In this document: positions 1-64,000 of the stretch, one piece after another
Numbering within the stretch: the stretch's first letter is position 1
Layout: the number at the start of each line of letters is the position of its first letter
Assembly: GCF_054482525.1 (NCBI RefSeq)
Contig: NZ_CM137006.1
Strand: one strand, 5' to 3'
Length of the DNA stretch: 64,000 nucleotides
Notes under the pieces: model-generated
What the model saw: the letters and a program-made list of their open reading frames with translations, nothing else
What the model was told of the DNA's origin: nothing
The model's database searches: none
Translations under genes and position numbers: made by a program

Positions 1-96
1 GTGTATATGGAAAACGGTCATATAGTAGAACAAGGCGACGCGAGCTGCTTTACCGAGCCGCAAACCGAAGCATTTAAAAACTATCTCTCTCACTAA
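1..96 (+). CDS. artP: Arginine ABC transporter ATP-binding protein ArtP, C-terminal fragment (5' end outside window)
   Basis: Frame 1 reads ...[28 protein letters not shown] then TAA; it sits immediately upstream of artI as in the art operon. Confidence 0.8.
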
Positions 97-113
97 TATT
101 CGGGATAACAACA

Positions 114-845
114 ATGAAAAAAGTTCTGATTGCCGCGTTAATTGCAGGTTTTAGTCTTTCCGCCACAGCTGCCGAAACCATTCGTTTTGCTACCGAAGCC
201 TCCTATCCTCCGTTTGAATCGATTGATGCAAACAACCAGATCGTTGGTTTTGACGTCGACCTGGCACAGGCGCTGTGTAAAGAGATTGATGCAACCTGTA
301 CTTTCTCTAACCAGGCGTTTGACAGCCTGATCCCAAGCCTGAAATTCCGTCGCGTAGAAGCAGTGATGGCGGGCATGGATATCACTCCGGAGCGTGAAAA
401 GCAGGTGCTGTTTACCACGCCGTACTATGACAACTCTGCCCTGTTTGTGGGTCAGCAAGGCAAATACACCAGTGTTGATCAGCTGAAAGGCAAAAAAGTC
501 GGCGTTCAGAACGGGACGACACACCAGAAGTTCATTATGGATAAGCACCCGGAAATCACCACCGTTCCGTATGACAGCTACCAGAACGCAAAACTGGATC
601 TGCAAAACGGTCGTATCGACAGCGTATTCGGTGACACCGCAGTGGTCACCGAGTGGCTGAAAGACAACCCGAAACTGGCGGCAGTGGGCGATAAAGTGAC
701 CGATAAAGATTACTTCGGTACTGGCCTCGGCATCGCAGTACGCCAGGGCAACACTGAACTGCAGCAGAAACTCAACACTGCGCTGGAAAAAGTGAAGAAA
801 GATGGCACTTACGAAACCATCTACAACAAATGGTTCCAGAAGTAA
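114..845 (+). CDS. artI: Arginine-binding periplasmic protein ArtI
   Basis: 243-aa ORF with signal peptide and family-3 solute-binding fold; first gene after artP; paralog of the ORF at 2462. Confidence 0.9.
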   Translation: MKKVLIAALIAGFSLSATAAETIRFATEASYPPFESIDANNQIVGFDVDLAQALCKEIDATCTFSNQAFDSLIPSLKFRRVEAVMAGMDITPEREKQVLFTTPYYDNSALFVGQQGKYTSVDQLKGKKVGVQNGTTHQKFIMDKHPEITTVPYDSYQNAKLDLQNGRIDSVFGDTAVVTEWLKDNPKLAAVGDKVTDKDYFGTGLGIAVRQGNTELQQKLNTALEKVKKDGTYETIYNKWFQK

Positions 846-851
846 TTCCTG

Positions 852-1568
852 ATGAATGAATTTTTTCCTTTAGCAAGCGCCGCCGGGATGACCGTCGGCC
901 TTGCCGTTTGTGCATTGATTGTCGGGCTGGCGCTGGCGATGTTCTTTGCGGTATGGGAGTCTGCGAAATGGCGTCCTGTCGCGTGGGCAGGTTCAGCGCT
1001 GGTAACCATTCTGCGTGGCCTGCCAGAAATTCTGGTGGTGCTGTTTATCTATTTTGGCTCCTCGCAGCTGCTGCTGACGCTTTCGGATGGCTTCACCATC
1101 AATCTTGGGTTCGTGCAGATCCCGGTGCAGATGGACATTGAGAACTTCGACGTTAGCCCGTTCCTTTGTGGTGTCATCGCTCTGTCACTGCTGTATGCCG
1201 CCTATGCCTCGCAAACGCTGCGCGGCGCGTTGAAAGCGGTGCCGGTGGGCCAGTGGGAATCTGGTCAGGCGCTGGGGCTGTCGAAATCGGCTATCTTTTT
1301 CCGTCTGGTGATGCCGCAGATGTGGCGTCATGCGCTGCCTGGTCTCGGTAACCAGTGGCTGGTGCTGCTGAAAGATACCGCGCTGGTCAGTTTGATTAGT
1401 GTGAATGATTTAATGCTGCAAACCAAAAGCATCGCTACCCGTACCCAGGAACCGTTTACCTGGTACATTGTGGCGGCGGCGATTTACCTGGTGATCACCC
1501 TGCTCAGTCAGTACATTCTCAAACGCATTGACCTGCGCGCGACACGTTTTGAGCGGAGGCCCAGCTAA
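852..1568 (+). CDS. artQ: Arginine ABC transporter permease ArtQ
   Basis: 238-aa polar amino-acid permease; position in operon. Confidence 0.9.
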
Positions 1569-2236
1569 TGTTTGAGTATTTACCCGAACTGATGAAAGGG
1601 CTGCACACCAGCCTGACGCTAACCGTTGCCTCGCTGATTGTGGCACTGATTCTGGCATTGATTTTTACCATCATCCTGACACTGAAAACGCCGGTACTGG
1701 TGTGGCTGGTGCGGGGTTATATCACGCTGTTTACCGGTACGCCGCTGCTGGTGCAGATCTTCCTGATTTATTACGGGCCGGGCCAGTTCCCGACGTTGCA
1801 GGAGTATCCGGCACTGTGGCATCTGTTGTCAGAACCGTGGTTATGTGCGCTGATTGCGTTATCGCTGAACAGTGCGGCGTATACCACGCAGCTGTTTTAC
1901 GGTGCAATTCGTGCGATCCCGGAAGGTCAGTGGCAGTCCTGTAGCGCCCTGGGAATGAGCAAAAAAGATACGCTAGCGATCCTGCTGCCGTATGCCTTTA
2001 AACGCTCGCTCTCTTCTTATTCCAACGAAGTGGTGCTGGTGTTCAAAAGTACCTCTCTGGCTTACACCATTACGCTGATGGAAGTGATGGGATACAGCCA
2101 GTTGTTGTACGGACGCACCTACGATGTCATGGTGTTCGGTGCGGCAGGGATTATTTACCTGATTGTTAACGGTCTGTTGACGCTGATGATGCGTCTGATC
2201 GAGCGCAAAGCACTGGCATTCGAACGGCGGAATTAA
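1568..2236 (+). CDS. artM: Arginine ABC transporter permease ArtM
   Basis: 222-aa permease; ATG overlaps artQ TAA by 1 nt (translational coupling). Confidence 0.9.
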   Translation: MFEYLPELMKGLHTSLTLTVASLIVALILALIFTIILTLKTPVLVWLVRGYITLFTGTPLLVQIFLIYYGPGQFPTLQEYPALWHLLSEPWLCALIALSLNSAAYTTQLFYGAIRAIPEGQWQSCSALGMSKKDTLAILLPYAFKRSLSSYSNEVVLVFKSTSLAYTITLMEVMGYSQLLYGRTYDVMVFGAAGIIYLIVNGLLTLMMRLIERKALAFERRN

Positions 2237-2252
2237 TGTAGCTGCGTGCTGA

Positions 2253-2288
2253 TGCCGGATGCGTCGTGGACGTCTTACCCGACCTGCA
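2253..2288. repeat. REP (repetitive extragenic palindromic) element, degenerate
   Basis: gatgccggatgcgtcgtggacgtcttacccgacctgc resembles the REP consensus GCCGGATGCG...CTTATCCGGCCTAC; intergenic artM-artJ. Confidence 0.55.
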
Positions 2289-2311
2289 TAGTGCATAAAT
2301 TCTTATAATGA

Positions 2312-2348
2312 AGACGGACAACTCACTAAGTTGTCCGTCTTTTTTTAT
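2312..2348 (+). terminator. Intrinsic terminator downstream of artM
   Basis: Hairpin agacggacaactcactaagttgtccgtct followed by a T run. Confidence 0.75.
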
Positions 2349-2461
2349 TTCATTTAAATTATTTAATCATATTTATTGCATATAAATTCACTTGATGGCA
2401 TTGTTATCCCATGCCGCAGACACGGCCAAAAATCATAAGATTGACAGACGGGAGTTCCATC

Positions 2462-3193
2462 ATGAAAAAGTTAGTTCTTGCCGCTTTACTTGCTTCCTTT
2501 ACTTTCGGTGCTTCTGCCGCAGAGAAAATCAATTTTGGCGTTTCAGCCACCTATCCCCCCTTTGAATCTATAGGTGCTAATAATGAGATTGTCGGCTTTG
2601 ATATCGACCTGGCAAAAGCCTTGTGCAAACAAATGCAGGCAGAATGTACTTTTACTAATCACGCGTTCGACAGCCTGATCCCGTCACTGAAATTCAGAAA
2701 ATATGACGCCGTAATCTCCGGTATGGATATCACCCCGGAGCGTAGCAAACAGGTATCGTTTACCACGCCCTACTATGAAAACTCAGCCGTCGTGATTGCC
2801 AAAAAAGATACCTACAAAACGTTTGCCGATCTGAAAGGCAAACGTATTGGGATGGAAAACGGTACTACGCACCAGAAATATATTCAGGATCAGCACCCGG
2901 AAGTGAAAACTGTCTCCTATGACAGTTATCAGAATGCCTTTATCGATCTGAAAAATGGTCGTATTGATGGGGTATTTGGTGACACAGCGGTGGTTAATGA
3001 ATGGCTGAAAACCAACCCGCAACTGGGCGTTGCGACTGAAAAAGTGACCGATCCGCAATACTTCGGCACCGGCCTGGGTATCGCTGTACGTCCGGATAAC
3101 AAAGCTCTGCTGGAAAAACTGAATAACGCGCTGGCAGCAATTAAAGCTGACGGTACATATCAGAAAATCAATGACCAGTGGTTCCCACAGTAA
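2462..3193 (+). CDS. artJ: Arginine-binding periplasmic protein ArtJ
   Basis: ATG at 2462 (MKKLVLAALL...) gives 243 aa; paralog of ArtI; separate transcription unit after the artM terminator. Confidence 0.9.
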   Translation: MKKLVLAALLASFTFGASAAEKINFGVSATYPPFESIGANNEIVGFDIDLAKALCKQMQAECTFTNHAFDSLIPSLKFRKYDAVISGMDITPERSKQVSFTTPYYENSAVVIAKKDTYKTFADLKGKRIGMENGTTHQKYIQDQHPEVKTVSYDSYQNAFIDLKNGRIDGVFGDTAVVNEWLKTNPQLGVATEKVTDPQYFGTGLGIAVRPDNKALLEKLNNALAAIKADGTYQKINDQWFPQ

Positions 3194-3197
3194 GATT

Positions 3198-3228
3198 CAG
3201 AAAGCCGCACCTGCGGCTTTTTTATTGC
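3198..3228. terminator. Bidirectional intrinsic terminator shared by artJ and rlmC
   Basis: Hairpin aaagccgcacctgcggcttt flanked by A/T runs between convergent genes. Confidence 0.7.
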
Positions 3229-4349
3229 TTCACCAGCAGCGTCAGCACTTCATAGTGCGCGGTGTGCGGGAACATATCAAAAAGCTGTACCCGTTCGATG
3301 CGGTAACCTGGCAGTTCGCGGATATCTTTCGCCATGGTTTGGGCGTTACAGCTGGAGTAGATAATAAAACGCGGTGCCATCGTTGAGAGATAATCACACA
3401 GCGGTTTACCAATGCCGCGGCGCGGCGGGTTAACCAGCACCAGCTCCGGCACTTCCCCCTGGGCGGTGGCAAACTGAGTGGAGTCCAGCGCCTGAAATTG
3501 CAAACGCGTTAAGCCCAGTTCAGCAGCTGACTGATTCGCACAGGCAATGGCCTCTGGTGCAATTTCGATCCCGGTTAACTGCATGTCAAGCGTCGCGCAG
3601 TGTAAACCAAAGCCCCCCACGCCGCAGAAGAGATCCCACATATGGTTTACCGGTAGTTGCCGCACCCAGTCGCGCGCGGTAGCGTAAAGCTGGCTGGCGA
3701 CCGCCGGATTGGTCTGGAAGAAACTTTGCGGACGGATCCACAGCGGTACGTCGTTAAAACGCTCTGCCAGCGCCTGTTGTTCGGTCAGGTAGATCTCCGT
3801 CTCCCCTTCCATGATCGCCATATGTACCGGCTGAATATTGACGGTAATAACTTTTAGCTGCGGCAGTTGTTCCTGTAACCACGGCAGCGCCTTACGCAGT
3901 TGCGCCAGTTTGGTTTCAGAACGCAGTACAAAGCGCAGCATCATACCGCCATCGCTCTGGCTTTCGGTCAGCAGAATGTATTTCAGTTCGCCACGCTTAC
4001 GCGCCACGTTGTAGGGCGTTAACCCCGCTCGGGCGATAAACGGTTTTAGCGCCGCAAAAACGGGCGCAAATGAGGCAGGATAAAGCGGGCAGTCACAAAG
4101 GTCTTCTGGTGTGCCGTCTCGATGCAGCATACCGAGCAGTGGTTTTTCAACGCTACCACTCACCACCATTTTGGCTTTATTACGAAACCCTTGTTCCGGG
4201 CCTGACACCGGCGCGCACCATTCCTCAACCGGAAAGTCGGCGAGCAGATTTTTAAGATCGGCGGTTTTAGCGGAGAGTTGCTCTGGAATCGGCTGCGTTA
4301 TCCACTGACAGGAACGACAGCGACCCGCGTCGTAAAGTGCGCACTGCAT
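3222..4349 (-). CDS. rlmC: 23S rRNA (uracil747-C5)-methyltransferase RlmC
   Basis: 375-aa ORF with N-terminal Cys cluster (CRSCQW) and SAM methyltransferase fold; synteny. Confidence 0.88.
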
Positions 4350-4389
4350 ACATTGACCTTCACATCATCAGGGGCGACGATTATACACA

Positions 4390-4878
4390 TTATTGCAACT
4401 GGAAGAACCGCCGACTGGTCGAGGGAACGAACAGCAGCATCAGGATGAGCATATCCGGCAGCTTCTGCAGCATCAGGCTATGGAAGATTTCACGTTTTGA
4501 TTCACCGGGAATGCTGAACAGCTCCGGATAACCATACCCCAGCGAAGCCGCCCACAAGTAACTTGCGGCCGTGATTTGTGTCAACAGATACAGCCAGCGC
4601 GCCCAGCGACGCCCTTTCACCAGTGAAAACGCACACCAGATCTCAATAAAAACCAACACCAGACTGCTTAAAAAGACCAGCGTTAAACTCCAGGTTTGTA
4701 CGCTGCGATGAATGAACTCGCCAATACCGCGCACGCCCAGCGTATTGAAAATCATCAGCACGTCGAGGCCACGGATCATAATAATGGCGAGCGCCGCCAC
4801 CTGCACCAGCGCAGGCACATTCAGGCGAGCATGAGATGAAGATGTTTTCTTAAAAAATCCCAACGTTTCGTCTTCCAT
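4390..4878 (-). CDS. ybjO: Inner membrane protein YbjO
   Basis: 162-aa hydrophobic ORF; synteny. Confidence 0.8.
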   Translation of the reverse strand: MEDETLGFFKKTSSSHARLNVPALVQVAALAIIMIRGLDVLMIFNTLGVRGIGEFIHRSVQTWSLTLVFLSSLVLVFIEIWCAFSLVKGRRWARWLYLLTQITAASYLWAASLGYGYPELFSIPGESKREIFHSLMLQKLPDMLILMLLFVPSTSRRFFQLQ

Positions 4879-4937
4879 GAAAACAATGCCGCGACATGCG
4901 CGGCATTATGTAGCCAGGTTGGCAAATTTTAGTGTCT

Positions 4938-5783
4938 TCAGCCACGTCTTGCACGCTGGATGTCGCGTATCCGCTGTTTTTCTGCGCGCGCCATCAGATA
5001 CCAGGCGATAAATCCGACAATTCCGACCGCGCCGAGGATCAATGTTGCCAGGGCGTTGATTTCCGGATTCACCCCCATCCGCACGCTGGAAAAGACCAGC
5101 ATCGGTAACGTGGTGGCTCCCGGCCCGGAAACAAAGCTGGCGATCACCAGATCATCAAGCGACAAAGTAAAAGCCAGTAACCAGCCAGAAATGATCGCGG
5201 GCATGATCATCGGTAGCGTAATGACAAAAAACACTTTCAGTGGCGTCGCACCGAGATCCATCGCTGCTTCTTCTATCGAGCTATCCAGTTCCCGCAGACG
5301 CGACGAAATAACGACTGCCACATAAGCCGTACAGAAAGTGACATGCGCCAGCCAGATGGTGAGCATCCCGCGGTCCGCAGGCCAGCCAATGGCATGAGCA
5401 AGCGCGACGAATAACAACAATAGCGACAAGCCCGTGATGACATCTGGCATCACCAGCGGCGCGGTGATCATAAAGGCAAAACCATTTGATCCGCGAAACC
5501 TGCCAAAGCGCACCAGCACGACCGCCGCAATCGTCCCGAGGATCGCCGCCGCCGTCGCCGCACAGGCCGCAATTGTCAGGCTTAAACCAACCGCACTCAT
5601 CATTGCGTCATCGCGCAATAACTCACCATACCAGCGTGTTGACCAGCCGGCCCACACCGTCACCAGCTTCGAGCTGTTGAATGAATAGATCACCAGCATC
5701 AGCATTGGCGCGTAGAGAAAGGTGAAGCCCAGCAGCAAAATCACAATCCGCCAGGGCGAACGAACTACCGGTAAATTATTCAT
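4938..5783 (-). CDS. potI: Putrescine ABC transporter permease PotI
   Basis: Start at MNNLPVV gives 281 aa; 4-nt overlap with potH. Confidence 0.88.
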   Translation of the reverse strand: MNNLPVVRSPWRIVILLLGFTFLYAPMLMLVIYSFNSSKLVTVWAGWSTRWYGELLRDDAMMSAVGLSLTIAACAATAAAILGTIAAVVLVRFGRFRGSNGFAFMITAPLVMPDVITGLSLLLLFVALAHAIGWPADRGMLTIWLAHVTFCTAYVAVVISSRLRELDSSIEEAAMDLGATPLKVFFVITLPMIMPAIISGWLLAFTLSLDDLVIASFVSGPGATTLPMLVFSSVRMGVNPEINALATLILGAVGIVGFIAWYLMARAEKQRIRDIQRARRG

Positions 5784-6724
5784 CCGTGTTCTCCCACGCT
5801 TTTTTGCTGATGCTTGTGGAACCACATTATCGGCACAATTAGCAGCAGCAACATGATGATCGCTACCGCTGAGGCCACCGGCCAGTCGCGATTGTTAAAG
5901 AACTCCTGCCATAGCACGCGCCCGATCATGATGCTGTCCGGGCCACCGAGCAGTTCAGGGATCACAAACTCGCCCACAGCCGGGATAAACACCAGCATCG
6001 ATCCGGCAATAATCCCGCCTTTGGTCAGCGGCACGATCACAGTAAAGAACGTTTTCAGCGGTCTTGCACCGAGATCCAGTGCCGCTTCCACCAGCGAATA
6101 ATCAATACGAATCAACGCGGTATAAATCGGCAGCACCATAAACGGCACATAGGCGTAAACAATGCCAATATAAACGGCCAGATTGGTATGCAGAATGGTC
6201 AGAGGTTGATCGATAACCCCCAGCCACAGCAGAAAATTATTCAGCACGCCGTTATTTTTTAATATTCCCATCCAGGCATAAACGCGGATCAGAAACGAGG
6301 TCCACGACGGCAGGATCACCAGTAGTAATAAGATATTACGGGTCGAGGGCTTACTGTGCGCCACCGCCCACGCCAGCGGATAGCCGATCAGTAAACAGCA
6401 AATAGTCGAAATCGCCGCCACCTGTAGCGACTGGAGATAAGCATCGAAATAGAGCGGATCGTCGGTCAGTTGCAGGAAATTACCGAGATTAAGAGTGATG
6501 GAAAGTTGCCCGTCAGCCCACTCCATCAGTTCGGTATAAGGTGGAATGGCGCGCGCCATCTCCGCCAGGCTTATTTTAAAAACGATCAGAAATGGCAGCA
6601 GAAACAGCAGGATTAGCCAGATATAGGGCAGCGCAATCACCAGTTTTCGCCCATGCTTCATTTGCAACTGCGACAGCCACAGCTTAAAGGGTTTTGGCTG
6701 GGCAGCAGGTTCAAGTGTACTCAT
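5780..6724 (-). CDS. potH: Putrescine ABC transporter permease PotH
   Basis: 314-aa permease; GGAG ribosome-binding site 8 nt upstream of the ATG. Confidence 0.88.
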   Translation of the reverse strand: MSTLEPAAQPKPFKLWLSQLQMKHGRKLVIALPYIWLILLFLLPFLIVFKISLAEMARAIPPYTELMEWADGQLSITLNLGNFLQLTDDPLYFDAYLQSLQVAAISTICCLLIGYPLAWAVAHSKPSTRNILLLLVILPSWTSFLIRVYAWMGILKNNGVLNNFLLWLGVIDQPLTILHTNLAVYIGIVYAYVPFMVLPIYTALIRIDYSLVEAALDLGARPLKTFFTVIVPLTKGGIIAGSMLVFIPAVGEFVIPELLGGPDSIMIGRVLWQEFFNNRDWPVASAVAIIMLLLLIVPIMWFHKHQQKSVGEHG

Positions 6725-6733
6725 CTTTGCTCC

Positions 6734-7867
6734 TTAAACCGTCAGCACCACACAGCTGTCCACTTCCCAGCACAAACGCACTTCGTCGCCCCAGGTCGGT
6801 AACCCTTTACGATGACGATGGGCGTTTTGTAGCTGGGCGCTAATCATCTGCCCACTTTTCAGACGAACGTGATACACCGAAAGATCGCCGAGATAGGCAA
6901 TGTGTATCACCTCCCCCACCGCGAAGTTACAACCATTGGCGGGCGGCTCTTCGCAAAGCATGATTTTTTCCGGACGCAGCGCTACGTGTACCGGCACGTT
7001 ATCAACCACTGAAGCATCTGCATCGACTTTCAGTGGGTGCACCAGTCCCGGCGAATAAAGCACCAGACCATCTTCCTGACGCTCTTTGAGTACACCTTCA
7101 AAGACATTAACCGAACCGATAAATTCAGCGCTATAGCGGGTGGTCGGATGCTCATAGATCTCTTCCGGTTCGCCAATCTGGACAAATTTCCCGCGATTCA
7201 TAATGGCGATACGCCCCGCCATGGTCATCGCCTCTTCCTGATCGTGAGTAACCATCACGCAGGTCACACCGACGCGCTCCAGAATATCCACCACTTCAAG
7301 CTGCATCCGGTCACGCAGCTTTTTATCCAGTGCGCCCATCGGCTCATCGAGCAGTAATAGTTTCGGGCGCTTGGCAAGGCTTCGGGCCAGTGCCACACGC
7401 TGTCGCTGACCGCCGGAAAGCTGATGCGGTTTGCGTTTGGCGAACTCCTGCATATGCACCAGCCCGAGCATCTCATTGACCCGGCTGGCAATTTCCGCTT
7501 TCGGCAATTTGTCCTGTTTCAGGCCAAAAGCGATATTCTGTTCCACGGTCATATGCGGAAACAGCGCGTAAGACTGAAACATCATATTGATGGGGCGCAG
7601 GTAAGGCGGTACCTGTGACAAATCGACGCCATCGAGCATAATCTGCCCGACAGAAGGTTGTTCGAAACCTGCCAGCATACGCAGCAGCGTGGACTTGCCA
7701 CAGCCGGATGCGCCCAGCAGCGCGAAGATTTCACCTTTGTAGATGGTCAGGCTGACATCATCCACCGCATGTTGACCATCGTAGGATTTGGTGAGGTTGC
7801 GGATTTCTAATAGCGGCGTCAGCGCCTTACGGGTTTTCGCCTGCGGGCGAGGGATAGCGTCATTCAC
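6734..7867 (-). CDS. potG: Putrescine ABC transporter ATP-binding protein PotG
   Basis: 377 aa; Walker A GASGCGKST and ABC signature LSGGQRQR. Confidence 0.9.
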   Translation of the reverse strand: MNDAIPRPQAKTRKALTPLLEIRNLTKSYDGQHAVDDVSLTIYKGEIFALLGASGCGKSTLLRMLAGFEQPSVGQIMLDGVDLSQVPPYLRPINMMFQSYALFPHMTVEQNIAFGLKQDKLPKAEIASRVNEMLGLVHMQEFAKRKPHQLSGGQRQRVALARSLAKRPKLLLLDEPMGALDKKLRDRMQLEVVDILERVGVTCVMVTHDQEEAMTMAGRIAIMNRGKFVQIGEPEEIYEHPTTRYSAEFIGSVNVFEGVLKERQEDGLVLYSPGLVHPLKVDADASVVDNVPVHVALRPEKIMLCEEPPANGCNFAVGEVIHIAYLGDLSVYHVRLKSGQMISAQLQNAHRHRKGLPTWGDEVRLCWEVDSCVVLTV

Positions 7868-7998
7868 GGCTGCTCTCCGGCATTGAATGTGTGCAAGCGC
7901 ACCATAATGGTGCGAATTGCCGGCGGGTGTGGTGCGCCTGTCCGGCAGATTAATTTGTCGCAGAACGTCTATTGCTGGCTATCTGTAGGCTGGAACCA

Positions 7999-8038
7999 TC
8001 CCCTCTCCCCTTTGGGGAGAGGGTTAGGGTGAGGGGAA
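7999..8038. repeat. Box C-like intergenic repeat, copy 1
   Basis: tcccctctcccctttggggagagggttagggtgagggg; a near-identical copy lies at 61451-61487. Confidence 0.5.
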
Positions 8039-8071
8039 GCCCCGTCATACCTGTTCAGCAATCTGAACTGA

Positions 8072-9184
8072 TTATTTTCCGCTCTTCACTTTGGTCCACG
8101 CGCGGGTGCGCACACGGTCTATTTTTGGATCCTGCACTTTCAGAGTGAACAACTTCGCACGAACGTCCGCCGGAGGATAAATCCCTGGATTATCACGCAC
8201 TTCCGCGCTTACCAGCGGCGTAGCTTCTTTGTTCGCGTTGGCATAGAACACATGGTCGGAAATATGCGCCACCACATCCGGGCGCAGCAGGTAATTCAGG
8301 AATTGATAGGCTTCGTCTTTATTTTTGGCATCCGCAGGCATGGCGAAGACATCAAAGAACGCCATCGCCCCTTCTTTCGGAATCGAGAACGAGACATTAA
8401 CGCCATTCTTCGCTTCCTTCGCGCGGTTTGACGCCTGCCAGACATCGCCCGCCCAGCCAATAGCGACGCAGATATCGCCGTTTGCCAGGTCGTTAATGTA
8501 TTGAGATGAATGGAAATAACGAATGTTCGGGCGCAGCTTTAACAGCAGATCGGTTGCCGGTCCGGTGTAATCATCTGCTTTAGTGCTGTTGGGATCTTTA
8601 CCGAGATAATTCAGCACGGTAGCAAACACTTCTTCCGGTGCATCAAGGAAAGAGACACCGCAGCTTTTCAGTTTTTCCAGATTTTCAGGTTTGAGGATCA
8701 AGTCCCAGCTATCGACGGGCGCGTTTTCGCCCAGCACCGCTTTGACTTTATCGACGTTATAGCCAATCCCGGTTGTCGCCCACATATAGGGCATAGCAAA
8801 TTTATTATCCGGGTCGTGTTTGGCAACCAACTTCAGCAGTTCCGGGTCGAGATTCTTCCACTCCGGCAATTTGCTTTTGTCCAGCGGCTGGAAAACTCCC
8901 GCAGTCAACTGGCGTTCAAGAAAGCTTGCTGACGGCACCACCAGGTCAAAGCCGGTGCTACCCGCCATTAATTTGCCTTCCAGTACTTCGTTAGAGTCGA
9001 AAACATCGTAGACGACTTTAATACCGGTTTCTTTTTCAAAATTGGCCACCGTGTCCGGGGCGATATAATCAGACCAGTTATAAATGTGGAGTGTTTTTTG
9101 TTCAGCCGCGAGCGTACCGACAGAGACGGCCATCAGAGCACCCGCAACCAGACCCGATAGCCATTTTTTATTTAAGGCGGTCAT
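8072..9184 (-). CDS. potF: Putrescine-binding periplasmic protein PotF
   Basis: Start at MTALNKKWLSG gives 370 aa with signal peptide. Confidence 0.9.
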   Translation of the reverse strand: MTALNKKWLSGLVAGALMAVSVGTLAAEQKTLHIYNWSDYIAPDTVANFEKETGIKVVYDVFDSNEVLEGKLMAGSTGFDLVVPSASFLERQLTAGVFQPLDKSKLPEWKNLDPELLKLVAKHDPDNKFAMPYMWATTGIGYNVDKVKAVLGENAPVDSWDLILKPENLEKLKSCGVSFLDAPEEVFATVLNYLGKDPNSTKADDYTGPATDLLLKLRPNIRYFHSSQYINDLANGDICVAIGWAGDVWQASNRAKEAKNGVNVSFSIPKEGAMAFFDVFAMPADAKNKDEAYQFLNYLLRPDVVAHISDHVFYANANKEATPLVSAEVRDNPGIYPPADVRAKLFTLKVQDPKIDRVRTRAWTKVKSGK

Positions 9185-9534
9185 ATCTCTTTCCTTCTGA
9201 AAGTTCGTTAACAAACGAACAAAAGTTGTCACACTGAAAGATATGCAATAAACGTGCATATTTTTTATCGGCGCGGTGTAAGAAAAGAGAACTCTCTCCC
9301 GGCCAGCACTGCTCGCTATATAAAAGCATCGCAAGAATAACTTTAGCCAGGGTTTGAGACTATAGCTCGGATTAAAAAACGGTATTTAACAAATTTTTAT
9401 GCGTATTTGCTCTATGTGATAAAGCCAAATCGGCACAAGAGAAGTGAAATAATCTTTAAGAAAAGGTTAAAAACAGCAGATAATTTTGCAGCACGCAGTC
9501 ACTGCGGCAGCGACTGCGTACTCGAAAGGAGTTA

Positions 9535-10011
9535 TCAGTGGAGGAAATAGTTTTCGGTAACGTTGTTTTGCCCTTCATCGTCAGTCGGTAACAGCAGTTG
9601 ATGGGCATTAGCTTCAAGAATGACCATCGAAATCTGCTCTTCGCTCTGACGCACGAACCATGCAAACTGCTCATAGGTTACGCCCTGCATAACGGATAAA
9701 GACTGGCAAACCACCAGCTTTGGCAGATTATCATCCTGCATATCAAGAAATGCTTTCACGGTCAGCGAACTGGCATTGATGGCTGATAAATCCGCCGCCA
9801 GCGGCAATACGGCTGAAGGTCGGACTTCCGCCATGGCAGAAAACAGGATCGTGTTATCGATCAGATCGATTTTGGCATCAAAGACACCGTCGAAATTCTG
9901 CATATGGGGCAGATGCAGAGCCTGACAGTTATCACATTCAAAAAAACTCATCCCCAGGTCATCGAGCCATTGACGCAACGTATCCAGACCAGGAACGACC
10001 AGCGATGTCAT
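9535..10011 (-). CDS. ybjN: YbjN, putative sensory transduction regulator
   Basis: 158 aa from MTSLVVPGL; synteny. Confidence 0.8.
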   Translation of the reverse strand: MTSLVVPGLDTLRQWLDDLGMSFFECDNCQALHLPHMQNFDGVFDAKIDLIDNTILFSAMAEVRPSAVLPLAADLSAINASSLTVKAFLDMQDDNLPKLVVCQSLSVMQGVTYEQFAWFVRQSEEQISMVILEANAHQLLLPTDDEGQNNVTENYFLH

Positions 10012-10098
10012 AATTTTGTACAACCTCTTTCGATAAAAAGACCGGCACAGCTTACGCAAAAAGCGCAGGCAAAACCATGATCAGTAATGTGATTGCGA

Positions 10099-11001
10099 CT
10101 AACCACCCGTTTTCAGGCAATATTCGGTCGTAGCGTGGCGTTCGATCCAGCGGATCATTTTACCCGCGATGTCGATACCGGTGGTTTTTTCTATTCCTTC
10201 CAGCCCCGGCGACGCATTCACCTCCATCACCAATGGCCCGCGATTAGCACGCAGAATATCCACACCAGCAACGTCCAGCGCCATCGTTCGCGCGGCTTTT
10301 ATCGCGATTTCACGCTCCTGTGGTGTGATACTGGCGACGCTTGCCGCGCCGCCACGATGCAAATTGGAACGAAAATCGCCCTCTTTCGCCCGCCGTTCAA
10401 TCGCCGCGACCACTTCATCCCCAACAACCAGGCAGCGGATATCGCACCCTTGCGCCTCTTTGATATATTCCTGCACCAGAATATGCGCGTTCAGACCGCG
10501 AAAGGCGTCAATCACGCTTTCCGCCGCCTGACGCGTCTCCGCCAGCACGACACCAATTCCCTGCGTACCTTCAACCAGCTTAACCACCAGCGGCGCACCA
10601 CCGACCATGTCGATTAAATCGCTGGTATCATCCGGCGAATGCGCAATGCCCGTGACAGGCAGGTCGATGCCCTGACGCGCCAGCAGTTGCATGGAACGCA
10701 ATTTGTCACGCGCCCGGGCAATGGCGACCGACTCATTGAGCGGATAGCTCCCCAGCATCTCGAACTGGCGCAGTGCCGCCGTCCCATAAAAGGTAATGGC
10801 GGTGCCAATACGCGGGATCACAGCGTCAAAATGGGGTAACTTGCGGCCTTTGTAGTGAATAGAAGACGCCGCAGGATTTATGTTCATGTAGCAAGAAAGC
10901 GGATCAAGAATTTCAACCAGGTGACCGCGCTGTATAGCGGCTTCACGCAGCCGCTTACACGAATAGAGCGTTCCATCCCGGGACAATATGGCAATTTTCA
11001 C
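10099..11001 (-). CDS. rimK: Ribosomal protein S6 L-glutamate ligase RimK
   Basis: 300-aa ATP-grasp protein. Confidence 0.9.
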
Positions 11002-11061
11002 CCTGCACCTCTCTGTCAGACCTGGTCAAAAGCCCGCGTATCATACATCGGCGTGGCGGTT

Positions 11062-11784
11062 TTAGCGCGTCGCCCAACCCTGTTTGTGCAAATAATCCAG
11101 TATAAATGGGCGGCTTTCTTTAATGATTGTTCGGCGGATATGATCGCTCCAGGTATCCCGGCGATTATTGCTGCCACGTGTGAGGTAATATTCCGCCAGT
11201 TGTTCGTCATACTGCGCCAGTGCGTCTTTATCCAGCGGTTGATAGTTGTTTTCATGCACCAAAATGGAGGCCGGTAAACGCGGCTTAAGATCCGGATTAT
11301 CCGCAGGCCAGCCAAGGCACAGCCCAAACAGCGGCAGAACATGCTGCGGTAATTTCAGCAGTTCCGTCACCGCTTCAATATTATTGCGCAGGCCGCCGAT
11401 ATATACCCCGCCCAATCCCAGCGATTCCGCTGCGGTTAACGCATTCTGCGCCATCATTGCTGTATCAACGACACCGAGCAACAGTTGCTCCGCCAGGCCA
11501 AGTTGTGCATCCGGACAGATCTGTAAATGGCGGTTAAAGTCGGCACAGAACACCCAGAACTCCGCCGCTTGCGCTACGTGTTTTTGCCCGCCGGTCAGCG
11601 TCACCAGTTCATCACGTAACGCTTTGTCGGTAATGCGAATAATGCTACTGCACTGCAAAAAACTGGAACTGGACGTCGCACGGGCGCTGTTAATAATCGC
11701 CTCACGCTGCGCTTCGGAAATGGGTTCATCAGTGAAATGGCGAATGGAGCGATGGCCACAAATAAGTTCAATGGTTGGCGTCAT
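11062..11784 (-). CDS. nfsA: Oxygen-insensitive NADPH nitroreductase NfsA
   Basis: 240-aa nitroreductase-family ORF. Confidence 0.9.
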   Translation of the reverse strand: MTPTIELICGHRSIRHFTDEPISEAQREAIINSARATSSSSFLQCSSIIRITDKALRDELVTLTGGQKHVAQAAEFWVFCADFNRHLQICPDAQLGLAEQLLLGVVDTAMMAQNALTAAESLGLGGVYIGGLRNNIEAVTELLKLPQHVLPLFGLCLGWPADNPDLKPRLPASILVHENNYQPLDKDALAQYDEQLAEYYLTRGSNNRRDTWSDHIRRTIIKESRPFILDYLHKQGWATR

Positions 11785-12055
11785 TATCTTTTTCTCTTTC
11801 TGAACGTGAATATTGCGGTGGACGGTTCATCAGCTGTGGGGCAAGACGTTTTGCCACCTGAAGAATAACCACCACCGCAGCGGGAAGCATGAGCAAAACA
11901 CCGAGAAAAATCATCAGAATCTGCACTTCTGGCCGAGAAAATGGCTCAGGCAGCGACAGGGAGCCGCTTACCGACAGCAGCGCCACCGCCAGCAACATCA
12001 TTCCGATAAATTCCAGTATCAACACGCTTGTAGGCAATTTACCGATCGCGCGCAT
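11768..12055 (-). CDS. ybjC: Small membrane protein YbjC
   Basis: 95-aa ORF overlapping the nfsA start (ybjC-nfsA operon). Confidence 0.8.
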   Translation of the reverse strand: MRAIGKLPTSVLILEFIGMMLLAVALLSVSGSLSLPEPFSRPEVQILMIFLGVLLMLPAAVVVILQVAKRLAPQLMNRPPQYSRSEREKDNDANH

Positions 12056-12214
12056 ACGCTTCCCTCTGCAAAGTGAGCCTTCAGTCTAAAACTTTTCACT
12101 GTATTGTGTTTAACAGTTATAGCTTTTAGCAATTAATGCAACAGGTTAAACCTACTTTCAGCGAATACATTTTAGCGTGATCATTACAGGCATAAATCTA
12201 TGAGGAGAGAAATA

Positions 12215-12472
12215 ATGCAAACCGTTATTTTTGGTCGTCCGGGTTGCCCTTACTGTGTGCGTGCAAAAGATCTGGCTGAGAAATTGAGCAATGAACGCGA
12301 TAATTTTCAGTATCAGTATGTTGATATTCGTGCGGAAGGGATCACTAAAGAAGATCTACAACAAAAGGCAGGTAAACCCGTAGAAACCGTGCCGCAGATT
12401 TTTGTCGATCAGCAACATATCGGCGGCTATACCGATTTTGCTGCATGGGTGAAAGAGAATCTGGACGCCTGA
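12215..12472 (+). CDS. grxA: Glutaredoxin 1
   Basis: MQTVIFGRPGCPYC... CPYC active site, 85 aa. Confidence 0.92.
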   Translation: MQTVIFGRPGCPYCVRAKDLAEKLSNERDNFQYQYVDIRAEGITKEDLQQKAGKPVETVPQIFVDQQHIGGYTDFAAWVKENLDA

Positions 12473-12501
12473 TCGTCTGACAAGCCCTCGCGTTGAGGGC
12501 T

Positions 12502-12879
12502 TTATTGATTTTTTCTGTGCTGTGGTTTAAACAAACTACTGATAAATAAGAAACACAGTGCCCCCAGCGCACACCAGAACACCGCACTCAATAACCATGC
12601 CAGCTCTTGCCAGAATGAGCGCGTCGGTGAAAAAAACAGCCGCATAATAAGCATTGAACAGGGTGCCGCCAGCATTGCGCCAAACAGAGGTTTCAGGACT
12701 TCTCTACGCTGTGAAAAGAAGCTGGCAACTGCTCCAGGAAGAATGAAAAACAGCAAGCCGATTTCAGGATGCCCGGCAGCCCGAAAAGCGCCTTTCATGT
12801 GCGTCGCCAGAAAAAGGCACACCACAATGAAGAGGACAAAACAGCAGATTGCCCCCGCCCAACGTTGTTTATGTTTCAC
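12502..12879 (-). CDS. ybjM: Inner membrane protein YbjM
   Basis: 125-aa hydrophobic ORF; synteny. Confidence 0.8.
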   Translation of the reverse strand: MKHKQRWAGAICCFVLFIVVCLFLATHMKGAFRAAGHPEIGLLFFILPGAVASFFSQRREVLKPLFGAMLAAPCSMLIMRLFFSPTRSFWQELAWLLSAVFWCALGALCFLFISSLFKPQHRKNQ

Positions 12880-13148
12880 TCGTTCCTCCTGACACTGCGT
12901 CTATCGAACACATTTTTCGCCAGTGTGGCGTTCAGTAAGATAAAGCCGCTTCGCATTCCATGCTAATATAGGCCAACGCAATTCATATAGCCGTTGATAC
13001 CTAATGTGATTACACTAGTAAAATATATTGTTACTTTACTATCGTTTAGGTGCGCTGAATGAATCTGCGCCCTGAATTCTGGTAAAAAACATTATCGTAA
13101 ATTACCATTTCTTTCAACAGCTTACTAGTAAACAAGAAGTTAGCCTCC

Positions 13149-14834
13149 GTGAATATAAACGTCGCCGAATTGTTAAATGGGAATTACATTCTGTTATTAT
13201 TTGTGGTCCTCGCGCTTGGGCTATGTCTCGGAAAGTTACGACTTGGTTCGATCCAACTGGGTAATTCCATTGGCGTTTTAGTCGTATCGCTGTTATTAGG
13301 CCAACAACATTTCAGCATTAACACCGACGCGCTTAATCTTGGCTTTATGCTGTTTATTTTCTGCGTCGGGGTCGAAGCCGGACCGAACTTTTTTTCCATT
13401 TTTTTTCGCGATGGGAAAAATTATCTAATGTTAGCACTGGTGATGGTTGGCAGTGCGCTGGTCATCGCCTTAGGGTTAGGTAAGCTGTTTGGCTGGGATA
13501 TTGGCCTGACGGCCGGTATGTTAGCAGGATCTATGACGTCAACACCGGTTCTGGTCGGTGCTGGCGATACACTGCGTCATTCCGGCATGGAAAGCAGGCA
13601 GCTCTCACTGGCACTGGATAATCTGAGCCTCGGGTATGCCTTAACCTATTTAATCGGTCTGGTGAGTTTGATTGTTGGTGCGCGTTACTTGCCGAAATTG
13701 CAGCATCAGGACTTACAGACCAGCGCCCAGCAAATCGCCCGCGAACGTGGCCTGGACACAGATGCCAACCGTAAGGTTTATTTGCCGGTGATCCGCGCCT
13801 ACCGCGTCGGCCCGGAGCTGGTAGCCTGGACCGACGGCAAAAATCTGCGTGAACTGGGTATTTATCGACAAACCGGCTGCTACATTGAACGTATTCGACG
13901 TAACGGGATTCTGGCAAATCCAGACGGTGATGCCGTGCTACAAATGGGCGATGAAATAGCGTTGGTAGGCTACCCCGACGCCCACGCCCGACTCGATCCC
14001 AGCTTCCGTAACGGCAAAGAAGTTTTCGATCGTGACCTTCTCGACATGCGTATCGTCACTGAAGAAGTGGTCGTTAAAAACCATAACGCTGTTGGCAAAC
14101 GCCTGGCACAACTGAAGTTGACCGATCACGGTTGCTTCCTTAACCGCGTCATTCGTAGCCAGATTGAGATGCCGATAGATGACAACGTCGTGCTTAACAA
14201 AGGTGACGTTTTACAAGTCAGCGGCGATGCCCGTCGCGTAAAAACCATCGCCGATCGCATCGGCTTTATCTCGATTCACAGCCAGGTCACTGACTTGCTG
14301 GCATTCTGCGCCTTCTTTGTTATTGGGCTGATGATCGGGATGATCACCTTCCAGTTCAGCACATTCAGTTTCGGCATGGGGAACGCTGCCGGGTTGTTAT
14401 TCGCCGGAATTATGCTGGGCTTTATGCGTGCTAACCACCCGACCTTCGGTTACATTCCGCAAGGTGCATTAAGCATGGTGAAAGAGTTCGGCTTGATGGT
14501 GTTTATGGCAGGCGTTGGTCTGAGCGCCGGTAGCGGTATTAATAACGGCCTGGGCGCGATTGGCGGTCAGATGTTGATTGCCGGATTGATTGTCAGTCTG
14601 GTGCCCGTGGTTATCTGCTTCTTGTTCGGTGCTTATGTATTGCGAATGAACCGCGCACTGTTGTTTGGCGCAATGATGGGCGCACGCACCTGCGCGCCGG
14701 CAATGGAGATCATCAGTGATACAGCTCGCAGTAACATCCCGGCGCTGGGCTATGCGGGCACCTACGCAATCGCCAACGTCCTGCTGACGCTGGCAGGGAC
14801 AATCATCGTCATGGTATGGCCAGGATTAGGATAA
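13149..14834 (+). CDS. ybjL: Putative transporter YbjL (AAE family, two TrkA-C domains)
   Basis: 561-aa ORF with GTG start; synteny. Confidence 0.85.
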
Positions 14835-14877
14835 AACTGAAGTTGCCCTGAAAATGAAATTTTTTTTTGCACAACCG

Positions 14878-14908
14878 CAGAACTTTTCCGCAGGGCATCA
14901 GTCTTAAT
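14878..14908 (+). promoter_or_regulatory. Candidate sigmaE promoter of rybB
   Basis: -35-like gaactt (14880-14885), 16-nt spacer, -10-like tctta (14902-14906), just upstream of the sRNA 5' end. Confidence 0.5.
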
Positions 14909-14912
14909 TAGT

Positions 14913-14992
14913 GCCACTGCTTTTCTTTGATGTCCCCATTTTGTGGAGCCCATCAACCCCGCCATTTTGGTTCAAGGTTGGTGGGTTTTTTG
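14913..14992 (+). ncRNA. rybB: RybB small RNA (sigmaE-dependent repressor of outer-membrane protein mRNAs)
   Basis: gccactgcttttctttgatgtccccattttgtggagcccatcaacc...ggttggtgggtttttt matches the RybB sequence as I recall it; 3' hairpin plus U tract; lies between ybjL and rcdA as in K-12. Confidence 0.85.
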
Positions 14993-15010
14993 TTGCCTGA
15001 AATTTATCTA

Positions 15011-15547
15011 CTACCCTGCAACCCTCTCAACCATCCTCAAAATCTCCTCGCGCGATAGCGGCTTACGGTCGGTGACAAAATGCAGCGTCATCCCCTCAAT
15101 AAACGCATCAAGCGCGCGTGCGGTTCCGGGTTCAAACCATTGTTCGAGCGTTTGCTGACTGCGCTGCATCCAGTTTTGCATTACCGTTTTTAATAGCGGT
15201 TTTCGGCTAGCCAGCGCGTAGAGCTGGTACATCAGCTCCATGTTATCCGGCGTTGCAACCTGTGAGCTGTATATCATATCGGTGATAGCCTGGCATGCGC
15301 CCGTAGCATCACTAACATCGCTAAAAAATGCCTGATATTGCCGGGACATGATCTCAGTAAAACTGCTGAACGCCTCCAGCAATAACTCATCAATTCCTGA
15401 AAAATAGTAGGTCATCGACCCCAACGGTACCCCGGCAAGGGTAGCAATTTTGCGGTGCGTAACAGCATGTATTCCATAAAGTTTCACCGCCTCCAGCGTG
15501 GCCTGGATAATTTTTTCTCGCCGTTGCGGATCGTTAGCGCGACGCAT
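15011..15547 (-). CDS. rcdA: TetR-family transcriptional regulator RcdA (YbjK)
   Basis: 178 aa from [21 protein letters not shown]; TetR helix-turn-helix. Confidence 0.85.
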
Positions 15548-15630
15548 GTCATTTCCTCTCTCTGCAATTGTGTACAAATGTACACAACCTTGCTAATGTT
15601 GTCTTCCCTCTCCTTATTTTGACGTGATCT

Positions 15631-16839
15631 ATGACCGTAAATTCTTCACGTAATGCATTGAAACGCCGAACCTGGGCGCTGTTTATGTTCTTCTTTTTGC
15701 CGGGCCTGTTAATGGCGTCCTGGGCAACCCGTACGCCTGCTATCCGCGATATTCTTTCTGTTTCGATCGCTGAAATGGGCGGAGTCCTCTTTGGTCTGTC
15801 GATCGGTTCAATGAGCGGTATTCTCTGCTCGGCGTGGTTAGTGAAACGCTTTGGCACGCGTAATGTCATCCTGGTCACGATGTCCTGCGCATTGATCGGG
15901 ATGATGATACTAAGTCTGGCACTCTGGCTGACATCGCCCCTGCTCTTCGCGGTTGGTCTCGGCGTCTTTGGGGCAAGTTTTGGTTCTGCGGAAGTGGCGA
16001 TAAACGTTGAAGGTGCTGCCGTTGAGCGAGAAATGAATAAGACGGTTTTGCCGATGATGCACGGTTTTTATAGCCTGGGCACGCTGGCAGGCGCTGGTGT
16101 CGGGATGGCACTGACGGCCTTTGGCGTTCCGGCAACGGTGCACATTTTATTGGCGGCGCTGGTAGGTATCGCGCCTATTTATATCGCCATTCAGGCAATC
16201 CCTGACGGTACGGGCAAAAATGCTGCCGATGGCACCCAGCATGGCGAAAAAGGCGTTCCTTTTTATCGCGATATCCAGTTGCTGCTGATTGGTGTTGTGG
16301 TGCTGGCGATGGCCTTTGCCGAAGGTTCTGCCAACGACTGGTTACCCTTATTAATGGTTGACGGTCACGGTTTTAGCCCTACTTCCGGCTCGCTGATTTA
16401 TGCCGGTTTTACCCTGGGGATGACCGTTGGACGCTTCACTGGCGGTTGGTTCATCGACCGTTACAGTCGCGTTGCCGTGGTTCGGGCCAGTGCACTAATG
16501 GGGGCGTTGGGTATTGGGCTGATTATTTTTGTCGATAGCGCCTGGGTCGCTGGGGTGTCTGTTGTACTCTGGGGACTGGGTGCCTCGCTGGGCTTCCCGC
16601 TGACCATTTCTGCCGCCAGCGATACCGGCCCCGATGCACCAACCCGCGTCAGTGTGGTAGCAACGACCGGTTATCTGGCTTTCCTCGTCGGGCCGCCGCT
16701 GCTGGGCTATCTCGGCGAACATTATGGATTACGTAGTGCAATGCTGGTTGTACTGGCGCTGGTTATTCTCGCGGCTATTGTCGCGAAAGCCGTCGCCAAA
16801 CCCGATACCAAAACGCAGACGGCGATGGAGAATAGTTGA
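15631..16839 (+). CDS. ybjJ: MFS transporter YbjJ
   Basis: 402-aa 12-TM MFS protein. Confidence 0.85.
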
Positions 16840-17654
16840 TGAGCATTAAATTAATTGCGGTAGACATGGATGGTACTTTCTTAAGCGATCAAAAAACCTA
16901 TAACCGTGAGCGGTTTATGGCTCAGTATCAGCAAATGAAAGCACAAGGCATTCGCTTTGTGGTCGCCAGCGGGAATCAATATTATCAGTTGATCTCTTTC
17001 TTTCCGGAAATTGCTAATGAAATAGCCTTTGTGGCTGAAAACGGCGGCTGGGTAGTGAGCGAAGGCAAAGATGTTTTTAATGGCGAGCTGTCGAAGGATG
17101 CGTTTGCTACTGTCGTGGAACATTTGCTGACGCGCCCGGAAGTGGAAATTATTGCCTGCGGAAAAAATAGCGCCTATACCCTCAAAAAATATGACGATGC
17201 CATGAAAACGGTGGCGGAAATGTATTATCACCGTCTGGAATACGTCGATAACTTTGACAACGTAGAAGATATCTTCTTTAAGTTTGGTCTGAATCTTTCC
17301 GATGAACTGATTCCACAAGTACAAAAAGCATTACATGAGGCCATCGGCGATATTATGGTGCCGGTCCACACCGGCAACGGCAGCATCGATCTGATTATCC
17401 CCGGCGTACACAAAGCCAATGGCCTTCGCCAACTGCAGAAATTATGGGGAATAGACGACAGCGAAGTGGTGGTCTTTGGCGATGGCGGTAACGATATTGA
17501 GATGCTGCGTCAGGCAGGCTTTAGTTTTGCAATGGAAAATGCCGGCAGCGCGGTCGTCGCAGCGGCAAAATACCGGGCAGGCTCCAATAACCGTGAAGGC
17601 GTACTGGATGTGATCGATAAAGTTCTTAAACACGAAGCGCCATTTAACCAATAA
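16839..17654 (+). CDS. ybjI: HAD-family phosphatase YbjI (Cof-like)
   Basis: [14 protein letters not shown]... 271 aa; ATG overlaps the ybjJ TGA. Confidence 0.88.
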   Translation: MSIKLIAVDMDGTFLSDQKTYNRERFMAQYQQMKAQGIRFVVASGNQYYQLISFFPEIANEIAFVAENGGWVVSEGKDVFNGELSKDAFATVVEHLLTRPEVEIIACGKNSAYTLKKYDDAMKTVAEMYYHRLEYVDNFDNVEDIFFKFGLNLSDELIPQVQKALHEAIGDIMVPVHTGNGSIDLIIPGVHKANGLRQLQKLWGIDDSEVVVFGDGGNDIEMLRQAGFSFAMENAGSAVVAAAKYRAGSNNREGVLDVIDKVLKHEAPFNQ

Positions 17655-17739
17655 AAACGGCAGCACGCCCGGCAACACAATGCCTGAATGAAGGCTGCAT
17701 AATTCGCGGAAATTAACCCGCTGCATTATTTCAGGCGAA

Positions 17740-18024
17740 ATGATTATGAAAAATTGTCTACTGTTGGGCGCGCTTTTAATGGGCTTTACTGGTGTGGCGA
17801 TGGCGCAAAGTGTCACCGTCGATGTGCCGAGTGGATACAAAGTGGTTGTGGTTCCTGATTCAGTCAGCGTTCCACAAGCGGTCAGCGTCGCGACTGTGCC
17901 GCAAACCGTCTATGTGGCTCCTGCGCCAGCTCCGGCTTACCGCCCGCATCCTTATGTTCGCCATCTTGCCAGCGTCGGTGAAGGGATGGTTATCGAACAC
18001 CAGATTGACGACCATCACCATTAA
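17740..18024 (+). CDS. ybjH: Secreted protein YbjH
   Basis: 94 aa with signal peptide; synteny. Confidence 0.75.
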   Translation: MIMKNCLLLGALLMGFTGVAMAQSVTVDVPSGYKVVVVPDSVSVPQAVSVATVPQTVYVAPAPAPAYRPHPYVRHLASVGEGMVIEHQIDDHHH

Positions 18025-18031
18025 TTCGAGA

Positions 18032-18067
18032 ATGCCTGATCGCACAAAGCAATCAGGCATTTTTTTA
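18032..18067. terminator. Bidirectional terminator between ybjH and mdfA
   Basis: Hairpin atgcctgatcgcacaaagcaatcaggcat plus T run. Confidence 0.7.
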
Positions 18068-19297
18068 CCCTTCGTGCGAATTTCCCATCTGTTTATCTTT
18101 TAAAAAGATAACCATCAGCAACAGCCACAAAATTCCGTTGACAAGGTTGAAGAGATTAAACAGTCCGTTGCCCCCGTTCAGCCAGGCATGTTTGCTGATT
18201 TCAATACCGACGGTAAAGATCAGCATTTGCAGCATCCCCATCGCCGCAGAAACCGTACCTTTACTCATATCGCTGGCAAACAAGGTTAATCGCACCAGTC
18301 CCGCATTCGCCAGACCAATACCGAAAGCATAAATACTTAACCCGGCGGTCATCCATAAATACGCGTGCGATGAGATAACCGTTGCCGCAGCAGCGACCAA
18401 CAGACCAATCATAATCGGCCAGCCGCCCATAATAATCAGCGAACGTACGGTGCGACGCGAGGTCAGACGCGCTAACAGCAAGTTACCCGCAATTAACGCC
18501 CCGAAAATAGGCACTTGCAGCAAGCCATATTCATAGCTGCTCAACTGCTCACCGGTAATGATGATAATCGGCGACTGAGCGATCCACGCCAGCAACGGCA
18601 GGCTAACGAATCCCAGCGCCAGCGCCCCCGCAACAAAGCGACCGTTCTTCAGCACCAGCTTATAGTCACGACCGAGTTCTTTCAGCGACAGTTTCTCGCC
18701 TATACGCGTGGCGGTTTCAGGCATGGCTCGTTGCAGACCGAAAAAGGAGATCGCTGCCAATGCGGCAAACAAGACAAACATCCCTTCCCAGGGCAGCACA
18801 TGGATCCACGCCGCGCCCACCAGCGGGCCAAGTAGTGGAGCAATCAGCGCCACGTTCGCCATCAGCGCGGTGATCTTGATACAAACCGCCTCTTCGAAGG
18901 ATTCCTGAATTGCGGCGTATCCCACAGCGCCAATGAAACAGAGGCTTATGCCCTGCAAGAAGCGCAACAGGGTGAATTGTTCAATGTTTTGCGCCAGTAA
19001 TATTGCCAGACAGGTGATGATAAACCACACCACCCCCGCCAGCATCACCGGACGGCGACCAATACGATCCGACAGCGGCCCCAGGAGCCATTGTAAAAAC
19101 ATCCCGCCCGCCAGATACGCGGTCATCGAAGTAGGAACCCAATCAATGCCCGCCTGATATTGTTCCACCACGGCCAACATACCGGGTTGAATCATATCGT
19201 TGCCGATATAGGTTGAAAATTCGTAAAGCACCAGACAGAGAGGGAAAAGTAACGCCTGACGTCCAAGCCTGGCACCGGAAGCTAATTTATTTTGCAT
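18065..19297 (-). CDS. mdfA: Multidrug efflux MFS transporter MdfA (Cmr)
   Basis: 410 aa from [12 protein letters not shown]. Confidence 0.9.
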
Positions 19298-19581
19298 GCA
19301 ATTTCTTCGCCAATAATAATCGCGCAAAGTTTAATAAAAGCGCAGCTAACGAGAAAGCGAATTTTGTAGCTGAAACCACGGTTAAGCACATTCTTACATT
19401 ATCGCGAGTATAGCTACGCTTTCTTTAAGTTTTATTTAACCTATGCCCGTTACAATCACCCACCGTAAACAGGCCGCTTGAGGGAAATAAGACGATGCCG
19501 CTTTACCCAGTTTAACCTGCACTTTATTCTCAACGACTTGCCTGTATTGGCTCCCTTTTAATCACTTTGCGTCGGGAAGTT

Positions 19582-20178
19582 ATGCTGGAAAATTTGAATC
19601 TCTCTCTATTCTCTCTTATTAACGCGACGCCAGACTCTGCGCCGTGGATGATCTCGTTGGCGATTTTTATTGCTAAAGATTTGATTACCGTGGTGCCGTT
19701 GCTGGCCGCGGTACTTTGGCTGTGGGGGCTTACAGCACAACGGCAACTGGTGATAAAAATCGCTATCGCGCTGGCGGTCAGCCTGTTTGTGTCCTGGACG
19801 ATGGGGCATCTTTTTCCGCACGACCGACCCTTTGTCGAAAATATCGGCTATAACTTCCTGCATCATGCGGCGGATGACTCATTCCCGAGCGATCACGGTA
19901 CGGTGATTTTCACCTTTGCACTGGCATTTTTATGCTGGCATCGCCTGTGGTCCGGCTCACTTTTAATGGTGCTGGCCGTCGTCATTGCCTGGTCGCGCGT
20001 TTATCTTGGCGTCCACTGGCCGCTGGATATGCTCGGTGGATTGCTGGCAGGTATGATTGGCTGCCTTAGCGCCCAGATTATCTGGCAAGCGATGGGGCAT
20101 AAACTCTATCAACGTCTGCAATCGTGGTATCGCTTCTGTTTTGCATTACCGATCCGCAAAGGCTGGGTGCGTGACTGA
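19582..20178 (+). CDS. ybjG: Undecaprenyl-diphosphate phosphatase YbjG (PAP2 family)
   Basis: 198 aa from MLENLNLSLF; PAP2 motifs (PSDH, SRVYLGVHWP). Confidence 0.88.
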   Translation: MLENLNLSLFSLINATPDSAPWMISLAIFIAKDLITVVPLLAAVLWLWGLTAQRQLVIKIAIALAVSLFVSWTMGHLFPHDRPFVENIGYNFLHHAADDSFPSDHGTVIFTFALAFLCWHRLWSGSLLMVLAVVIAWSRVYLGVHWPLDMLGGLLAGMIGCLSAQIIWQAMGHKLYQRLQSWYRFCFALPIRKGWVRD

Positions 20179-20235
20179 TCTCTGCTAAAAAGTGTAGTAT
20201 TGAGCGGCTCGCTTCAATAACTATTCAGAGGGATT

Positions 20236-20994
20236 ATGGAAACACGTCGCGAAGAGCGTATCGGGCAGCTGCTGCAAGAATTAAAACGCAGCGATAAGTT
20301 ACATCTTAAAGACGCCGCCGCCCTGCTTGGGGTTTCGGAGATGACGATTCGTCGCGATCTGAACAACCACAGTGCGCCCGTCGTTTTGCTCGGCGGCTAT
20401 ATTGTTCTGGAACCGCGCAGCGCCAGCCATTACCTGTTAAGCGATCAAAAATCCCGCCTGGTGGAAGAAAAACGCCGGGCGGCAAAACTGGCTGCGACGC
20501 TGGTAGAACCCGATCAGACCCTCTTTTTTGACTGTGGCACCACCACGCCGTGGATTATTGAAGCGATTGATAATGAAATCCCTTTCACCGCCGTTTGTTA
20601 TTCGCTAAATACCTTTCTGGCACTGAAAGAGAAACCCCATTGCCGCGCGTTTCTTTGCGGTGGTGAATTTCACGCCAGCAACGCCATTTTCAAACCCATC
20701 GATTTTCAGCAAACGCTGAATAATTTTTGCCCGGATATCGCTTTTTATTCCGCTGCGGGCGTGCATGTCAGTAAAGGCGCTACCTGCTTTAATCTTGAAG
20801 AGTTGCCGGTAAAACACTGGGCCATGTCGATGGCGCAAAAGCATGTGCTGGTTGTCGACCACAGTAAATTTGGCAAGGTGCGTCCGGCGCGCATGGGTGA
20901 CCTGAAACGCTTTGATATTGTTGTGAGCGATTGTTGCCCGGAAGATGAGTATGTGAAGTACGCGCAGACGCAGCGTATTAAGTTGATGTATTAA
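20236..20994 (+). CDS. deoR: Deoxyribose operon repressor DeoR
   Basis: 252 aa; DeoR-type N-terminal helix-turn-helix. Confidence 0.9.
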   Translation: METRREERIGQLLQELKRSDKLHLKDAAALLGVSEMTIRRDLNNHSAPVVLLGGYIVLEPRSASHYLLSDQKSRLVEEKRRAAKLAATLVEPDQTLFFDCGTTTPWIIEAIDNEIPFTAVCYSLNTFLALKEKPHCRAFLCGGEFHASNAIFKPIDFQQTLNNFCPDIAFYSAAGVHVSKGATCFNLEELPVKHWAMSMAQKHVLVVDHSKFGKVRPARMGDLKRFDIVVSDCCPEDEYVKYAQTQRIKLMY

Positions 20995-21004
20995 CAACGA
21001 ATAA

Positions 21005-21716
21005 ATATCCTCCGGCATAGCCGGAGGTTTTTCAAATGCGCCTATAAGGCTCTCTTACCAGCCGCGCCCTAACAGGCGCACACGATCTGACATTTGCATC
21101 CAACTTCGTTACTTACGGCCCGTAAACGGGCTGCCCGGATAGGGAATCGATAACTGCTCTCCCATTTTATCCTCTTCAAGCTGGTGCTTTATGTAATCCT
21201 GTATCTTCGCCGTGTTCTTACCCACCGTATCGACGTAGTACCCTCTGCACCAGAACTCCCTGTTCCTGTATTTGAATTTCAAATCACCAAACTGCTCGTA
21301 AAGCATCAGACTGCTTTTCCCTTTCAGATATCCCATAAAGCCGGATACGCTCATTTTGGGCGGGATCTCCACAAGCATATGGATATGATCTGCACAGCAT
21401 TCAGCTTCCAGAATCCGTACACTTTTCCACTCACACAGCTTTCTCAAAATACTGCCTATTGCTCTACGCTTCTCTCTGTAGAACACCTGTCTTCGGTATT
21501 TTGGCGCAAAAACTATGTGATATTTACAGTTCCATCGGGTGTGCGCTAAGCTCTTTTCGTTCCCCATTGGGACCCCCTTTTGATTTCTTGTTTGACACTT
21601 GCAGTTGCCAGACCGCAAGGTGTTTTAACAAATCAAAAGGGGTTTTAATAACTGGCTTAAAGCTGAAAGCTTTCCGGAACCCCCAGCCTAGCTGGGGGTT
21701 TTCTGTGCACAATAAC
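21005..21716 (-). mobile_element. IS200 insertion sequence (IS200/IS605 family); ends approximate
   Basis: Encodes an IS200 TnpA; upstream of tnpA lie a perfect palindrome (aacccccagcctagctgggggtt, 21678-21699) and a second stem-loop over the ribosome-binding site; fills almost the whole deoR-dacC intergenic space. Confidence 0.8.
21109..21567 (-). CDS. tnpA: IS200 transposase TnpA (HUH/Y1 single-strand transposase)
   Basis: MGNEKSLAHTRWNCKYHIVFAPKYRR...HIHMLVEIPPK... 152 aa, intact. Confidence 0.92.
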   Translation of the reverse strand: MGNEKSLAHTRWNCKYHIVFAPKYRRQVFYREKRRAIGSILRKLCEWKSVRILEAECCADHIHMLVEIPPKMSVSGFMGYLKGKSSLMLYEQFGDLKFKYRNREFWCRGYYVDTVGKNTAKIQDYIKHQLEEDKMGEQLSIPYPGSPFTGRK

Positions 21717-21741
21717 CGGATGACGTTTCGCGCCATCCGGC
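21717..21741 (-). terminator. Likely dacC terminator hairpin
   Basis: ccggatgacgtttcgcgccatccgg stem-loop just downstream of the dacC stop, abutting the IS200 end. Confidence 0.5.
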
Positions 21742-21751
21742 TATCAGAAGA

Positions 21752-22954
21752 TTAAGAGAACCAGCTGCCGAACCACTGATGGAATTTCATCATCACGAAA
21801 TCCCACATCCGACCAAAGAATCCGCCCTCTTCCACATTTTCCATCACGATTAGCGGACGCTGCTCAATGGATTTACCGTTAAGCTGGAAATCAATGGTGC
21901 CAACAACCTGACCTTTTTTCAGCGGTGCGGTAAGCTGCGGTTCCGTTAACGTGTAGCTCGCTTTCAGGTTTTTCAGCTGCCCACGCGGTATGGTCACTGA
22001 TCCCGCTTCGCCTGCCCCGAGATTCACTTCGCTCTTATCACCAAACCAGACGCGCTGAGTCACAAAGGTGGCATCAGGTTTAATTGGCGTCACGGTTTCA
22101 AAGAAGCGGAAACCCCAGGTCAATAATTTCTCAGACTCATTAAAACGGATACGGTCAGTTTTCGCACCCAGTACTACGGAGATCAAACGCATATCGCCCT
22201 GGGTAGCCGAAGCAACCAGATTATATCCCGCGCCTGCCGTGGTTCCTGTCTTCATGCCATCAACATTCAGATTGCTGCTCCACAGCAGACGGTTACGGTT
22301 AGGCTGACGAATTTTGTTGAAGGTGAACTCTTTCTCTTTATGAATGGCATACTCTTCCGGCACATCGTGGATCAATGCTTTACCCAGCAATGCCATATCG
22401 CGCGCGGTACTGAACTGCCCCGGCGCATCCAGACCGTGCACCGTCTGGAAGGTAGTGTTGGTCAGACCCAGTTTTTTGGCATAACCATTCATCAGACCAA
22501 TAAATGACTCCTGGCTCCCGGCAACGTAATCGGCCAGCGCAATACAGGCGTCATTACCGGACTGGATAATCACACCTTTGTTCAAGTCTGCCACCGAAAC
22601 CTGATCGCCCGGTTTGAGGAACATTACCGATGAACCACGCAGTGCCGGATTTCCCGTCGCCCAGGCATCTTTACCGACCGTCACCATATCGGTGAGTTTA
22701 ATCTTATCGGCCTTAAGCGCCTGCCCAACCACATAGCTGGTCATGATTTTAGTCAGGCTCGCGGGGTCCAGTTTCTCATCCGCATTGCCTTCTGCCAGCA
22801 CTTTACCGCTGGCGTAATCCATTAAAATCCATGCACGCGCATCCACGCTCGGCGCTTCAACGGTTTGTTCCGCCGCGAATGCCGTTGGGGCAAAAAGGAA
22901 TAAAAATGCAGAACCCGCTGCAAGACCACGAAGGAGAGAGGAGTATTGCGTCAT
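21752..22954 (-). CDS. dacC: D-alanyl-D-alanine carboxypeptidase DacC (PBP6)
   Basis: 400 aa from [10 protein letters not shown]; SxxK (SLTK), SGN and KTG motifs. Confidence 0.92.
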
Positions 22955-23200
22955 AAATGCCACCCGAGTATCCATTCAAAAAAAATACGTTATATCGCCG
23001 TATGATAAGTTCGGTGATTAATAACGCACACACAAACTTAAAGAAACCGTAAGTTGGTAAAGTTTTTAAAGTTTATGCAATATCCTGCCGCTTCGCTGCT
23101 TCTGGTGTCATTTTTTTGCCAGCTGTTGCTTAAAAGTTAACTTTACTTCACCATCGGAGTCCTGTTCAGCCTGTGGCTGCCTGTCGGAAAAGGGGTGAGT

Positions 23201-23827
23201 ATGATTACGCTGTGGGGTCGGAATAATTCAACCAACGTAAAAAAAGTATTGCTGACGCTCGAAGAACTGGAACTACCTTATGAGCAAATTCTCGCGGGCC
23301 GTGAGTTTGGGATAAATCACGATGCTGATTTTCTGGCGATGAACCCTAACGGGCTGGTGCCATTGTTGCGTGACGACGAAAGTGATCTCATTCTTTGGGA
23401 ATCAAACGCCATTGTCCGCTATCTGGCGGCACAGTACGGGCAAAAACGCCTGTGGATCGACTCACCGGCACGTCGTGCGGAAGCAGAAAAATGGATGGAC
23501 TGGGCAAACCAGACACTCAGTAATGCTCATCGCGGGATCCTGATGGGATTAGTCAGAACACCACCGGAAGAGCGCGATCAGGCCGCCATTGATGCCAGTT
23601 GTAAAGAGTGCGACGCCCTGTTTGCCCTGCTCGATGCGGAACTGGCAAAAGTAAAATGGTTCTCCGGCGACGAGTTTGGTGTGGGCGATATCGCTATCGC
23701 ACCGTTCATCTACAATTTGTTTAACGTTGGCCTGACCTGGACACCGCGTCCAAATCTGCAACGCTGGTATCAGCAACTCACTGAACGCCCAGCAGTGCGC
23801 AAAGTGGTGATGATTCCCGTTAGCTAA
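23201..23827 (+). CDS. gstB: Glutathione S-transferase GstB (YliJ)
   Basis: 208 aa from [10 protein letters not shown]. Confidence 0.88.
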
Positions 23828-24939
23828 TTGCGTGGGCTAACTTTAAGTAATTCCCCACTGGACTCGTCGGTGAGAACGTATAAATAACCGTCGGGTCCAG
23901 TGCGAACATCACGAATTCGCTGCCCTCTGTCCGTTAAAATACGGCCATCTTCTGTCACTTTGTCGCCGTTGACGCTCATCACAATGACATCTTTATCTTT
24001 CAGCGCGCCAATAAATAATTTTTGCTGCCACTGGGGGAATTTATCGCTGTTATAGAAGGCCATGCCGCTCACGGCGGGCGAATCTTTCCAGTAAAAAACA
24101 GGTTGCTCGGTCCCGGCGACGATCTCCCCTTTCGCTTCCGGTATCTTAAAGCCTGAATAGTTGATTCCCCAGGTTGCCAGCGGCCAGCCGTAGTTTTTGC
24201 CTTTTTGCGGGATATTAATTTCATCACCACCGCGCGGGCCATGTTCATTCAGCCACAGTGCATTACTCCACGGATTCATCGCCATTCCTTGTGGATTACG
24301 AATGCCATAAGACCAGATCTCGGCGCGCGCACCGGATTCCTTTATAAAAGGATTATCATCCGGGATTTCGCCCTGGTCGGTCAGACGCACCAGTTTGCCC
24401 TGTAATTTATTCAGATCCTGCGCCGTCGGGCGCTGATTGTTTTCGCCCAGAGCAATAAAAAGATAACCTTTACCGTCGAATACCAGCCGCCCGCCAAAAT
24501 GGTTGCCGGTAGACAGTTTTGGCATCTGGCGAAAGACGGTGCGGAAGTCGGTCACCTTTGAGAGATCATCACTTAAGCGGCCATAACCCACAGCAGTTCC
24601 GGCTTTGCCATCATCGCCAACTTCGGAATAACTTAACCAGATGCGGCGAGACTGAGCAAAATCAGGCGCTAAAACCACATCCAGCAGGCCACCCTGCCCG
24701 TGCGCCCAAACTTCCGGCACTCCGGAAAGCGGCGCAGATAATCCTTTTCCTGCTTGCCAGTGACGCAACTCGCCGCCGCGCAGAGTGATTAACATACCGT
24801 GATTGTCGGGTAAAAAGGCCAGCGCCCAGGGATGGTCGAGTTTGTCCTGCAGTACTTCGACATTTACCGTTGCAGGAGCCGCCCAGAGAGCGGAAGAAAG
24901 ACAAATAAGGGGCACAAGGAAAAAGGATTGTCGATGCAT
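23824..24939 (-). CDS. yliI: PQQ-dependent soluble aldose sugar dehydrogenase YliI
   Basis: 371 aa with signal peptide; beta-propeller dehydrogenase family; 4-nt convergent overlap with gstB. Confidence 0.88.
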
Positions 24940-25049
24940 AACGCCTCCGGATTGACTCTGGCTTAAAGCGTAGTCAGTGGAGGAGATAACAAATTTATTT
25001 TTACAAAAACTTAAACATGAAGGGGGAGACGCTTTCTCCCCCTTAGTTT

Positions 25050-25433
25050 TCAGGCCTTCTCAAGCATGGCGTGCTTCTGCAGGCTCTGGATACTCAGCGT
25101 TAAGCTCATCAGACAATTTTCAAGCTTATCGGCGTTGACGGTAATAACAGTCGGGCAATCATGGTGCCCACTCATCAAACATACTGCGGCTGTCGCTAAT
25201 GCTTCTTCAGCATGATGAAGAGCACTCCACTCTTCCTGATCCAGATGAAGATTCAACCGCAGCGATTTATCGTGCAGTTCGCGATTCAGTTTAAAAAAGT
25301 TATCTCGTAGATGATTGCTTTCGCTGACGGACATGTATCCTTTTGCCTTCCTCAGTTGCACGTATGCGGCGAGGTCAACGCGTGCGTCGATCAACCGGTT
25401 CAGCAGATCGATTCGCTGTCTGTCAACGAACAT
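25050..25433 (-). CDS. bssR: Biofilm regulator BssR (YliH)
   Basis: 127-aa ORF; synteny. Confidence 0.85.
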   Translation of the reverse strand: MFVDRQRIDLLNRLIDARVDLAAYVQLRKAKGYMSVSESNHLRDNFFKLNRELHDKSLRLNLHLDQEEWSALHHAEEALATAAVCLMSGHHDCPTVITVNADKLENCLMSLTLSIQSLQKHAMLEKA

Positions 25434-25645
25434 ACTTCGATCCTCCTCTTTCCAGCCTTATTGCAATTAAATAGTATGGCTATTTTTTGAGCAAAATGCT
25501 GTCCAGGATCAATTCTTCACGCCGAATTAACAAAATTTACATTTCCTTCGCCTCCGCCAGCGAATGAGATTGCGATACAAATTTTATCCAGAACTCTGTA
25601 GAATCCCTGCCCTGACCTTTCCTGTAACTGAATATTTTTTAAGCT

Positions 25646-26971
25646 ATGAGCAAAGTAACTCCCCAGCCGAAAATCGGCTTTGTTTCCCTTGGCTGTCCGA
25701 AAAACCTTGTCGATTCAGAGCGTATTCTCACCGAACTACGCACTGAAGGTTATGACGTGGTACCGAGCTATGACGATGCGGACATGGTGATCGTCAACAC
25801 CTGCGGCTTTATTGACAGCGCGGTACAAGAATCACTGGAAGCCATTGGTGAAGCGTTGAATGAAAACGGCAAGGTAATTGTGACCGGTTGTCTGGGGGCA
25901 AAAGAAGATCAGATCCGCGAAGTCCACCCGAAAGTGCTGGAAATCACCGGGCCTCATAGCTATGAGCAGGTTCTGGAGCACGTTCATCACTACGTGCCAA
26001 AACCGAAACACAACCCATTCCTGAGCCTGGTGCCAGAACAAGGCGTGAAACTGACGCCGCGTCATTATGCCTATCTGAAAATTTCTGAAGGCTGTAATCA
26101 CCGCTGCACCTTCTGCATTATTCCGTCTATGCGCGGCGACCTGGTGAGCCGTCCGATTGGCGAAGTGTTAAGTGAAGCGAAACGTCTGGTTGATGCGGGC
26201 GTTAAAGAGATTCTGGTGATCTCGCAGGATACTTCCGCCTATGGCGTTGATGTTAAACATCGTACTGGCTTCCACAACGGCGAGCCGGTAAAAACCAGCA
26301 TGGTCAGCCTGTGCGAACAGTTATCGAAACTGGGGATCTGGACACGTCTGCACTACGTTTACCCTTATCCGCATGTGGACGACGTCATCCCACTGATGGC
26401 AGAAGGCAAAATCCTGCCGTATCTGGACATTCCGTTGCAGCACGCCAGCCCGCGCATTCTCAAACTGATGAAGCGTCCGGGTTCTGTAGATCGCCAACTG
26501 GCGCGCATCAAACAGTGGCGCGAAATCTGCCCGGAACTGACCCTACGCTCAACCTTTATTGTCGGCTTCCCTGGCGAGACGGAAGAAGATTTCCAGATGC
26601 TACTCGACTTCCTGAAAGAAGCACGTCTGGATCGCGTTGGCTGCTTTAAATACAGCCCGGTTGAAGGTGCAGACGCCAATGCCCTGCCTGACCAGGTTCC
26701 GGAAGAAGTGAAAGAAGAACGCTGGAACCGTTTCATGCAGCTGCAGCAGCAGATTTCCGCCGAGCGCCTGCAAGAGAAAGTGGGCCGTGAAATTCTGGTG
26801 ATTATCGACGAAGTGGACGAAGAAGGCGCGATTGGTCGCAGCATGGCAGATGCACCGGAAATCGACGGCGCGGTTTATCTCAATGGTGAAACTAACGTTA
26901 AGCCGGGTGATATCCTGCGTGTGAAAGTCGAGCACGCCGATGAGTACGATTTGTGGGGTAGCCGGGTTTAA
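25646..26971 (+). CDS. rimO: Ribosomal protein S12 methylthiotransferase RimO
   Basis: 441 aa; radical-SAM CxxxCxxC (CNHRCTFC) with MTTase and TRAM domains. Confidence 0.92.
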
Positions 26972-26977
26972 TTAATT

Positions 26978-27007
26978 CAGGCCGGGCAAAATCATTTGTC
27001 CGGCCTG
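26978..27007. terminator. Bidirectional terminator between rimO and dgcI
   Basis: Hairpin caggccgggcaaaatcatttgtccggcctg. Confidence 0.7.
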
Positions 27008-27017
27008 CGAATAATGA

Positions 27018-28346
27018 TTACTGCCAGCTAATCTGTGCCCTGCCGTTTTTCTTACTCTCATACAGCCGCTCATCCGCCAGCATTTTCAAGCGTTCGACGG
27101 TAGGACATTCATTTGAATGCGCTACACCGATACTGGTGCTTAAATTAATGCTTCCCACCTGGAAATGAACGATTTCTTTTAGAATCGATAGCAACTCTTC
27201 CAGCGTTCCACCCGTATAAATCACCGCAAATTCGTCACCGCCGAAGCGGTAGACTTTACCTTTATCTACGGGGATCTGTGATTTAAGGATTTTCACCACT
27301 TTCATCAACACTTCATCGCCCAGCAAATGACCGAAGGTGTCGTTGATGTTTTTGAATTTATCGACGTCAAACAGGCACAAATAACCACCTTTTTCCGGCA
27401 GCGCTTTTAAATCTTCGTCAAAGGATTTTCTGCCCATTGCTTTGGTCAGGTCATCCAGGAACGCCGAGTTATACAGACTGTAGAGTTTTTTGACATCGGC
27501 AGCCGAAAAGAAAAGCCCGCCATCCAGTACGCGTTCAAAATGGTTATTAATGATGGCTTCTTTCTCCACAATACCACGATTAATCACTCTGCGTACCAGA
27601 TAGAGGCAACTGACACCCGATATCACTGCCACCAATGCGGCAAAGAAAATAATCAATGTACAGACCCGCAAATAAACATCTTTTTTATACGCAAATACGT
27701 ACAATCCGGTCGGCAAATAGGCGAAGTGCTCCATCGCTTCCGAAACGGTGAAGATGGCGTTTTTAGCATTAAATTCATCACCGGTCACCGGTTTACCGTT
27801 CTTAAACAGAGAGAACATCAGGTTCTCGCTATCCATCGCCAGCGATTTTGACAGTAAAGAAAAACGCTCCAGACCAAGCAAAAATATCAGACTGCGATTG
27901 TGAGTTACCGGATAGAGGTAATAGACGAAGGTTTTACCGTCAAAAGAGATAAACCCTGTATTTTTGACATGTCGATACTTCACAATCTGCATAATATCTG
28001 CACAATAATTTTTCTCGAACTCCTTTACCTGAATACATTCGTCACTGGAAATCAGATAAGGACCGACATCGTACAAATAAGAGGGTGAAACCGAGTCGGC
28101 GTAAGCTGTGCGCAAACCAACCAACAGCTGTTCCTCCGTGGGGTTTAGCGTGTTGATGAGATCAATTGCCACGCTACGCCGATATTCAGCAATATTTGCC
28201 ACCGCAAAAGCAGTATCAATAACGGACTGTTTCAGGCCATACACCCGTTCCTTTACCATTTGAGTGTAGATCCCGCAGGCAACTGCTGAAATCATGATAA
28301 AAATCAGCAGACTGACTGTAAGTACGAACTTATTGATTCTGGACAT
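27018..28346 (-). CDS. dgcI: Diguanylate cyclase DgcI (YliF)
   Basis: 442 aa; membrane N-terminus and C-terminal GGDEF domain (RFGGDEF). Confidence 0.9.
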
Positions 28347-28353
28347 ACGTAAA

Positions 28354-30702
28354 CTACTCTTTTACTAATTTTCCACTTTTATCCCAGGCGGAGAATGGCA
28401 TGGGTTTCTGGTACAGATACCCCTGAGCCTGAACACATCCTAATTTGATTAATTCGCGCGCAACGTCTTCGCTCTCTACGCCTTCCGCAATCACCGGGAT
28501 CCGGTTATAGCGTGCCAGATCGAAAATAATGCGCACAATTTTTCCCGCAGTACCGAAAATATCACCGGTAAATTGTGAGTCCACTTTTATGCTATCTGGA
28601 TTAATTTCATAAAAACGTTTCAGGTTTGACAAACCGGTGCCAAAGTCATCAATCGATATCCGTACCCCTTGTTTACGCAGTTGTTCAATATTGAGATAAA
28701 AATGTTCATTAATTCACTCGATCACGGTTTCAGTGATCTCAACACAGAGGCTGTTCTCCTTCAGGCCATTTTCTTTCATGATGGTGGTAAAACGCTCATG
28801 AAAGTGTGGTTCGTTTAACTGCCAGGGCGAAACATTAATATGCAGTAAGAAATCATCCTTCAGCGACGCACGCTGACTAAAATGTCTGAATTCACCCATT
28901 GCCGTTTTAATAATCTGATAACCCAGCTCATTGATAAACCCGATATCTTCAGCAATGGTAATGAACTTTAGCGGTGAAATGATCCCCCGCTCCGCAGACA
29001 CCCAACGGCACAACGCCTCCGCGCCCAGAATGGCGCGGGTGTTAATATCAACGATCGGTTGATAGACGAGGAATAGTTCGCCAATTTCCATTGCATGGCG
29101 AATATTACGCGCAATCCAGATATTCTCTTCTATTTCGTTGAGTTTCGCGTCATCACAGAAAATAAACTCTGAGAACATATGGTCACGGATACTGGAAATC
29201 GCCAGTTTCAGTTTTTCTGCGTAACTCCAGGCGTTTTCTCCCTGCAAAGGTTCACAAATGGCAGACTTATGGATGCGCAGATTGCGGTAGCCAAAGCTGC
29301 TGTCAAAATCGTTTATCATCGCTATTTTACGGGTAAATGTCTGTACATTTTCCCGGCACAGAAGTAAATAGAGATCGGCATTGAATGTCACGATATCGCA
29401 GCATTGCGCATATTTCTCGGCAATTCGCTGACACAATTTCCTGACGATTTTATTGCGTTCATCAACACCAAACACCGCTTCCACGGCTTCCAGACCACAC
29501 AGTTTGATGATCCCCACAGCCAGATACTGATTATTGTTGGACTCAATAATCGCCATATTTTTAATAAAACCGCTTTCCTGATCGTAAGAGATCAGTGAGA
29601 GCAATTTATTTGACCGTTCAATTTCGGCATCTTTCATTTCCGCGATCGAATTTTTGATGCTGATAATCTCTTTCGCATCGCCTTCGCGAATTTTCAGAGC
29701 CTCGATTTGATCCGTTGAGTCAGGCAAAAACGCCAGCGTATTAACCAGTTCTGTCATTTCAGAAAATTGCCGACGGAACACACGAGTGGTCATTAAATAA
29801 ACCACCAACAATACGATAATAATGAACGCAAACGGCAGATAAAAAAGTTTATCTGATGCGTTCAATAAATTACCGCCAGGATAATAAAAATAGATTTCGA
29901 ATAATGCGTTGTTTGGCACCACTGATGTTTTTTCGATATATTCAGTATCGACAGAATCAATAATATTATAATTACCTTCGCTATTATAAATAATCAGTTT
30001 TTCACGCGCGAGTTGATTCTTGGCAATGATCTCATGGCCTTGTTTCAAAAATAGAACTTCATCATTAGCGCTGATTTGATCAAGATACTCGTTCAGATAT
30101 CGCCAGTTTAAATCGACATGTATTTTATCCACCGCTAACAAATCGTGATCTTTGCCGTTGATGCGTAGCGTAAAAGAGATACATTTTTTACCCGGACGAT
30201 CAAAGCAATTGTAGGCCGGATTCCAGCTGTTGTTAGAGTCATCTGAAGCCACCGACCATGGTCGTTTCGATGGATTAAAATCGGCAAAAATAACCCGCCC
30301 TGACTCGTCGACAAGCGGTCCATTTACTTCTTCCTGATGATAAACAACGATTTTATCATTCGCCCTCCGCGAAAAGAGATAATATTTATTATCATCAAGT
30401 ACCAGTCCCACCGAGTCTAAAAATGGCATCATTTCCATTTTAAGGATCACAGCGCGTTGAATCTCCTCTGTATTTTTTAATAAATACAGTGAGTCCTTTA
30501 ATGTCAGGGCCGAACGTTCAATATCTTTAAAGAAATAGCCAACGTTTTTCTGAATAAGTTCAAAGCGGCTATCGGCACGTTTTACCGCGCGTTCCGATAC
30601 CAGTTGATAGTTAATGATGAAAAAAAGGCCAATAAATGACAGTGCTGCCAATAAAAATAAAATTATCAGCCTTATCTTTATCTTTTCGTATAAACTCAGC
30701 AT
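28354..30702 (-). pseudogene. pdeI: c-di-GMP phosphodiesterase PdeI (YliE), interrupted by an in-frame TGA
   Basis: Single reading frame from ATG 30702 to 28354 is 782 codons, the K-12 PdeI length, but codon 663 is TGA (28714-28716); the stop falls between EITETVIE and INEHF...ISIDDFGTG of the EAL domain. Confidence 0.8.
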
Positions 30703-30879
30703 GTTAATACATTTAACAAAATAACTGTCTGAACGCTGTGCCGCTGCAAAAACAGTCCCTTGCTGCGGCTTTTTAACCAAATTACCCGATTCTACAAAAT
30801 CAGCAGAAAGTTACAACACTTGCTTAGGGCAATAATTTCCTGTGAGGTGATTACCCTTTCAAGCAATATTCAAACGTAA

Positions 30880-31791
30880 CTATCCTTTAATTTTCGGATC
30901 CAGCGCATCGCGTAAACCATCACCCAACAAATTGAACGCCAGTACAGTCAGAAAAATAGCCAGGGCCGGAAAAATAGCGACATGCGGCGCGATAACCATA
31001 TCCGCTCGTGCCTCATTGAGCATTGCTCCCCACTCTGGTGTCGGCGGCTGCGCACCGAGGCCGAGAAATGACAGGCTGGCGGCAGAGATAATCGAGGTAC
31101 CGATGCGCATGGTGAAAAACACCACGATAGACGAGACAGTCCCGGGCAAGATATGGCGCAATAAGATGGTCATGTCGCTGGCACCAATACTGCGCGCCGA
31201 TTCAATAAAAGTTTGCTGTTTCAACACCAGCGTGTTGCCGCGCACCAGTCGGGCAAACGCGGGGATGGAAAAAATGGCGACTGCAATAATCACGTTAGCA
31301 ATGCCGCTTCCCAACACCGCAACAACAGCGATCGCCAGTAAAATACCCGGGAAGGCAAACAGCACATCGCAAATGCGCATGATCAGCCGATCCCACCAGC
31401 CTTCATAATATCCAGCCAACAAGCCCAGCAACGTCCCGATCGCCGCACCGATAAACACGGCAAACACGCCCGCCGCCAGCGAGATTTGTGCACCAACCAG
31501 GACACGGCTGAAAATGTCACGCCCCAGTGAATCAACGCCAAACCAGTGCTGCAAAGAAGGTCCGTTATTCAGATTGTCATAATCAAAATAATTTTCGGCG
31601 TCATAGGGAGCGATCCAGCGTGCAAAAATAGCCACCACAATCAATAAAATAACGAACAATGCGGCGGTCATCGCCATATGCTGACGGCGAAATCGTCGCC
31701 AGAATTCATGCCACGGTGTACGTACCTGGTCAGGTTTGACCAGTGGCATGGCGTTTAACACCGCCTGACGTCGCCAGTTAAATAGTCGCAT
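30880..31791 (-). CDS. gsiD: Glutathione ABC transporter permease GsiD
   Basis: 303 aa; synteny in iaaA-gsiABCD. Confidence 0.9.
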
Positions 31792-31793
31792 CC

Positions 31794-32714
31794 TTACTTG
31801 TACCTGATAGCCGGGTTAATGGCGGCGTAAAGCACATCCACCACTAAGTTGATAAGAATAAATTCCAGCGAGAAAAGCAGAATTTCCGCCTGAATCACCG
31901 GGTAATCGCGCATTTCTACGGAGTCAACGAGTAAGCGTCCAAGTCCGGGCCAGTTGAAAACTTTCTCCACCACGATGGAACCACCGAGCAAAAAGCCAAA
32001 CTGTAAGCCCATCATGGTCACTACCGGGATCATCGCGTTGCGTAGCCCGTGTTTGAGGACAACCCAGGTTTCGCTCACCCCTTTCGCCCTCGCGGTACGC
32101 ATATAATCTTCGCTTAAAACGTCGACAAACGACGCGCGGGTAAAGCGCGCCATCACGGCAGCCACTGCCGCGCCGAGCGTCAGGGAGGGTAAAATGTAGT
32201 GCTGCCAACTGTCTGCTCCCACGGTAGGCAGCCAGCCCAGTTCAACGGAGAATACCTGAATTAAAAGCATCCCCAGCGCAAATGCCGGAAACGAGATCCC
32301 CGACACCGCAATGGTCATACTCAATCGATCCGGCCAACGGTTACGCCAGACGGCGGCGATAATTCCCGCCGCCATACCAAATATCACTGCCCAGACCATA
32401 CTGGTTATGGTCAGCCACAGCGTTGGCATAAAGCGGCTGGCAATCTCATCGGCAACCGGACGACGCGACACCATCGACAGGCCAAAATCCCCCTGCACAG
32501 CATTGCTGATATAGTGCCAGAACTGGTGATACAGCGGCTGATCCAACCCCAGCTGCTGACGCACCAGTTCTATAACCTGCGCATCAGCTTCGGGCCCGGC
32601 AATCAATCGCGCCGGATCGCCGGGCAGCATATGCACAAATAAAAACACCAGCACCGAGACGATAAACAGCGTCGGAATCAACCCCAGCAAGCGTTTGATA
32701 ACGTAATTAAGCAT
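31794..32714 (-). CDS. gsiC: Glutathione ABC transporter permease GsiC
   Basis: 306 aa. Confidence 0.9.
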
Positions 32715-32731
32715 TCCACTCCCTGCGTTGC

Positions 32732-34270
32732 TTATTGCAAATCCGCGTCTTCAAAGCTGAAGCCGGTGTCTGGCATGATCCAAAAACCGGTCAGGTTTTT
32801 ACTGTGTGCCGACACCAGTTTTTCTACCACCAGCGGGATCCACGGCGACTCTTGCCAGATGATATCCTGCGCCGCCTTATATAAGCGGGTCTTTTCCGCC
32901 GGATCATTAGTTTTCAGTGCCTGAGCCAGGAAGTCATCCACCTGTTTATTGCTGTAAAACGCGGTATTAAACAGCGTCGGTGGCCAGTTTTGCGAGGCAA
33001 ACAGCGGCGATAGTGCCCAGTCAGCTTCGCCGGTTGAAGCCGACCAGCCAGTGTAGAACATCCGCACGCCGCTCTCTTTTTGCCCTTTACCTTCAACTTC
33101 TGCCGCCCGCTGTCCGGCATCCATCGCAGTCACCTGGGCTTTAATCCCGACCTGCGCCAACTGCTGCTGGGTAAATTGCAGCACTTTCTGCGCGGTGCTG
33201 TGGTTATGTGACGACCACAGCGTGGTACTGAAACCGTTGGGATATCCCGCCTCTTTCAGTAATTCGCGCGCTTTCACTGGATCGTAAGGCCACGGTTTAT
33301 AACTTTGCGCGTAGGCGATACTCGGCGGTACCACACCAGTAGCTGGCGTTGCATAGCCCGCGAAGGCTACTTTCACCAGCGCCGGGCGGTTAATGGCGTA
33401 ATTCAGCGCCTCACGGACCTTCGGGTTATCGAACGGCTTTTGCGTCACGTTCATACTGATATAACGCTGCATAATTGACGGACTGGCCATCAACTCGATA
33501 TTTTTGTTTTTCTCCAGCAGTGCGGCCTGCTCGTAGGGAATGGGGAAAGCAAACTGCGCTTCACCGGTTTGCAGCATTGCCGCGCGGGTGTTGTTATCCG
33601 CCACCGGACGCCAGGTTATGCTGTCCAGTTTGGGCAATCCTGGCTGCCAGTAACCCGCGAATTTTTTCACCTTCACAAAATCGGTCTGATTCCAGGTATC
33701 CAGTTCATACGGCCCGGTTCCCACCGGATGAAAACCAATCTCCTTGCCATATTTTTCCAGCGCTGCCGGTGAAATCATCGCGGTCGCCGGATGGGCAAGA
33801 ATATTAATAAACGCTGAGAACGGCTGTTTGAGGGTAATCTTTACCGTTGTCGGATCGATCGCTTCCGTTTTGGCAATATTCTTATACAGGTTGTAGCGTT
33901 TAAGATGATTCGCCGGATCGCTGGCCCGGTCCAGATTCGCTTTTACCGCCGCTGCGTTGAAGTCGGTGCCATCCTGGAATTTAATGCCTTCCCGCAGTTT
34001 CACGGTGTAAGTAAGGCCGTCATCGGAAACGGTATAACTCTCCGCCAGCACGTTTTTCAGTTTCATCTCTTTATCGAGACCGAACAGCCCCTGGTAAAAC
34101 GATTTCGCTACGGCCTGAGATAACGTGTCATTCGCGTCATATGGATCGAGCGTGGTGAAGTTCGATCCTACAGCCACCACCACATCTTTGGCAGCGAATG
34201 CACAAGATGCCATCAACGCTGTCGCAATGCCCAGCGCCACTAACCCACTACGGTGTACAGCTCTTGCCAT
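32732..34270 (-). CDS. gsiB: Glutathione-binding periplasmic protein GsiB
   Basis: 512 aa from [14 protein letters not shown]; family-5 solute-binding protein. Confidence 0.9.
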
Positions 34271-34289
34271 TTTATTCTCCGCCTGAATG

Positions 34290-36161
34290 TTATCTACGCA
34301 TGAATGCGTATTCTGATTGTGGTTGTGCGACGTAATGCCCCGGCCCGACGCATTGCAACGAGACGGCTGCAACCTCTTCGCCACGCAGATGAATATTGCT
34401 GGGAAGATCGTCCGACAGCAGTACACGCTGCGGTCGTTGTCGGGACGGTTCAGCGACCGGAACTGCCGCCAGTAATTTACGCGTATAAGGATGCTGCGGG
34501 TTTTCGAAGACCGCGCGCCGTGGACCAATTTCAACAATTTGTCCGAGATACATCACCGCCACACGATGACTAATCCGCTCTACCACGGCCATATCGTGGG
34601 AGATAAACAGATACGCAATGCCGAAATCACGCTGGAGATCGAGCAACAAGTTGATAATCTGCCCGCGAATAGATACATCCAGCGCCGAGACGGCTTCGTC
34701 GGCAATGATCACTTTCGGATTCAATGCCAACGCGCGAGCAATGCAGATGCGCTGGCGCTGACCGCCGGAAAACTCATGCGGGTAACGCCAGGCATGTTCA
34801 GGTAACAGGCCCACGCGCTCCAGCAACCACGCAACGCGTGCAGCCGCTTCTTTACCTGGCAATAAACCGTGTACGCGCAGCGGTTCGATAATCGAATCAC
34901 CGATGGTCTGACGTGGGTCCAGCGAAGCGTAAGGGTCCTGAAAAATAAACTGAATATCGCGGCGCAATGCCTGAAGTTTACCGGATGACAAGGTATCGAT
35001 TCGCTGACCGTTAAAGATAATTTCGCCGCCCTGCGATTCGACCAGGCGCAGCAACGCCCGCCCGGTAGTGGATTTACCGCTGCCAGACTCGCCCACCAGC
35101 GATAGCGTTTCGCCAGGCCAGAGATCAAAACTGACTTTCTCAACGGCATGCACTTCCCGCGTTACGCGATTCAACAAACCGCTGCGCAAAGGGAAACGGG
35201 TGACCAGATTACGCACCCGTAAAACAGGTTCGCCATCCACCACCGTTTTCTGCTCGATGGGTGGTTCCTGTTTCGCTGGATGTTCAAGCGATATCAATGG
35301 GAAACGTCGGGGATAATCTAACCCTTTCATCGCACCAAGTTGCGGAACAGCAGCTAACAGCGCACGGGTGTAAGGATGTTGCGGTGCATGAAAAATCTGT
35401 TCGACGGTACCCGTTTCCACCGCCTCGCCCTGATACATCACCAGTACCCGATCGGCAATCTCTGCCACCACGCCCATATCGTGAGTGATAAAGATAACGC
35501 CCATCGACATCTCTTTTTGCAATACTTTGATTAATTGCAGGATCTGCGCCTGAATAGTGACATCCAGCGCGGTGGTTGGCTCATCGACAATCAGCACCGC
35601 CGGGCGGCATGACAGTGCCATCGCAATCATCACTCGCTGGCGCATCCCGCCAGAGAGTTGATGCGGATAACGTGAAAGAATGGTTTGTGCCTCCGGAATG
35701 CGTACCTGATCCAGCATCCGCTTCGCCTCGACCATCGCCTCTTCACGACTGGCGTTCTGATGCAGACGAATTGATTCGGCAATCTGTTCACCCACAGTAA
35801 ATACCGGGTTCAGCGATGTCATCGGTTCCTGAAATATCATCGCCATATCCGCACCGCGCACATGGCGCATTTGTGCAGCGCTCTGCTCGATAAGTTCAAT
35901 CACTTCGCGACTGCGCCGCCGCAACAGCATTTTATCGCACTGTACTAAACCGCCCGCCTGTTCCAACAGACGCATCAATGCCAGCGCAGTCACTGACTTA
36001 CCGGAGCCGGATTCGCCAACAATTGCCAGCGTCTCACCGCGTTGCAGGCTAAAAGAGAGATTGCGGACCGCAGCTATTTTCTGCTGGTCCTGCATAAAGG
36101 CAATATTCAGATTTTCAACCGCCAGCACATCACCGGCATCAAGTTCATCACTGTGTGGCAA
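34290..36161 (-). CDS. gsiA: Glutathione ABC transporter ATP-binding protein GsiA (duplicated ABC domains)
   Basis: Two Walker A and two ABC signature motifs; 623 aa if initiated at TTG 36161 (no in-frame ATG nearby); start overlaps the iaaA 3' end. Confidence 0.85.
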
Positions 36162-37113
36162 CGGTGTCCCCTTTTTCACGGTAGATACCGGTGGTTGGCG
36201 TATCGCCTGCGTAGCCCCAGGCGCGATACATTCCTTCGGTGTTAAACGGTAGCGCGACGTTACCTTCATGGTCGATAGCGATTAAGCCACCGCTACCGCC
36301 AAGCGCAGGGAGTTTTTCCATTACTACCCGCTCGCAGGCTTCCGCGAGACTTAATCCGCCGTAATCCATTAACGCGGCGATGTCATATGCCGCCAGCGCG
36401 CGGATGAAGACTTCGCCCGTGCCGGTACATGAAACCGCCACACTGGCGTTATTGGCGTAGCATCCGGCCCCCACTAAGGGACTATCGCCAACTCGTCCGG
36501 GTAATTTATTGGTCATTCCGCCCGTGGACGTGGCTGCCGCCAGATTGCCGTCTAAATCCAACGCCACGGCCCCCACGGTGCCCATTTTCTGTTTTTCATC
36601 CAGTGGCGCACCGCTATGGTCGAGAACCATTGCCCCTTCCTCGCGCGCTGCCAGTAGTTGTTCATAACGCAAAGGCGTGGAGAAAATCTCCGGCGAGACG
36701 CGCTCCATGCCATGAGCAGACGCAAAATTTTCTGCCCCTTCGCCAATCATCATCACATGCGGGCTCTGCTCCATCACCAGCCGGGCGGCAAGAACCGGAT
36801 TACGCAGATGACTAACGCCCGCCACCGCACCGGCTTTCAGGGTGTTACCATCCATCACACAGGCGTCCAGTTCATGGGTTTCATCACGCGTAAAGACAGC
36901 GCCAATTCCGGCGTTAAACAGTGGACACTCTTCCAGCAGACGCACCGCTTCCGTCACCACATCCAGCGCACTTTCGCCCGCTTCCAGCATTTTCTGCCCG
37001 GTTTCAACAATGGCAGACAGCGCCTCGATGTAGCGTAATTCCTGTTGCAGACTCATCTGCGCGCGGCTAATTGCACCTGCGCCGCCATGAATTGCAATGA
37101 CTGCTTTGCCCAT
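36148..37113 (-). CDS. iaaA: Isoaspartyl dipeptidase / L-asparaginase IaaA (Ntn hydrolase)
   Basis: 321 aa; [13 protein letters not shown]... Ntn-hydrolase family. Confidence 0.9.
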
Positions 37114-37316
37114 AGTATTCGTCCATTAAGGGTGGCTCGCCACTTTTGCTATAAATATCAGAATTTTTATGAATTACTCATTCAATTTTTGAATATAGAA
37201 AGATGGATATGGCATGTAAAGGCAGGAGCCAGCGCTACGCCCGAGGTGGCATACAGTCTGTGGCGTTTTTCTGACATAATAGGCAAATTCGATTTTGCCT
37301 CCGCAGGAGTGTTTTC

Positions 37317-38552
37317 ATGGAATTTACCACCGGATTGATGTCGCTCGACACCGCGCTTAATGAGATGCTTTCTCGCGTTACCCCACTGACCGCCCAGGAA
37401 ACGCTGCCACTGGTACAGTGTTTTGGTCGTATTCTGGCGAGCGATGTCGTTTCGCCACTGGATGTCCCGGGGTTTGATAACTCCGCTATGGACGGCTACG
37501 CGGTGCGTTTAGCCGATATAGCCTCCGGGCAACCGCTGCCCGTTGCCGGTAAATCCTTTGCCGGTCAGCCGTACCATGGTGAATGGCCTGCGGGTACCTG
37601 CATTCGTATTATGACCGGTGCGCCGGTGCCAGAAGGCTGCGAAGCGGTGGTGATGCAGGAACAGACTGAACAAACGGACAATGGCGTGCGTTTTACTGCT
37701 GAAGTGCGTAGCGGGCAAAATATTCGCCGTCGCGGTGAAGATATCTCTGCGGGTGCGGTTGTTTTCCCGGCGGGGACTCGCCTGACTACCGCAGAGCTGC
37801 CAGTAATTGCTTCACTGGGGATTGCCGAAGTTCCGGTGATTAGTAAAGTGCGTGTAGCGCTGTTTTCTACCGGTGATGAACTCCAGTTGCCAGGCCAGCC
37901 GCTGGGCGACGGCCAAATCTACGATACCAACCGTCTCGCCGTACACCTGATGTTAGAACAGCTGGGATGCGAGGTAATCAACTTAGGGATTATCCGCGAC
38001 GATCCCCATGCCTTGCGCGCCGCATTTATTGAAGCCGATAGCCAGGCGGATGTGGTGATCAGTTCCGGCGGTGTTTCAGTGGGGGAAGCGGATTACACCA
38101 AAACCATTCTTGAAGAGCTGGGGGAGATCGCCTTCTGGAAGCTGGCGATTAAACCAGGTAAACCTTTCGCGTTCGGAAAACTCAGCAATAGTTGGTTCTG
38201 CGGCCTGCCGGGCAACCCGGTTTCAGCAACGCTGACCTTCTATCAACTGGTACAGCCATTGCTGGCAAAACTAAGCGGCAACACCGCCAGCGGCCTGCCC
38301 GCGCGCCAGCGTGTGCGCACGGCATCGCCTCTGAAGAAATCGCCAGGACGCCTTGATTTCCAGCGCGGCGTGCTGCAACGCAACGCCGATGGCGAACTGG
38401 AAGTGACGACCACCGGACATCAGGGTTCACATATATTTAGCTCCTTTAGCCTCGGCAACTGCTTTATCGTACTGGAGCGCGAGCGCGGCAATGTGGAAGT
38501 GGGCGAATGGGTGGAAGTAGAACCGTTTAACGCGTTGTTCGGAGGCCTGTAA
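37317..38552 (+). CDS. moeA: Molybdopterin molybdenumtransferase MoeA
   Basis: 411 aa. Confidence 0.92.
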
Positions 38553-39301
38553 TGGCGGAACTCAGCGATCAGGAGATGCTGCGCTACAACCGGCAAATCA
38601 TCCTGCGCGGTTTTGATTTTGACGGTCAGGAGGCGCTAAAAGATTCTCGAGTGCTGATCGTCGGCCTCGGTGGACTCGGCTGCGCAGCTTCGCAGTATCT
38701 GGCAAGCGCCGGTGTCGGCAACCTGACGCTGCTCGACTTCGACACGGTTTCGCTCTCCAATCTGCAACGCCAGACGCTGCACAGTGATGCCACGGTCGGG
38801 CAACCGAAAGTGGAATCCGCCCGTGACGCCCTGACGCGGATCAACCCACATATCGCGATTACACCCGTCAATGCACTGCTAGATGACGCAGAACTTGCAG
38901 CATTGATTGCTGAACACGATCTGGTGCTCGACTGTACGGATAACGTTGCGGTACGCAATCAACTGAACGCAGGCTGTTTTGCCGCGAAGGTGCCGCTGGT
39001 TTCCGGCGCGGCAATTCGTATGGAAGGTCAAATCACGGTCTTCACTTATCAGGACGGCGAGCCTTGCTATCGCTGCCTTAGCCGTTTGTTTGGCGAGAAC
39101 GCGTTAACCTGCGTAGAAGCAGGCGTGATGGCACCGTTGATCGGCGTAATTGGTTCGTTGCAGGCAATGGAAGCGATCAAACTGCTGGCAGGTTATGGCA
39201 AACCGGCCAGCGGGAAAATCGTCATGTACGATGCGATGACCTGTCAGTTTCGCGAAATGAAACTGATGCGTAATCCGGGGTGTGAGGTGTGCGGGCAGTA
39301 A
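38552..39301 (+). CDS. moeB: Molybdopterin-synthase adenylyltransferase MoeB
   Basis: 249 aa; ThiF/MoeB fold (GLGGLG) and C-terminal CxxC pairs; ATG overlaps the moeA TAA. Confidence 0.92.
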   Translation: MAELSDQEMLRYNRQIILRGFDFDGQEALKDSRVLIVGLGGLGCAASQYLASAGVGNLTLLDFDTVSLSNLQRQTLHSDATVGQPKVESARDALTRINPHIAITPVNALLDDAELAALIAEHDLVLDCTDNVAVRNQLNAGCFAAKVPLVSGAAIRMEGQITVFTYQDGEPCYRCLSRLFGENALTCVEAGVMAPLIGVIGSLQAMEAIKLLAGYGKPASGKIVMYDAMTCQFREMKLMRNPGCEVCGQ

Positions 39302-39387
39302 TTGCCACCTCAGGCCAGATAAGACGTAGCAGGCATCGGTGCACTCCGCCACGTCATCAGCAATTTATGAGGATGCAGAACGTCCGG

Positions 39388-40050
39388 TTAAATCGACGTT
39401 CTGCCAAACGCTCCCTGCCAGTCCTGCTCAAACTTCGCCACTGCGGCATCAACCGCCGGATAGCTAATCATCTGTTGTGCCACATCCAGCGGCAGAGTAA
39501 TTGATTCACATCCTGCCAGTAAGCAGTCCAGAGCCTGACGCGGGGTTTTGAAACTCGCTGCCAGCACTTTCGCCTGCGGCGCATGCATTTTCAATAACTG
39601 GTGTAAGTCGGTCACAGTCTGAATACCGCAACCGCCCTGAGCATCAATACGGTTGACGTAAGGCGCAACATATTCCGCACCTGCCAGCGCCGACAGCAGC
39701 CCTTGTGCCGCGCCATATACCGCGGTTCCCAGCGTCGGAATCCCTTCCGCTTTTAACATCTTAATAGCTGCCAGCCCCTCGGCGGTCACCGGAACTTTCA
39801 CCACGATATCCGCAATAATAGAGCGCAGCTTACGCGCGTCATTCACCATCCCTTCAGCAGTGGTAGCCATTACCTGGGCAAACAGACGCCCCTGACCGCC
39901 CATCGCTTCATGAAGTTCCGGAAGCACAACCTCCAGCGGTTTTTTACCCGCGGCGATAATGCTTGGGTTAGTGGTCACACCCGCCAGCGGAAAAATACGT
40001 GACAGCGCCTTCACCGCAACAACGTCTGAAGTATCCAGATACAGTTCCAT
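39388..40050 (-). CDS. fsaA: Fructose-6-phosphate aldolase 1
   Basis: 220 aa from MELYLDTSD; transaldolase-like fold. Confidence 0.9.
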
Positions 40051-40180
40051 AACCATCCTCAAAATGTACTTTTTGTCTGAATGTAGACTATCACGGGAAA
40101 ACTCTCTGAACAGTTGACGCACATCAATCTAACTTTCATTCGAAAGTATTTTAATGTTTGAACGAAACAGAGAGGCAACT

Positions 40181-41080
40181 ATGATTTTCAATATTCAGCG
40201 CTACTCGACCCATGATGGCCCCGGTATCCGCACGGTCGTATTTCTTAAAGGCTGTTCGCTGGGCTGCCGCTGGTGTCAGAACCCGGAAAGCCGCGCCCGC
40301 ACGCAAGATCTGCTGTATGACGCACGACTGTGTCTGGAAGGCTGCGAGCTGTGCGCTAAGGCCGCGCCGGAAGTGATTGAGCGCGCGCTGAATGGTTTGC
40401 TTATTCATCGGGAAAAGTTAACCCCGGAGCATCTGACGGCGTTAACCGACTGCTGTCCGACACAGGCGTTAACCGTGTGTGGTGAAGTGAAAAGCGTTGA
40501 GGAGATCATGGCGACCGTTTTGCGCGATAAACCGTTTTACGATCGCAGCGGCGGCGGCTTAACGCTTTCCGGCGGTGAACCATTCATGCAGCCGGAAATG
40601 GCGACGGCGCTGCTGCAAGCCAGCCACGAGGCCGGCATTCATACTGCGGTAGAAACCTGTCTGCATGTGCCGTGGAAATATATCGCCCCTTCTCTGCCCT
40701 ATATCGATCTGTTTCTTGCCGATTTAAAACACGTTGCCGACGCGCCGTTTAAACAGTGGACCGACGGTAACGCCGCCAGAGTGCTGGATAACCTGAAAAA
40801 ACTCGCCGCAGCGGGCAAAAAAATCATTATCCGCGTGCCGCTGATTCAGGGCTTTAATGCCGACGAAACCTCTGTAAAAGCCATTACCGATTTTGCCGCC
40901 GACGAGCTGCACGTTAGCGAAATTCATTTCCTGCCCTACCACACGCTGGGCATCAACAAATATCACTTACTTAATCTGCCCTATGACGCCCCGGAACAAC
41001 CGCTTGATGCGCCAGAACTGCTCGACTTTGCCCAGCAGTATGCCTGCCAGAAAGGGTTAACCGCGACCTTACGAGGATAA
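40181..41080 (+). CDS. ybiY: Glycyl-radical enzyme activase YbiY (PflE)
   Basis: Radical-SAM activase with Cys clusters; ATG 40181 has a GAGAGG ribosome-binding site (299 aa), while the upstream ATG 40154 (308 aa) has none. Confidence 0.8.
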
Positions 41081-41085
41081 CAACC

Positions 41086-43518
41086 ATGACCACACTGAAA
41101 CTGGACACGCTCAGCGACCGCATTAAAGCGCACAAAAATGCGCTGGTGCATATTGTGAAACCGCCGGTCTGTACCGAGCGCGCGCAGCACTATACCGAGA
41201 TGTATCAACAACATCTCGATAAGCCGATCCCGGTACGTCGCGCGCTGGCACTGGCGCATCACCTGGCGAATCGCACCATCTGGATCAAGCACGATGAGTT
41301 GATCATTGGCAACCAGGCAAGCGAAGTTCGCGCCGCGCCGATCTTCCCGGAATATACCGTCTCCTGGATCGAAAAAGAGATTGATGATCTGGCAGACCGT
41401 CCCGGTGCTGGCTTTGCGGTGAGCGAAGAGAACAAACGCGTTCTGCATGAAGTGTGCCCGTGGTGGCGCGGTCAGACCGTACAGGATCGCTGCTACGGCA
41501 TGTTTACCGATGAGCAAAAAGGTCTGCTGGCGACCGGCATCATTAAAGCGGAAGGCAATATGACCTCCGGCGATGCGCACCTGGCGGTCAATTTCCCGCT
41601 GCTGCTGGAAAAAGGGCTTGATGGTCTGCGCGAGAAAGTAGCGGAACGTCGCTCGCGCATCAACCTGACGGTGCTGGAAGATTTACATGGCGAGCAATTC
41701 CTGAAAGCGATTGATATCGTGCTGGTAGCGGTCAGTGAACACATTGAACGTTTCGCTGCCCTGGCGCGTGAAATGGCCGCGACCGAAACTCGCGAAAGCC
41801 GTCGCGATGAGCTGCTGGCGATAGCAGAAAACTGCGATCTTATCGCCCACCAACCGCCGCAGACTTTCTGGCAGGCGCTGCAACTGTGTTACTTCATCCA
41901 GTTGATTTTGCAGATCGAATCTAACGGTCACTCCGTATCTTTTGGTCGTATGGACCAGTATCTGTACCCGTATTATCGTCGCGACGTTGAACTCAACCAG
42001 ACGCTGGATCGCGAACACGCCATCGAGATGCTGCATAGCTGCTGGCTGAAACTGCTGGAAGTGAACAAGATCCGCTCCGGCTCACACTCAAAAGCCTCTG
42101 CGGGAAGTCCGCTGTATCAGAACGTCACTATTGGCGGGCAAAATCTGGTTGATGGTCAACCAATGGACGCGGTGAATCCACTCTCTTACGCGATCCTCGA
42201 ATCCTGCGGTCGCCTGCGTTCCACTCAGCCTAACCTCAGCGTGCGTTACCATGCAGGAATGAGCAACGATTTCCTCGACGCCTGCGTACAGGTGATCCGT
42301 TGCGGCTTCGGGATGCCGGCGTTCAACAACGACGAAATCGTGATCCCGGAATTTATTAAACTCGGTATTGAACCGCAGGACGCTTACGACTATGCAGCGA
42401 TTGGTTGTATCGAAACCGCCGTCGGTGGCAAATGGGGCTATCGCTGTACCGGCATGAGCTTTATCAACTTCGCCCGCGTGATGCTGGCGGCGCTGGAAGG
42501 CGGTCGTGATGCCACCAGCGGCAAAGTGTTCCTGCCACAAGAAAAAGCGTTGTCGGCGGGTAACTTCAACAACTTCGATGAAGTAATGGACGCATGGGAT
42601 ACGCAAATCCGTTACTACACGCGTAAATCAATCGAAATCGAATATGTCGTTGACACCATGCTGGAAGAGAACGTGCACGATATTCTCTGCTCGGCGCTGG
42701 TGGATGACTGTATTGAGCGAGCGAAAAGTATCAAGCAAGGCGGCGCGAAATATGACTGGGTTTCTGGCCTGCAGGTTGGCATTGCCAACCTCGGCAACAG
42801 CCTGGCGGCAGTGAAGAAACTGGTGTTTGAACAGGGCGCGATTGGTCAGCAACAGCTGGCTGCCGCACTGGCGGATGACTTCGACGGCCTGACTCACGAG
42901 CAACTGCGTCAGCGGCTGATTAACGGCGCGCCGAAGTACGGCAACGACGATGATACTGTCGATACGCTGCTAGCTCGCGCTTATCAGACCTATATCGACG
43001 AACTGAAACAGTACCATAATCCGCGCTACGGTCGTGGTCCGGTTGGCGGCAACTATTACGCGGGTACGTCATCTATCTCCGCTAACGTACCGTTTGGCGC
43101 GCAGACTATGGCAACGCCGGACGGGCGTAAAGCCCACACCCCGCTGGCAGAAGGCGCAAGCCCGGCCTCCGGTACTGACCATCTTGGCCCTACCGCGGTC
43201 ATTGGCTCGGTGGGTAAACTGCCTACGGCAGCGATTCTCGGCGGCGTGTTGCTCAACCAGAAACTGAATCCGGCAACGCTGGAGAACGAATCTGACAAGC
43301 AGAAGCTGATGATCCTGCTGCGCACCTTCTTCGAGGTGCATAAAGGCTGGCATATTCAGTACAACATCGTTTCCCGCGAGACGCTGCTGGAGGCGAAAAA
43401 ACATCCCGATCAGTATCGCGATCTGGTAGTGCGCGTCGCGGGCTATTCCGCCTTCTTCACCGCGCTCTCTCCAGACGCACAGGACGATATCATCGCCCGT
43501 ACTGAACATATGCTGTAA
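41086..43518 (+). CDS. ybiW: Glycyl-radical enzyme YbiW (PflF; pyruvate formate-lyase-like)
   Basis: 810 aa; C-terminal glycyl-radical motif RVAGYSAFF. Confidence 0.9.
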   Translation: MTTLKLDTLSDRIKAHKNALVHIVKPPVCTERAQHYTEMYQQHLDKPIPVRRALALAHHLANRTIWIKHDELIIGNQASEVRAAPIFPEYTVSWIEKEIDDLADRPGAGFAVSEENKRVLHEVCPWWRGQTVQDRCYGMFTDEQKGLLATGIIKAEGNMTSGDAHLAVNFPLLLEKGLDGLREKVAERRSRINLTVLEDLHGEQFLKAIDIVLVAVSEHIERFAALAREMAATETRESRRDELLAIAENCDLIAHQPPQTFWQALQLCYFIQLILQIESNGHSVSFGRMDQYLYPYYRRDVELNQTLDREHAIEMLHSCWLKLLEVNKIRSGSHSKASAGSPLYQNVTIGGQNLVDGQPMDAVNPLSYAILESCGRLRSTQPNLSVRYHAGMSNDFLDACVQVIRCGFGMPAFNNDEIVIPEFIKLGIEPQDAYDYAAIGCIETAVGGKWGYRCTGMSFINFARVMLAALEGGRDATSGKVFLPQEKALSAGNFNNFDEVMDAWDTQIRYYTRKSIEIEYVVDTMLEENVHDILCSALVDDCIERAKSIKQGGAKYDWVSGLQVGIANLGNSLAAVKKLVFEQGAIGQQQLAAALADDFDGLTHEQLRQRLINGAPKYGNDDDTVDTLLARAYQTYIDELKQYHNPRYGRGPVGGNYYAGTSSISANVPFGAQTMATPDGRKAHTPLAEGASPASGTDHLGPTAVIGSVGKLPTAAILGGVLLNQKLNPATLENESDKQKLMILLRTFFEVHKGWHIQYNIVSRETLLEAKKHPDQYRDLVVRVAGYSAFFTALSPDAQDDIIARTEHML

Positions 43519-43526
43519 TCTCCTCG

Positions 43527-43549
43527 GCCCGGCGGCGTCGTCGCCGGGC
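43527..43549 (+). terminator. Hairpin downstream of ybiW
   Basis: gcccggcggcgtcgtcgccgggc. Confidence 0.5.
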
Positions 43550-43663
43550 TAAATCATTCACATAATCAATTCCATCCTTACTTTCATTCGAAATATAATT
43601 TGTGCTCTGCGTCACATTGTTATTACACTGTTACGGTTTCATTTTCGAGCCAGGAGCACACCT

Positions 43664-44479
43664 ATGAGCGTAAAAGTTATCGTCACAGACATGGACGGTA
43701 CTTTTCTTAACGACGCCAAAACGTACAACCAACCACGTTTTATGGCGCAATATCAGGAACTGAAAAAGCGCGGCATTGAGTTCGTTGTCGCTAGCGGTAA
43801 TCAGTATTACCAGCTTATTTCGTTCTTTCCTGAGCTAAAGGATGAGATCTCTTTTGTCGCGGAAAACGGCGCACTGGTTTACGAACATGGCAAGCAGTTG
43901 TTCCACGGCGAACTGACCCGACATGAATCGCGGATTGTGATTGGCGAGTTGCTAAAAGATAAGCAACTCAATTTTGTCGCCTGCGGTCTGCAAAGTGCAT
44001 ATGTCAGCGAAAACGCCCCCGAAGCATTCGTCGCACTGATGGCAAAACACTACCATCGCCTGAAACCTGTAAAAGATTATCAGGAGATTGACGACGTACT
44101 GTTCAAGTTTTCGCTCAACCTGCCGGATGAACAAATCCCGTTAGTGATCGACAAACTGCACATAGCGCTGGATGGCATTATGAAACCCGTTACCAGTGGT
44201 TTTGGCTTTATCGACCTGATTATTCCCGGTCTACATAAAGCAAACGGTATTTCGCGGTTACTGAAACGCTGGGATCTGTCACCGCAAAATGTGGTAGCGA
44301 TTGGCGACAGCGGTAACGATGCGGAGATGCTGAAAATGGCGCGTTATTCCTTTGCGATGGGCAATGCTGCGGAAAACATTAAACAAATCGCCCGTTACGC
44401 TACCGATGATAATAATCATGAAGGCGCGCTGAATGTGATTCAGGCGGTGCTGGATAACACATCCCCTTTTAACAGCTGA
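43664..44479 (+). CDS. ybiV: HAD-family sugar phosphatase YbiV (SupH)
   Basis: 271 aa; paralog of YbjI in the same window ([14 protein letters not shown]). Confidence 0.9.
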
Positions 44480-44630
44480 CCTCTCTACCGGAGCCATGCG
44501 CTCCGGTTTTCCCTTCTTTTTACATCCTGTACATCACATCAAATCATTAAACTTGCATTAACTTATTTATAACTTATATTGTCACATGCAAATCATTATA
44601 GTTTCGAATGAAAGTTAATGCGAGGTGGTT

Positions 44631-45896
44631 ATGGCTTCTACTTTTACCAGCGACACATTGCCTGCCGATCACAAAGCAGCTATCCGTCAGATGAAGCACG
44701 CGCTGCGGGCACAGCTTGGCGACGTCCAGCAGATCTTTAATCAGCTAAGCGATGACATTGCTACGCGAGTGGCTGAAATCAACGCACTCAAAGCACAGGG
44801 CGATGCCGTCTGGCCGGTGCTGTCTTATGCCGATATCAAAGCAGGTCATGTTACTGCAGAGCAGCGCGAACAGATTAAACGTCGCGGTTGTGCGGTGATA
44901 AAAGGCCATTTCCCCCGCGAACAAGCGCTAGGCTGGGATCAGTCGATGCTGGACTATCTGGACCGCAACCGCTTTGACGAGGTCTACAAAGGCCCCGGCG
45001 ATAATTTCTTCGGGACGCTCAGCGCTTCACGTCCCGAGATTTACCCCATCTACTGGTCGCAGGCGCAAATGCAGGCTCGCCAGAGTGAAGAAATGGCGAA
45101 TGCGCAGTCGTTTCTCAATCGTCTGTGGACATTTGAAAGTGATGGAAAGCAATGGTTTAACCCGGATGTGAGCGTCATCTACCCTGACCGTATCCGCCGC
45201 CGTCCGCCCGGAACGACCTCCAAAGGTCTTGGAGCGCATACCGACTCCGGGGCACTGGAACGCTGGCTGCTTCCAGCGTATCAGCGCGTTTTCGCCAACG
45301 TCTTTAATGGCAATCTGGCGCAATATGATCCCTGGCATGCGGCACATCGTACGGAAGTTGAAGAGTACACGGTGGACAACACCACCAAATGTTCCGTGTT
45401 TCGGACATTCCAGGGCTGGACAGCGCTCTCTGATATGCTGCCTGGTCAGGGGCTGCTGCACGTCGTGCCTATTCCTGAAGCCATGGCGTACGTACTGTTA
45501 CGTCCGCTGCTTGATGATGTGCCGGAGGATGAACTGTGCGGCGTAGCGCCCGGAAGAGTATTGCCGGTATCAGAGCAATGGCATCCACTGTTGATTGAGG
45601 CGTTAACCAGCATTCCAAAACTCGAAGCCGGAGACTCCGTCTGGTGGCACTGCGACGTCATCCATTCCGTTGCCCCCGTTGAAAATCAACAGGGCTGGGG
45701 CAACGTGATGTACATTCCTGCGGCACCGATGTGCGAGAAAAATCTTGCCTACGCGCACAAGGTGAAGGCCGCACTGGAAAAAGGCGCATCGCCGGGCGAC
45801 TTCCCGCGCGAGGACTATGAAACAAACTGGGAAGGACGCTTTACGCTTGCCGACCTCAACATTCACGGTAAGCGAGCGTTGGGAATCGACAGCTGA
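44631..45896 (+). CDS. ybiU: DUF1479-family protein YbiU
   Basis: 421 aa from MASTFTSD; synteny. Confidence 0.85.
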   Translation: MASTFTSDTLPADHKAAIRQMKHALRAQLGDVQQIFNQLSDDIATRVAEINALKAQGDAVWPVLSYADIKAGHVTAEQREQIKRRGCAVIKGHFPREQALGWDQSMLDYLDRNRFDEVYKGPGDNFFGTLSASRPEIYPIYWSQAQMQARQSEEMANAQSFLNRLWTFESDGKQWFNPDVSVIYPDRIRRRPPGTTSKGLGAHTDSGALERWLLPAYQRVFANVFNGNLAQYDPWHAAHRTEVEEYTVDNTTKCSVFRTFQGWTALSDMLPGQGLLHVVPIPEAMAYVLLRPLLDDVPEDELCGVAPGRVLPVSEQWHPLLIEALTSIPKLEAGDSVWWHCDVIHSVAPVENQQGWGNVMYIPAAPMCEKNLAYAHKVKAALEKGASPGDFPREDYETNWEGRFTLADLNIHGKRALGIDS

Positions 45897-46966
45897 GTGT
45901 CGTACAGCCCTTCCCGTTCCACGGCGGTGTTCCCTTTTCCTGGGCGAACCCGCCGCACTGACTCCCGCACCGCCAATCGTCCGTGCAGCAGCAGCGAGCC
46001 CACCGGAGCATCCGGGCGAATCAGCCGCTGTTGCAACATTTGCACCGCTTCATTGCCTAGCTCATCGCGTGGCACATGCACAGCCGTCAGGGGAACATCC
46101 TCGATTGCCGCAAGGTTAAAGCCGTCGATACTCATCACCGAGACATCCTGTGGTACGCGCAGACCACGACGATGTAGCGCATTTACCGTTCCCGCCGCCA
46201 TAAAATCCCCGCCGACCAGAAACGCCGTCGGCAACGTCTTGCCATTGGCGGCATCCAGCCACGCTCCGACCTTTTCTTCCGCTTCTTTAGCGCTAAAACT
46301 GCTGATATTCAGCAAATGACGGTCATGGTGAAAGGCCAGATTATGCTGACGCCATGATTCTTTAATCCCTGCAAACCGCTGCTCCATAGTGTAGCGGCGC
46401 AGGCACATCACATTCATCACCTCCCGGTGACCCATTTCAAACAGATAGCGGGCGGCGAACGCGCCAATTAACCGATGGTCCGGCGCAATCGCCGGGAGGC
46501 GCATTCGTTCATCACGGCAGTTGATCAGCACACAAGGCTTAGCGAGATCGGCGGCCAGATCATGGATGTGCGGATCGTCAATCCCCAGCAGGATCGCCGC
46601 CTGCGTATCTGCTTCATTCATCCGCGAGAGAAATAGCGCGGGATCGCTGTCAAACTCCTCCAGCGCGCAGTAACGCAGCCGCACTTCATGCGGCGATAAC
46701 GCTTTGCTGATGCTCTGGATCACACGGTAATAAAAGATATCAGATCGTTGGTCAAAAGCGCGTTGCGGCGCGAAAATAATCAGGTTGTTCAGCAACATAC
46801 GACCTGCTGCCATGCCATCCATCACGCCCAACTCACGCGCGCAGGCCAGCACCTGTTCGCGAGCGCGTGCACTGGTATTCGCTTTGCCAGCCAGCACCCG
46901 CGAAACCGTACTCGGCGATAGCCCGGTACGTGCGGCGATATCGGCGATTTTCAACTTCTTGTCCAT
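45863..46966 (-). CDS. LacI-family transcriptional regulator (accessory; absent from K-12 at this position)
   Basis: N-terminal helix-turn-helix MDKKLKIADIAARTGLSPSTVSRVLAG and periplasmic-binding-protein-like sugar-binding core; 367 aa from ATG 46966; 3' end overlaps the ybiU 3' end by 34 bp. Confidence 0.85.
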   Translation of the reverse strand: MDKKLKIADIAARTGLSPSTVSRVLAGKANTSARAREQVLACARELGVMDGMAAGRMLLNNLIIFAPQRAFDQRSDIFYYRVIQSISKALSPHEVRLRYCALEEFDSDPALFLSRMNEADTQAAILLGIDDPHIHDLAADLAKPCVLINCRDERMRLPAIAPDHRLIGAFAARYLFEMGHREVMNVMCLRRYTMEQRFAGIKESWRQHNLAFHHDRHLLNISSFSAKEAEEKVGAWLDAANGKTLPTAFLVGGDFMAAGTVNALHRRGLRVPQDVSVMSIDGFNLAAIEDVPLTAVHVPRDELGNEAVQMLQQRLIRPDAPVGSLLLHGRLAVRESVRRVRPGKGNTAVEREGLYDTQLSIPNARLP

Positions 46967-47260
46967 TTTGTGATCTGCCTCTAATTCGGAAATGACAGAA
47001 TTTTCATGAGCAAAAAAGCCCATTCTGTCTGGCATTAAATCCATTTCAGTAATGTATATCAGTCACTCATGGAAAAACGTGCACAAAACCCGCTTTCTTT
47101 CGCTTTTAGGGTCTCTTACTGTGAATTGGTAGAACAACTTCCATACAAAAATAATGGAAAAACGAACAATAAAGACTTTATTTATCAAAAAGTTAAAAGT
47201 GGTGTGACAACTCCATTCTGACGTTGCCGCACAAACCCTATACCATTCTGTGGAGTGCAT

Positions 47261-48562
47261 ATGAGTCAGGGTATCAATAACGATATGACTGCCAGTAAAC
47301 CGCGCCATATCGTCAAAAATCTGCGTTGGTGGATACTGGTCCTTTTTTTGCTCGGTGTTACTGTCAACTACATCACGCGTAACTCGCTGGGTATTCTCGC
47401 CCCCGAACTGAAAAGCAGCCTGGGGATTACCACCGAACAATATTCCTGGATTGTAGGTGCTTTCCAGCTCGCCTATACCCTATTCCAACCGTTGTGTGGA
47501 TGGCTGATTGACGTCATTGGCCTCAAACTGGGCTTTATGATCTGCGCGGGACTGTGGGCGCTGGCCTGTCTGATGCATGCGGGGGCGGGAAACTGGGTAC
47601 ATCTGGCGCTGTTGCGCTTCTTTATGGGCGGTGCGGAAGCCGCGGCAACCCCAGCAAACGCCAAAACCATCGGTGAATGGTTTCCAAAATCAGAACGCCC
47701 GATCGCCGCAGGCTGGGCAGGCGTCGGTTTTTCCATCGGTGCCATGCTGGCCCCACCGATTATCTATTTTGCCCACGCTTCATTCGGCTGGCAGGGTGCA
47801 TTTATGTTCACTGGCATCCTGGCGATGCTGTGGGTGGTGCTGTGGTGGGCGTTCTATCACAACCCGGATAAGCATCCTAACCTCAGCAAAGCCGAACTGG
47901 ACTTTATCCGCCAGGATAACGAAGCGCCCCCTGTCAAGTTACCCTTTCTGACCGCACTGAAAACCGTAGGCAAAAATAAACGCTTTTACGGTATCGCTAT
48001 CCCGGCCTTTATGGCAGAACCGGCGTGGGCGGTGATGAGTTTCTGGGTTCCGCTATACCTGTCCAAAACCTATGGCATGGACCTGAAGCAGATCGCATTA
48101 TTCGCCTGGTTGCCGTTCCTCGCCGCTGATCTTGGCAGTATTGCCAGCGGCTATCTGACCAAACTTTACACCCGCCTGTTTGGGCTGAGTCGTGTGAACT
48201 CCGTTGTCGCATCATCGGTCAGTGGCGCATTCCTGATGGTTTCGCTGGCGGTGATGGCCTTTACCAATAACCCGTATATCGCCATCGTCCTTATTTCCAT
48301 CGGCGGCTTCGGTCACCAGATCATCTCCTGCATGCTGAGCGCACTGGTGGTGGAATCCTTCGACAAAGGTCAGATGGCCACTGTTAACGGCATGCGCGGT
48401 TCTGCCGCGTGGATCGCAAGTTTCCTGTTCTCCCTGATTATCGGGGTTACCGCTGACAAAATCGGCTTTACCCCCCTGTTTATCGCCATGGGCTTCTTTG
48501 ACCTGATTGGTGCTTTCTTCCTGGTCACCTTTATTGCTGAACGTCGCGCAAAACGCGCCTGA
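47261..48562 (+). CDS. MFS transporter of the anion:cation symporter family, ExuT-like (accessory)
   Basis: About 40% identity by eye to E. coli ExuT across the N-terminal half (LAPELKSSLGITTEQYSWIVGAFQLAYTLFQP...); 12-TM MFS; start ATG 47261 or GTG 47255. Confidence 0.85.
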   Translation: MSQGINNDMTASKPRHIVKNLRWWILVLFLLGVTVNYITRNSLGILAPELKSSLGITTEQYSWIVGAFQLAYTLFQPLCGWLIDVIGLKLGFMICAGLWALACLMHAGAGNWVHLALLRFFMGGAEAAATPANAKTIGEWFPKSERPIAAGWAGVGFSIGAMLAPPIIYFAHASFGWQGAFMFTGILAMLWVVLWWAFYHNPDKHPNLSKAELDFIRQDNEAPPVKLPFLTALKTVGKNKRFYGIAIPAFMAEPAWAVMSFWVPLYLSKTYGMDLKQIALFAWLPFLAADLGSIASGYLTKLYTRLFGLSRVNSVVASSVSGAFLMVSLAVMAFTNNPYIAIVLISIGGFGHQIISCMLSALVVESFDKGQMATVNGMRGSAAWIASFLFSLIIGVTADKIGFTPLFIAMGFFDLIGAFFLVTFIAERRAKRA

Positions 48563-48576
48563 GAGTGGATGTAAAC

Positions 48577-50940
48577 ATGAAAACGCTGAAAAACTGGACC
48601 CTGCACAAACAGTCTGCCCACCACGTTGAACTGCTGGTCGATGGCCAGCATATCCTGTGCCTGTACGTGCTGGAAGAAAATCTGTTCCGCGTGCTGTTAA
48701 AACGCAAAGGCGAGCTGGCGCTGGATCGCACCTGGAGCATTGCTCCGGCGCAGGATGTGCCATGGGAAGGGCGCAGCCGCGAAGATCTCAGCGGCTTTAG
48801 CCTGCCCGCGTGGACATTGATCCAGCACGACGACACCGTGGTTATCGCCACCGAGTCACTGCGTGCCACCGTTCACCAGCCGCTGTGGCTGGAGTGGCAC
48901 TATCGTAACAACGAAGGCGAATGGCTGCCGTTGGTGAATGACCGCCCGACCAGCGCTTATCTGCTGAATGCCCACGGCGACGGCGTGGCGCACTATCAGA
49001 GCCGTCGTAAAGATGAACGCTTTTATGGCCTCGGAGATAAAGCCGGCGACCTGCAACGCAACGGTAAACGTTACGAGATGCGTAACCTCGACGCGATGGG
49101 CTACAACGCCGTTAGTACTGACCCGTTGTACAAACACATTCCATTCACCATCACCCGCCGCGATGACATTAGCTTCGGCCTGTTTTATGACAACCTCAGC
49201 AGCTGCTGGCTGGATCTGGGCAACGAGATCGACAACTACCACACCGCCTATCGCCGCTGGCAGGCGGAAGCGGGTGATATCGACTACTACCTGTTTACCG
49301 GCGAACGCGTACTTGATATCACCAAAGCCTTCGTACGCCTGACCGGAAAAACCCTGTTCGGACCGAAATGGAGCCTGGGCTACAGCGGTTCAACTATGCA
49401 CTACACCGATGCGCCGGACGCACAAAATCAGTTGATGAACTTTATCCGCCTGTGTGAAGAACATGCGATTCCCTGCGATTCGTTCCAGCTCTCTTCCGGT
49501 TATACCTCAATTAACGGCAAGCGCTATGTGTTCAACTGGAATTACGACAAAGTGCCGCAGCCGAAAGTGATGAGCCAGGCATTTCACAATGCTGGTTTGC
49601 ACCTGGCCGCCAATATCAAGCCGTGCCTGTTGCAGGATCACCCACGCTATAACGAAGTGGCAGAAAGAGGACTGTTCATCCGTGATTCAGAAACAGATGA
49701 ACCAGAACGTTCCAGCTTCTGGGATGACGAAGGTTCTAACCTCGACTTTACTAATCCGCAGACCATACAGTGGTGGCAGGAAGGCGTGACCACACAGCTT
49801 CTGGAGATGGGTATCGACTCCACCTGGAACGACAACAACGAATTCGAAGTGTGGGACGGTGAAGCACGCTGTCACGGCTTTGGTCAGACGATCGCGATCA
49901 AACATATTCGCCCGGTGATGCCACTGCTGATGATGCGAGCCTCGATGGAAGCCCAGCAACGTTTCGCTCCGGAAAAACGTCCGTACTTGATCTCCCGCTC
50001 CGGCTGCGCGGGAATGCAGCGCTATGTGCAGACCTGGAGCGGCGATAACCGCACTAGCTGGGACACTCTGCGCTACAACACCCGCATGGGTCTGGGGATG
50101 AGCCTCTCCGGGCTGTATAACCTCGGTCACGACGTCGGCGGTTTCTCCGGTGATAAGCCGGACCCGGAACTGTTTGTACGCTGGGTACAAAACGGCGTGA
50201 TGCATCCGCGCTTTACGATTCACTCATGGAACGATGACCATACCGTAAACGAACCGTGGATGTATCCGGGTGTCACTCCGGCGATCCGCAGCGCTATTGA
50301 GTTGCGCTATCGCCTGCTGCCCTACTTTTATACCCTGATGTGGCAGGCATACGCCGATGATGAACCAATGCTACGTCCGACTTTCCTTGACCACGAGCAC
50401 GACGTTCAGACTTTTGAAGAGTGTGATGACTTCCTGCTTGGTCGCGATATTTTGGTTGCCAGCGTCGTAGAGCAAGGCGAGCGCCAGCGCCGTGTATGGC
50501 TGCCAGATAACGAAACTGGCTGGTACGATTTCTACAACGGCGAATGGTTCAGTGGCGGTCAGTGGATCACCCTCGACGCACCGCTGGAGAAACTGCCGCT
50601 GATGGTGCGTGCCGGGGCTGGTCTACCGCTCAGCAAACGCATCACCTATGTGAGCGCAGAACAAGACGATACCCGCGAACTGAAACTGTTCCCGCTGAAA
50701 GGTGTGGGCACAACGTCCGGCCTGCTGTTTGAAGACGATGGCGAAAGCTGGGGCTACCAAACTGGTAATGCGCTTTGGGTGGAATGGGAAATGGTTTGCG
50801 ATGGGGCGACCATCAACCTGAAAGTCAACGCGCGCGGGGATTATCGTCCTGCATGGAGTGCACTGAAAGTGTCATTACCAGTGGAAGAAAAACGCACGCT
50901 GCTGGTCAATGGTGTTGAAGGGAGTGAATGGATGCGTTAA
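48577..50940 (+). CDS. Glycoside hydrolase family 31 alpha-glycosidase (accessory), specificity unknown
   Basis: GH31 motifs: nucleophile region STWNDNNEFE, acid/base region QTWSGDNRTSW and GHDVGGF; 787 aa from ATG 48577; 14 nt after the transporter stop (operon). Confidence 0.85.
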   Translation: MKTLKNWTLHKQSAHHVELLVDGQHILCLYVLEENLFRVLLKRKGELALDRTWSIAPAQDVPWEGRSREDLSGFSLPAWTLIQHDDTVVIATESLRATVHQPLWLEWHYRNNEGEWLPLVNDRPTSAYLLNAHGDGVAHYQSRRKDERFYGLGDKAGDLQRNGKRYEMRNLDAMGYNAVSTDPLYKHIPFTITRRDDISFGLFYDNLSSCWLDLGNEIDNYHTAYRRWQAEAGDIDYYLFTGERVLDITKAFVRLTGKTLFGPKWSLGYSGSTMHYTDAPDAQNQLMNFIRLCEEHAIPCDSFQLSSGYTSINGKRYVFNWNYDKVPQPKVMSQAFHNAGLHLAANIKPCLLQDHPRYNEVAERGLFIRDSETDEPERSSFWDDEGSNLDFTNPQTIQWWQEGVTTQLLEMGIDSTWNDNNEFEVWDGEARCHGFGQTIAIKHIRPVMPLLMMRASMEAQQRFAPEKRPYLISRSGCAGMQRYVQTWSGDNRTSWDTLRYNTRMGLGMSLSGLYNLGHDVGGFSGDKPDPELFVRWVQNGVMHPRFTIHSWNDDHTVNEPWMYPGVTPAIRSAIELRYRLLPYFYTLMWQAYADDEPMLRPTFLDHEHDVQTFEECDDFLLGRDILVASVVEQGERQRRVWLPDNETGWYDFYNGEWFSGGQWITLDAPLEKLPLMVRAGAGLPLSKRITYVSAEQDDTRELKLFPLKGVGTTSGLLFEDDGESWGYQTGNALWVEWEMVCDGATINLKVNARGDYRPAWSALKVSLPVEEKRTLLVNGVEGSEWMR

Positions 50941-51119
50941 ATCATTACCGGGGCCGGGAGGCGACTGCGCCTTACCCGGTCAAGCCATCGAATCCTTTAC
51001 CTCAGTATTTCACGCTGCAGGAAGGCAGCAAACCTGTAAACCCCGGGAGCTTAAATAAGTAAGTGACCGGGGTGAACAGGTGAAGCCAATGCATCTGCCG
51101 CATGAAAGACGGCGGGAAA

Positions 51120-52715
51120 TTAACCGTCGATCCCTTTACTACGCAGGTAATCTTCGTAATTACCGCTAAAGTCGATCACGCGTTCCGGGGTGATTTCCAG
51201 AATGCGGGTCGCCAGGGAGCTTACAAACTCACGGTCGTGAGAAACAAAGATCAGCGTGCCCTGATACAGTTCCAGTGCCATGTTCAGCGACTCAATGGAT
51301 TCCATATCCAGGTGGTTGGTCGGTTCGTCCATGATCAGAATGTTCGGCTTCTGCATCATTAACTTACCAAACAGCATCCGCCCTTTTTCTCCACCGGAAA
51401 GCACTTTCGCTGGCTTTTTGATGTCGTCCTGGCTGAACAGCAAACGACCGAGAATGCTGCGTACCGCCTGCTCGTCATCGCCTTCCTGCTTCCACTGACT
51501 CATCCATTCGAACACGGTCAGATCATTTTCGAACTCATATTCGTGGTCCTGGGCGTAGTAACCAATGCGCGCGTTTTCAGACCATTTTACGGTGCCGCTG
51601 TCCGGTTGCAGATCGCCCACCAGCGTTTTCAGCAGCGTTGATTTACCGACGCCGTTGGTACCCAGTACCGCCAGTTTTTCACCGACTTCCAGCAGCAGGT
51701 TGAGATTTTTAAACAGTGGACCGTTATCAAACCCTTTGGTCAGACCTTCCACTTCCAGCGCGTTACGGAACAGTTTCTTATCCTGTTCAAAACGGATGAA
51801 CGGATTCTGACGGCTGGAGGCTTTCACCTCTTCCAGTTTGATTTTATCAATCTGGCGCGCGCGCGAAGTTGCCTGGCGAGATTTCGAGGCGTTGGCGCTA
51901 AAGCGGCTAACGAAAGATTGCAGCTCAGCAATCTGCGCTTTCTTCTTGGCGTTATCGGCCAGCAGACGTTCACGCGCCTGGGTCGCCGCCGTCATGTACT
52001 CATCGTAGTTACCCGGATAAACGCGCAGCTCGCCGTAATCCAGATCCGCCATGTGGGTACAAACCATGTTAAGGAAGTGACGGTCGTGCGAGATGATGAT
52101 CATGGTGCTGTCACGCTCGTTCAGCACCTGTTCCAGCCAACGAATGGTGTCGATGTCGAGGTTGTTGGTCGGTTCGTCGAGCAGGAGAATGTCCGGATCA
52201 GCAAACAGCGCCTGCGCCAGCAGCACACGCAGCTTCCAGCCAGGAGCAACTTCACTCATCGGGCCGTAGTGCTGTTCCACTGGAATTCCCACGCCAAGCA
52301 ACAGTTCACCGGCGCGAGCTTCCGCAGAGTAACCGTCCATTTCGCCGTATTTCACTTCCAGATCGGCCACTTTATAGCCGTCTTCTTCACTCATTTCCGG
52401 CAAAGCATAGATGCGGTCACGCTCCTGCTTCACTTCCCACAACTCTTTATGCCCCATGATCACCGTATCCAGCACAGTGAACTCTTCAAAGGCAAACTGA
52501 TCCTGACGCAGCTTACCAATGCGCTCGTTGGGATCGAGGGAAACGTTACCCAACGTCGGCTCTAAGTCGCCGCCGAGGATCTTCATAAAGGTGGATTTAC
52601 CACTACCGTTCGCGCCAATCAGGCCGTAACGGTTGCCGCCGCCGAATTTGACGGAAATGTTTTCAAACAACGGCTTACTGCCGAACTGCATGGTGACGTT
52701 ACTGGAAACTAACAC
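51120..52715 (-). CDS. ybiT: ABC-F family ATPase YbiT
   Basis: About 530 aa; two ABC cassettes ([18 protein letters not shown]) and no membrane domain. Confidence 0.9.
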
Positions 52716-52933
52716 AGGCGTATCCTGAAAAGAGATATGACAAACCGCGCATTATGCCATAAGTCTGAAAGAAGATCCTGCTCCTCGCTTAAGGTCTACA
52801 CTCAAGCCAAAGGCAAAAAATGTGATTTCGTACACATCTGATTTCACTGTGAGCTGGAATGAACTTATAATGCGCTTCCAATACTCTAATATTCTCAACC
52901 CAATGGCCTGCCAGGCACAAAATCTCGCTTAAC

Positions 52934-53854
52934 ATGAATATGAAATTGAAAACATTATTCGCAGCGGCCTTCGCTGTTGTCGGCTTTTGCAGTACCGCCT
53001 CTGCGGTAACTTATCCTCTGCCAACCGACGGGAGTCGCCTGGTTGGTCAGAATCAGGTGATCACCATTCCTGAAGGTAACACTCAGCCGCTGGAGTATTT
53101 TGCCGCCGAGTACCAGATGGGGCTTTCCAATATGATGGAAGCGAACCCCGGTGTGGATACCTTCCTGCCGAAAGGCGGTACTGTACTGAACATTCCGCAG
53201 CAGCTGATCCTGCCGGATACCGTTCATGAAGGCATCGTCATTAACAGTGCAGAGATGCGTCTGTATTACTATCCGAAAGGAACCAACACCGTTATCGTGC
53301 TGCCGATCGGCATTGGTCAGTTAGGCAAAGACACGCCTATCAACTGGACCACCAAAGTTGAGCGTAAAAAAGCAGGCCCGACCTGGACGCCAACCGCTAA
53401 AATGCACGCAGAGTACCGCGCTGCGGGCGAACCGCTTCCGGCTGTCGTTCCGGCAGGTCCGGATAACCCGATGGGTCTGTATGCACTCTACATCGGTCGC
53501 CTGTACGCAATCCATGGCACCAACGCCAACTTCGGTATCGGCCTGCGTGTAAGTCATGGTTGTGTGCGTCTGCGTAACGAAGACATCAAATTCCTGTTCG
53601 AGAAAGTACCAGTCGGTACCCGCGTACAGTTTATTGATGAGCCGGTAAAAGCGACTACCGAACCAGACGGCAGCCGTTACATTGAAGTCCATAACCCGCT
53701 GTCTACCACCGAAGCCCAGTTTGAAGGTCAGGAAATTGTGCCAATTACCCTGACGAAGAGCGTGCAGACAGTGACCGGTCAGCCAGATGTTGACCAGGTT
53801 GTTCTTGATGAAGCGATCAAAAATCGTTCCGGGATGCCGGTTCGTCTGAATTAA
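52934..53854 (+). CDS. ldtB: L,D-transpeptidase LdtB (YbiS)
   Basis: 306 aa; signal peptide and YkuD domain with catalytic SHGCVRL. Confidence 0.9.
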
Positions 53855-53872
53855 TCGTCAAAACGTAAAACA

Positions 53873-53899
53873 AAGGCGGACTCATAATCCGCCTTTTTA
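53873..53899 (+). terminator. Intrinsic terminator downstream of ldtB
   Basis: Hairpin aaaggcggactcataatccgccttt plus T run. Confidence 0.7.
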
Positions 53900-53911
53900 A
53901 TTTGCCAGACC

Positions 53912-55030
53912 TTATCCCGCCGGGATCATAACCAACAAAACATATCCCACCAGCGCCGCCCACAACAGCATCGGTATTGAATAGAGATGGAAACGCCACC
54001 AGATACGGCGATCGTTCGCCATCCGTAACGCAATCAAATTTGCCAGCGATCCGGGTAATAAACCAAAGCCACCCACGTTTACCGCCCATGCCAGTAATAA
54101 AGACGGCGGCACATAATTGAGCAGCAAAATCGTGCTCGGCACGTTACTGATCACCTGCGATAAACCGATTGCCGTTAACCATAATCCGGGTTCGGATAAA
54201 TGACTCACGTTACTTAACACCCCCTGCAAAGCTGGCAGTTGGGTTAGTAAATGGACGTCGATAAACATCGCCATAAACACCAGCAGCAGCGTCCAGTCCA
54301 CACTGAGCAACACGCGACGTGCCAGCAGCGCAAAGCCCACCGCCACAATCACCAGTCCCCACAGCTCTTGTTTTAACTCCAGCGCCATCAGAAAGACGAT
54401 ATACAGCCCCAGACAACTCCACACCAGCCGCGGTTTCCACTCCGGCGTTTGCGCCCCCGTATGGTATTGCAGCGCCTTTCCAGGGAAACAACACCAGCAC
54501 AGGAGCAGGAGCGTCAGCATCATTGCGCCAGCCAGTGGTGCCATTTGGGCAATAAATCCGGCAAACGAAAGACCAGAACGTCCCCAGATAAGAATATTTT
54601 GCGGGTTGCCAATTGGCGTCAGTAGCGAACCAGCGTTGACTGCCAGCGCTTCAAAAATAATCAGCCGATTAACCGGGATCTCACACAGTCTTTTTAGCGT
54701 GATAGTCAGCGGAACAACAATAAACAGCGCGACATCGTTGGTCAGAAAGGTAGAAAGCAGCGCCGCCGCCAGCACCATAAACATCGCCAGCCGACGCTCC
54801 GTAGCAAAGCGGCGCACCATTTTGCGCCCCAGCACATCAAAATAACCGCTTAGCTCCACACCTTTAGTCAGCAGCATCAGGCCGCTTAAGGTGATGATGG
54901 TGTGCCAGTCGATAGCAGCAGGCCAGGATTTCGGTGCAAAGGGAACAAAAAAACTTAATCCGATGCCAACAAGAATTAATAACTGAAAAAAACGATCGCC
55001 TTGCAGCGTGCGTAAAAAAGGCAGGCTCAT
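53912..55030 (-). CDS. ybiR: Putative transporter YbiR
   Basis: 372-aa polytopic membrane protein; 4-nt overlap with mntR. Confidence 0.85.
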
Positions 55031-55494
55031 TTGGCACCGTGTTTCTGGGTAAACAAACGAAAGGCATCCAGCGTCTCTTCACTAACATGGTGCTCCATGC
55101 CTTCCGCGTCGCGACGGGCGATTTCCGGACTGACGCCCAACACCAACAAGAAATTTTCGACTATCTGATGTCGCTCGCGGCTTTCCTGCGCCAGTTTCTC
55201 TCCTTCTGCCGTTAAAAACACGCCACGCCAGGGGATCATTTCAATCAGCCCCATGGTTGCCAGCCGCTTAAGCATTTTCGCCACCGTCGGTTGCGAAACC
55301 CCCAGACGAGCAGCCATGTCCACCTGACGAGCTTCCCCCACTTCCCTGATCAAGTCAGAAATCAGCTCAACGTAATCATCAATAAGCTCGCGCCGATGCG
55401 CCTCTCTGACCTGGCGGAACCCTTCAACGTGCTCTTCCACGTTCACTAACTGCGTCACTTTTTTTGCTGTTGGCGTACCTGCGCGACGACTCAT
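55027..55494 (-). CDS. mntR: Manganese-responsive transcriptional regulator MntR (DtxR family)
   Basis: 155 aa. Confidence 0.9.
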
Positions 55495-55587
55495 TGTGCT
55501 TCCTCATTATGGTGACGCATACCTAGCGTTCTCATTTCGTGCGCACATTGTAAACCAGAGTTGCGAAGGTACAAAAAATTAACGTTT

Positions 55588-55625
55588 TAGCAATAGCTAT
55601 ATAATATAGCCTGTGCTATATCTGT
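55588..55625. promoter_or_regulatory. Candidate MntR operator(s) upstream of mntS
   Basis: AT-rich dyads containing repeated atagc/gctat half-sites (agcaatagctatataatatagcctgtgctatat). Confidence 0.4.
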
Positions 55626-55679
55626 ATGTAATGCAATCATCCCTCAAGGATCGACGGGATTAGCAAGTCAGGAGGTCTT

Positions 55680-55808
55680 ATGAATGAGTTCAAGAGGTGT
55701 ATGCGCGTGTTTAGTCATTCTCCCTTTAAAGTACGGTTAATGCTGCTCTCTATGTTGTGCGATATGGTCAACAACAAACCGCAGCAAGATAAACCTTCCG
55801 ATAAATAG
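55680..55808 (+). CDS. mntS: Small protein MntS (manganese homeostasis)
   Basis: 42-aa sORF MNEFKRCMRVFSHSPFKVRLMLLSMLCDMVNNKPQQDKPSDK; AGGAGG ribosome-binding site 5-10 nt upstream; not in the supplied ORF track (below its length cut-off). Confidence 0.85.
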   Translation: MNEFKRCMRVFSHSPFKVRLMLLSMLCDMVNNKPQQDKPSDK

Positions 55809-56079
55809 CGGCGTCGCGGTACGCCGCTTCACTCCTGCTTTTATGCAGGCACAACGCGTTTTGGTCTGAAAAACCCCACTTTTTGTCGGATTTGCAATCC
55901 CCTTCGCAAAAGATTTGTTCGTCAGTAGTTGACCTGAACGGCGGCTCGCTCTATCTTCTTGCAGCCCTGCGTATATTGCGGCTCGCGGATGCGGACCCCT
56001 TTCCCCTCTTCACGCACTCTTGCAGGTATTGACCCTTGACGCCAGGGTAAGCACATGGCGTTTGTTACGATAGTGGCAT

Positions 56080-57663
56080 ATGAATTTAACCCTCAAAGAA
56101 TCGCTTGTTACCCGTAGCCGGGTATTTAGCCCGTGGACTGCGTTCTACTTTTTACAGTCGCTATTAATTAACCTCGGCTTAGGTTATCCCTTCAGTTTGC
56201 TCTACACCGCTGCGTTTACGGCTATTTTGCTTTTGCTATGGCGAACATTGCCTCGCGTACAAAAAGTTCTGGTCGGTGTCAGTTCGCTGGTGGCGGCTTG
56301 TTATTTCCCTTTTGCTCAGGCCTACGGCGCGCCTAATTTCAATACATTGCTGGCATTGCACTCCACCAATATGGAAGAGTCGACCGAAATCCTGACGATT
56401 TTTCCGTGGTACAGCTACCTGGTCGGCTTATTTATTTTTGCGCTCGGCGTAATAGCAATCAGGCGGAAAAAAGAGAGTGAAAAAGCGCGCTGGAATACCT
56501 TCGACAGCCTGTGTCTGGTATTCAGTGTGGCGACATTTTTTGTTGCTCCCATGCAAAACCTGGCCTGGGGCGGCGTATTTAAACTGAAAGATACTGGCTA
56601 TCCGGTATTTCGTTTTGCTAAGGATGTCATCGTCAATAATAACGAGGTGATCGAAGAGCAAGAACGGATGGCAAAACTTTCCGGAATGAAAGATACCTGG
56701 ACGGTCACTGCCGTTAAGCCGAAATATCAGACCTATGTGGTGGTGATCGGTGAAAGCGCGCGTCGCGATGCCCTCGGTGCCTTTGGCGGTCACTGGGACA
56801 ATACCCCGTTTGCCAGCAGTGTTAACGGTTTGATATTTGCTGACTACATTGCCGCCAGTGGCTCCACGCAGAAATCGCTTGGCTTAACGCTCAATCGCGT
56901 AGTCGATGGCAAACCACAGTTTCAGGATAACTTTGTCACCCTGGCAAATCGCGCGGGCTTCCAGACCTGGTGGTTTTCCAACCAGGGCCAAATCGGCGAA
57001 TATGATACCGCTATCGCCAGCATCGCCAAACGTGCAGATGAAGTGTATTTCCTGAAAGAAGGTAATTTTGAAGCAGATAAAAACACGAAAGACGAAGCGT
57101 TACTGGATATGACCGCTCAAGTGCTGGCGCAAGAGCACTCGCAACCGCAGCTGATTGTTTTACATCTGATGGGCTCACATCCGCAGGCCTGCGACCGGAC
57201 ACAAGGCAAATACGAAACCTTTGTGCAATCGAAAGAAACGTCGTGCTATCTCTATACCATGACGCAAACAGACGATTTACTGCGCAAGCTGTACGATCAG
57301 TTACGCAACAGCGGCAGCAGCTTCTCGCTGGTTTACTTTTCTGACCACGGTCTGGCCTTTAAAGAGCGTGACAAAGACGTGCAATACCTTGCCCATGATG
57401 ATAAGTATCAGCAAAATTTCCAGGTGCCTTTTATGGTCATTTCGAGCGACGATAAAGCGCATCGGGTGATTAAAGCCCGCCGCTCTGCCAATGACTTCTT
57501 AGGCTTTTTCTCGCAGTGGACGGGAATTAAAGCGAAGGAAATTAACATCAAATACCCGTTTATATCTGAGAAGAAAGCCGGGCCGATATACATCACCAAC
57601 TTCCAGTTACAGAAGGTGGATTACAACCATCTCGGAACCGATATTTTCGACCCGAAACCTTAA
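56080..57663 (+). CDS. opgE: Phosphoethanolamine transferase OpgE (YbiP)
   Basis: 527 aa; membrane N-terminus and sulfatase-like domain. Confidence 0.88.
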   Translation: MNLTLKESLVTRSRVFSPWTAFYFLQSLLINLGLGYPFSLLYTAAFTAILLLLWRTLPRVQKVLVGVSSLVAACYFPFAQAYGAPNFNTLLALHSTNMEESTEILTIFPWYSYLVGLFIFALGVIAIRRKKESEKARWNTFDSLCLVFSVATFFVAPMQNLAWGGVFKLKDTGYPVFRFAKDVIVNNNEVIEEQERMAKLSGMKDTWTVTAVKPKYQTYVVVIGESARRDALGAFGGHWDNTPFASSVNGLIFADYIAASGSTQKSLGLTLNRVVDGKPQFQDNFVTLANRAGFQTWWFSNQGQIGEYDTAIASIAKRADEVYFLKEGNFEADKNTKDEALLDMTAQVLAQEHSQPQLIVLHLMGSHPQACDRTQGKYETFVQSKETSCYLYTMTQTDDLLRKLYDQLRNSGSSFSLVYFSDHGLAFKERDKDVQYLAHDDKYQQNFQVPFMVISSDDKAHRVIKARRSANDFLGFFSQWTGIKAKEINIKYPFISEKKAGPIYITNFQLQKVDYNHLGTDIFDPKP

Positions 57664-57664
57664 A

Positions 57665-57698
57665 ACAAAAAATCCGCCCCGAGAGGCGGATTTTTTAT
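57665..57698. terminator. Bidirectional terminator between opgE and ompX
   Basis: A run, hairpin atccgccccgagaggcggat, T run. Confidence 0.75.
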
Positions 57699-57711
57699 AT
57701 CACCGAAGTGA

Positions 57712-58227
57712 TTAGAAGCGGTAACCAACACCGGCAATCCAGGTGCCTACGTCAACGCTACGAATACGGCTCTGCTCGTAAGAGAAGTCCAGAGCAACGT
57801 TTTCCATCGGGTTGAACTGCAGACCAGCACCGTAGGAGAAACCGTAGTCGCTGGTGTCGTGTTTGTAGGTCGGGTATTCAGTGGTCTGGAATTTACCATA
57901 ACCCACACCCACTACACCGTAGATGCTTGCCCAGTCGTTAATGCGGTAAGCCGGACCAGCAGTGATGCCGTAGTACTGGTTTTTGTTGTAGTCACCAGAG
58001 CTTGCAGTACGGCTTTTCTCGGTGTAAGTGAAAGAACCGATCACACCCAGCGGGCTGTTGTCTTCTTCATAGCGGTATTTCAGGTTGAAACCGCCCATTT
58101 TGTTCATTTGGCCCTGAGCGTCGCTCTGTGCGTAACCGCCAGTTACGGTAGAAGTTGCAGCTACGGAAGTACCTGCGGTGAAAGCCAGAACTGCGGCCAG
58201 TGCTGAAAGACATGCAATTTTTTTCAT
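57712..58227 (-). CDS. ompX: Outer membrane protein OmpX
   Basis: 171 aa from MKKIACLSALAAVLA; 8-strand beta-barrel with C-terminal ...GYRF. Confidence 0.92.
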   Translation of the reverse strand: MKKIACLSALAAVLAFTAGTSVAATSTVTGGYAQSDAQGQMNKMGGFNLKYRYEEDNSPLGVIGSFTYTEKSRTASSGDYNKNQYYGITAGPAYRINDWASIYGVVGVGYGKFQTTEYPTYKHDTSDYGFSYGAGLQFNPMENVALDFSYEQSRIRSVDVGTWIAGVGYRF

Positions 58228-58579
58228 AACCACCTCAAATGTGATTCAAATAAGTCCTAAGTTTTAAATATATCAAAAATTAATGGGAAACTCTTCGCGA
58301 TTTGTGATGTCTAACGGGCCATTTCATGTAACAGAACGTTTCCATACACCGCTATCCATCTAAATTTAAATCACTTTTTCAGAGAACTGCGTAAGTATTA
58401 CGCATGTTTTCCCTGTCATTCATCCAGATTATTCCTAATCACCAGACTAATGATTCCATCAATCCTGGCGCATTTTAGTCAAAACGGGGGAAAATTTTTT
58501 CAACAAATGCTCAACCAGCATTGGGTATATCCAGTACACTCCACGCTTTACTTAAGTCTAGATATTTGTGGGAGAAAGG

Positions 58580-59467
58580 ATGCCTGGTTCATTACGTAAA
58601 ATGCCGGTCTGGTTACCAATAGTCATATTGCTCGTTGCCATGGCGTCTATTCAGGGTGGAGCCTCGTTAGCTAAGTCACTTTTTCCTCTGGTGGGCGCAC
58701 CGGGTGTCACTGCGCTGCGTCTGGCATTAGGAACGCTGATCCTCATCGCGTTCTTTAAGCCATGGCGACTGCGCTTTGCCAAAGAGCAACGATTACCGCT
58801 GTTGTTTTACGGCGTTTCGCTGGGTGGGATGAATTATCTTTTTTATCTTTCTATTCAGACAGTACCGCTGGGTATTGCGGTGGCGCTGGAGTTCACCGGA
58901 CCACTGGCGGTGGCGCTGTTCTCTTCTCGTCGCCCGGTAGATTTCGTCTGGGTTGTTCTGGCGGTTCTTGGTCTGTGGTTCCTGCTACCGCTGGGGCAAG
59001 ACGTTTCCCATGTCGATTTAACCGGCTGTGCGCTGGCTCTGGGGGCCGGGGCTTGTTGGGCTATTTACATTTTAAGTGGGCAACGCGCAGGAGCGGAACA
59101 TGGCCCTGCGACGGTGGCAATTGGTTCGTTGATTGCAGCGTTAATTTTCGTGCCAATTGGAGCGCTTCAGGCTGGTGAAGCACTCTGGCACTGGTCGGTT
59201 ATTCCATTGGGTCTGGCGGTCGCTATTCTCTCGACCGCTCTGCCTTATTCGCTGGAAATGATTGCCCTCACCCGTTTGCCAACACGGACATTTGGTACGC
59301 TGATGAGCATGGAACCGGCGCTGGCTGCCGTTTCCGGGATGATTTTCCTCGGAGAAACACTGACACCCATACAGCTGCTGGCGCTCGGCGCAATTATCGC
59401 CGCTTCAATGGGTTCTACGCTGACAGTACGCAAAGAGAGCAAAATAAAAGAATTAGACATTAATTAA
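58580..59467 (+). CDS. rhtA: Threonine/homoserine exporter RhtA (DMT family)
   Basis: 295 aa from MPGSLRKMPVWLP. Confidence 0.9.
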   Translation: MPGSLRKMPVWLPIVILLVAMASIQGGASLAKSLFPLVGAPGVTALRLALGTLILIAFFKPWRLRFAKEQRLPLLFYGVSLGGMNYLFYLSIQTVPLGIAVALEFTGPLAVALFSSRRPVDFVWVVLAVLGLWFLLPLGQDVSHVDLTGCALALGAGACWAIYILSGQRAGAEHGPATVAIGSLIAALIFVPIGALQAGEALWHWSVIPLGLAVAILSTALPYSLEMIALTRLPTRTFGTLMSMEPALAAVSGMIFLGETLTPIQLLALGAIIAASMGSTLTVRKESKIKELDIN

Positions 59468-59475
59468 ATTTACAT

Positions 59476-59510
59476 TTCTGCATGGTTATGCATAACCATG
59501 CAGAATTTCT
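59476..59510 (+). terminator. Terminator downstream of rhtA
   Basis: Perfect palindrome ttctgcatggttatgcataaccatgcagaa followed by tttct. Confidence 0.65.
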
Positions 59511-59621
59511 CGCTACTTTTCCTCTACAGCATCTTTATATATCGAATTATGCAAAAGCATATTTATTCCGAAAATTCCTGGCGAGCCAATAAATAAGAAT
59601 TGTTCTTATCAATATACCTAA

Positions 59622-60269
<648 letters not shown>

Positions 60270-60496
60270 ATCCATCGCTGATGGTGGAGAACTTTAGTAC
60301 CCGATAAAAGCGGCTTCCTGACAGGAGGCCGTTTTGTTTTGCAGCCCACCTCAACGCACTTATTTAGTGCATCCTTCTGCTATCCCCAGCTGATTAAGTA
60401 AATTTTTTGTATCCACATCATCACACAATCGTTACATAAAGATTGTTTTTTCATCAGGTTTTACGCTAAATAATCACTGTGTTGAGTGCACAATTT

Positions 60497-60535
60497 TAGC
60501 GCACCAGTTTGGTGCCCCAGAATGGTGCATCTTCA
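60497..60535 (+). promoter_or_regulatory. Candidate NtrC-binding sites upstream of glnH
   Basis: gcaccagtttggtgcc and an adjacent tggtgca-like half-site resemble the NtrC consensus TGCACC-N5-GGTGCA. Confidence 0.5.
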
Positions 60536-60602
60536 GGGTATTGCCCTATAAATCGTGCATCACGTTTTTACCGCATCTCGATAAATCAATGAGTTGCAAA
60601 AC

Positions 60603-60618
60603 TGGCACGATTTTTTCA
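60603..60618 (+). promoter_or_regulatory. sigma54-type promoter (glnHp2-like)
   Basis: TGGCAC-N5-TTTCA about 55 nt upstream of the glnH ATG. Confidence 0.6.
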
Positions 60619-60657
60619 TATATGTGAATGTCACGCAGGGGATCGTCCCGTGGATAG

Positions 60658-61419
<762 letters not shown>

Positions 61420-61450
61420 TAACGCTACGCCTGTAAGGCGCACTGGCAGT

Positions 61451-61487
61451 TCCCTCTCCCCTCTGGGGAGAGGATTAGGGTGAGGGG
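61451..61487. repeat. Box C-like intergenic repeat, copy 2
   Basis: tccctctcccctctggggagaggattagggtgagggg; near-identical to 7999-8038, same orientation. Confidence 0.5.
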
Positions 61488-61557
61488 CGCAAACCCGCTC
61501 CGGGGCCATTAATTACCCTGAATTTGATTATTTACACCACGGTAACAGGAACAACAT

Positions 61558-62217
61558 ATGCAGTTTGACTGGAGTGCCATCTGGCCTGCCATTCCGCTTC
61601 TGATTGAAGGTGCCAAAATGACCCTGTGGATTTCAGTCCTCGGTCTGGCTGGCGGTCTGGTGATCGGATTGCTGGCAGGTTTTGCACGCACCTTCGGTGG
61701 TTGGATAGCCAACCACGTCGCGCTGGTCTTTATTGAAGTGATCCGCGGCACACCTATCGTCGTCCAGGTGATGTTTATCTACTTTGCCCTGCCGATGGCG
61801 TTTAACGACTTACGCATCGACCCGTTTACTGCGGCGGTGGTCACCATCATGATCAACTCCGGCGCGTACATTGCGGAAATCACGCGTGGTGCGGTGCTGT
61901 CTATTCACAAAGGTTTTCGTGAAGCAGGACTGGCGCTCGGTCTTTCACGTTGGGAAACCATTCGCTACGTCATTTTACCGCTGGCACTGCGTCGTATGCT
62001 GCCGCCGCTGGGTAACCAGTGGATCATCAGCATTAAAGACACCTCGCTGTTTATTGTTATCGGCGTGGCGGAACTGACCCGTCAGGGGCAAGAAATTATT
62101 GCCGGAAACTTCCGCGCCCTTGAGATCTGGAGCGCCGTGGCGGTGTTCTATCTGATTATTACCCTGGTGCTGAGCTTTATTCTGCGTCGTCTGGAAAGAA
62201 GGATGAAAATCCTGTGA
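61558..62217 (+). CDS. glnP: Glutamine ABC transporter permease GlnP
   Basis: 219 aa. Confidence 0.92.
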
Positions 62218-62936
62218 TTGAATTTAAAAACGTCTCCAAGCATTTTGGTCCAACCCAGGTGCTGCACAATATCGATTTGAACATTGCTCAGGGCGAAGTC
62301 GTGGTGATTATCGGGCCGTCCGGTTCCGGTAAATCGACCCTGCTGCGCTGCATCAACAAACTGGAAGAAATCACCTCCGGCGATCTGATTGTCGATGGCC
62401 TGAAGGTTAACGATCCGAAAGTTGACGAGCGCCTGATTCGCCAGGAAGCGGGTATGGTGTTCCAGCAGTTTTACCTCTTCCCGCATCTGACGGCGCTGGA
62501 AAACGTCATGTTTGGCCCGCTACGCGTGCGTGGCGCGAACAAAGAAGAGGCGGAAAAACTGGCGCGTGAGCTGCTGGCGAAAGTCGGCCTGGCAGAACGC
62601 GCTCACCACTACCCTTCCGAGCTTTCTGGTGGTCAACAGCAGCGTGTGGCGATCGCACGCGCGCTGGCGGTGAAGCCGAAAATGATGCTGTTTGATGAAC
62701 CGACTTCCGCTCTTGACCCGGAACTGCGCCATGAAGTGCTGAAGGTTATGCAGGATCTGGCTGAAGAAGGGATGACGATGGTGATCGTGACACACGAAAT
62801 CGGTTTTGCCGAGAAAGTAGCTTCGCGCCTGATCTTTATCGACAAAGGCCGGATTGCGGAAGATGGCGATCCGCAGGTGTTGATCAAGAACCCACCGAGC
62901 CAGCGCTTGCAGGAATTTTTGCAGCACGTCTCTTAA
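62214..62936 (+). CDS. glnQ: Glutamine ABC transporter ATP-binding protein GlnQ
   Basis: 240 aa; GTG start overlapping the glnP stop; Walker [10 protein letters not shown]. Confidence 0.92.
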
Positions 62937-63052
62937 TTTCTCAGCCTCCCTTTCCCCCGAAAGGGAGGCACACCAGATTCCTCTCATTTAAAATCGCCCC
63001 TCCCCCAGCATCTATACTTATCTTTTTGCTCTGTTTTCTCACTGGAGGAGTC

Positions 63053-64000
63053 ATGCGGTGGATCCTGTTCATCCTCTTCTGCCTGCTGGGCGCACCTGCC
63101 CACGCGGTATCCATACCCGGCGTTACAACCACAACGACAACGGACTCAACGACTGAACCGGCCCCGGAACCGGATATCGAACAAAAAAAAGCGGCCTATG
63201 GCGCACTGGCAGATGTGCTGGATAATGACACCTCGCGTAAAGAGTTGATCGACCAGTTGCGCACCGTCGCCGCGACGCCCCCTGCGGAACCCGTACCGAA
63301 GATCGTGCCGCCGACGCTGGTTGAAGAGCAAACCGTGCTGCAAAAAGTCACCGAAGTCAGCCGCCATTATGGTGAAGCCCTTTCCGCCCGCTTCGGACAA
63401 CTTTATCGCAATATCACCGGCTCCCCGCATAAGCCGTTTAATCCACAAACCTTCAGCAATGCGTTGACCCATTTTTCAATGTTAGCGGTATTAGTGTTTG
63501 GTTTTTACTGGCTGATTCGCCTGTGCGCACTTCCGCTGTATCGCAAAATGGGCCAGTGGGCGCGGCAAAAAAATCGTGAGCGCAGTAACTGGTTGCAGCT
63601 TCCGGCGATGATTATCGGGGCGTTTATTATCGACCTGCTGTTACTGGCACTGACATTATTTGTCGGTCAGGTTTTAAGCGACAACCTGAATGCGGGCAGT
63701 CGCACCATCGCTTTCCAACAAAGTTTGTTTCTCAACGCTTTTGCCCTGATTGAATTTTTCAAAGCTGTACTACGCCTGATTTTTTGCCCAAACGTGGCAG
63801 AACTGCGCCCGTTCACGATTCATGACGAGACCGCCCGTTACTGGAGTCGTCGCCTGAGCTGGTTAAGCAGCCTGATTGGCTATGGCCTGATTGTGGCCGT
63901 GCCGATTATCTCTAATCAGGTGAATGTACAGATAGGTGCGCTGGCGAACGTCATCATTATGCTGTGCATGACGGTCTGGGCGTTGTACCTGATCTTTCGT
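63053..64000 (+). CDS. ybiO: Mechanosensitive channel YbiO (MscS family), N-terminal part; continues beyond window
   Basis: MRWILFILFCLLGAPAHA signal-like N-terminus, Thr-rich linker, then TM helices; open to the window end. Confidence 0.8.
   Translation, partial: MRWILFILFCLLGAPAHAVSIPGVTTTTTTDSTTEPAPEPDIEQKKAAYGALADVLDNDTSRKELIDQLRTVAATPPAEPVPKIVPPTLVEEQTVLQKVTEVSRHYGEALSARFGQLYRNITGSPHKPFNPQTFSNALTHFSMLAVLVFGFYWLIRLCALPLYRKMGQWARQKNRERSNWLQLPAMIIGAFIIDLLLLALTLFVGQVLSDNLNAGSRTIAFQQSLFLNAFALIEFFKAVLRLIFCPNVAELRPFTIHDETARYWSRRLSWLSSLIGYGLIVAVPIISNQVNVQIGALANVIIMLCMTVWALYLIFR

What the first reader, a model, noticed from the sequence alone, without database searches (positions are those of the whole stretch)
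40154..40183. Ambiguous start of ybiY (pflE)
The upstream ATG (40154, 308 aa) lacks a ribosome-binding site; the second ATG (40181, 299 aa) has GAGAGG 7 nt upstream. The shorter product is favoured.
Basis: seen in the sequence. Interest (0 to 1): 0.15.

Follow-up and report, generated by a model that had tools for sequence, protein, structure and literature searches.

The report
ybiY starts at the second ATG
The upstream ATG in front of E. coli ybiY is a chance triplet inside the gene's promoter, not a start codon; the real start is the second ATG (299-aa protein), which current reference annotation already uses, so this is an ordinary, settled point.

Summary
Both in-frame ATGs exist (40154, 308 aa; 40181, 299 aa). 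The 308-aa form survives only in older GenBank K-12-lineage records.

Evidence for 40181:
- It has a Shine-Dalgarno (GAGAGG 40170-40175, 5-nt spacer rather than 7; -6.5 kcal/mol). ATG40154 has none (-0.4 kcal/mol).
- In 83 orthologous sequences from about 25 genera, the ATG-ATT/ATC-TTC start and an SD are universal.
- The -27 ATG occurs only in some Escherichia. It is ATA in at least 442 of 5,425 complete E. coli genomes. Other genera have a different base there, frequent in-frame stops, and 1-nt length changes.
- The family model TIGR02494 begins at residue 2 of the short form.

The upstream ATG sits in a strongly conserved non-coding block: an FNR-type site TTGAC-N4-ATCAA (40114-40127; half-sites kept in 83/83), the palindrome ACTTTCATTCGAAAGT (40132-40147; probable YciT operator, with two more copies before ybiV and ybiU) and a -10-like T/A stretch (40147-40157). 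By inference, transcription starts near 40159-40165, downstream of the first ATG. Interest in the start-codon question is low. The FNR assignment is a small untested by-product.

The parts
40154..40156 (+). Upstream in-frame ATG: a spurious start candidate lying inside the promoter -10 region
   Evidence: No SD (-0.4 kcal/mol). Present only in some Escherichia, ATA in L002/L005/L007 and in at least 442 E. coli genomes, AATC in other genera.
40170..40175 (+). Shine-Dalgarno GAGAGG, 5-nt spacer to the ATG at 40181
   Evidence: Sequence. Duplex -6.5 kcal/mol. A GAGG/GGAG/AGGA/AAGG core lies at -16..-4 in 83/83 orthologous sequences, median -7.3 kcal/mol.
40181..41080 (+). ybiY (pflE) CDS, 299 aa, glycyl-radical enzyme activating protein
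   Evidence: RefSeq start maps here. ATG plus MIFNIQR is invariant in the orthologues. TIGR02494 scores 369.8 bits against a 174.35 cut-off, with profile position 1 at residue 2 of this form.
40114..40127 (.). FNR-type inverted repeat TTGACgcacATCAA (9/10 match to TTGAT-N4-ATCAA); inferred activator site
   Evidence: TTGA-N6-TCAA is present in 83/83 orthologous sequences with a freely varying centre. Anaerobic activation and an unidentified activator are reported by Reg-Seq.
40132..40147 (.). Perfect palindrome ACTTTC-ATTC-GAAAGT; probable YciT (DeoR-family) operator over the -35/spacer region
   Evidence: Close to 100% conserved across genera at fixed spacing from the FNR-type site. YciT ChIP-exo peak and DNA pull-down at the ybiY promoter are published.
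40147..40157 (+). -10-like T/A block (TATTTTAATGT). The register is ambiguous: TATTTT, TTTAAT or TAATGT
   Evidence: TTTAAT is at least 90% conserved one-per-genus and at fixed distance from the palindrome and FNR-type site, while its distance to the ATG varies over 31-36 nt. Its function is inferred.
39388..40050 (-). fsaA (fructose-6-phosphate aldolase 1), divergent neighbour
   Evidence: RefSeq annotation mapped to the window.
41086..43518 (+). ybiW (pflF), the glycyl radical enzyme partner of YbiY. It starts 5 nt after the ybiY stop
   Evidence: Function (1,5-anhydroglucitol-6-phosphate cleavage) as cited in PMC12441222.
43580..43595 (.). Second copy of the palindrome (ACTTTCATTCGAAATA), overlapping a TATAAT upstream of ybiV
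44600..44615 (.). Third copy of the palindrome (AGTTTCGAATGAAAGT), 16 nt upstream of the ybiU ATG

Best explanation
ybiY is translated from the ATG at 40181, giving a 299-aa glycyl-radical-enzyme activase that begins [17 protein letters not shown]. Initiation is led by the Shine-Dalgarno GAGAGG five nucleotides upstream. The ATG at 40154 is a lineage-specific chance triplet: the last two bases of a conserved TTTAAT promoter element plus one variable base. It lies in the non-coding ybiY promoter. That promoter is most likely a class II FNR-activated, YciT-repressed promoter, with an FNR-type site centred at 40120.5, an operator palindrome at 40132-40147 and a -10 region within 40147-40157. Transcription would then begin at about 40159-40165, so the first ATG is probably not even in the mRNA. 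Shown here: the sequence features, their conservation, the RBS energies and the annotation. Inferred: the TSS position and the identities of the bound proteins.
For: RefSeq annotates a 900-nt ybiY starting at window 40181 in the 100%-identical strain SCU-102, in a 95.6%-identical strain and in K-12 (NP_415345.2). SD energy is -6.5 against -0.4 kcal/mol. The shared ATG and an SD are present in 83/83 sequences. The -27 ATG is absent outside Escherichia, and many genera have in-frame stops at -6 to -36. The distance from TTTAAT to the ATG takes every value from 31 to 36 nt, while spacing within the promoter block is fixed. The ATA allele is an exact 45-mer match in 442 of 5,425 E. coli genomes, including type strain ATCC 11775. 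In E. whittamii the extension changes 4 of 9 residues through compensating 1-nt indels that preserve AGAGAGG, against 10 of 299 in the body (p=3e-4). TIGR02494 covers residues 11-301 of the long form with profile positions 1-293 of 293. PflA residue 7 aligns to residue 12. The window's own 308-aa sequence is absent from a 15-billion-protein collection, and the K-12 308-aa form occurs only in older GenBank records. For the promoter: the TTGA/TCAA half-sites are 100% conserved with a variable centre. Reg-Seq reports anaerobic activation, a YciT site overlapping the RNAP footprint and an unidentified activator. A second preprint suspects the TSS lies downstream of the one predicted.
Against: No direct experimental mapping of the YbiY N-terminus or of the ybiY transcription start was found. 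The -10 register is ambiguous, and the best-conserved hexamer, TTTAAT, lacks the canonical A at -11. No paper in the searchable library links ybiY to FNR. The simple scan found no terminator between moeB and fsaA, so rare read-through transcripts containing ATG40154 cannot be excluded.
Confidence: 0.93

Rival explanations
1. The 308-aa protein starting at ATG40154 is the true (sole) product, as in the original K-12 annotations.
For: It is the longest ORF from an ATG, and older GenBank K-12-lineage records carry it (BAA35512.1, ACB02025.1).
Against: There is no SD. The ATG is missing in at least 442 E. coli genomes, in E. albertii and in all other genera, where stops and frame-breaking length changes occur. 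The extension lies outside the family profile. It overlaps conserved promoter elements.
Confidence: 0.02
2. Dual initiation: in strains that carry ATG40154, a minor 308-aa isoform is made alongside the 299-aa form, for example from read-through or alternative upstream transcripts.
For: The frame is open from 40154 in about 80% or more of E. coli genomes. No terminator-like site was detected between moeB and fsaA.
Against: There is no SD. The predicted TSS is downstream of it. There is no sign of purifying selection on the 9 codons. The allele is polymorphic.
Confidence: 0.04
3. The conserved TTGA-N6-TCAA and the palindrome serve the divergent fsaA promoter or a regulator other than FNR/YciT, so the inferred TSS (and the argument that ATG40154 is untranscribed) is wrong, although the start codon call stands.
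For: The 130-bp intergenic region is shared with fsaA. YciT ChIP-exo also assigns fsaA as a target. FNR binding here is untested.
Against: The block is retained at fixed spacing in Klebsiella and Raoultella, where the sequence further upstream is unrelated (a hairpin-like GC-rich element instead of the fsaA start). That ties the block to ybiY. Anaerobic activation of the ybiY promoter is reported.
Confidence: 0.2

Closest known systems
E. coli K-12 ybiY / pflE (b0824; NP_415345.2), glycyl-radical enzyme activating protein, TIGR02494 PFLE_PFLC subfamily
   Same: Same gene. There are 16 nt and 4 aa differences from K-12 over the CDS, the same neighbours (moeAB, fsaA, ybiW, ybiV, ybiU) and the same annotated start.
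   Different: Nothing of substance. In the 27 nt upstream, this window has TTT/AAC where K-12 has CTT/AAT.
PflA, pyruvate formate-lyase 1-activating enzyme (PDB 3C8F/3CB8)
   Same: Radical-SAM activase with the CX3CX2C motif a few residues after a short N-terminus. PflA residue 7 aligns to residue 3 of the 299-aa YbiY.
   Different: YbiY carries the additional Cys-rich insert typical of the PFLE_PFLC subfamily (residues about 50-110 are not aligned to PflA) and activates YbiW rather than PflB.
Class II FNR-activated promoters (FNR site TTGAT-N4-ATCAA centred near -41.5), from established knowledge of E. coli FNR
   Same: A 9/10 match to the consensus, half-sites invariant across genera, and 29.5 bp from the site centre to the first base of the conserved TTTAAT, which is the geometry of a -41.5 site. 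Anaerobic activation is reported.
   Different: FNR binding and dependence are untested, the TSS is unmapped, and the -10 register is uncertain.
YciT (DeoR-family) regulon: ybiY, fsaA, ybiV, ybiO (PMC8464067; Reg-Seq preprint 10.1101/2025.05.13.653802)
   Same: Published ChIP-exo peaks and pull-down at the ybiY promoter and a palindromic motif. Here a 16-bp palindrome occurs three times, before ybiY, ybiV and ybiU.
   Different: The published motif sequence is only in a figure, so identity with ACTTTCATTCGAAAGT could not be checked.

Membership tests
Glycyl-radical enzyme activating protein (NCBIfam TIGR02494 PFLE_PFLC) | Whole-protein score above the curated cut-off with full-length profile coverage | tested here: met
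   369.8 bits against a cut-off of 174.35. Profile positions 1-293 of 293 map to residues 11-301 of the 308-aa form.
Glycyl-radical enzyme activating protein (NCBIfam TIGR02494 PFLE_PFLC) | N-terminal radical-SAM CX3CX2C cluster motif | tested here: met
   [13 protein letters not shown] in the translation. It aligns to the PflA motif GCLMRCLYCHN.
Glycyl-radical enzyme activating protein (NCBIfam TIGR02494 PFLE_PFLC) | Adjacent gene for a glycyl radical enzyme substrate | tested here: met
   ybiW (810 aa, annotated as a glycyl radical protein) starts 5 nt after the ybiY stop.
Canonical SD-led bacterial start codon | Purine-rich anti-SD-complementary element 4-9 nt upstream of the start | tested here: met
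   ATG40181: GAGAGG, 5-nt spacer, -6.5 kcal/mol, conserved in 83/83 sequences. ATG40154: not met (-0.4 kcal/mol).
Canonical SD-led bacterial start codon | Start codon and downstream residues conserved in orthologues, with upstream sequence evolving as non-coding | tested here: met
   ATG is invariant. Upstream there are stops and 1-nt length steps.
Class II FNR-dependent promoter | Match to TTGAT-N4-ATCAA | tested here: met
   TTGACgcacATCAA at 40114-40127. TTGA/TCAA kept in 83/83 sequences.
Class II FNR-dependent promoter | Site centred about -41.5 from the transcription start | tested here: inconclusive
   No mapped TSS. The geometry to the conserved TTTAAT fits (29.5 bp), but the -10 register is ambiguous, giving -39.5 to -43.5.
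Class II FNR-dependent promoter | Anaerobic, FNR-dependent activation | not testable with these tools
   Anaerobic activation is reported by Reg-Seq. FNR dependence is not reported in any paper found.
YciT (DeoR-family) operator | YciT occupancy at the site and a match to the YciT motif | tested here: inconclusive
   Published peaks and pull-down at the ybiY promoter and a palindromic motif. Three palindrome copies lie in the cluster.

The most novel reading that the evidence does not exclude
The unidentified anaerobic activator of the ybiYW promoter reported by Reg-Seq is FNR, bound at TTGAC-N4-ATCAA (40114-40127) in a class II arrangement. The 16-bp palindrome ACTTTCATTCGAAAGT, repeated before ybiY, ybiV and ybiU, is the YciT operator. 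Together they would form an oxygen gate combined with a (probably substrate-responsive) repressor for the 1,5-anhydroglucitol pathway, and this architecture is conserved across Enterobacteriaceae.
Probability: 0.6. Interest if true: 0.3.

Novelty: already known. Interest (0 to 1): 0.08.

Why it matters
For the start codon, the matter is only annotation hygiene. The 299-aa form is the one to use for expression constructs and structure prediction of YbiY, and legacy 308-aa entries (W3110, DH10B and similar) should be read as over-extended. The by-product has modest value. YbiW/YbiY were recently tied to anaerobic 1,5-anhydroglucitol catabolism, and their promoter is under active study with an unidentified activator. 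The conserved FNR-type site, and the observation that the predicted TSS should sit near 40159-40165, give a directly testable model.

Tried and rejected
1. The sigma-70 consensus scan gave one promoter-like hit, TTGAAC-16-TATGAT (40158-40185), overlapping the start codon. I rejected it as chance because TTGAAC is not conserved outside Escherichia and 0.4 hits are expected in shuffles.
2. I looked for the Reg-Seq predicted TSS coordinate in the supplements, but ybiY does not occur in the two text files held, so the published footprint positions could not be mapped exactly.
3. I searched for papers linking ybiY/ybiW/pflE/b0824 with FNR and found none relevant.
4. The primary paper on YbiW function (Ma et al.) is not in the library and is cited only through PMC12441222.
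5. One malformed literature query failed.
6. I considered TATTTT (40147-40152) as the -10. Its key -11 position is not conserved across genera, so the register is left open.
7. The FNR-type pattern alone is not significant within one window: 4 matches at up to 1 mismatch against 2.9 expected. Its weight comes from conservation and position only. The same holds for the palindrome at up to 2 mismatches (4 against 2.1 expected), although three of the four hits are intergenic within this one cluster and share the ATTC/GAAT spacer.

Full report
**Observation.** The window carries two in-frame ATGs, at 40154-40156 and 40181-40183, opening an ORF that ends at 41080 (308 or 299 aa). GAGAGG lies at 40170-40175. 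The 20 nt before the first ATG (TTTCATTCGAAAGTATTTTA) have no purine-rich element. Duplex energy with the 3' end of 16S rRNA is -0.4 kcal/mol for ATG40154, weaker than at 94% of all 2,015 ATG triplets in the window. For ATG40181 it is -6.5 kcal/mol, similar to the neighbouring genes ybiW (-5.9) and ybiV (-6.6).

**Identity and current annotation.** The region is the E. coli moeA-moeB / fsaA / ybiY-ybiW-ybiV-ybiU locus. It is 100% identical to strain SCU-102 and is present in 5,425 of 5,426 complete E. coli genomes. RefSeq annotates ybiY as 900 nt in SCU-102, in the most divergent listed strain (ETEC6335) and in K-12 MG1655 (NP_415345.2). Mapped to the window, that start is 40181. An exact-sequence look-up shows that the K-12 308-aa form exists only in older GenBank records (W3110 BAA35512.1, DH10B ACB02025.1 and others; 17 contigs). 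The 299-aa forms occur on hundreds to over a thousand contigs, and the window's own 308-aa translation is not in the 15-billion-protein collection at all. The ambiguity is therefore a legacy of longest-ORF annotation and has already been resolved in the reference databases.

I fetched 80 orthologous loci from one-genome-per-species GTDB contigs. They cover Escherichia, Citrobacter, Salmonella, Enterobacter, Klebsiella, Raoultella, Kluyvera, Kosakonia, Lelliottia, Leclercia, Trabulsiella, Yokenella, Phytobacter and others, at 76-97% protein identity.
- In all 83 sequences (including three E. coli), the shared ATG is followed by ATT/ATC TTC AAT/AAC ATT CAG CGC (MIFNIQR).
- The -27 ATG is found only in E. 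coli, E. whittamii and Escherichia sp. E1V33. It is ATA in E. albertii, Escherichia sp. MOD1-EC7003 and E. coli ETEC6335, and AATC in nearly every other genus.
- Most non-Escherichia sequences have an in-frame stop 6-36 nt upstream of the shared ATG.
- 24 of the 83 have some other in-frame upstream start at inconsistent positions, which is what chance produces.
- The distance from the conserved TTTAAT element to the shared ATG takes every value from 31 to 36 nt, so the intervening stretch tolerates single-nucleotide length changes and cannot be coding.
- Within Escherichia, the extension of E. whittamii differs at 4 of 9 residues through two compensating 1-nt indels that preserve the AGAGAGG block, against 10 of 299 residues in the body (Fisher p=3e-4). 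For E. albertii the figures are 3 of 9 against 10 of 299 (p=0.004).
- Within E. coli, exact 45-mer searches centred on the variable base find the ATA allele in 442 complete genomes (including type strain ATCC 11775 and an O157:H7), the window's ATG allele in 3,287 and the K-12 allele in 1,165 of 5,425.
- An SD core is present at -16..-4 of the shared ATG in 83/83 sequences, with a median duplex energy of -7.3 kcal/mol.

**Protein-family boundary.** NCBIfam TIGR02494 (glycyl-radical enzyme activating protein, 293 positions) matches end to end, with profile position 1 at residue 11 of the 308-aa form, which is residue 2 of the 299-aa form. PflA (PDB 3C8F) residue 7 aligns to residue 12. The nine extra residues lie outside anything conserved in the family.

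**What the upstream ATG really sits in.** Aligning the intergenic region, both across all sequences and as one sequence per genus, shows a strongly conserved non-coding block.
- **FNR-type site.** TTGAC-gcac-ATCAA lies at 40114-40127. The TTGA and TCAA half-sites are invariant in 83/83 sequences, while the centre varies freely (40-70% conservation). That is the signature of a dimeric CRP/FNR-family site, and it is of FNR type (TTGA rather than GTGA).
- **Palindrome.** A perfect 16-bp palindrome, ACTTTC-ATTC-GAAAGT, lies at 40132-40147. It is about 100% conserved and sits at a fixed spacing from the first site (the measured gap is 5 nt in 79 of the 80 sequences where the search pattern found the palindrome).
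- **-10-like stretch.** A T/A stretch at 40147-40157 contains the near-invariant TTTAAT (40150-40155).

The upstream "ATG" is the AT of TTTAAT plus the next base. That base is the least conserved position in the block: C in most genera, A or G in Escherichia.

The block keeps this form in Klebsiella and Raoultella, where the sequence further upstream is unrelated, so it belongs to ybiY rather than to fsaA.

The centre of the FNR-type site (40120.5) is 29.5 bp from the first base of TTTAAT, which is exactly the geometry of a class II site at -41.5 with a TSS near 40162. The register is uncertain, however. TTTAAT lacks the canonical A at -11, and the alternatives TATTTT (40147-40152) and TAATGT (40152-40157) are possible. 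All three registers place the TSS between about 40159 and 40165, downstream of the A of ATG40154. This step is inference, and no mapped TSS was found.

**Published data fit this picture.**
- Reg-Seq (bioRxiv 10.1101/2025.05.13.653802) found the ybiYW promoter active only anaerobically. It pulled down YciT on a site overlapping the RNAP footprint and saw an activator footprint with no candidate factor. The lysates were from aerobic cultures, in which FNR is inactive.
- A companion preprint (10.64898/2026.05.18.726006) reports activator-like coupling at -30..-15 and strong coupling at 0..+20 relative to a predicted TSS. Its authors suspect that TSS is misassigned. Both signals would coincide with the FNR-type site and the -10 block if their predicted TSS is near 40141-40143. 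I could not verify that coordinate.
- ChIP-exo (PMC8464067) shows YciT peaks upstream of ybiUVWY and fsaA, with a palindromic motif.
- The palindrome recurs at 43580-43595, overlapping a TATAAT before ybiV, and at 44600-44615, 16 nt before the ybiU ATG.
- No paper in the library links ybiY to FNR.
- Physiologically, an FNR gate makes sense. YbiW is an oxygen-sensitive glycyl radical enzyme that cleaves 1,5-anhydroglucitol-6-phosphate to 1-deoxyfructose-6-phosphate (Ma et al., as cited in PMC12441222). That also explains the adjacent aldolase gene fsaA.

**Verdict.** The result is ordinary and already embodied in RefSeq, so interest is low. The only thing of any novelty is the by-product hypothesis that the unidentified anaerobic activator at the ybiY promoter is FNR, acting with a YciT operator, with the spurious ATG embedded in the -10 region.

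**Residual uncertainties.**
- There is no direct N-terminal or TSS mapping.
- The -10 register is ambiguous.
- The simple scan found no terminator between moeB and fsaA, so rare read-through transcripts carrying ATG40154 cannot be excluded. Without an SD they would initiate poorly there.

Noticed in passing
window 40114-40127: FNR-type site TTGACgcacATCAA in the fsaA-ybiY intergenic region. The TTGA/TCAA half-sites are invariant in 83/83 orthologous sequences with a variable centre. No paper found links ybiY to FNR, and Reg-Seq reports an unidentified anaerobic activator here.
   Followed up: partly
window 40132-40147, 43580-43595, 44600-44615: A 16-bp palindrome, ACTTTCATTCGAAAGT, occurs three times (0, 2 and 1 mismatches), each in an intergenic region before ybiY, ybiV or ybiU and with the same ATTC/GAAT spacer. 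It is the probable YciT (DeoR-family) operator. The ybiV copy overlaps a perfect TATAAT (43593-43598).
   Followed up: partly
window 44625-44633: ybiU has a similar start ambiguity. The mechanical ORF starts at GTG 44625 (423 aa), but the K-12 annotation length (1,266 nt) corresponds to ATG 44631, which has GAGG upstream.
   Followed up: no
window 40050-40122 (- strand): The mechanical ORF for fsaA starts at GTG 40122 (244 aa), whereas RefSeq starts at the ATG at 40050 (220 aa, MELYLD...) with a GAGGA SD. The 24-codon extension would run through the FNR-type site and is likewise spurious.
   Followed up: partly
window 41064-41088: The ybiY stop (TAA 41078-41080) is 5 nt from the ybiW ATG (41086), and the ybiW SD (GAGGA) lies inside the last ybiY codons. 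This suggests translational coupling of activase and glycyl radical enzyme.
   Followed up: no
window 43526-43552: A GC-rich hairpin (GGCCCGGCGGCGTCGTCGCCGGGC) lies directly after ybiW, followed by what looks like a separate ybiV promoter. ybiV and ybiU may therefore be transcribed separately from ybiYW.
   Followed up: no
E. coli genome search: Five of the 5,426 matching places are on records labelled as plasmids, one genome has two copies, and one complete E. coli genome lacks the region.
   Followed up: no
window 40156-40175 and orthologues: The stretch just after TTTAAT (consensus CTTCATA[CT]G[CA]AA in most genera, GTTTGAACGAAAC in E. coli) is also fairly well conserved (60-100% per column), more than expected for a plain 5' leader. 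The reason is unknown; it could be the initial transcribed region or a further operator half-site.
   Followed up: no

Follow-up and report, generated by a model that had tools for sequence, protein, structure and literature searches.

Known alpha-glucuronidases belong to families GH67 and GH115, which are inverting, and GH4, which is NAD dependent; their folds and mechanisms are unrelated to those of GH31, sequence similarity is not expected, and we know of no alpha-glucuronidase among the GH31 activities listed in CAZy. In the aldouronate clusters of Paenibacillus and Geobacillus, small alpha-glucuronides are imported and then cleaved intracellularly, the role that we propose here for a GH31 enzyme of Escherichia coli. 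Two systems of this species are among the closest to the locus. Like the yih operon, it has a GH31 enzyme, apparently adapted to a C6-anionic analogue of glucose, that lies beside a transporter and would feed a dedicated or core pathway. However, YihQ belongs to another GH31 clade, and it binds the sulfonate through Arg and Trp residues of a loop insertion after beta3, plus a Tyr (RWY motif), whereas this anion-binding Arg/Trp insertion is absent from the present enzyme; the yih operon also uses GPH-type transporters and encodes its own downstream pathway. The second is the hexuronate system, i.e., ExuT, UxaC-UxuAB and the UxuR/ExuR regulon. The transporter of the locus is a paralogue of ExuT, and in other genera the module is found together with UxuR-type boxes and uxu/uxa genes. 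Nevertheless, the substrates of ExuT are free hexuronates and no glycosidase is associated with it, and in E. coli the module is equipped with a LacI-family regulator of its own and a degenerate UxuR-type box.

We analyzed a window of 64,000 nucleotides of contig NZ_CM137006.1 (RefSeq assembly GCF_054482525.1), to which all positions refer. Between ybiU (44625-45896, plus strand) and ybiT (51120-52715, minus strand; NCBIfam PRK15064, 1067 bits), the interval encodes a LacI-family regulator (45863-46966, minus strand, 367 amino acids; RefSeq model of 1,104 nt) that is divergent from an operon coding for an ExuT-like MFS transporter (47261-48562, plus strand, 433 amino acids) and a predicted cytoplasmic GH31 glycosidase (48577-50940, plus strand, 787 amino acids). 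With starts chosen consistently with RefSeq, all three open reading frames were present where the initial annotation had placed them. The 3′ ends of the LacI gene and of ybiU overlap by 34 nt. A base-by-base comparison with the empty site of E. coli B (L001) delimited the differing segment to 45884-51126, i.e., 5,243 bp, in agreement with the earlier estimate of about 5.2 kb, in place of 184 bp that include a hairpin and a REP-like palindrome. Through this replacement, the two states differ in the final ~4 codons of ybiU and the final ~2 of ybiT. In E. coli B and O157:H7 (L100), ybiU and ybiT are convergent neighbors separated by a spacer of 167 to 184 bp, which we take to be the arrangement of K-12 as well (b0820/b0821). 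The three genes bear generic names in RefSeq, UniRef and other sources, that of the GH31 gene being "alpha-glucosidase." Full-text literature searches combining ybiU/ybiT with glycosidase, or GH31 with MFS transporter and LacI regulator in Enterobacteriaceae, returned nothing, and we found no description of the trio in the literature on the locus, the enzyme family or the candidate substrates, consistent with the initial view that it could not be assigned to a characterized E. coli pathway.

The transporter is similar over its full length to K-12 ExuT (43% identity over 414 amino acids, E 3e-120), and its best match in the PDB is DgoT (6E9N, E 8e-39). An Arg residue in TM1 (NYITRN, R40) and a Glu residue in TM4 (GGAEAA, E126) align with residues of DgoT that reportedly serve in carboxylate binding and in coupling, respectively, in the DgoT structure. 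Full-length similarity and conservation of both residues place the protein in the anion:cation symporter (ACS)/ExuT-like family. Its score with TIGR00893, 266 bits, is below the cut-off of 395, and it is thus a relative of ExuT rather than an ExuT equivalog. These features suggest that it imports an anionic glycoside, inward transport being the presumed direction.

The glycosidase is composed of the Pfam domains Gal_mutarotas_2 (PF13802), a TIM barrel (PF01055, E 5e-88), a C-terminal domain (PF21365) and DUF5110 (PF17137), and no signal peptide is visible at its N terminus (MKTLKNWTLHKQSAHH). Its AF2 model has a pLDDT of 96.8, whereas a single-sequence AlphaFold prediction (pLDDT 33) was unusable. 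The closest solved structures, FjDex31A (Foldseek TM 0.87) and ER glucosidase II, share at most 26% identity with it. The four-domain architecture and the fold are those of the canonical alpha-glucosidases GANAB, FjDex31A, S. solfataricus MalA and human MGAM/GAA (TM 0.82 to 0.87), as are the WxDxxE nucleophile and WxGD acid/base motifs and the O2/O3-binding Arg and His, but identity to these enzymes is only 20 to 26%. The nucleophile D419 (WNDNNE) and the acid/base D490 (WSGDN) are invariant in 79 of 79 aligned sequences. The best NCBIfam match is the MalA alpha-glucosidase model (305 bits, cut-off 800), and the alpha-xylosidase model gave 230 bits for a cut-off of 606. The protein belongs to a distinct clade with the motifs LSSGY, NIKP, WNDNNE and PRFxIHSW, from which no structure has been solved. 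The literature on GH31 subfamilies yielded no described match to this clade, and searches for WNDNNE and for GH31 together with alpha-glucuronidase found nothing.

The clade departs from canonical enzymes in the active-site pocket. The pocket residues of MGAM have been listed, including Asp327, which bonds the 4-OH of the sugar (PMC10456934). In our alignment, the catalytic residues D419 and D490 are retained together with R474 and H549, but six positions of the canonical -1 subsite are replaced: MGAM Tyr299, Asp327, Ile328, Ile364, Met444 and Arg598 correspond to M274, S306, S307, N346, N420 and T547. In addition, R316, K348 and R545, which are absent from canonical enzymes, are invariant in all 70 clade members. 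All the retained, replaced and gained residues map to the C-terminal ends of strands of the barrel in the pLDDT-97 model. The predicted -1 pocket, whose geometry we deduced from the alignment and secondary structure, is remodelled from acidic and hydrophobic to basic and polar.

Genomic context in other bacteria associates this clade with glucuronate genes. In loci of the Erwinia/Pantoea type, which have no LacI gene, the MFS-GH31 pair is divergent from uxuA in eight of eight cases, with uxuR also present in seven, uxaC in six and uxuB in three; the contig of the eighth ends within uxuA. Each of these eight control regions contains two TTGGTnnACCAA-type boxes. At L069, curated models exceeded their cut-offs for UxuA (683 bits for 200), UxuB (803 for 603), UxaC (668 for 387) and UxuR (451 for 442). 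More distant clade members (41 to 48% identity) are found within glucuronate operons with ManD, UxaC, KdgK, Eda and TRAP transporters. Thus, L094 comprises UxuB-like-UxaC and ManD (738 bits for 550)-KdgK-Eda-DctQ-DctM-GH31-DctP, L096 comprises ManD and UxaC-reductase-Eda-KdgK-GH31, and L105 comprises GH2 (best model beta-glucuronidase)-DctPQM-GH31. UxaC is near GH31 in L095 and L106, which also encode a de-N-acetylase similar to PIG-L/BshB and a second putative glycosidase, and a Paraburkholderia locus (L093) has the order ExuT-like MFS (45%)-GH31-porin. Four of ten metagenomic contexts (L089-L092) were uninformative, their contigs being too short. Unlike canonical GH31 enzymes, the clade is associated in genomes with genes of glucuronate catabolism and not with those of starch or maltose. 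This context identifies glucuronate as a product or co-substrate and is compatible with its placement in either the -1 or the +1 subsite. The initial annotation as a sugar-utilization locus was thus right as to a catabolic unit of regulator, transporter and glycosidase, but the generic "sugar" had missed the link to hexuronate (glucuronate) metabolism.

The regulator has a LacI/GalR architecture, with the Pfam LacI HTH and Peripla_BP_1/3 domains found on its orthologues. Sixteen NCBIfam LacI-family models match its residues 29 to 365 and none reaches its equivalog cut-off, the RbsR-, CytR- and PurR-type matches all being far below. The divergent control region (46967-47260, 294 bp, GC ~42 to 46%) was compared with its orthologues in a phylogenetic footprint of 29 control regions. 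The most conserved block is a candidate LacI-type operator, O1 (ATGACAGAATTTTCAT, 46992-47007), an imperfect palindrome with the consensus ATGAAAnAATTTTCAT. The second conserved block, likewise an imperfect palindrome, is the candidate operator O2 (ATGGAAAAACGTGCAC, 47069-47084; consensus ATGAnAAnnnTTGCAT), the left half of which recurs at 47154-47173 (direct repeat D8). Of 77 LacI-type control regions, 75 contain the candidate-operator motif ATGAAAnnnnTTTCAT with up to 2 mismatches, and it occurs 10 times in the whole window where 4.0 matches are expected. The E. coli control region contains no perfect palindrome of at least 16 nt, and both candidates were found by footprinting alone.

The same region harbors a candidate UxuR/ExuR-type box (TTGGTAGAACAA, 47126-47137) with 1 mismatch to TTGGTnnACCAA, which overlaps sigma70-like -35/-10 elements detected by a promoter scan at 47126-47155. 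Perfect TTGGTnnACCAA palindromes occupy the equivalent position (nt ~160 of the control region) in Serratia, Pectobacterium, Hafnia, Atlantibacter and Enterobacillus; the box has been lost from several Enterobacter and Klebsiella control regions. Our validation of the motif used the control regions of uxuA and uxuR in K-12, Erwinia and Pantoea. Those of K-12 gntP-uxuA and uxuR have three such boxes with 1 mismatch each, and the E. coli candidate thus matches TTGGTnnACCAA as well as these sites do. By itself the box is not significant over the window (3 matches for 2.1 expected), and the UxuR/ExuR consensus had no match with at most 1 mismatch in the K-12 uxaC-exuT region.

From these features we propose, with about even confidence, that the three genes form an ancestral catabolic module of Enterobacteriaceae, one that would obtain D-glucuronate from a small acidic alpha-glycoside. 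In this model, the ExuT paralogue would import the anionic glycoside by proton symport, and the cytoplasmic GH31 enzyme would hydrolyze it, most likely as a retaining alpha-glucuronidase with glucuronic acid (GlcA), possibly 4-O-methylated, in the -1 subsite. The glucuronate released would enter the UxaC-UxuB-UxuA-KdgK-Eda (Ashwell) pathway, a core route already present in E. coli. The divergent LacI-family protein would repress the mfs-gh31 operon from the two conserved candidate operators, and UxuR/ExuR, at the conserved candidate box, would probably co-control it. Of this model we infer which substrate is used, which way it is carried, that the operon is repressed and what sugar lies in the -1 subsite. 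Somewhat more tentatively, the pocket and context of the clade as a whole suggest that it may constitute an unrecognized family of retaining alpha-glucuronidases, a carboxylate analogue of the sulfoquinovosidases.

Speculative candidates for the substrate are xylan-derived aldobiouronic acid (GlcA or MeGlcA-alpha-1,2-Xyl), the GlcA-alpha-1,2-inositol of plant sphingolipids and alpha-glucuronosylglycerol. Enterobacter asburiae JDR-1 reportedly grows on methylglucuronoxylose by a route that has not been assigned, which our model, if correct, would account for; a follow-up in the literature on methylglucuronoxylose (MeGAX) and JDR-1 found nothing. The model would give GH31, which is among the best-studied families of glycosidases, a new class of substrates, and Enterobacteriaceae a simple two-gene route to the alpha-glucuronides of plant cell walls and membranes in the gut, soil and plants. 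Klebsiella, Enterobacter, Serratia, plant-associated enterics and ~11% of E. coli would then harvest alpha-glucuronides of plants or microbes, which could be xylan aldouronic acids, GIPC head-groups or glucuronosylglycerol.

Alternatively, glucuronate might be the aglycone, with the GH31 enzyme removing a neutral or amino alpha-linked sugar, e.g., Glc or GlcN, from Glc-alpha-1,x-GlcA or another glycosyl-glucuronate, a disaccharide that would be anionic solely through its reducing-end uronate. The ExuT-like and TRAP transporters and the glucuronate operons are equally well explained in this manner, and the nearest characterized relatives of the enzyme are alpha-glucosidases. Moreover, the de-N-acetylase and putative glycosidase genes of L095 and L106 suggest a hetero-oligosaccharide with alpha-GlcNAc. 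However, the changes specific to the clade cluster on the C4-C6 side of the -1 sugar and add three basic residues there, which would be unexpected if that sugar were still plain glucose, and we consider this possibility unlikely.

That the enzyme is an ordinary alpha-glucosidase acting on a neutral alpha-glucoside of the maltose, isomaltose, nigerose or kojibiose type, for which an ExuT-like carrier would have been recruited, appears rather improbable. The database names, the best NCBIfam match and the best structural matches, which are alpha-glucosidases and a dextranase, are in line with it, but the MalA score is far below the cut-off, the canonical pocket is altered at six positions, among them that of the universally conserved O4-binding Asp, and the uxu/uxa association and UxuR boxes would be left unexplained. 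Cronobacter, which is alpha-glucosidase positive (PMC2779193), possesses a GH31 orthologue; nevertheless, its diagnostic genes gluA and gluB are located elsewhere, in the palatinose operon (ESA_02709-15), and identity of the GH31 gene with them was ruled out by this location and because the primers for them have no match at the GH31 locus. Finally, a second sulfoquinovosidase or alpha-xylosidase system paralogous to yihOPQ or yicJI, as might be thought from the activities of the known E. coli GH31 pair and the anionic character of sulfoquinovosyl glycerol, is most improbable, as the enzyme resembles alpha-glucosidases (272 bits) far more than YihQ (112 bits) or YicI (128 bits), alignments with the K-12 proteins showed that the YihQ insertion QDWSGIRMTSFGKRVMW, with its sulfonate-binding residues, and the YicI motifs FDCFW (after beta3) and KTDFGE (nucleophile) are absent, and the transporter is of the ACS/ExuT and not of the GPH type.

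The trio was found in 577 of 5,426 complete E. coli genomes (~11%), always on the chromosome and in single copy, in keeping with its initial description as accessory. A partial match at several places in strain IH5 (H30) was an assembly artefact made of ~1-kb fragments. Among single strains examined, the site is empty in strain B (phylogroup A) and O157:H7 (E); LF82, the sole B2 strain, has a larger second deletion that also removes ybiU, and ~1,200 genomes have no ybiU. The order ybiW-ybiV-ybiU-[LacI-MFS-GH31]-ybiT-ldtB is identical in >15 genera of Enterobacteriaceae, including Klebsiella, Enterobacter, Citrobacter and Kluyvera, and the trio is also at this site in Salmonella diarizonae. GC3 of the trio genes (0.63 to 0.65) is within the range of the flanking genes (0.53 to 0.65), and their dS to other genera (0.9 to 1.6) is as saturated as that of the flanks (0.7 to 2.5). 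Their dN/dS of 0.04 to 0.10 shows purifying selection, and the two E. coli alleles of the trio differ by a dS of 0.045 to 0.10, similar to their flanks. The C-terminal residues of YbiU and YbiT were too variable between genera to serve as a marker of ancestry.

Shared synteny, flank-like GC3 and dS, low dN/dS and the ybiU-less B2 strain indicate that the trio is an old enterobacterial module that has been repeatedly lost in E. coli, most strains of which no longer have it. The K-12-type empty site is best read as a deletion, i.e., the derived state; K-12-type strains would have lost the trio, and LF82 the trio plus ybiU, this second independent deletion indicating a site prone to loss. The initial idea of an insertion between ybiU and ybiT is thus not supported, and the comparison of composition with flanking core genes that had been suggested gave no sign of one. 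A segment that is absent from K-12 need not be an insertion. The module is near-universal in Klebsiella, Enterobacter and related genera, whereas only a minority of E. coli strains have it, and it could therefore act as a niche determinant by which lineages of this species differ.

A rival view of the origin is horizontal acquisition by an E. coli lineage from another genus, for instance Kluyvera, by homologous recombination in ybiU and ybiT, which we regard as improbable. The nearest relatives of the E. coli LacI and MFS proteins are from Kluyvera (89 to 93%), those of the flanks from Citrobacter and Salmonella, and no representative of other Escherichia species is among the best 80 loci. The dS of LacI-MFS is 0.004 to 0.006 between E. 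coli lineages whose flanks differ by 0.03 to 0.07, which shows recombinational spread within the species. However, dS to Kluyvera (0.9 to 1.4) is not below that of the flanks (0.7 to 2.2), GC3 is not deviant, the E. coli alleles diverge like their flanks, the position is the same in >15 genera, and the deletion in LF82 arose independently. No hallmark of a genomic island was present: in line with the initial annotation, a tRNA scan and the list of open reading frames revealed no tRNA target or integrase/transposase at the locus, and flanking direct repeats were limited to 12- to 16-mers at chance level; composition was not deviant.

Between the convergent GH31 and ybiT genes, the 3′ spacer (50941-51126) is predicted to be structured and is a probable terminator region. 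A terminator scan detected no canonical T-tract terminator in this spacer; its RNA fold has a free energy of -75.2 kcal/mol (z = -4.9 relative to shuffled sequences), with GC-rich hairpins immediately after the GH31 stop codon.

Three long open reading frames were found between ybiU (44625-45896, plus strand) and ybiT (51120-52715, minus strand): a LacI-family regulator (45863-46966, minus strand, 367 aa), an MFS transporter (47261-48562, plus strand, 433 aa), and a GH31 glycosidase (48577-50940, plus strand, 787 aa), with starts taken from the RefSeq annotation of identical loci. The ORF strands and protein matches agree with the initial annotation, which described three genes with the regulator divergent from an ExuT-like transporter and a GH31 enzyme. 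The transporter shares 43% identity with K-12 ExuT over 414 residues and can be aligned to DgoT, including the TM1 Arg and TM4 Glu. The regulator clearly belongs to the LacI/GalR family; a model search gave no equivalog match for it. The trio had been assigned to no pathway, and this still stands: it is annotated throughout E. coli only as 'LacI family regulator / MFS transporter / glycoside hydrolase family 31 protein', and no described match was found in the literature.

The GH31 enzyme displays the complete GH31 architecture, and its model, built from a 79-sequence alignment, is very confident (pLDDT 96.8, pTM 0.95). Its closest solved structures are canonical alpha-glucosidases or a dextranase, at no more than 26% identity; none was found within its own clade. 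A survey of 118 full-length sequences, each representing one cluster at 50% identity, revealed clade motifs common to sequences down to about 30-35% identity, namely, xLSSGY, NIKP, WNDNNE, and PRFxIHSW, where canonical enzymes have LDIDY, I(I/V)(D/N)P, WNDMNE, and PFFRNH, respectively. The enzyme lacks both the insertion of the sulfoquinovosidase YihQ and the motifs of the xylosidase YicI. In an alignment of 70 clade members with 9 canonical enzymes, the nucleophile D419, the acid/base D490, R474, and H549 were invariant. Relative to the pocket residues listed for human MGAM, where Asp327 bonds the 4-OH (PMC10456934), the clade has switched Tyr299 to M274, Asp327 to S306, Ile328 to S307, Ile364 to N346, Met444 to N420, and Arg598 to T547. 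Every clade member has R316, K348, and R545, which the canonical enzymes lack. The conserved, switched, and gained residues all lie at the C-terminal ends of the barrel strands in the model, and thus the C4-C6-facing side of the -1 pocket, formerly acidic/hydrophobic, would now be polar/basic. This remodeling favors glucuronic acid, possibly 4-O-methylated, at -1. We make that assignment only tentatively, the main rival being that glucuronate occupies +1 instead.

Genomic context elsewhere also pointed to glucuronate. In LacI-less loci of the Erwinia/Pantoea type, the MFS-GH31 pair is divergent from uxuA in all eight cases (the eighth contig stops within uxuA), with uxuR present in seven, uxaC in six, and uxuB in three; curated models reached their cut-offs. 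Each of these control regions contains two TTGGTnnACCAA-type palindromes, and the same box type occurs in the K-12 gntP-uxuA and uxuR control regions (3 matches in 10 kb versus 0.36 expected). We also examined distant clade members (41-48% identity). In locus L094, the order is ManD-KdgK-Eda-DctQM-[GH31]-DctP, adjoined by UxaC and a fructuronate-reductase-like gene; in L096, GH31 follows UxaC-reductase-Eda-KdgK; in L105, the order is GH2 (beta-glucuronidase-like)-DctPQM-[GH31]; and in L093, from Paraburkholderia, GH31 lies beside an ExuT-like MFS gene and a porin gene. uxuA, uxuB, and ManD belong to the mannonate (glucuronate) branch, and no altronate-branch genes were present in the contexts examined. 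A second context recurs in two metagenomic contigs (L095, 9001-15416; L106, 3425-11481), where GH31 is accompanied by a transporter, a PIG-L/BshB-like de-N-acetylase, and an uncharacterized protein of about 620-650 aa, with UxaC nearby. The latter protein has weak GDE_C/GH63-like Pfam matches and no NCBIfam match. This gene content suggests breakdown of an alpha-linked oligosaccharide containing GlcNAc and GlcA.

A link between the module and glucuronate is therefore probable. In the best explanation, the trio would form a self-contained module for uptake and cleavage of a small acidic alpha-glycoside, releasing D-glucuronate that would enter the core Ashwell pathway, whose K-12 genes are present in comparison loci L088 and L104. 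We consider this complete scheme about as likely as not. With glucuronic acid as the -1 sugar, the enzyme would be a GH31 alpha-glucuronidase, an activity new to the family; our literature search found no description of such an enzyme or its locus. Enterobacter asburiae JDR-1 reportedly grows on methylglucuronoxylose, a possible phenotypic correlate of the module. The prediction is specific and open to direct testing.

Phylogenetic footprinting of 29 control regions identified two conserved, mutually related imperfect palindromes, the candidate operators O1 (46992-47007, ATGACAGAATTTTCAT) and O2 (47069-47084, ATGGAAAAACGTGCAC). Candidate sites of this type were found in 75 of 77 LacI-type control regions. 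E. coli, Kluyvera, and Pseudocitrobacter harbor a candidate UxuR-type box, TTGGTAGAACAA, around nt 160 of the control region; in the window it lies at 47126-47137 and overlaps a sigma70-like promoter in a promoter scan. The E. coli candidate by itself has no statistical significance; a perfect box occupies the same position in LacI-type loci of Serratia, Pectobacterium, Hafnia, Atlantibacter, and Enterobacillus. The spacer 3' of the GH31 gene is predicted to form a strong RNA structure (z = -4.9).

GH31 orthologues (75-91% identity) occur throughout Enterobacterales. A tblastn search of the fetched loci with the window's proteins recovered the order ybiW-ybiV-ybiU-[LacI-MFS-GH31]-ybiT-ldtB in Klebsiella, Raoultella, Enterobacter, Lelliottia, Leclercia, Kosakonia, Kluyvera, Pseudocitrobacter, Citrobacter werkmanii, C. 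amalonaticus, Trabulsiella, Pluralibacter, Phytobacter, and Salmonella enterica subsp. diarizonae (complete in L075). Cronobacter, Siccibacter, Buttiauxella, Cedecea, and Mangrovibacter have [trio]-ybiT-ldtB without ybiU, and in Serratia, Pectobacterium, Hafnia, Erwinia, and Pantoea the unit is at another genomic place. In Cronobacter sakazakii (L005), moeB directly precedes the LacI gene, the ybiY-ybiU block being missing, and a TPS/filamentous-hemagglutinin-type gene (11111-13255) separates GH31 from ybiT. The GH31 protein of S. enterica subsp. salamae falls in the same 90%-identity cluster as that of E. coli, whereas the S. enterica representative genome was not among the best 80 loci of the species scan; retention in Salmonella thus seems patchy, as in E. 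coli.

Kluyvera has the closest LacI and MFS proteins (89-93%), whereas for the flanks the closest genera are Citrobacter and Salmonella; an old exchange between genera is therefore conceivable. Recombination within the species is also visible in sequence comparisons: between the window and SCU-482, dS for LacI-MFS is 0.004-0.006 while their flanks differ by 0.03-0.07. The window's ybiT-ldtB allele (51127-53854) is found at ≥99% identity in only 9 of 5,423 genomes and the islet in 487. Either the flank allele of this strain is unusual, or recombination has spread the islet. The nearest common ybiT-ldtB alleles are B2-like (LF82, 98.8%); the window strain is identical to SCU-102.

The initial annotation's reading of an insertion between ybiU and ybiT finds no support, given the gene order shared across genera and values like those of the flanks: GC3 is 0.63-0.65 for the islet, inside the range of flanking core genes (0.53-0.65), and dS to Kluyvera, Salmonella IIIb, Citrobacter, and Klebsiella is 0.9-1.6 (flanks, 0.7-2.5). 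Between the window and BroCaecum-55, dS is 0.045-0.10 (flanks, 0.046-0.18), and islet dN/dS is 0.04-0.10. These values argue against a recent foreign donor and for purifying selection and long residence in E. coli. The locus is real, conserved, and under purifying selection; judged by these comparisons, the trio is ancestral and roughly as old in E. coli as the E. coli lineages themselves, its accessory status being due to repeated loss. As initially noted, mobility marks are absent: no tRNA, recombinase ORF, or meaningful flanking repeat was detected at the trio.

Presence mapping in complete E. coli genomes gave a count and three locus states. The segment is present in 577 of 5,426 genomes, each time chromosomal and single-copy. 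ybiU-[trio]-ybiT is found in the window, SCU-482, and BroCaecum-55; ybiU-ybiT in strain B and O157:H7; and ybiV-ybiT, with ybiU gone too, in the B2 strain LF82. ybiU is missing from about 1,200 of the 5,426 genomes. In LF82 (NC_011993.1; locus L099, 7982-10589, equivalent to window 44480-51119), ybiV is followed directly by ybiT after a spacer of about 200 bp. The lack of both ybiU and the trio there implies at least two distinct deletions at the site. Where E. coli B has an empty site of 184 bp containing a REP-like palindrome, the window has a segment of 5,243 bp (45884-51126), whose presence or absence changes the final few codons of both ybiU and ybiT. At their convergent 3' ends, the LacI gene and ybiU share 34 nt (45863-45896), as annotated in further islet-positive genomes and Klebsiella (L003).

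An apparent extra islet copy in strain IH5 (NZ_CP168949.1:5048186-5061163) was rejected as an assembly artifact. This part of a RefSeq 'complete' chromosome consists of joined pieces of about 1 kb from unrelated genes (tuf, casA, phage capsid, bla, and the MFS/GH31 junction), each carrying the flag 'partial in the middle of a contig'. E. coli HH97 (NZ_CP116409.1; locus L002, 7856-10476) has an unannotated 2.6 kb at the ybiU position with a piecewise ybiU match (about 83% identity), which may reflect decay or replacement of ybiU, or else a sequencing fault. In O157:H7 strain 8368, the annotation marks the upstream glycyl-radical enzyme gene ybiW (L100, 4020-6451) as frameshifted.

Follow-up and report, generated by a model that had tools for sequence, protein, structure and literature searches.

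A 34-bp convergent overlap between ybiU and a LacI-family regulator gene in Escherichia coli, and its probable origin by stop-codon loss at an ancestral 4-bp overlap

Results

Genes and features of the ybiU–ybiT locus

The window (the whole stretch of DNA analysed, 64,000 nucleotides of contig NZ_CM137006.1, assembly GCF_054482525.1) carries ybiU, which converges tail to tail on a gene for a LacI-family regulator, followed by genes for an MFS transporter and a GH31 glycoside hydrolase and by ybiT (Table 1). Read from the sequence, the phase of the overlap between ybiU and the regulator gene brings third codon positions together and sets positions 1 and 2 of ybiU opposite positions 2 and 1 of the regulator. 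Both genes were found to be bona fide: YbiU matched the Gig2-like family (E 3e-154), the regulator contained a LacI helix-turn-helix (HTH) and a Peripla_BP_3 domain, and orthologues were present in more than 60 species. A literature search listed 13 papers that mention ybiU; none of them named the gene in its title or abstract, and none listed was on the junction or the cassette.

Table 1. Position, strand and basis of the features discussed, numbered from the first nucleotide of the window
Feature	Position	Strand	Basis
ybiU (DUF1479 / Gig2-like, 421 aa)	44631..45896 (ORF 44625/44631)	+	ORF list, PF07350, PGAP
ybiU stop TGA	45894-45896	+	raw sequence
LacI-family regulator, 367 aa from MDKK start	45863..46966	-	ORF list, PF00356, PF13377, PF00532
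Regulator stop TGA (+ strand TCA; T of ybiU ATT and CA of CAC)	45863-45865	-	
Convergent coding overlap, 34 bp	45863..45896		ORF list, raw sequence, PGAP
Predicted read-through extension, residues 358-367 (QLSIPNARLP), antisense to last 10 ybiU codons	45866..45895	-	
Haplotype-specific ybiU end; left limit of presence/absence polymorphism	45884..45893	+	
CTGA, putative former interlocked double stop (YTAR in 53 species)	45893..45896	.	
G of CTGA; A>G would keep the ybiU stop (TAA>TGA) and turn regulator stop TAA into CAA/CAG (Gln358)	45895		cross-species tetramers
Family-wide tail, residues 338-357 (RRVRPGKGNTAVEREGLYDT), beyond PurR-like core	45896..45955	-	homologue and PurR alignments
Conserved hairpin, 12 bp, one bulge, 9-nt loop, no U-tract	45922..45955	+	62-species alignment
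MFS transporter, 433 aa, divergent from regulator	47261..48562	+	profile matches, PGAP
GH31 glycoside hydrolase, alpha-glucosidase-like	48577..50940	+	profile matches, PGAP
Dispersed intergenic repeat copy, GH31-ybiT spacer	51007..51116	.	
ybiT (ABC-F ATPase)	51120..52715	-	PGAP
ybiT last codons, haplotype-specific (GIDG* here, GIE* in K-12); right limit of polymorphism	51120-51126	-	

We compared the open reading frames with PGAP annotation and with 5426 complete E. coli genomes. The PGAP CDS ends in strains SCU-102 and Z226-7 gave the same two genes with the same 34-bp overlap, and the junction (161 bp) was found full-length in 576 of the 5426 genomes at 97.5-100% identity. The original prediction had described a 34-bp convergent overlap and had named a mis-called stop as one way in which it could fail; the overlap was borne out by the open reading frames, PGAP and the 576 genomes. 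Artefacts are generally frequent among long overlaps (PMC2478687), but faulty sequencing or a wrongly annotated stop in this assembly has next to no probability, since 576 independent complete genomes share the junction, the PGAP ends agree, and both the frame and the stop recur in eight other species.

The remaining parts of the cassette were then annotated. The GH31 protein scored below every NCBIfam equivalog cut-off. The repeat in the GH31-ybiT spacer, which we take to be ERIC-like from its resemblance to ERIC/IRU, occurred at a median of 7 places per E. coli genome (73-83% identity) and was also found directly after ybiT in Citrobacter and Enterobacter loci. The divergent intergenic region between the regulator and MFS genes contained an imperfect 20-nt direct repeat (47069-47088, ATGGAAAAACGTGCACAAAA; 47154-47173, ATGGAAAAACGAACAATAAA), which could be related to promoters or operators, and a repeat search found no palindromic operator there. 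No family reached its gathering score in an Rfam scan of 43000-54000.

The regulator carries a family-wide tail and a clade-specific extension

The regulator was recognised as a member of the LacI/GalR family by PF00356 (33.6 bits, cut-off 27) and PF13377 (97.6 bits). It matched no named equivalog (RbsR, CytR, PurR, GalR and others), the best NCBIfam score being that of RbsR (113.6 bits against a cut-off of 382). The protein counted from the MDKK start has 367 aa and ends in ...RRVRPGKGNTAVEREGLYDTQLSIPNARLP, and the C-terminal peptide of the predicted extended form is EGLYDTQLSIPNARLP. An alternative annotated start at 47023 gives 386 aa and the longest ORF begins at 47044; alignment with homologues supports MDKK as the probable start. 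PGAP itself placed the start inconsistently between genomes (386 aa in locus L001, 367 aa in L089; window 46966-47044).

The PurR alignment covered regulator residues 7-337 and Pfam Peripla_BP_3 also ended at 337, so that 30 of the 367 residues lie beyond the core, in agreement with the length given in the original prediction. A homologue search of a large protein collection returned several hundred relatives at 70-92% identity from Kluyvera, Pseudocitrobacter, Salmonella, Citrobacter, Enterobacter, Klebsiella, Raoultella, Kosakonia and other genera. The first 20 tail residues (RRVRPGKxxTAVEREGLYD) were conserved in every homologue, over a set that spans more than 20 genera; RRxRPGxxxTAVxxxGLYD was kept throughout a 23-sequence alignment, in which G353-L354-Y355-D356 was invariant. 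Most homologues had 357 aa and ended one residue past GLYD (GLYDx*). In the same alignment only the E. coli, Kluyvera, Pseudocitrobacter and S. diarizonae proteins continued, with Q[LTASP]x[IM]P[NS]ARLP. Thus 20 of the 30 residues are shared family-wide and 10 are clade-specific, and the 20-residue part is not a strain-specific extension. The suggestion that the whole tail was read-through holds for its last 10 residues, which are antisense to ybiU, and not for the first 20. Homologues with an earlier end, which the original prediction had asked to be looked for, do exist, but at 357 aa they are only 10 aa shorter rather than about 30. An AlphaFold2 model built on the 23-sequence alignment had a mean pLDDT of 63.9 with values below 50 for residues 283-367, and was not used for the tail.

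Several variants were seen among regulator records. One E. coli allele of 334 aa, ending ...LHGRLAVR, had no tail at all, perhaps because of a nonsense mutation or of truncation at the end of a contig; in another, an IS (rve-domain) fusion broke the HTH (P0004 and P0026). A minority E. coli islet allele (Z226-7, L089) read ...GLYDNQLSIPSARLP, with T357N and N363S (window 45879 and 45897); it was nearer the Kluyvera form, and its overlap was still 34 bp. Orthologues in several database records (P0003, P0028, P0078, P0099) were labelled 'cytochrome-c peroxidase', evidently a propagated misannotation.

The junction occurs in two states across the Enterobacteriaceae

We scanned 100,044 species-representative genomes, obtained 80 loci, and placed ybiU, the regulator, the MFS gene, the GH31 gene and ybiT in each by script. 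The results showed that the order ybiU / regulator / MFS / GH31 / ybiT was kept in more than 60 Enterobacteriaceae species, that MFS, GH31 and ybiT lay beside the regulator gene in nearly every one of the 80 loci, and that ybiU was convergent and overlapping with the regulator gene in 61 species plus E. coli. In 53 species the overlap was exactly 4 bp and the regulator had 357 aa. The 34-bp overlap, in the same frame and with the same stop, was found outside E. coli in eight species: Kluyvera (4), Pseudocitrobacter (3) and Salmonella diarizonae. YbiU had 419-421 aa in both states. The extension itself is unremarkable in length, since 10 stop-free codons after a lost stop are about what is expected statistically; the unusual aspect is 34 bp against 4 bp in 53 other species. 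In Kluyvera genomosp. 3 (L004), the regulator had the 367-aa extended form, and the best YbiU match stopped early (...PVENQQGWGT), which suggests that ybiU is frameshifted or disrupted in that genome.

We compared the tetramers at the point where the two genes meet. The 53 loci with a 4-bp overlap all read YTAR (TTAA 33, CTAA 10, TTAG 5, CTAG 5), a tetramer in which two bases count both for the ybiU stop and, as their complement, for the regulator stop. All 10 loci with a 34-bp overlap read NTGA (CTGA 8, TTGA 1, GTGA 1), TTGA belonging to S. diarizonae and GTGA to Pseudocitrobacter faecalis, at the same aligned position. Salmonella had both states: one S. enterica genome ended ybiU with GAC ATT TAA (TTAA, 4 bp) and S. 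diarizonae with GAC GTT TGA (TTGA, 34 bp). Between-species variation within the overlap fell mostly at the shared third codon positions.

Proposed stop-codon loss at an ancestral 4-bp overlap

These comparisons lead us to propose that the overlap arose by stop-codon loss at an ancestral 4-bp tail-to-tail overlap, a reading to which we give a probability of roughly 0.85. In an ancestral YTAR, bases 2-4 would have formed the ybiU stop (TAA or TAG) and the complement of bases 1-3 the regulator stop (TAA or TAG), and the third base would have served both genes, as the middle letter of the ybiU stop and as the partner, on the other strand, of the letter that opens the regulator stop. An A>G change at this base, in the one lineage of regulators that comprises those of E. 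coli, Kluyvera, Pseudocitrobacter and Salmonella, would have been silent for ybiU, whose stop is kept as TGA, and would have converted the regulator stop TAA to CAA (Gln), so that ribosomes would continue. Later drift at 45893, a wobble site that both genes share, may have turned CAA into CAG or CAC. Translation would then cover 10 further codons, on the strand opposite the ...HGKRALGIDS codons of ybiU, before meeting the TGA supplied by the ybiU codons ATT-CAC. Two observations fit these steps: TTAA and TTGA occupy the same aligned position, and the extension is exactly 10 codons long, reaching the TGA at 45863-45865.

The polarity of the change was assessed with a neighbour-joining tree of regulators from which the extension had been trimmed. 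All extended regulators formed one clade, and the S. enterica sequence with a 4-bp overlap lay within it, which implies one gain and one reversal, or three gains. Under midpoint rooting the extended clade was one of two basal branches. We infer that the 4-bp state is ancestral, with the polarity taken from outgroups and logic, the tree not being rooted: the 357-aa ending also occurs where ybiU is not adjacent, including in Edwardsiella; the 4-bp state is widespread; and the extension is simply antisense ybiU.

The extension is probably tolerated rather than functional

We examined the untranslated 'virtual' peptide past the regulator stop in the species with the 4-bp state. It read [IM]P[SNR]AR[LF]P in 52 of the 53 species, and because this peptide is kept without read-through, the conservation of the extension mirrors the GKRALG motif of YbiU and is no evidence of selection on the regulator. 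Residues 2-4 of the extension varied freely between species. A second copy of the cassette (regulator-MFS-GH31), about 71% identical, was observed elsewhere in some E. coli, for example in a contig of E. coli GCA_002519925.1 (L085 3049-8116), amid transposase genes, beside molybdopterin oxidoreductase genes and without ybiU. The regulator of this mobile copy had CAA at the old stop position, an unrelated 13-aa extension and no hairpin. From the conservation of the virtual peptide, the unrelated tail of the mobile copy and the reversal in Salmonella, the extension appears to be tolerated and selectively near-neutral rather than functional.

Its predicted persistence in four genera, whose regulators are 85-92% identical, is also compatible with a weak benefit. 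Either the extension or the longer antisense overlap could be useful; the former might affect stability or oligomerisation of the regulator, and the latter might couple it more tightly to ybiU by antisense or convergent transcription, since neither gene has an intergenic terminator and the transcripts must overlap. We consider such an adaptive origin unlikely, however: the sequence of the extension is dictated by YbiU coding whether or not it is translated, it was reversed in one Salmonella enterica genome and replaced by the unrelated 13-aa tail in the mobile copy, and the free variation at residues 2-4 points the same way.

A conserved hairpin lies within the tail-coding sequence

When the 90 nt that follow the ybiU stop were aligned across 62 species, a conserved hairpin became apparent 26-60 nt past that stop, embedded in the codons of the regulator tail. 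Paired bases made up 95.8% of sequence-by-pair cells, compared to 23-46% when the partners were slid by 1-3 columns. Double changes were found at three pairs, and one covarying pair joined the third positions of two Arg codons (U-A 40, C-G 11, G-C 2, A-U 1). The natural folds were more stable than synonymous recodings that kept the protein, with a median z of -1.9 when read as ybiU RNA and of -0.9 when read as regulator RNA; many of the pairs were G-U only in the ybiU sense. Where ybiU abutted the regulator gene, z was below 0 in 63 of 63 loci (mean -2.1), compared to a mean of -0.8 in the 17 non-abutting loci (Mann-Whitney p ~1e-5, ignoring phylogeny). The hairpin was lost in the mobile copy and in two species in which ybiU lies 0.5-1 kb away.

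Neither strand had a U-tract (3' flank of the hairpin: ACUGACUCCCG), so the hairpin is not a canonical intrinsic terminator. A terminator consensus scan placed two weak sites on either side of the overlap (45914-45927, + strand; 45800-45788, - strand), a count equal to the shuffle expectation. A dispersed REP-like repeat was considered and rejected, as a search of 0.49 Mb of loci with covariance model R1 yielded the orthologous copy alone. The hairpin is most likely a 3'-end or stabilising stem-loop of the ybiU transcript. The tail may even be in dual use, its RRxRxGxxxTAV codons also forming a conserved stem-loop that serves ybiU mRNA as a 3'-end or terminator element; we offer this tentatively, as the less probable side of the question. 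The tail could have originated by an earlier read-through into what was then an intergenic hairpin.

The junction is not a scar of islet gain or loss in E. coli

The cassette was accessory within E. coli, being present in 576 of the 5426 genomes, and its position between ybiU and ybiT is ancestral at the family level. At least four haplotypes were distinguished in E. coli: a K-12 type, in which a 240-bp spacer with a REP element separates ybiU from ybiT; the islet-positive type; a type with neither ybiU nor the islet; and a type with a divergent ybiU. The islet-positive and K-12-type haplotypes differed sharply only at their edges. Six of the 13 differences from K-12 ybiU fell in 45884-45893 (GGA ATC GAC AGC against GGC ATG GAT GTT), and the terminal codons of both flanking genes differed (ybiU GIDS* against GMDV*; ybiT as in Table 1).

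The third type was observed in SF-173 (L087 8146-10753), where ybiV was followed by about 200 bp and ybiT; only the ybiT-proximal part of the K-12 spacer was kept, and roughly 1150-1200 of the 5426 genomes appeared to be of this kind. In EC42405 (L088 1989-3248; L090), a 419-aa ybiU allele was about 14% divergent in DNA. The divergent YbiU protein clustered with members labelled E. fergusonii, and its gene, ending ...ATG GAT GTT TGA, lay in an islet-less context with a REP spacer homologous to that of K-12. Because the divergent ybiU is also islet-less with a K-12-like spacer, the islet-less structure is old in Escherichia, and the K-12 haplotype is an old derived state. An IS621 (IS110-like) element was also seen in the REP-containing ybiU-ybiT spacer of the islet-less E. 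coli strain XJ55 (L003 4758-5738).

These haplotypes bear on the idea that the junction is a scar, in which insertion or excision of the islet set the regulator 3' end against ybiU, removed the stop and made the extension. Accessory occurrence of the cassette and a polymorphism boundary within the last four ybiU codons speak for it. The identical arrangement with its extension in Kluyvera, Pseudocitrobacter and S. diarizonae speaks against it, as do 53 further species with the same junction and a 4-bp overlap. No direct or inverted repeats, integrase or GC shift was found at the islet (GC 0.49-0.58, like the flanks), and the nearest non-Escherichia cassette was only 78-89% identical in DNA. 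The islet also lacked the marks of an inserted element, with only three metabolic genes and the same position in more than 60 species. We therefore regard a scar as very improbable. The original prediction had proposed that the islet junction created the extension; this fails on the same 34-bp overlap and near-identical tail in the other genera, a shared tail being what it had itself named as refuting. Its alternative, that K-12 lost the islet by a deletion leaving ybiU intact, was rejected: a simple deletion from the islet-positive sequence could not have left K-12 with a 240-bp spacer that this sequence lacks, and the terminal codons of both flanking genes differ. Nor does the junction record how the locus was gained or lost, given the lack of repeats and GC shift and the family-wide conservation of position.

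We then analysed DNA identity in sliding windows. Citrobacter was the nearest genus for ybiU (79-86%) and Kluyvera for the segment that runs from the regulator gene into the 5' part of GH31 (78-89%), and the remainder was at about the same distance from every genus; immediately after ybiT, the sequence matched Citrobacter and Enterobacter, not Kluyvera. A Kluyvera donor was rejected, with an identity of only 78-89% over the regulator-GH31-5' stretch and a ybiT-proximal end of the Citrobacter/Enterobacter kind. DNA identity to the E. coli islet stayed at about 89% or less everywhere outside Escherichia, so it was not imported recently, and no sampled genus is plausible as a recent donor. Long retention of the polymorphism in Escherichia and re-acquisition from an unsampled relative are about equally probable, and under either one the junction is not a scar of islet gain or loss.

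Discussion

Convergent overlaps of 4 bp with the complementary stops TTAA, CTAA, TTAG and CTAG have been described (PMC2174442; PMC2478687), and mutation of a stop codon is a recognised route to longer ones (Lillo & Krakauer 2007, PMC2174442; Palleja et al. 2008, PMC2478687; Rogozin et al. 2002 as cited there). The ybiU/regulator pair resembles these known cases in that both genes are bona fide and the ancestral junction would be one of the four known tetramers. It differs from them in that both states stand side by side in related genera, even within Salmonella, and in that the causal base can be identified; the proposed change would be neutral for one partner (TAA>TGA) and abolish the stop of the other. 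Where convergent overlaps exceed 4 bp, the phase with third positions facing each other is the rarest (18%; Table 3 of PMC2174442), and here it would be inherited from the tetramer. The mechanism is thus already known, and the present locus is an unusually clear instance of it.

The regulator shares with the LacI/GalR repressors PurR, RbsR, CytR and LacI an N-terminal LacI-type HTH and a PBP-like effector domain, and, as in that family, its gene points away from those of the transporter and hydrolase that it presumably controls. Unlike these repressors, it has a 20-residue family-specific tail past the PurR-like core and, in one clade, the predicted 10-residue read-through.

REP/BIME and other GC-rich 3' hairpins without a U-tract stabilise upstream mRNA. 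The hairpin at 45922-45955 is likewise GC-rich and U-tract-less and lies a few tens of nucleotides after the ybiU stop, and islet-less K-12 has a REP element at the corresponding place downstream of ybiU. In contrast to REP/BIME elements, this hairpin is single-copy and lies within the coding sequence of the opposite strand. If the tail is in dual use, the protein tail and the RNA structure of the neighbouring gene would constrain each other, and ybiU would be a gene with no intergenic space for its own 3' element. If the tail arose as an older read-through, the present 10-codon extension would be a second step of the same process. The hairpin offers a testable case of coding sequence shaped by the RNA of a neighbouring gene.

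For E. coli, the presence/absence polymorphism of the cassette is an old replacement-type haplotype difference at a position that is ancient. For annotation, the locus teaches that a long tail-to-tail overlap may be genuine, and that a conserved C-terminal extension need not be functional where it lies opposite the coding strand of a conserved protein. For the Enterobacteriaceae, the junction provides a clean, datable example of the growth of a convergent overlap, with both states visible in sister lineages. Interlocked stops of this kind would act as a one-base toggle, in which a neutral change in one gene deletes the stop of its neighbour.

What the first reader, a model, noticed from the sequence alone, without database searches (positions are those of the whole stretch)
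47255..50940. GH31 hydrolase paired with an anion:cation-symporter transporter suggests an acidic alpha-glycoside substrate
Characterised E. coli GH31 enzymes are each paired with GPH-family transporters (YicI with YicJ; YihQ with YihO/YihP). Here the GH31 gene is co-transcribed with an ExuT-like transporter, a family that carries anionic sugars (hexuronates, aldonates, aldarates). The glycosidase keeps the catalytic Asp in WNDNNE and the WSGDN region, so it is probably active. The substrate may be an alpha-linked glycoside bearing a carboxylate or other anionic group, not obviously matching a known E. coli pathway.
Basis: inference. Interest (0 to 1): 0.7.

Follow-up and report, generated by a model that had tools for sequence, protein, structure and literature searches.

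The report
Glucuronate-linked GH31 glycosidase with uronate-type transporter
A three-gene accessory islet in about one in ten E. coli genomes encodes a regulator, a hexuronate-type transporter and a cytoplasmic GH31 enzyme that most likely import an alpha-linked glucuronic-acid glycoside and split it to feed the glucuronate pathway, an activity no GH31 enzyme has been shown to have.

Summary
Window 47261-48562 encodes an MFS transporter 43% identical to K-12 ExuT. Fourteen bases downstream, 48577-50940 encodes a 787-aa GH31 protein with intact WNDNNE (Asp419) and WSGDN (Asp490) motifs. A divergent LacI-family regulator sits at 45863-47044. Together they form a 5.2-kb islet between ybiU and ybiT, absent from K-12 and present in 577 of 5426 complete E. 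coli genomes.

In 77 of 80 orthologous loci the gene directly upstream of the GH31 is an anion transporter: this MFS in 57 and a TRAP permease in 20. In 28 of the 30 loci that lack the LacI gene, uxaC, uxuA or uxuB lie within 10 kb.

The enzyme has no signal peptide. It belongs to a large GH31 clade at most 26% identical to any solved structure, and conserved sugar-binding residues are replaced. I think an alpha-glucuronidase is most likely. An alpha-glycosidase that removes a neutral sugar from glucuronate is not excluded.

Earlier comparative genomics named such a GH31 "LfaA" and speculated that it hydrolyses glucuronides. I found no biochemical characterisation.

The parts
45890..51126 (.). 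5.2-kb accessory islet between ybiU and ybiT
   Evidence: blastn against K-12: homology stops at 45889 and resumes at 51127, and the islet replaces 251 bp of the K-12 ybiT-ybiU spacer. The finding's 3.7-kb segment is present in 577 of 5426 complete E. coli genomes, always on the chromosome. GC content is 54.3%, against 51.1% for the whole window.
45863..47044 (-). LacI-family transcriptional regulator, the presumed repressor of the pair. The ORF is 393 aa; RefSeq annotates 45863-47023, 386 aa.
   Evidence: LacI-family matches (RbsR, CytR, PurR), all below the equivalog cut-offs. It is divergent from the MFS gene and conserved next to MFS-GH31 in 48 of 80 loci. Its 3' end overlaps the 3' end of ybiU by 34 bases.
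47045..47260 (.). Divergent control region with a conserved operator-like motif (47069-47088, ATGGAAAAACGTGCACAAAA), a second copy (47154-47169, ATGGAAAAACGAACAA) and one sigma-70-like site (47126-47155)
   Evidence: The alignment of 21 orthologous intergenic regions keeps ATGrrAA-n4-TGCAmAAA. Several loci have a perfect TGAAAA-nn-TTTTCA palindrome near the regulator's start. No binding was tested, and the repeat finder reported no inverted repeat in the E. coli copy.
47261..48562 (+). ExuT-like MFS transporter of the anion:cation symporter type (433 aa), the presumed importer of the glycoside
   Evidence: 43% identical to K-12 ExuT. TIGR00893 scores 266 bits, below its 395 cut-off. The DgoT structure 6e9n matches at E = 8e-39, and the Arg (DgoT R47 = R40 here) and Glu (E133 = E126) are kept. 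Pfam assigns MFS_1. It lies directly upstream of the GH31 in 57 loci. dN/dS is 0.06-0.08.
48563..48576 (+). 14-base spacer with a GAGTGGA ribosome-binding-like sequence
   Evidence: No terminator-like site lies between the genes.
48577..50940 (+). Cytoplasmic GH31 glycosidase (787 aa) with nucleophile Asp419 and acid/base Asp490; a member of an uncharacterised GH31 clade
   Evidence: There is no signal peptide. The AlphaFold model has pLDDT 93 and TM 0.87 to FjDex31A at 26% identity.

Best explanation
The islet is a self-contained uptake-and-cleavage module for a small alpha-linked glycoside that contains D-glucuronic acid. The LacI-type repressor probably keeps the divergent promoter closed until the glycoside or a derivative appears. 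The ExuT-like proton symporter probably recognises the uronate carboxylate and imports the intact glycoside. The cytoplasmic GH31 then hydrolyses the alpha-glycosidic bond by the family's retaining double-displacement mechanism, with Asp419 as nucleophile and Asp490 as acid/base. The released D-glucuronate enters the core UxaC, UxuB, UxuA, KdgK, Eda pathway. My preferred specific reading is that glucuronate occupies the -1 subsite, making the enzyme an alpha-D-glucuronidase. Candidate substrates are xylan-derived aldobiouronic acid, GlcA-alpha-1,2-inositol from plant and fungal sphingolipids, and GlcA-alpha-glycerol from glucuronosyl diacylglycerol. What is shown: the gene content, the conservation and the genomic linkage. 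What is inferred: the substrate, the direction of transport, the regulation, and which side of the bond carries the acid. I put the general claim (a glucuronate-containing alpha-glycoside) at about 0.8 and the specific alpha-glucuronidase claim at about 0.45-0.5.
For: (1) Linkage. Among 80 orthologous loci (58-90% identity; Enterobacterales, Pseudomonas, Aeromonas, Vibrio, Marinomonas, Pasteurellaceae, alpha-proteobacteria), the gene directly upstream on the same strand is this MFS in 57 and the TRAP large permease DctM in 20. (2) In 28 of the 30 loci without the LacI gene, uxaC, uxuA or uxuB lie within 10 kb. NCBIfam on the Vibrio barjaei locus gave scores above the cut-offs for mannonate dehydratase, fructuronate reductase, glucuronate isomerase and KDPG aldolase, together with TRAP DctP and DctM subunits. 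KDG kinase (373 bits against a 400 cut-off) and a UxuR/ExuR-like regulator scored below theirs. The genes found are the glucuronate branch (uxuA, uxuB); no cluster annotated here was the galacturonate branch (uxaA, uxaB). (3) More distant relatives repeat the pattern. In P0126 (47% identity) the GH31 sits between dctM and dctP inside a uxuB-uxaC-manD-kdgK-eda cluster. P0128 and P0134 (45-46%) lie near UxaC. (4) Neither the GH31 orthologues nor the neighbouring GH2 has a signal peptide, so the substrate must be imported. (5) Both transporter types are paralogues of hexuronate carriers. The MFS is 43% identical to ExuT. The TRAP binding protein's nearest PDB entries are 4n8y, 4n91, 4ovr, 4n15, 4mhf and 4mij, which I recall as glucuronate- or galacturonate-bound proteins. 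(6) Evidence for the glycone reading. Residues that line the C4-C6 side of the -1 sugar in canonical GH31 enzymes are replaced, and the replacements are invariant in 77 orthologues: the beta3 Asp (YicI D306, YihQ Q288) is Ser306; the beta4 Ile-x-Asp is Asn346-x-Lys348; the Met after the nucleophile is Asn420; the Trp/Tyr after beta1 is Met274. The profile alignment places invariant Arg316 opposite YihQ Arg301, the residue that binds the sulfonate of sulfoquinovose (the role of R301 is from memory of Speciale et al. 2016). (7) A GH2 beta-glucuronidase-like gene sits in 11 of the TRAP-type loci, which fits a cluster that handles glucuronides of both anomers. (8) Leyn et al. 2017 independently placed a cytoplasmic GH31, 'LfaA', in a KdgK-UxaC-UxuB-LfaA-UxuA cluster and speculated that it hydrolyses imported glucuronides.
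Against: No enzyme assay, transport assay or growth phenotype exists. The E. coli-type islet (48 loci) carries no uxu or uxa genes itself, so for E. coli the link is by orthology only. Asn346, Lys348, Arg316 and Asn420 are also kept in a sister subclade (P0124, P0127, P0133). That subclade sits beside MalK-type ABC sugar transporters or in a short contig with unrelated genes, with no uronate genes in the short contigs recovered. These residues therefore mark the wider clade and are not proof of carboxylate binding. Gene context fits equally well with glucuronate as the leaving group. The transporters could in principle carry free glucuronate as well as, or instead of, the glycoside.
Confidence: 0.5

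Rival explanations
1. Glucuronate is the leaving group. The GH31 is an alpha-glucosidase, alpha-xylosidase or alpha-hexosaminidase that removes a neutral or amino sugar from the non-reducing end of an X-alpha-(1->n)-GlcA disaccharide. The transporter recognises the reducing-end uronate. Possible substrates are fragments of heparosan-like, matriglycan-like or capsular polysaccharides, or oxidised maltooligosaccharides.
For: The same gene context explains it equally well, because glucuronate is released either way. A GH2 beta-glucuronidase-like gene in 11 loci would suit sequential exo-degradation of an alternating alpha-X/beta-GlcA chain. Gram-positive relatives add a PIG-L deacetylase and a second glycosidase (GDE_C-like in the P0128 locus; no Pfam hit on record for the 648-aa protein in the P0134 locus), which hints at an N-acetylhexosamine in the substrate. 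The closest solved relatives are alpha-glucosidases. The clade-wide residue changes also occur in relatives with no uronate genes in the short contigs recovered.
Against: The beta3 Asp that binds O4 in YicI is kept in the canonical GH31 relatives aligned here (P0247-P0268) and in YicI, but is Ser here. The only aligned enzyme that lacks it, YihQ, has an anionic glycone (the role of D306 is from memory of Lovering et al. 2005). Scores against the alpha-glucosidase and alpha-xylosidase equivalog models are far below their cut-offs. No xylose or amino-sugar catabolic genes recur in the loci.
Confidence: 0.3
2. It is an ordinary neutral alpha-glucoside or alpha-xyloside utilisation pair, and the transporter's family resemblance and the neighbouring uronate genes are incidental.
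For: RefSeq and other sources call it alpha-glucosidase, alpha-xylosidase or simply a GH31 protein. The catalytic machinery is standard GH31. The E. coli islet itself has no uronate genes.
Against: Anion-type transporters lie directly upstream in 77 of 80 loci, and glucuronate-pathway genes are present in 28 of the 30 loci without LacI, across several orders of bacteria. That is too consistent to be incidental. Key -1 subsite residues are replaced. Scores are sub-threshold against every characterised equivalog.
Confidence: 0.07
3. It is an alpha-galacturonidase for saturated oligogalacturonides, or a sulfoquinovosidase-like enzyme for another anionic 6-substituted sugar.
For: ExuT carries both hexuronates, and uxaC serves both branches. 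Arg316 aligns with the sulfonate-binding Arg301 of YihQ, and the beta3 Asp is lost as it is in YihQ.
Against: The linked genes are uxuA and uxuB (glucuronate branch); uxaA and uxaB were not seen in the clusters annotated. The YihQ residues Trp304 and Tyr508 are Phe319 and Phe523 here. No sulfoglycolysis genes are nearby. The YihQ-type model PRK10426 scores 138 bits against a 553 cut-off.
Confidence: 0.05

Closest known systems
E. coli YihQ sulfoquinovosidase with YihO/YihP (GH31 acting on an anionic 6-substituted glucoside)
   Same: Both are cytoplasmic GH31 retaining alpha-glycosidases encoded next to the importer of an anionic glycoside. Both have lost the canonical beta3 Asp. Both have an extended loop after beta3 carrying an Arg (Arg316 aligned to YihQ Arg301).
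   Different: The hhalign profile alignment shows only about 23% identical columns. YihQ Trp304 and Tyr508 are Phe here. The transporter is of the ACS/ExuT type, not GPH. The linked pathway is glucuronate catabolism, not sulfoglycolysis.
ER glucosidase II alpha subunit and Flavobacterium johnsoniae dextranase FjDex31A (closest solved GH31 structures)
   Same: The overall four-domain fold is shared (TM 0.84-0.87). The WNDxNE and WxGDN catalytic motifs and the Arg474, Trp487, Asp519, Phe523 and His549 equivalents are conserved.
   Different: Identity is only 26%. Changes include GYHQSR[W/Y] to GYSGSTM, LDI[D/E][Y/H] to LSSGY, IDP to IKP, and the Met after the nucleophile to Asn. This protein is cytoplasmic and bacterial, and it is linked to uronate genes.
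ExuT (hexuronate:H+ symporter) and the UxaC/UxuB/UxuA Ashwell pathway of E. coli
   Same: The transporter is a 43%-identical paralogue that keeps the TRN motif in TM1 and the Glu in TM4. The predicted product, D-glucuronate, would enter this pathway.
   Different: It is a distinct orthologous group that travels with the GH31 gene rather than with uxaCA. It is regulated by a LacI-type protein, not the GntR-type ExuR. It is presumed to carry a glycoside rather than the free acid.
UidA/UidB/UidC beta-glucuronide system of E. coli, and the GH67, GH115 and GH4 alpha-glucuronidases
   Same: The logic is the same: import a glucuronide, split it in the cytoplasm and burn the glucuronate. This comparison rests on established knowledge.
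   Different: The anomer, the enzyme family (GH31, not GH2/67/115/4) and the transporter family differ. To my knowledge, and in the literature I could search, no GH31 has been shown to be an alpha-glucuronidase.
'LfaA' GH31 of comparative-genomics reconstructions (Leyn et al. 2017, PMC5507952; the name is, from memory, from Suvorova et al. 2011, J Bacteriol)
   Same: It is a cytoplasmic GH31 inside a KdgK-UxaC-UxuB-LfaA-UxuA cluster, speculated to hydrolyse imported glucuronides. This is the same context as the TRAP-type and MFS-type loci found here.
   Different: It is a prediction only, annotated there as 'alpha-glucosidase, EC 3.2.1.20'. I could not retrieve its sequence to confirm that it is an orthologue of the E. 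coli protein.

Membership tests
Glycoside hydrolase family 31 (CAZy GH31) | GH31 catalytic (beta/alpha)8 domain with flanking beta-sandwich domains | tested here: met
   Precomputed Pfam hits PF13802, PF01055, PF21365 and PF17137. AlphaFold model with pLDDT 93 and Foldseek TM 0.87 to 6jr6 and 0.84 to glucosidase II.
Glycoside hydrolase family 31 (CAZy GH31) | Catalytic nucleophile Asp in WxDxxE and acid/base Asp in WxGD | tested here: met
   Asp419 in WNDNNE and Asp490 in WSGDN align with YicI D416/D482 and YihQ D405/D472. Both are invariant in 77 orthologues.
Canonical GH31 alpha-glucosidases (MalA, GAA, MGAM, glucosidase II type) | Conserved -1 subsite: beta3 Asp (GAA D404), GYHQxR[W/Y], I-x-D-P on beta4, Met after the nucleophile | tested here: not met
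   These positions are Ser306, GYSGSTM274, N346-I-K348-P and Asn420. The NCBIfam MalA equivalog scores 305 bits against an 800 cut-off.
GH31 alpha-xylosidase (YicI type) | Equivalog-level similarity, plus Lys two residues before the nucleophile and residues that block C6 (F277, C307, W345) | tested here: not met
   PRK10658 scores 229.5 bits against a 606 cut-off. YicI K414 aligns with Trp417, W345 with Asn346 and D306 with Ser306.
GH31 sulfoquinovosidase (YihQ type) | Sulfonate-binding Arg-Trp-Tyr triad (R301, W304, Y508) | tested here: not met
   The Arg is kept (Arg316), but W304 corresponds to Phe319 and Y508 to Phe523. PRK10426 scores 138 bits against a 553 cut-off. No sulfoglycolysis genes are nearby.
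Alpha-glucuronidase (functional class; known in GH67, GH115, GH4) | Hydrolysis of an alpha-D-glucuronosyl bond with release of D-glucuronate | not testable with these tools
   Only indirect evidence is available: linkage to uxaC/uxuA/uxuB and uronate-type transporters and charge-altering changes in the -1 subsite.
MFS anion:cation symporter family (TC 2.A.1.14), ExuT subgroup | MFS fold with sequence similarity to ExuT and DgoT and the conserved TM1 Arg and TM4 Glu | tested here: met
   Pfam MFS_1 at E = 9e-59. 43% identity to ExuT. Aligned with DgoT 6e9n, R47 corresponds to R40 and E133 to E126.
ExuT orthologue (free hexuronate transporter) | Orthology to E. coli ExuT: high identity and the uxaCA-exuT-exuR context | tested here: not met
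   Identity is only 43%. TIGR00893 scores 266 bits, below its 395 cut-off. The gene travels with the GH31 in 57-58 loci instead. K-12 has its own exuT elsewhere.
LacI/GalR family repressor | N-terminal helix-turn-helix plus periplasmic-binding-protein-like effector domain | tested here: met
   Full-length matches to the RbsR, CytR and PurR models, all below the equivalog cut-offs. RefSeq annotates it as a LacI-family regulator. The effector and operator were not tested.
Predicted 'Lfa' glucuronide-utilisation genes of comparative-genomics reconstructions | Cytoplasmic GH31 embedded in or co-regulated with glucuronate catabolic genes | tested here: inconclusive
   The context matches, but the published LfaA sequence could not be compared and the original 2011 paper could not be read.

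The most novel reading that the evidence does not exclude
This is the first GH31 alpha-D-glucuronidase. With its dedicated ExuT-like or TRAP importer it defines a widespread route in Proteobacteria, and possibly beyond, for using small alpha-glucuronides. Such compounds include xylan-derived aldobiouronic acid, GlcA-inositol from plant and fungal GIPC sphingolipids, and GlcA-glycerol from glucuronosyl diacylglycerol. The route would give islet-carrying E. coli, Klebsiella and Enterobacter a nutrient niche that K-12-type strains lack. It might also explain the orphan methylglucuronoxylose phenotype of Enterobacter asburiae JDR-1.
Probability: 0.45. Interest if true: 0.65.

Novelty: new variant of a known kind. 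Interest (0 to 1): 0.55.

Why it matters
If the enzyme is an alpha-glucuronidase, it adds a new specificity to GH31, a heavily studied family. It would also give a second case, after sulfoquinovosidase, of GH31 adapting its C6 pocket to an anionic group. It would identify the importer and the first catabolic step for alpha-glucuronides in enteric, plant-associated and marine bacteria. Glucuronate is already known to matter for gut colonisation by enteric pathogens (PMC10990124, listed). The islet is strain-variable in E. coli (about 11% of complete genomes) but appears widespread in Klebsiella and Enterobacter, whose 90%-identity clusters hold 6706 and 8119 member sequences. It could therefore underlie differences in niche use. 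The prediction can be tested directly with commercial substrates.

Tried and rejected
(1) Sulfoquinovosidase: rejected because two of the three triad residues are missing and no pathway genes are nearby.

(2) Plain alpha-glucosidase or alpha-xylosidase: rejected as the main reading on equivalog scores, subsite residues and gene context.

(3) A periplasmic enzyme that frees glucuronate for uptake: rejected because no orthologue has a signal peptide.

(4) Galacturonide substrate: disfavoured because the linked genes are uxuA and uxuB.

(5) Mobile-element origin of the islet: I did not look for mobile-element genes or flanking repeats. The islet is always chromosomal, and its GC content is only slightly above the window mean.

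(6) Literature: searches for a characterised GH31 alpha-glucuronidase, for GH31 with 'glucuronosyl', and for aldobiouronate or GIPC catabolism found nothing direct. My search for LfaA/LfaT/LfaR returned only unrelated acronyms and used the last allowed search. The GH31 subfamily paper (JBC 2023), Bi et al. 2009 and Suvorova et al. 2011 are not held.

(7) The structure model's coordinates are not exposed to scripts, so I could not measure active-site distances.

(8) The repeat finder found no inverted repeat in the E. coli control region. The operator-like motif came only from the cross-species alignment.

(9) Source names for distant clade members, including a liverwort, a chytrid and a yeast, are all generic.

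Full report
**What is there.** The stated coordinates hold two same-strand ORFs. RefSeq annotates them in identical E. coli genomes as an MFS transporter (window 47261-48562, 433 aa) and a GH31 protein (48577-50940, 787 aa). A LacI-family regulator is encoded divergently at 45863-47044. Comparison with K-12 shows that window 45890-51126 is a 5.2-kb insertion replacing 251 bp of the ybiT-ybiU spacer. The finding's 3.7-kb segment occurs in 577 of 5426 complete E. coli genomes, always on the chromosome and mostly at 99% identity or more. The MFS stop and the GH31 start are 14 bases apart, with a GAGTGGA ribosome-binding-like sequence and no terminator-like site between them. dN/dS against Enterobacter, Pseudocitrobacter and Serratia orthologues is 0.06-0.10.

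**The transporter.** It is 43% identical to K-12 ExuT over 414 residues. Its best NCBIfam model is TIGR00893 (TC 2.A.1.14), although below the cut-off. Its best PDB relative is the D-galactonate:H+ symporter DgoT. The TM1 Arg (DgoT R47) and the TM4 Glu (E133) are kept, and the TM1 motif TRN is shared with ExuT. It is an ExuT paralogue, not ExuT itself.

**The enzyme.** Asp419 (WNDNNE) and Asp490 (WSGDN) align with the nucleophile and acid/base of glucosidase II, YicI and YihQ. The AlphaFold model is confident (pLDDT 93) and superposes on FjDex31A and glucosidase II with TM 0.84-0.87, but at only 26% identity. Scores against the NCBIfam equivalogs for alpha-glucosidase MalA (305 against 800), alpha-xylosidase (229 against 606) and the YihQ-type model PRK10426 (138 against 553) are far below the cut-offs. 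A search of 1.8 billion representative proteins, followed by an alignment of the best hits, shows that the protein belongs to a large, distinct clade. That clade includes a few eukaryotes. In this clade the canonical motifs are replaced:
- GYHQSR[W/Y] becomes GY[S/L][G/A]S[T/S]M.
- LDIDY becomes LSSGY.
- IDP becomes IKP.
- WNDMNE becomes WNDNNE.

Ser306 therefore sits where YicI has Asp306 and YihQ has Gln288. Asn346-x-Lys348 replaces Ile-x-Asp, Asn420 replaces Met, and Met274 replaces Trp/Tyr. All of these are invariant in 77 orthologues. A profile alignment puts invariant Arg316 opposite YihQ Arg301, while YihQ Trp304 and Tyr508 correspond to Phe residues. No source gives any clade member a specific name.

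**Gene neighbourhoods.** A scan of one genome per species returned 80 orthologous loci at 58-90% identity.
- The LacI/MFS/GH31 trio recurs in 48 loci, from Enterobacterales and Pseudomonas.
- The MFS-GH31 pair recurs in 57-58 loci.
- In 20 loci, from Vibrio, Marinomonas, Pasteurellaceae and alpha-proteobacteria, the MFS is replaced by TRAP transporter genes ending directly upstream of the GH31.
- In 28 of the 30 loci without the LacI gene, uxaC, uxuA or uxuB lie within 10 kb.

NCBIfam on the Vibrio barjaei locus identified the following genes around the GH31: mannonate dehydratase, a UxuR/ExuR-like regulator (below its cut-off), a GH2 beta-glucuronidase-like protein, the TRAP DctP and DctM subunits flanking a short ORF in the DctQ position that had no NCBIfam match, fructuronate reductase, glucuronate isomerase, KDG kinase (just below its cut-off) and KDPG aldolase. 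More distant relatives repeat the link. In P0126 (47% identity) the GH31 lies between dctM and dctP inside a uxuB-uxaC-manD-kdgK-eda cluster. P0128 and P0134 lie near UxaC, together with a PIG-L deacetylase and a second glycosidase. Neither the GH31 orthologues nor the GH2 has a signal peptide. The TRAP binding protein's nearest solved relatives are, from my memory of Vetting et al. 2015, proteins crystallised with glucuronate or galacturonate.

**Interpretation.** A cytoplasmic alpha-glycosidase is nearly always encoded directly after a carboxylate-type importer, and it is repeatedly embedded in the glucuronate branch of the hexuronate pathway. It most likely acts on an imported alpha-linked glycoside that yields D-glucuronate. 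I put this general claim at about 0.8. Context cannot say whether glucuronate is the glycone (an alpha-glucuronidase) or the leaving group. I favour the glycone, at about 0.45-0.5, for three reasons. Residues on the C4-C6 side of the -1 subsite have changed with a net gain of positive charge. The O4-binding Asp kept by the aligned canonical relatives and by YicI is lost, as it is in sulfoquinovosidase. A GH2 beta-glucuronidase-like neighbour suggests parallel enzymes for the two anomers.

The counter-evidence is real. A sister subclade keeps Asn346, Lys348, Arg316 and Asn420. Two of its three sampled members lie beside MalK-type ABC sugar transporter genes and the third lies in a short contig with unrelated genes, with no uronate genes in the short contigs recovered. 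I also could not measure distances in the model. Candidate substrates come from general knowledge, not from tests here:
- Aldobiouronic acid from glucuronoxylan. Enterobacter asburiae JDR-1 is reported to import and cleave methylglucuronoxylose; the reference is seen, the paper is not readable, and an E. asburiae genome carries the islet as L007.
- GlcA-alpha-1,2-inositol from GIPC sphingolipids.
- GlcA-alpha-glycerol from glucuronosyl diacylglycerol.

**Regulation.** The divergent intergenic region carries a motif conserved across genera, ATGrrAA-n4-TGCAmAAA, at 47069-47088, with a second copy at 47154-47169. In several species a perfect TGAAAA-nn-TTTTCA palindrome lies by the regulator's start. 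This is a plausible LacI-type operator, but it is untested.

**Prior knowledge.** I found no paper that characterises a GH31 alpha-glucuronidase. Leyn et al. 2017 (PMC5507952) list a cytoplasmic GH31 named LfaA within KdgK-UxaC-UxuB-LfaA-UxuA, and they speculate that it hydrolyses imported glucuronides. A 2025 paper on Gilliamella notes a GH31 next to hexuronate genes. The genomic association is therefore not new; the enzymology is open.

**Verdict.** The system is an ordinary catabolic module in its architecture, but it probably carries a GH31 specificity that has not been described: a new variant of a known kind. Interest is moderate, at 0.55.

Noticed in passing
window 45863-45896: The 3' end of the LacI-family gene (minus strand) overlaps the 3' end of ybiU (plus strand) by 34 bases. 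The islet junction with K-12-homologous DNA lies at 45889/45890, inside this overlap.
   Followed up: partly
window 47069-47088 and 47154-47169; loci L006-L074 intergenic regions: An operator-like motif, ATGrrAA-n4-TGCAmAAA, is conserved across genera. E. coli has a second copy. Several species have a perfect TGAAAA-nn-TTTTCA palindrome at the regulator's start.
   Followed up: partly
L059:4951-6750 and ten other TRAP-type loci (cluster c17): A cytoplasmic GH2 protein of about 600 aa resembles beta-glucuronidase (227 bits against a 544 cut-off). It accompanies the GH31 in Vibrio barjaei and in alpha-proteobacterial glucuronate clusters, which suggests either handling of both anomers or sequential degradation of a mixed-linkage oligosaccharide.
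   Followed up: partly
L089/L090 (P0128) and L093 (P0134): Relatives at 45-46% identity, from metagenome contigs of unidentified organisms, sit with a PIG-L-family deacetylase, a second glycosidase (GDE_C-like in L089/L090; no Pfam hit on record for the 648-aa protein in L093), a sugar transporter and UxaC. This hints at a GlcNAc- and GlcA-containing substrate, such as the GIPC head group GlcNAc-alpha-1,4-GlcA-alpha-1,2-inositol.
   Followed up: no
P0124, P0127, P0133 (L003, L096): A sister subclade has HxGSGY and MNS in place of LSSGY and IHS. P0127 and P0133 lie beside MalK-type ABC sugar transporter genes, and P0124 lies beside AP_endonuc_2 and DUF993 genes. No uronate genes appear in these short contigs, and the substrate is unknown.
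   Followed up: partly
P0167, P0174, P0294: The clade has eukaryotic members: the liverwort Riccia sorocarpa, a chytrid (Nowakowskiella) and the yeast Blastobotrys adeninivorans. All carry only generic names.
   Followed up: no
L088 (Paraburkholderia, P0123): At 48% identity, the MFS-GH31 pair is followed directly by a porin gene (Porin_4). This suggests a dedicated outer-membrane entry route for the same substrate.
   Followed up: no
window 41086-45896: Upstream of the islet lie the core K-12 genes ybiW (a glycyl radical enzyme, whose activase ybiY precedes it in the matching RefSeq record), ybiV (a sugar phosphatase) and ybiU (DUF1479). They are annotated as in K-12 and I did not examine them further.
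   Followed up: no

Follow-up and report, generated by a model that had tools for sequence, protein, structure and literature searches.

Genomic context of the locus

The window (the whole stretch of DNA analysed here, 64,000 nucleotides of E. coli contig NZ_CM137006.1, assembly GCF_054482525.1) carries, inserted between ybiU and ybiT, an islet of three genes that encode a LacI-family regulator, an MFS transporter and a GH31 hydrolase. The regulator gene (45863..46966, minus strand) begins at the ATG at 46966->46964 and encodes 367 aa with Pfam matches to LacI HTH and Peripla_BP_3. Divergently oriented from it are the genes of the transporter, of the anion:cation-symporter type (47261-48562, plus strand, ATG at 47261), and of the GH31 glycoside hydrolase (48565-50940, plus strand), both identified by Pfam and NCBIfam matches and by the PGAP annotation. 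These two genes (47261..50940, plus strand) are presumed to form the regulated MFS-GH31 operon. The nearest solved relatives of the hydrolase are ER glucosidase II and a GH31 enzyme of Flavobacterium. At the other side of the regulator gene, its 3' end (stop at 45863) overlaps by 34 bp that of ybiU (plus strand, ending at 45896), which places the left edge of the islet inside ybiU or at its very end.

The gap between the regulator and the MFS genes (46967-47260) comprises 294 bp with 37% G+C, in agreement with an initial annotation of the window, made from its letters alone, that had described it as the AT-rich divergent control region of an accessory locus. This intergenic sequence is present in 577 of 5,426 complete E. 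coli genomes (about 11%), and all copies are chromosomal.

In order to sample the locus by species, one genome per species was scanned, which returned 80 Enterobacteriaceae loci that were oriented on the regulator. The regulator/MFS/GH31 arrangement is the same in every sampled locus spanning all three genes, and the same divergent arrangement is found in Yersinia pestis, Serratia proteamaculans and Pectobacterium atrosepticum, whose loci were fetched separately. The alignments described below contain 78 of the 80 loci together with the window, that is, 79 species of about 27 genera, with regulators 69-97% identical to that of the window. A search of the literature for the locus tags, and for ybiU/ybiT together with GH31, returned nothing relevant.

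Two database records deserve a comment. CACSKA010000002.1, labelled Chryseobacterium sp. 18061, holds a locus of the Enterobacteriaceae type with a regulator 79% identical to that of the window, and is probably a mislabelled or contaminated assembly. Additionally, NZ_CP168949.1 (E. coli IH5) carries a fragment of the intergenic sequence and a 5' part of the MFS gene amid fragments of pseudogenes (fliG, fliH, TraU and a class A beta-lactamase), a stretch that looks chimeric or misassembled.

The regulator is an ortholog of LfaR

In RegPrecise, CKO_02295 of Citrobacter koseri is listed as LfaR (regulog 4996; Ravcheev et al., 2014, PMC4052901 supplement), together with Ent638_1314, KPN_00854, ECA1966, Spro_3600 and y3231; the regulog comprises six genomes and 23 predicted sites, and is assigned to the pathway 'sugar utilization' with an unknown effector (PMC4052901). 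With CKO_02295 the window regulator shares 76% identity over 356 aa, and with y3231 55%; the alignments are co-linear and the HTH is invariant, a comparison that establishes the regulator as an LfaR ortholog. The genes presumed to be regulated correspond as well, given that the neighbourhoods of y3231, Spro_3600 and ECA1966 contain MFS_1 and GH31 genes divergent from the regulator, so that the window locus shares with Yersinia, Serratia and Pectobacterium the divergent lfaR / MFS-GH31 arrangement. It differs in that the regulog was built in silico from six genomes other than E. coli, whereas the locus described here belongs to E. coli, a species in which most genomes are without it. The regulator is distinct from CytR (95 bits against a cut-off of 436).

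In Yersinia pestis, lfaR has as neighbours, at 6324-11083 of the fetched locus, genes for DJ-1/PfpI, FBP-aldolase-family and PF10022 proteins and for a sulfatase. It is possible that these neighbours hint at an anionic glycoside being handled, or else that the neighbourhood is unrelated.

Regarding the DNA-binding portion of the protein, the recognition helix STVSRVLAGK and a hinge leucine are invariant among the orthologs. The hinge reads MDGMAAGRLL; in an alignment with PurR, the hinge leucine aligns with the Leu54 lever, and Leu is aligned to PurR Lys55.

The PGAP annotation of most E. coli records has the regulator begin at the ATG at 47023, which yields a protein of 386 aa (WP_000505359.1). 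This start is probably wrong, and the ATG at 46966 the true one, because the Met at 46966 precedes the start of the Pfam LacI HTH by six residues, because most orthologs are 357 aa long and begin at that Met, because the upstream variation, which if translated would place K, R, I or T at a single codon, defies coding constraint, and because another E. coli record carries the 367-aa form. In view of the HTH position, the orthologs and the non-conserved sequence at 47023, the N-terminal extension was rejected. The longer call has a practical consequence, in that it hides within a CDS both the upstream box O1 and the inverted repeat described below.

Two conserved boxes at fixed positions in the divergent interval

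The initial annotation had expected the operator of the regulator to lie in this interval, and had spotted by eye no palindrome of the LacI type. The first statement is consistent with our alignments and the second is not, since footprinting across the 79 species reveals two candidate boxes of the form TGNAAN-NN-NTTNCA, which we propose as LfaR operators: O1 (TGACAGAATTTTCA, 46993-47006) and O2 (TGGAAAAACGTGCA, 47070-47083). The consensus of O1 is TGAAArAATTTTCA (ATGAAAA-AA-TTTTCAT when the flanks are included) and that of O2 is TGArAAwnyTTGCA, with a variable centre. Each box has a TG and, ten bases on, a CA that are invariant in 79/79 species, and its AA/TT arm positions are near-invariant, the A5 of O2 being invariant in 79/79, while the AA at the centre of O1 is A in 76 and 73 of the 79 species. 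Mean conservation reaches 0.93 in O1 and 0.85 in O2, compared with 0.88 in the adjacent coding sequence and 0.50 in the DNA between the boxes.

The window copies of O1 and O2 fit the pattern with one arm mismatch each and a non-CG centre. In terms of the features of LacI-type operators, both boxes thus have TGNAAN/NTTNCA arms within a 14-bp core, and neither has the central CG pair. In this regard, among 1303 LacI-family motifs, the centre is CG in 1173, another sequence in 49 and degenerate in 29 (PMC4052901), which makes the central CG a typical feature of such operators and not an obligatory one (49 + 29 exceptions among 1303 family members). The AA centre and the single arm substitution in each E. 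coli copy account for the boxes having been overlooked in the initial annotation.

The positions of the boxes are as constant as their sequence. Between O1 and the regulator ATG there are exactly 26 nt, both in 79/79 species and in the three distant ones fetched separately, and the distance between O1 and O2 is 77 bp in 69 species, 78 bp in nine and 75 bp in one; despite this fixed spacing, the 63 bp of DNA between the boxes remains at background identity. Counted upstream from the regulator ATG, O1 spans 27-40 nt and O2 104-117 nt, in keeping with the range of about 30-140 bp before a regulated start codon, within which more than 75% of LacI-family sites are located (PMC4052901). O1 occupies the position where autoregulatory LacI-family sites usually lie, and 72% of the regulators of this family are autoregulated (PMC4052901). 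Counted from the MFS ATG, O2 is 178-191 bp upstream and thereby beyond the usual range of 30-140.

A position weight matrix (PWM) trained on O1 alone retrieves O2 as the top remaining match in the locus of about 10 kb, both strands included, in 72 of 78 species; in the reverse test, the O2-trained PWM retrieves O1 as the top remaining match in 76 of 78. With the joint O1/O2 matrix, a single other match of at least 13 bits is found in the 1.5 Mb of searched strand. In Yersinia, whose regulator is 55% identical to that of the window, and in Serratia and Pectobacterium, both boxes are the top two matches and their distances are unchanged. The boxes are accordingly co-inherited with the regulator, in 79/79 Enterobacteriaceae and in these three genera. 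These results show the conservation and fixed geometry of O1 and O2 and their identity as a single motif linked to the gene of the LfaR ortholog. The invariant DNA-reading head of the protein is consistent with an operator that is invariant as well.

Across the whole 64-kb window, the best match of the O1/O2 matrix is TATGAAAAAAATTGCATG (58211-58228, minus strand), where ompX, a core gene present in 5422 of 5426 genomes, has its start codon and the beginning of its signal-peptide sequence (MKKIAC). This match was rejected as a regulon member and regarded as a coding coincidence; it illustrates the low complexity of the O1/O2 motif and its richness in A/T.

The A/T-richness of both boxes could suggest that they are conserved through another protein, either a nucleoid protein on the A/T tracts or CRP at O2, where, of the 10 positions of TGTGA-N6-TCACA, a 16-mer shares 8 in 39 species and 7 in the window. 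We regard this explanation as quite unlikely. In most species no CRP-like form of O1 exists, even though the cross-PWM tests show O1 and O2 to be the same motif; the boxes accompany the regulator gene at a fixed distance in every genus, distant ones included; and what is invariant, TG-N10-CA with AA/TT arms, marks the LacI family as opposed to the TG-N12-CA of CRP. In the same line, CRP sites were sought in the aligned orthologs and no conserved full site was found; O2 and a box adjacent to the regulator gene (Box A, see below) reach 8/10 only in subsets of species. The binding of the LfaR ortholog to O1 and O2 is the reading that we follow here.

The inverted repeat of the initial annotation is specific to Escherichia

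The operator candidate of the initial annotation was an 8-bp inverted repeat, which it placed at 46993-47028. The repeat exists and is perfect, GACAGAAT-N20-ATTCTGTC, and its position is one base to the right (46994-47001 / 47022-47029). The left arm lies within O1, whereas the right arm overlaps the PGAP start codon at 47023 and one copy of the 8-mer CCATTCTG.

Dinucleotide-preserving shuffles across the whole interval, in which perfect inverted repeats of at least 8 bp with a spacer of at most 30 bp were counted, contain an equal or better repeat in 343 of 2000 cases (17%), which places the repeat at chance level. The initial annotation had itself proposed a phylogenetic footprint as the check on this candidate and had made its standing depend on conservation among orthologous loci. 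The footprint finds the repeat in 2 of 79 loci, the window and Escherichia sp. MOD1, and the candidate is therefore given up. Elsewhere (77 species), the median number of complementary positions between the aligned arms is 3 of 8, and allowing a variable spacer gives no rescue; in Kluyvera, the closest outgroup (regulator 92% identical), the repeat is already missing. The right arm has a conservation of 0.53 compared with 0.50 for the surrounding spacer, with a per-column identity to the window base of 0.10-0.68, and the conservation of the left arm results from its falling inside O1. Within the left arm, the window carries two minority bases of O1, C at 46996 (8% of the species) and G at 46998 (30%), which are precisely the bases that let it pair with the right arm. 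The inverted repeat is thus a lineage-specific chance repeat, restricted to Escherichia.

It could still be argued that within Escherichia the repeat is itself an operator, for the regulator or for another factor, given that it is perfect, that its left arm overlaps the conserved O1 and that both Escherichia sp. MOD1 and strain B1, an E. coli with a divergent allele, have kept it. However, the Escherichia sequences are 97-100% identical throughout, so that its retention there is uninformative; the repeat is missing in 77/79 loci though the DNA-reading residues are invariant, and, beyond the frequency with which shuffled sequence equals it, a gap of 20 bp does not suit a LacI-family dimer, which reads contiguous palindromes of 14-20 bp. 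Such a role is highly improbable.

The repeat might instead function at the RNA level, with a hairpin in the 5' leader of the regulator transcript that tunes mRNA stability or translation in Escherichia only. In this regard, the minus-strand sequence of 46985-47038 folds at -14.2 kcal/mol (z = -2.3), a value equalled by 5 of 200 shuffles. Against this stand the loss of the fold outside Escherichia, an unremarkable fold of the plus strand (z = -0.7) and the finding of no matching family in Rfam; the hairpin would moreover require a regulator transcript that starts upstream of it. Taken together, we judge this alternative to be very unlikely, and the repeat is treated in what follows as a product of chance.

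The 8-mer CCATTCTG occurs in three direct copies (47020-47027, 47213-47220 and 47243-47250), has its inverse ACAGAAT in O1 and is likewise restricted to Escherichia. Its repetition is marginal, given that some 8-mer is present at least three times in 6% of shuffles.

A predicted transporter promoter and other conserved elements

The initial annotation had assumed that both promoters lie in the interval. For the transporter, our alignments provide a candidate: the T, A and T of a TAnnnT pattern at 47117-47122 (plus strand, TACTGT in the window) are invariant in 79/79 species while its middle is variable, and it is the sole such pattern on the plus strand of the interval. This hexamer is likely to be the -10 of the MFS-GH31 promoter, which would have a weak -35 and a transcription start near 47129. 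The promoter of the regulator was not located, since a PWM promoter scan of all orthologs on both strands yielded no consistent -35/-10 pair for it; a consensus scan of the interval in the single sequence gave one weak match, at chance level.

The predicted -10 also has a fixed relation to the boxes, its distance to the TG of O2 being exactly 47 nt in 79/79 species and in the three distant species. With respect to the predicted MFS start, O2 would be centred at about -52 and O1 at about -130, and the core promoter would lie downstream of both. Immediately next to O2 is a conserved A-run (47085-47088), at the place expected for an UP element.

This geometry allows for a different sign of regulation, in which LfaR bound to O2 at about -52 would activate an MFS promoter with a weak -35 and repress only its own gene, via O1. 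The location of O2 upstream of the predicted core promoter, its fixed 47 bp to the -10 and the poor -35 region speak for it. However, the transcription start is only predicted, and a centre at -52.5 matches neither of the typical activator positions, -61.5 and -41.5. Moreover, to our knowledge the local sugar regulators of the LacI family are repressors. We therefore consider activation at O2 unlikely and retain repression of both units as the working assumption.

Four further elements stand out in the alignments. Box A (TTTGTGATCTG, 46967-46977, mean conservation 0.90) lies between the regulator ATG and an SD-like AGAGG (46982->46978). Its core TGTGATC, which contains GATC, is near-invariant in the 79 species and in Yersinia, Serratia and Pectobacterium, and it resembles a CRP site in one half only. 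The constraint on this box is non-coding, as the variation before the ATG would otherwise read K/R/I/T. Box D (TGGTAGAACAACTTCCATACAAA, 47127-47149, conservation 0.81) overlaps the predicted transcription start, and Box E (GTGGTGTGACAACT, 47199-47212, conservation 0.75) lies further downstream. Both Box D (ACAACTTCCATAC) and Box E (GGTGTGACAACT) are kept in most genera and replaced in the loci of Cedecea, Buttiauxella, Siccibacter, Franconibacter and Atlantibacter; in E. coli they have in common an ACAACT, the two copies being about 73 bp apart. Box D was considered as a third copy of the operator and rejected (median -5.5 bits with the O1/O2 PWM), being at most a weak right half-site. A pairing between Boxes D and E was rejected by eye, given that the variation in D occurs without compensating changes in E.

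Finally, an exact match to the IHF consensus WATCAANNNNTTR is present at 47183-47195 (plus strand, TATCAAAAAGTTA). Among the 79 orthologs this match is exact in 12 and has at most one mismatch in 38, compared with shuffle expectations of 0.2 and 5.9, respectively. The predicted fold of the MFS leader is unremarkable (z = -0.7), and no Rfam family came near its gathering score across the region.

A proposed model for control of the islet by LfaR

These findings point toward a model in which, quite probably, the LfaR ortholog would bind O1 and O2 and repress both transcription units until an inducer is present, with the inverted repeat being due to chance. A dimer of the regulator would sit on each 14-bp pseudo-palindrome (TG-N-AA-N | NN | N-TT-N-CA), the centre of which is A/T or variable. 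From O1, 26 nt upstream of the regulator start codon, autoregulation would be expected, and from O2, 47 bp upstream of the predicted -10, control of the MFS-GH31 operon. In the absence of inducer, the repressor would hold both units down; the inducer, presumably the transported glycoside or its product, would bind the repressor and cause its release. LfaR as the binding protein, repression as the sign and the assignment of the -10 are inferred. How O2 would act from about -52 is a matter of speculation, one possibility being that a repressor bound there blocks an UP-element or alpha-CTD contact at the A-tract (47085-47088). A site upstream of the predicted core promoter and 178-191 bp from the MFS ATG is unusual for a repressor, and this counts against the model. 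So do the low complexity of the A/T-rich motif, the partial CRP match of O2 and the failure of the scans to place the regulator promoter. Literature on the regulator orthologs was searched for binding, footprint or transcript data, and no report was found.

The regulon and its motif had been predicted in silico for other genomes and not for E. coli, and O1 and O2 are probably new E. coli members of it. The 23 sites reported for six genomes would correspond to a pair of sites in each genome, with every site entered once for either divergent operon. O1 and O2 are presumed to be identical with the LfaR sites predicted in RegPrecise.

When compared to the LacI/PurR-type operator TGNAANCGNTTNCA, O1 and O2 share the 14-bp core, the TG/CA ends, the AA/TT arms and the even, dimer-sized palindrome, in line with a regulator that keeps the recognition helix and the leucine aligning with PurR Leu54. 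They differ from it in the centre, which is AA in O1 and variable in O2 instead of CG. The arms of the boxes are thus ordinary and their centre is of a minority type, and the distance of O2 from the transporter gene is unusually large.

A comparable layout is known from the GalR OE/OI and the LacI O1/O3 systems, in which a regulator of the LacI family likewise uses a pair of operators separated by tens of bp, and one member of the pair precedes the core promoter (GalR OE, centred at -60.5; lac O3, at -82). In contrast to these systems, both boxes of the window lie upstream of the predicted transporter promoter, the spacing of 77 bp is non-integral in helical turns, and the C-terminus of the regulator is without an evident tetramerisation segment. 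As for CytR, its operators (AATGCAAC-N2-GTTGCATT) have the same TGNAAN-NN-NTTNCA register as O1 and O2, with an unspecified centre, and the right half of O2, TTGCA(T/C), is identical in sequence to the CytR half-site. The CytR systems differ in that the window locus has no conserved flanking tandem CRP sites.

The rigid spacing admits a further reading, which we hold to be possible though rather doubtful. From the regulator ATG over 26 nt to O1, 77 bp to O2 and 47 bp to the -10, the layout is free of indels in more than 27 genera. The boxes could mark a regulatory complex that is new for local LacI-family repressors, with two dimers upstream of the promoter, at about -52 and about -130, and an A/T centre read by its shape and not by a CpG kink. 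If true, such a complex could occlude the UP-element/alpha-CTD contact, wrap DNA or activate. The simpler model of repression from O1 and O2 remains the one that we favour.

In all, the interval is a standard control region of a divergent sugar operon, mildly unusual only in the non-CG centre and the rigid upstream spacing of its boxes, an outcome that will not surprise specialists. The analysis replaces a false operator candidate with two predicted sites, defined to the base, in an accessory sugar locus carried by about one in nine complete E. coli genomes and by many Enterobacteriaceae, and ties this locus to the LfaR regulog. Additionally, it indicates that most E. coli annotations of the regulator probably carry a wrong start codon. 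As a putative LacI-type operator that has no central CG and is held in a rigid spacing, the region may provide a small and clean system for the effects of operator centre and position within this family.
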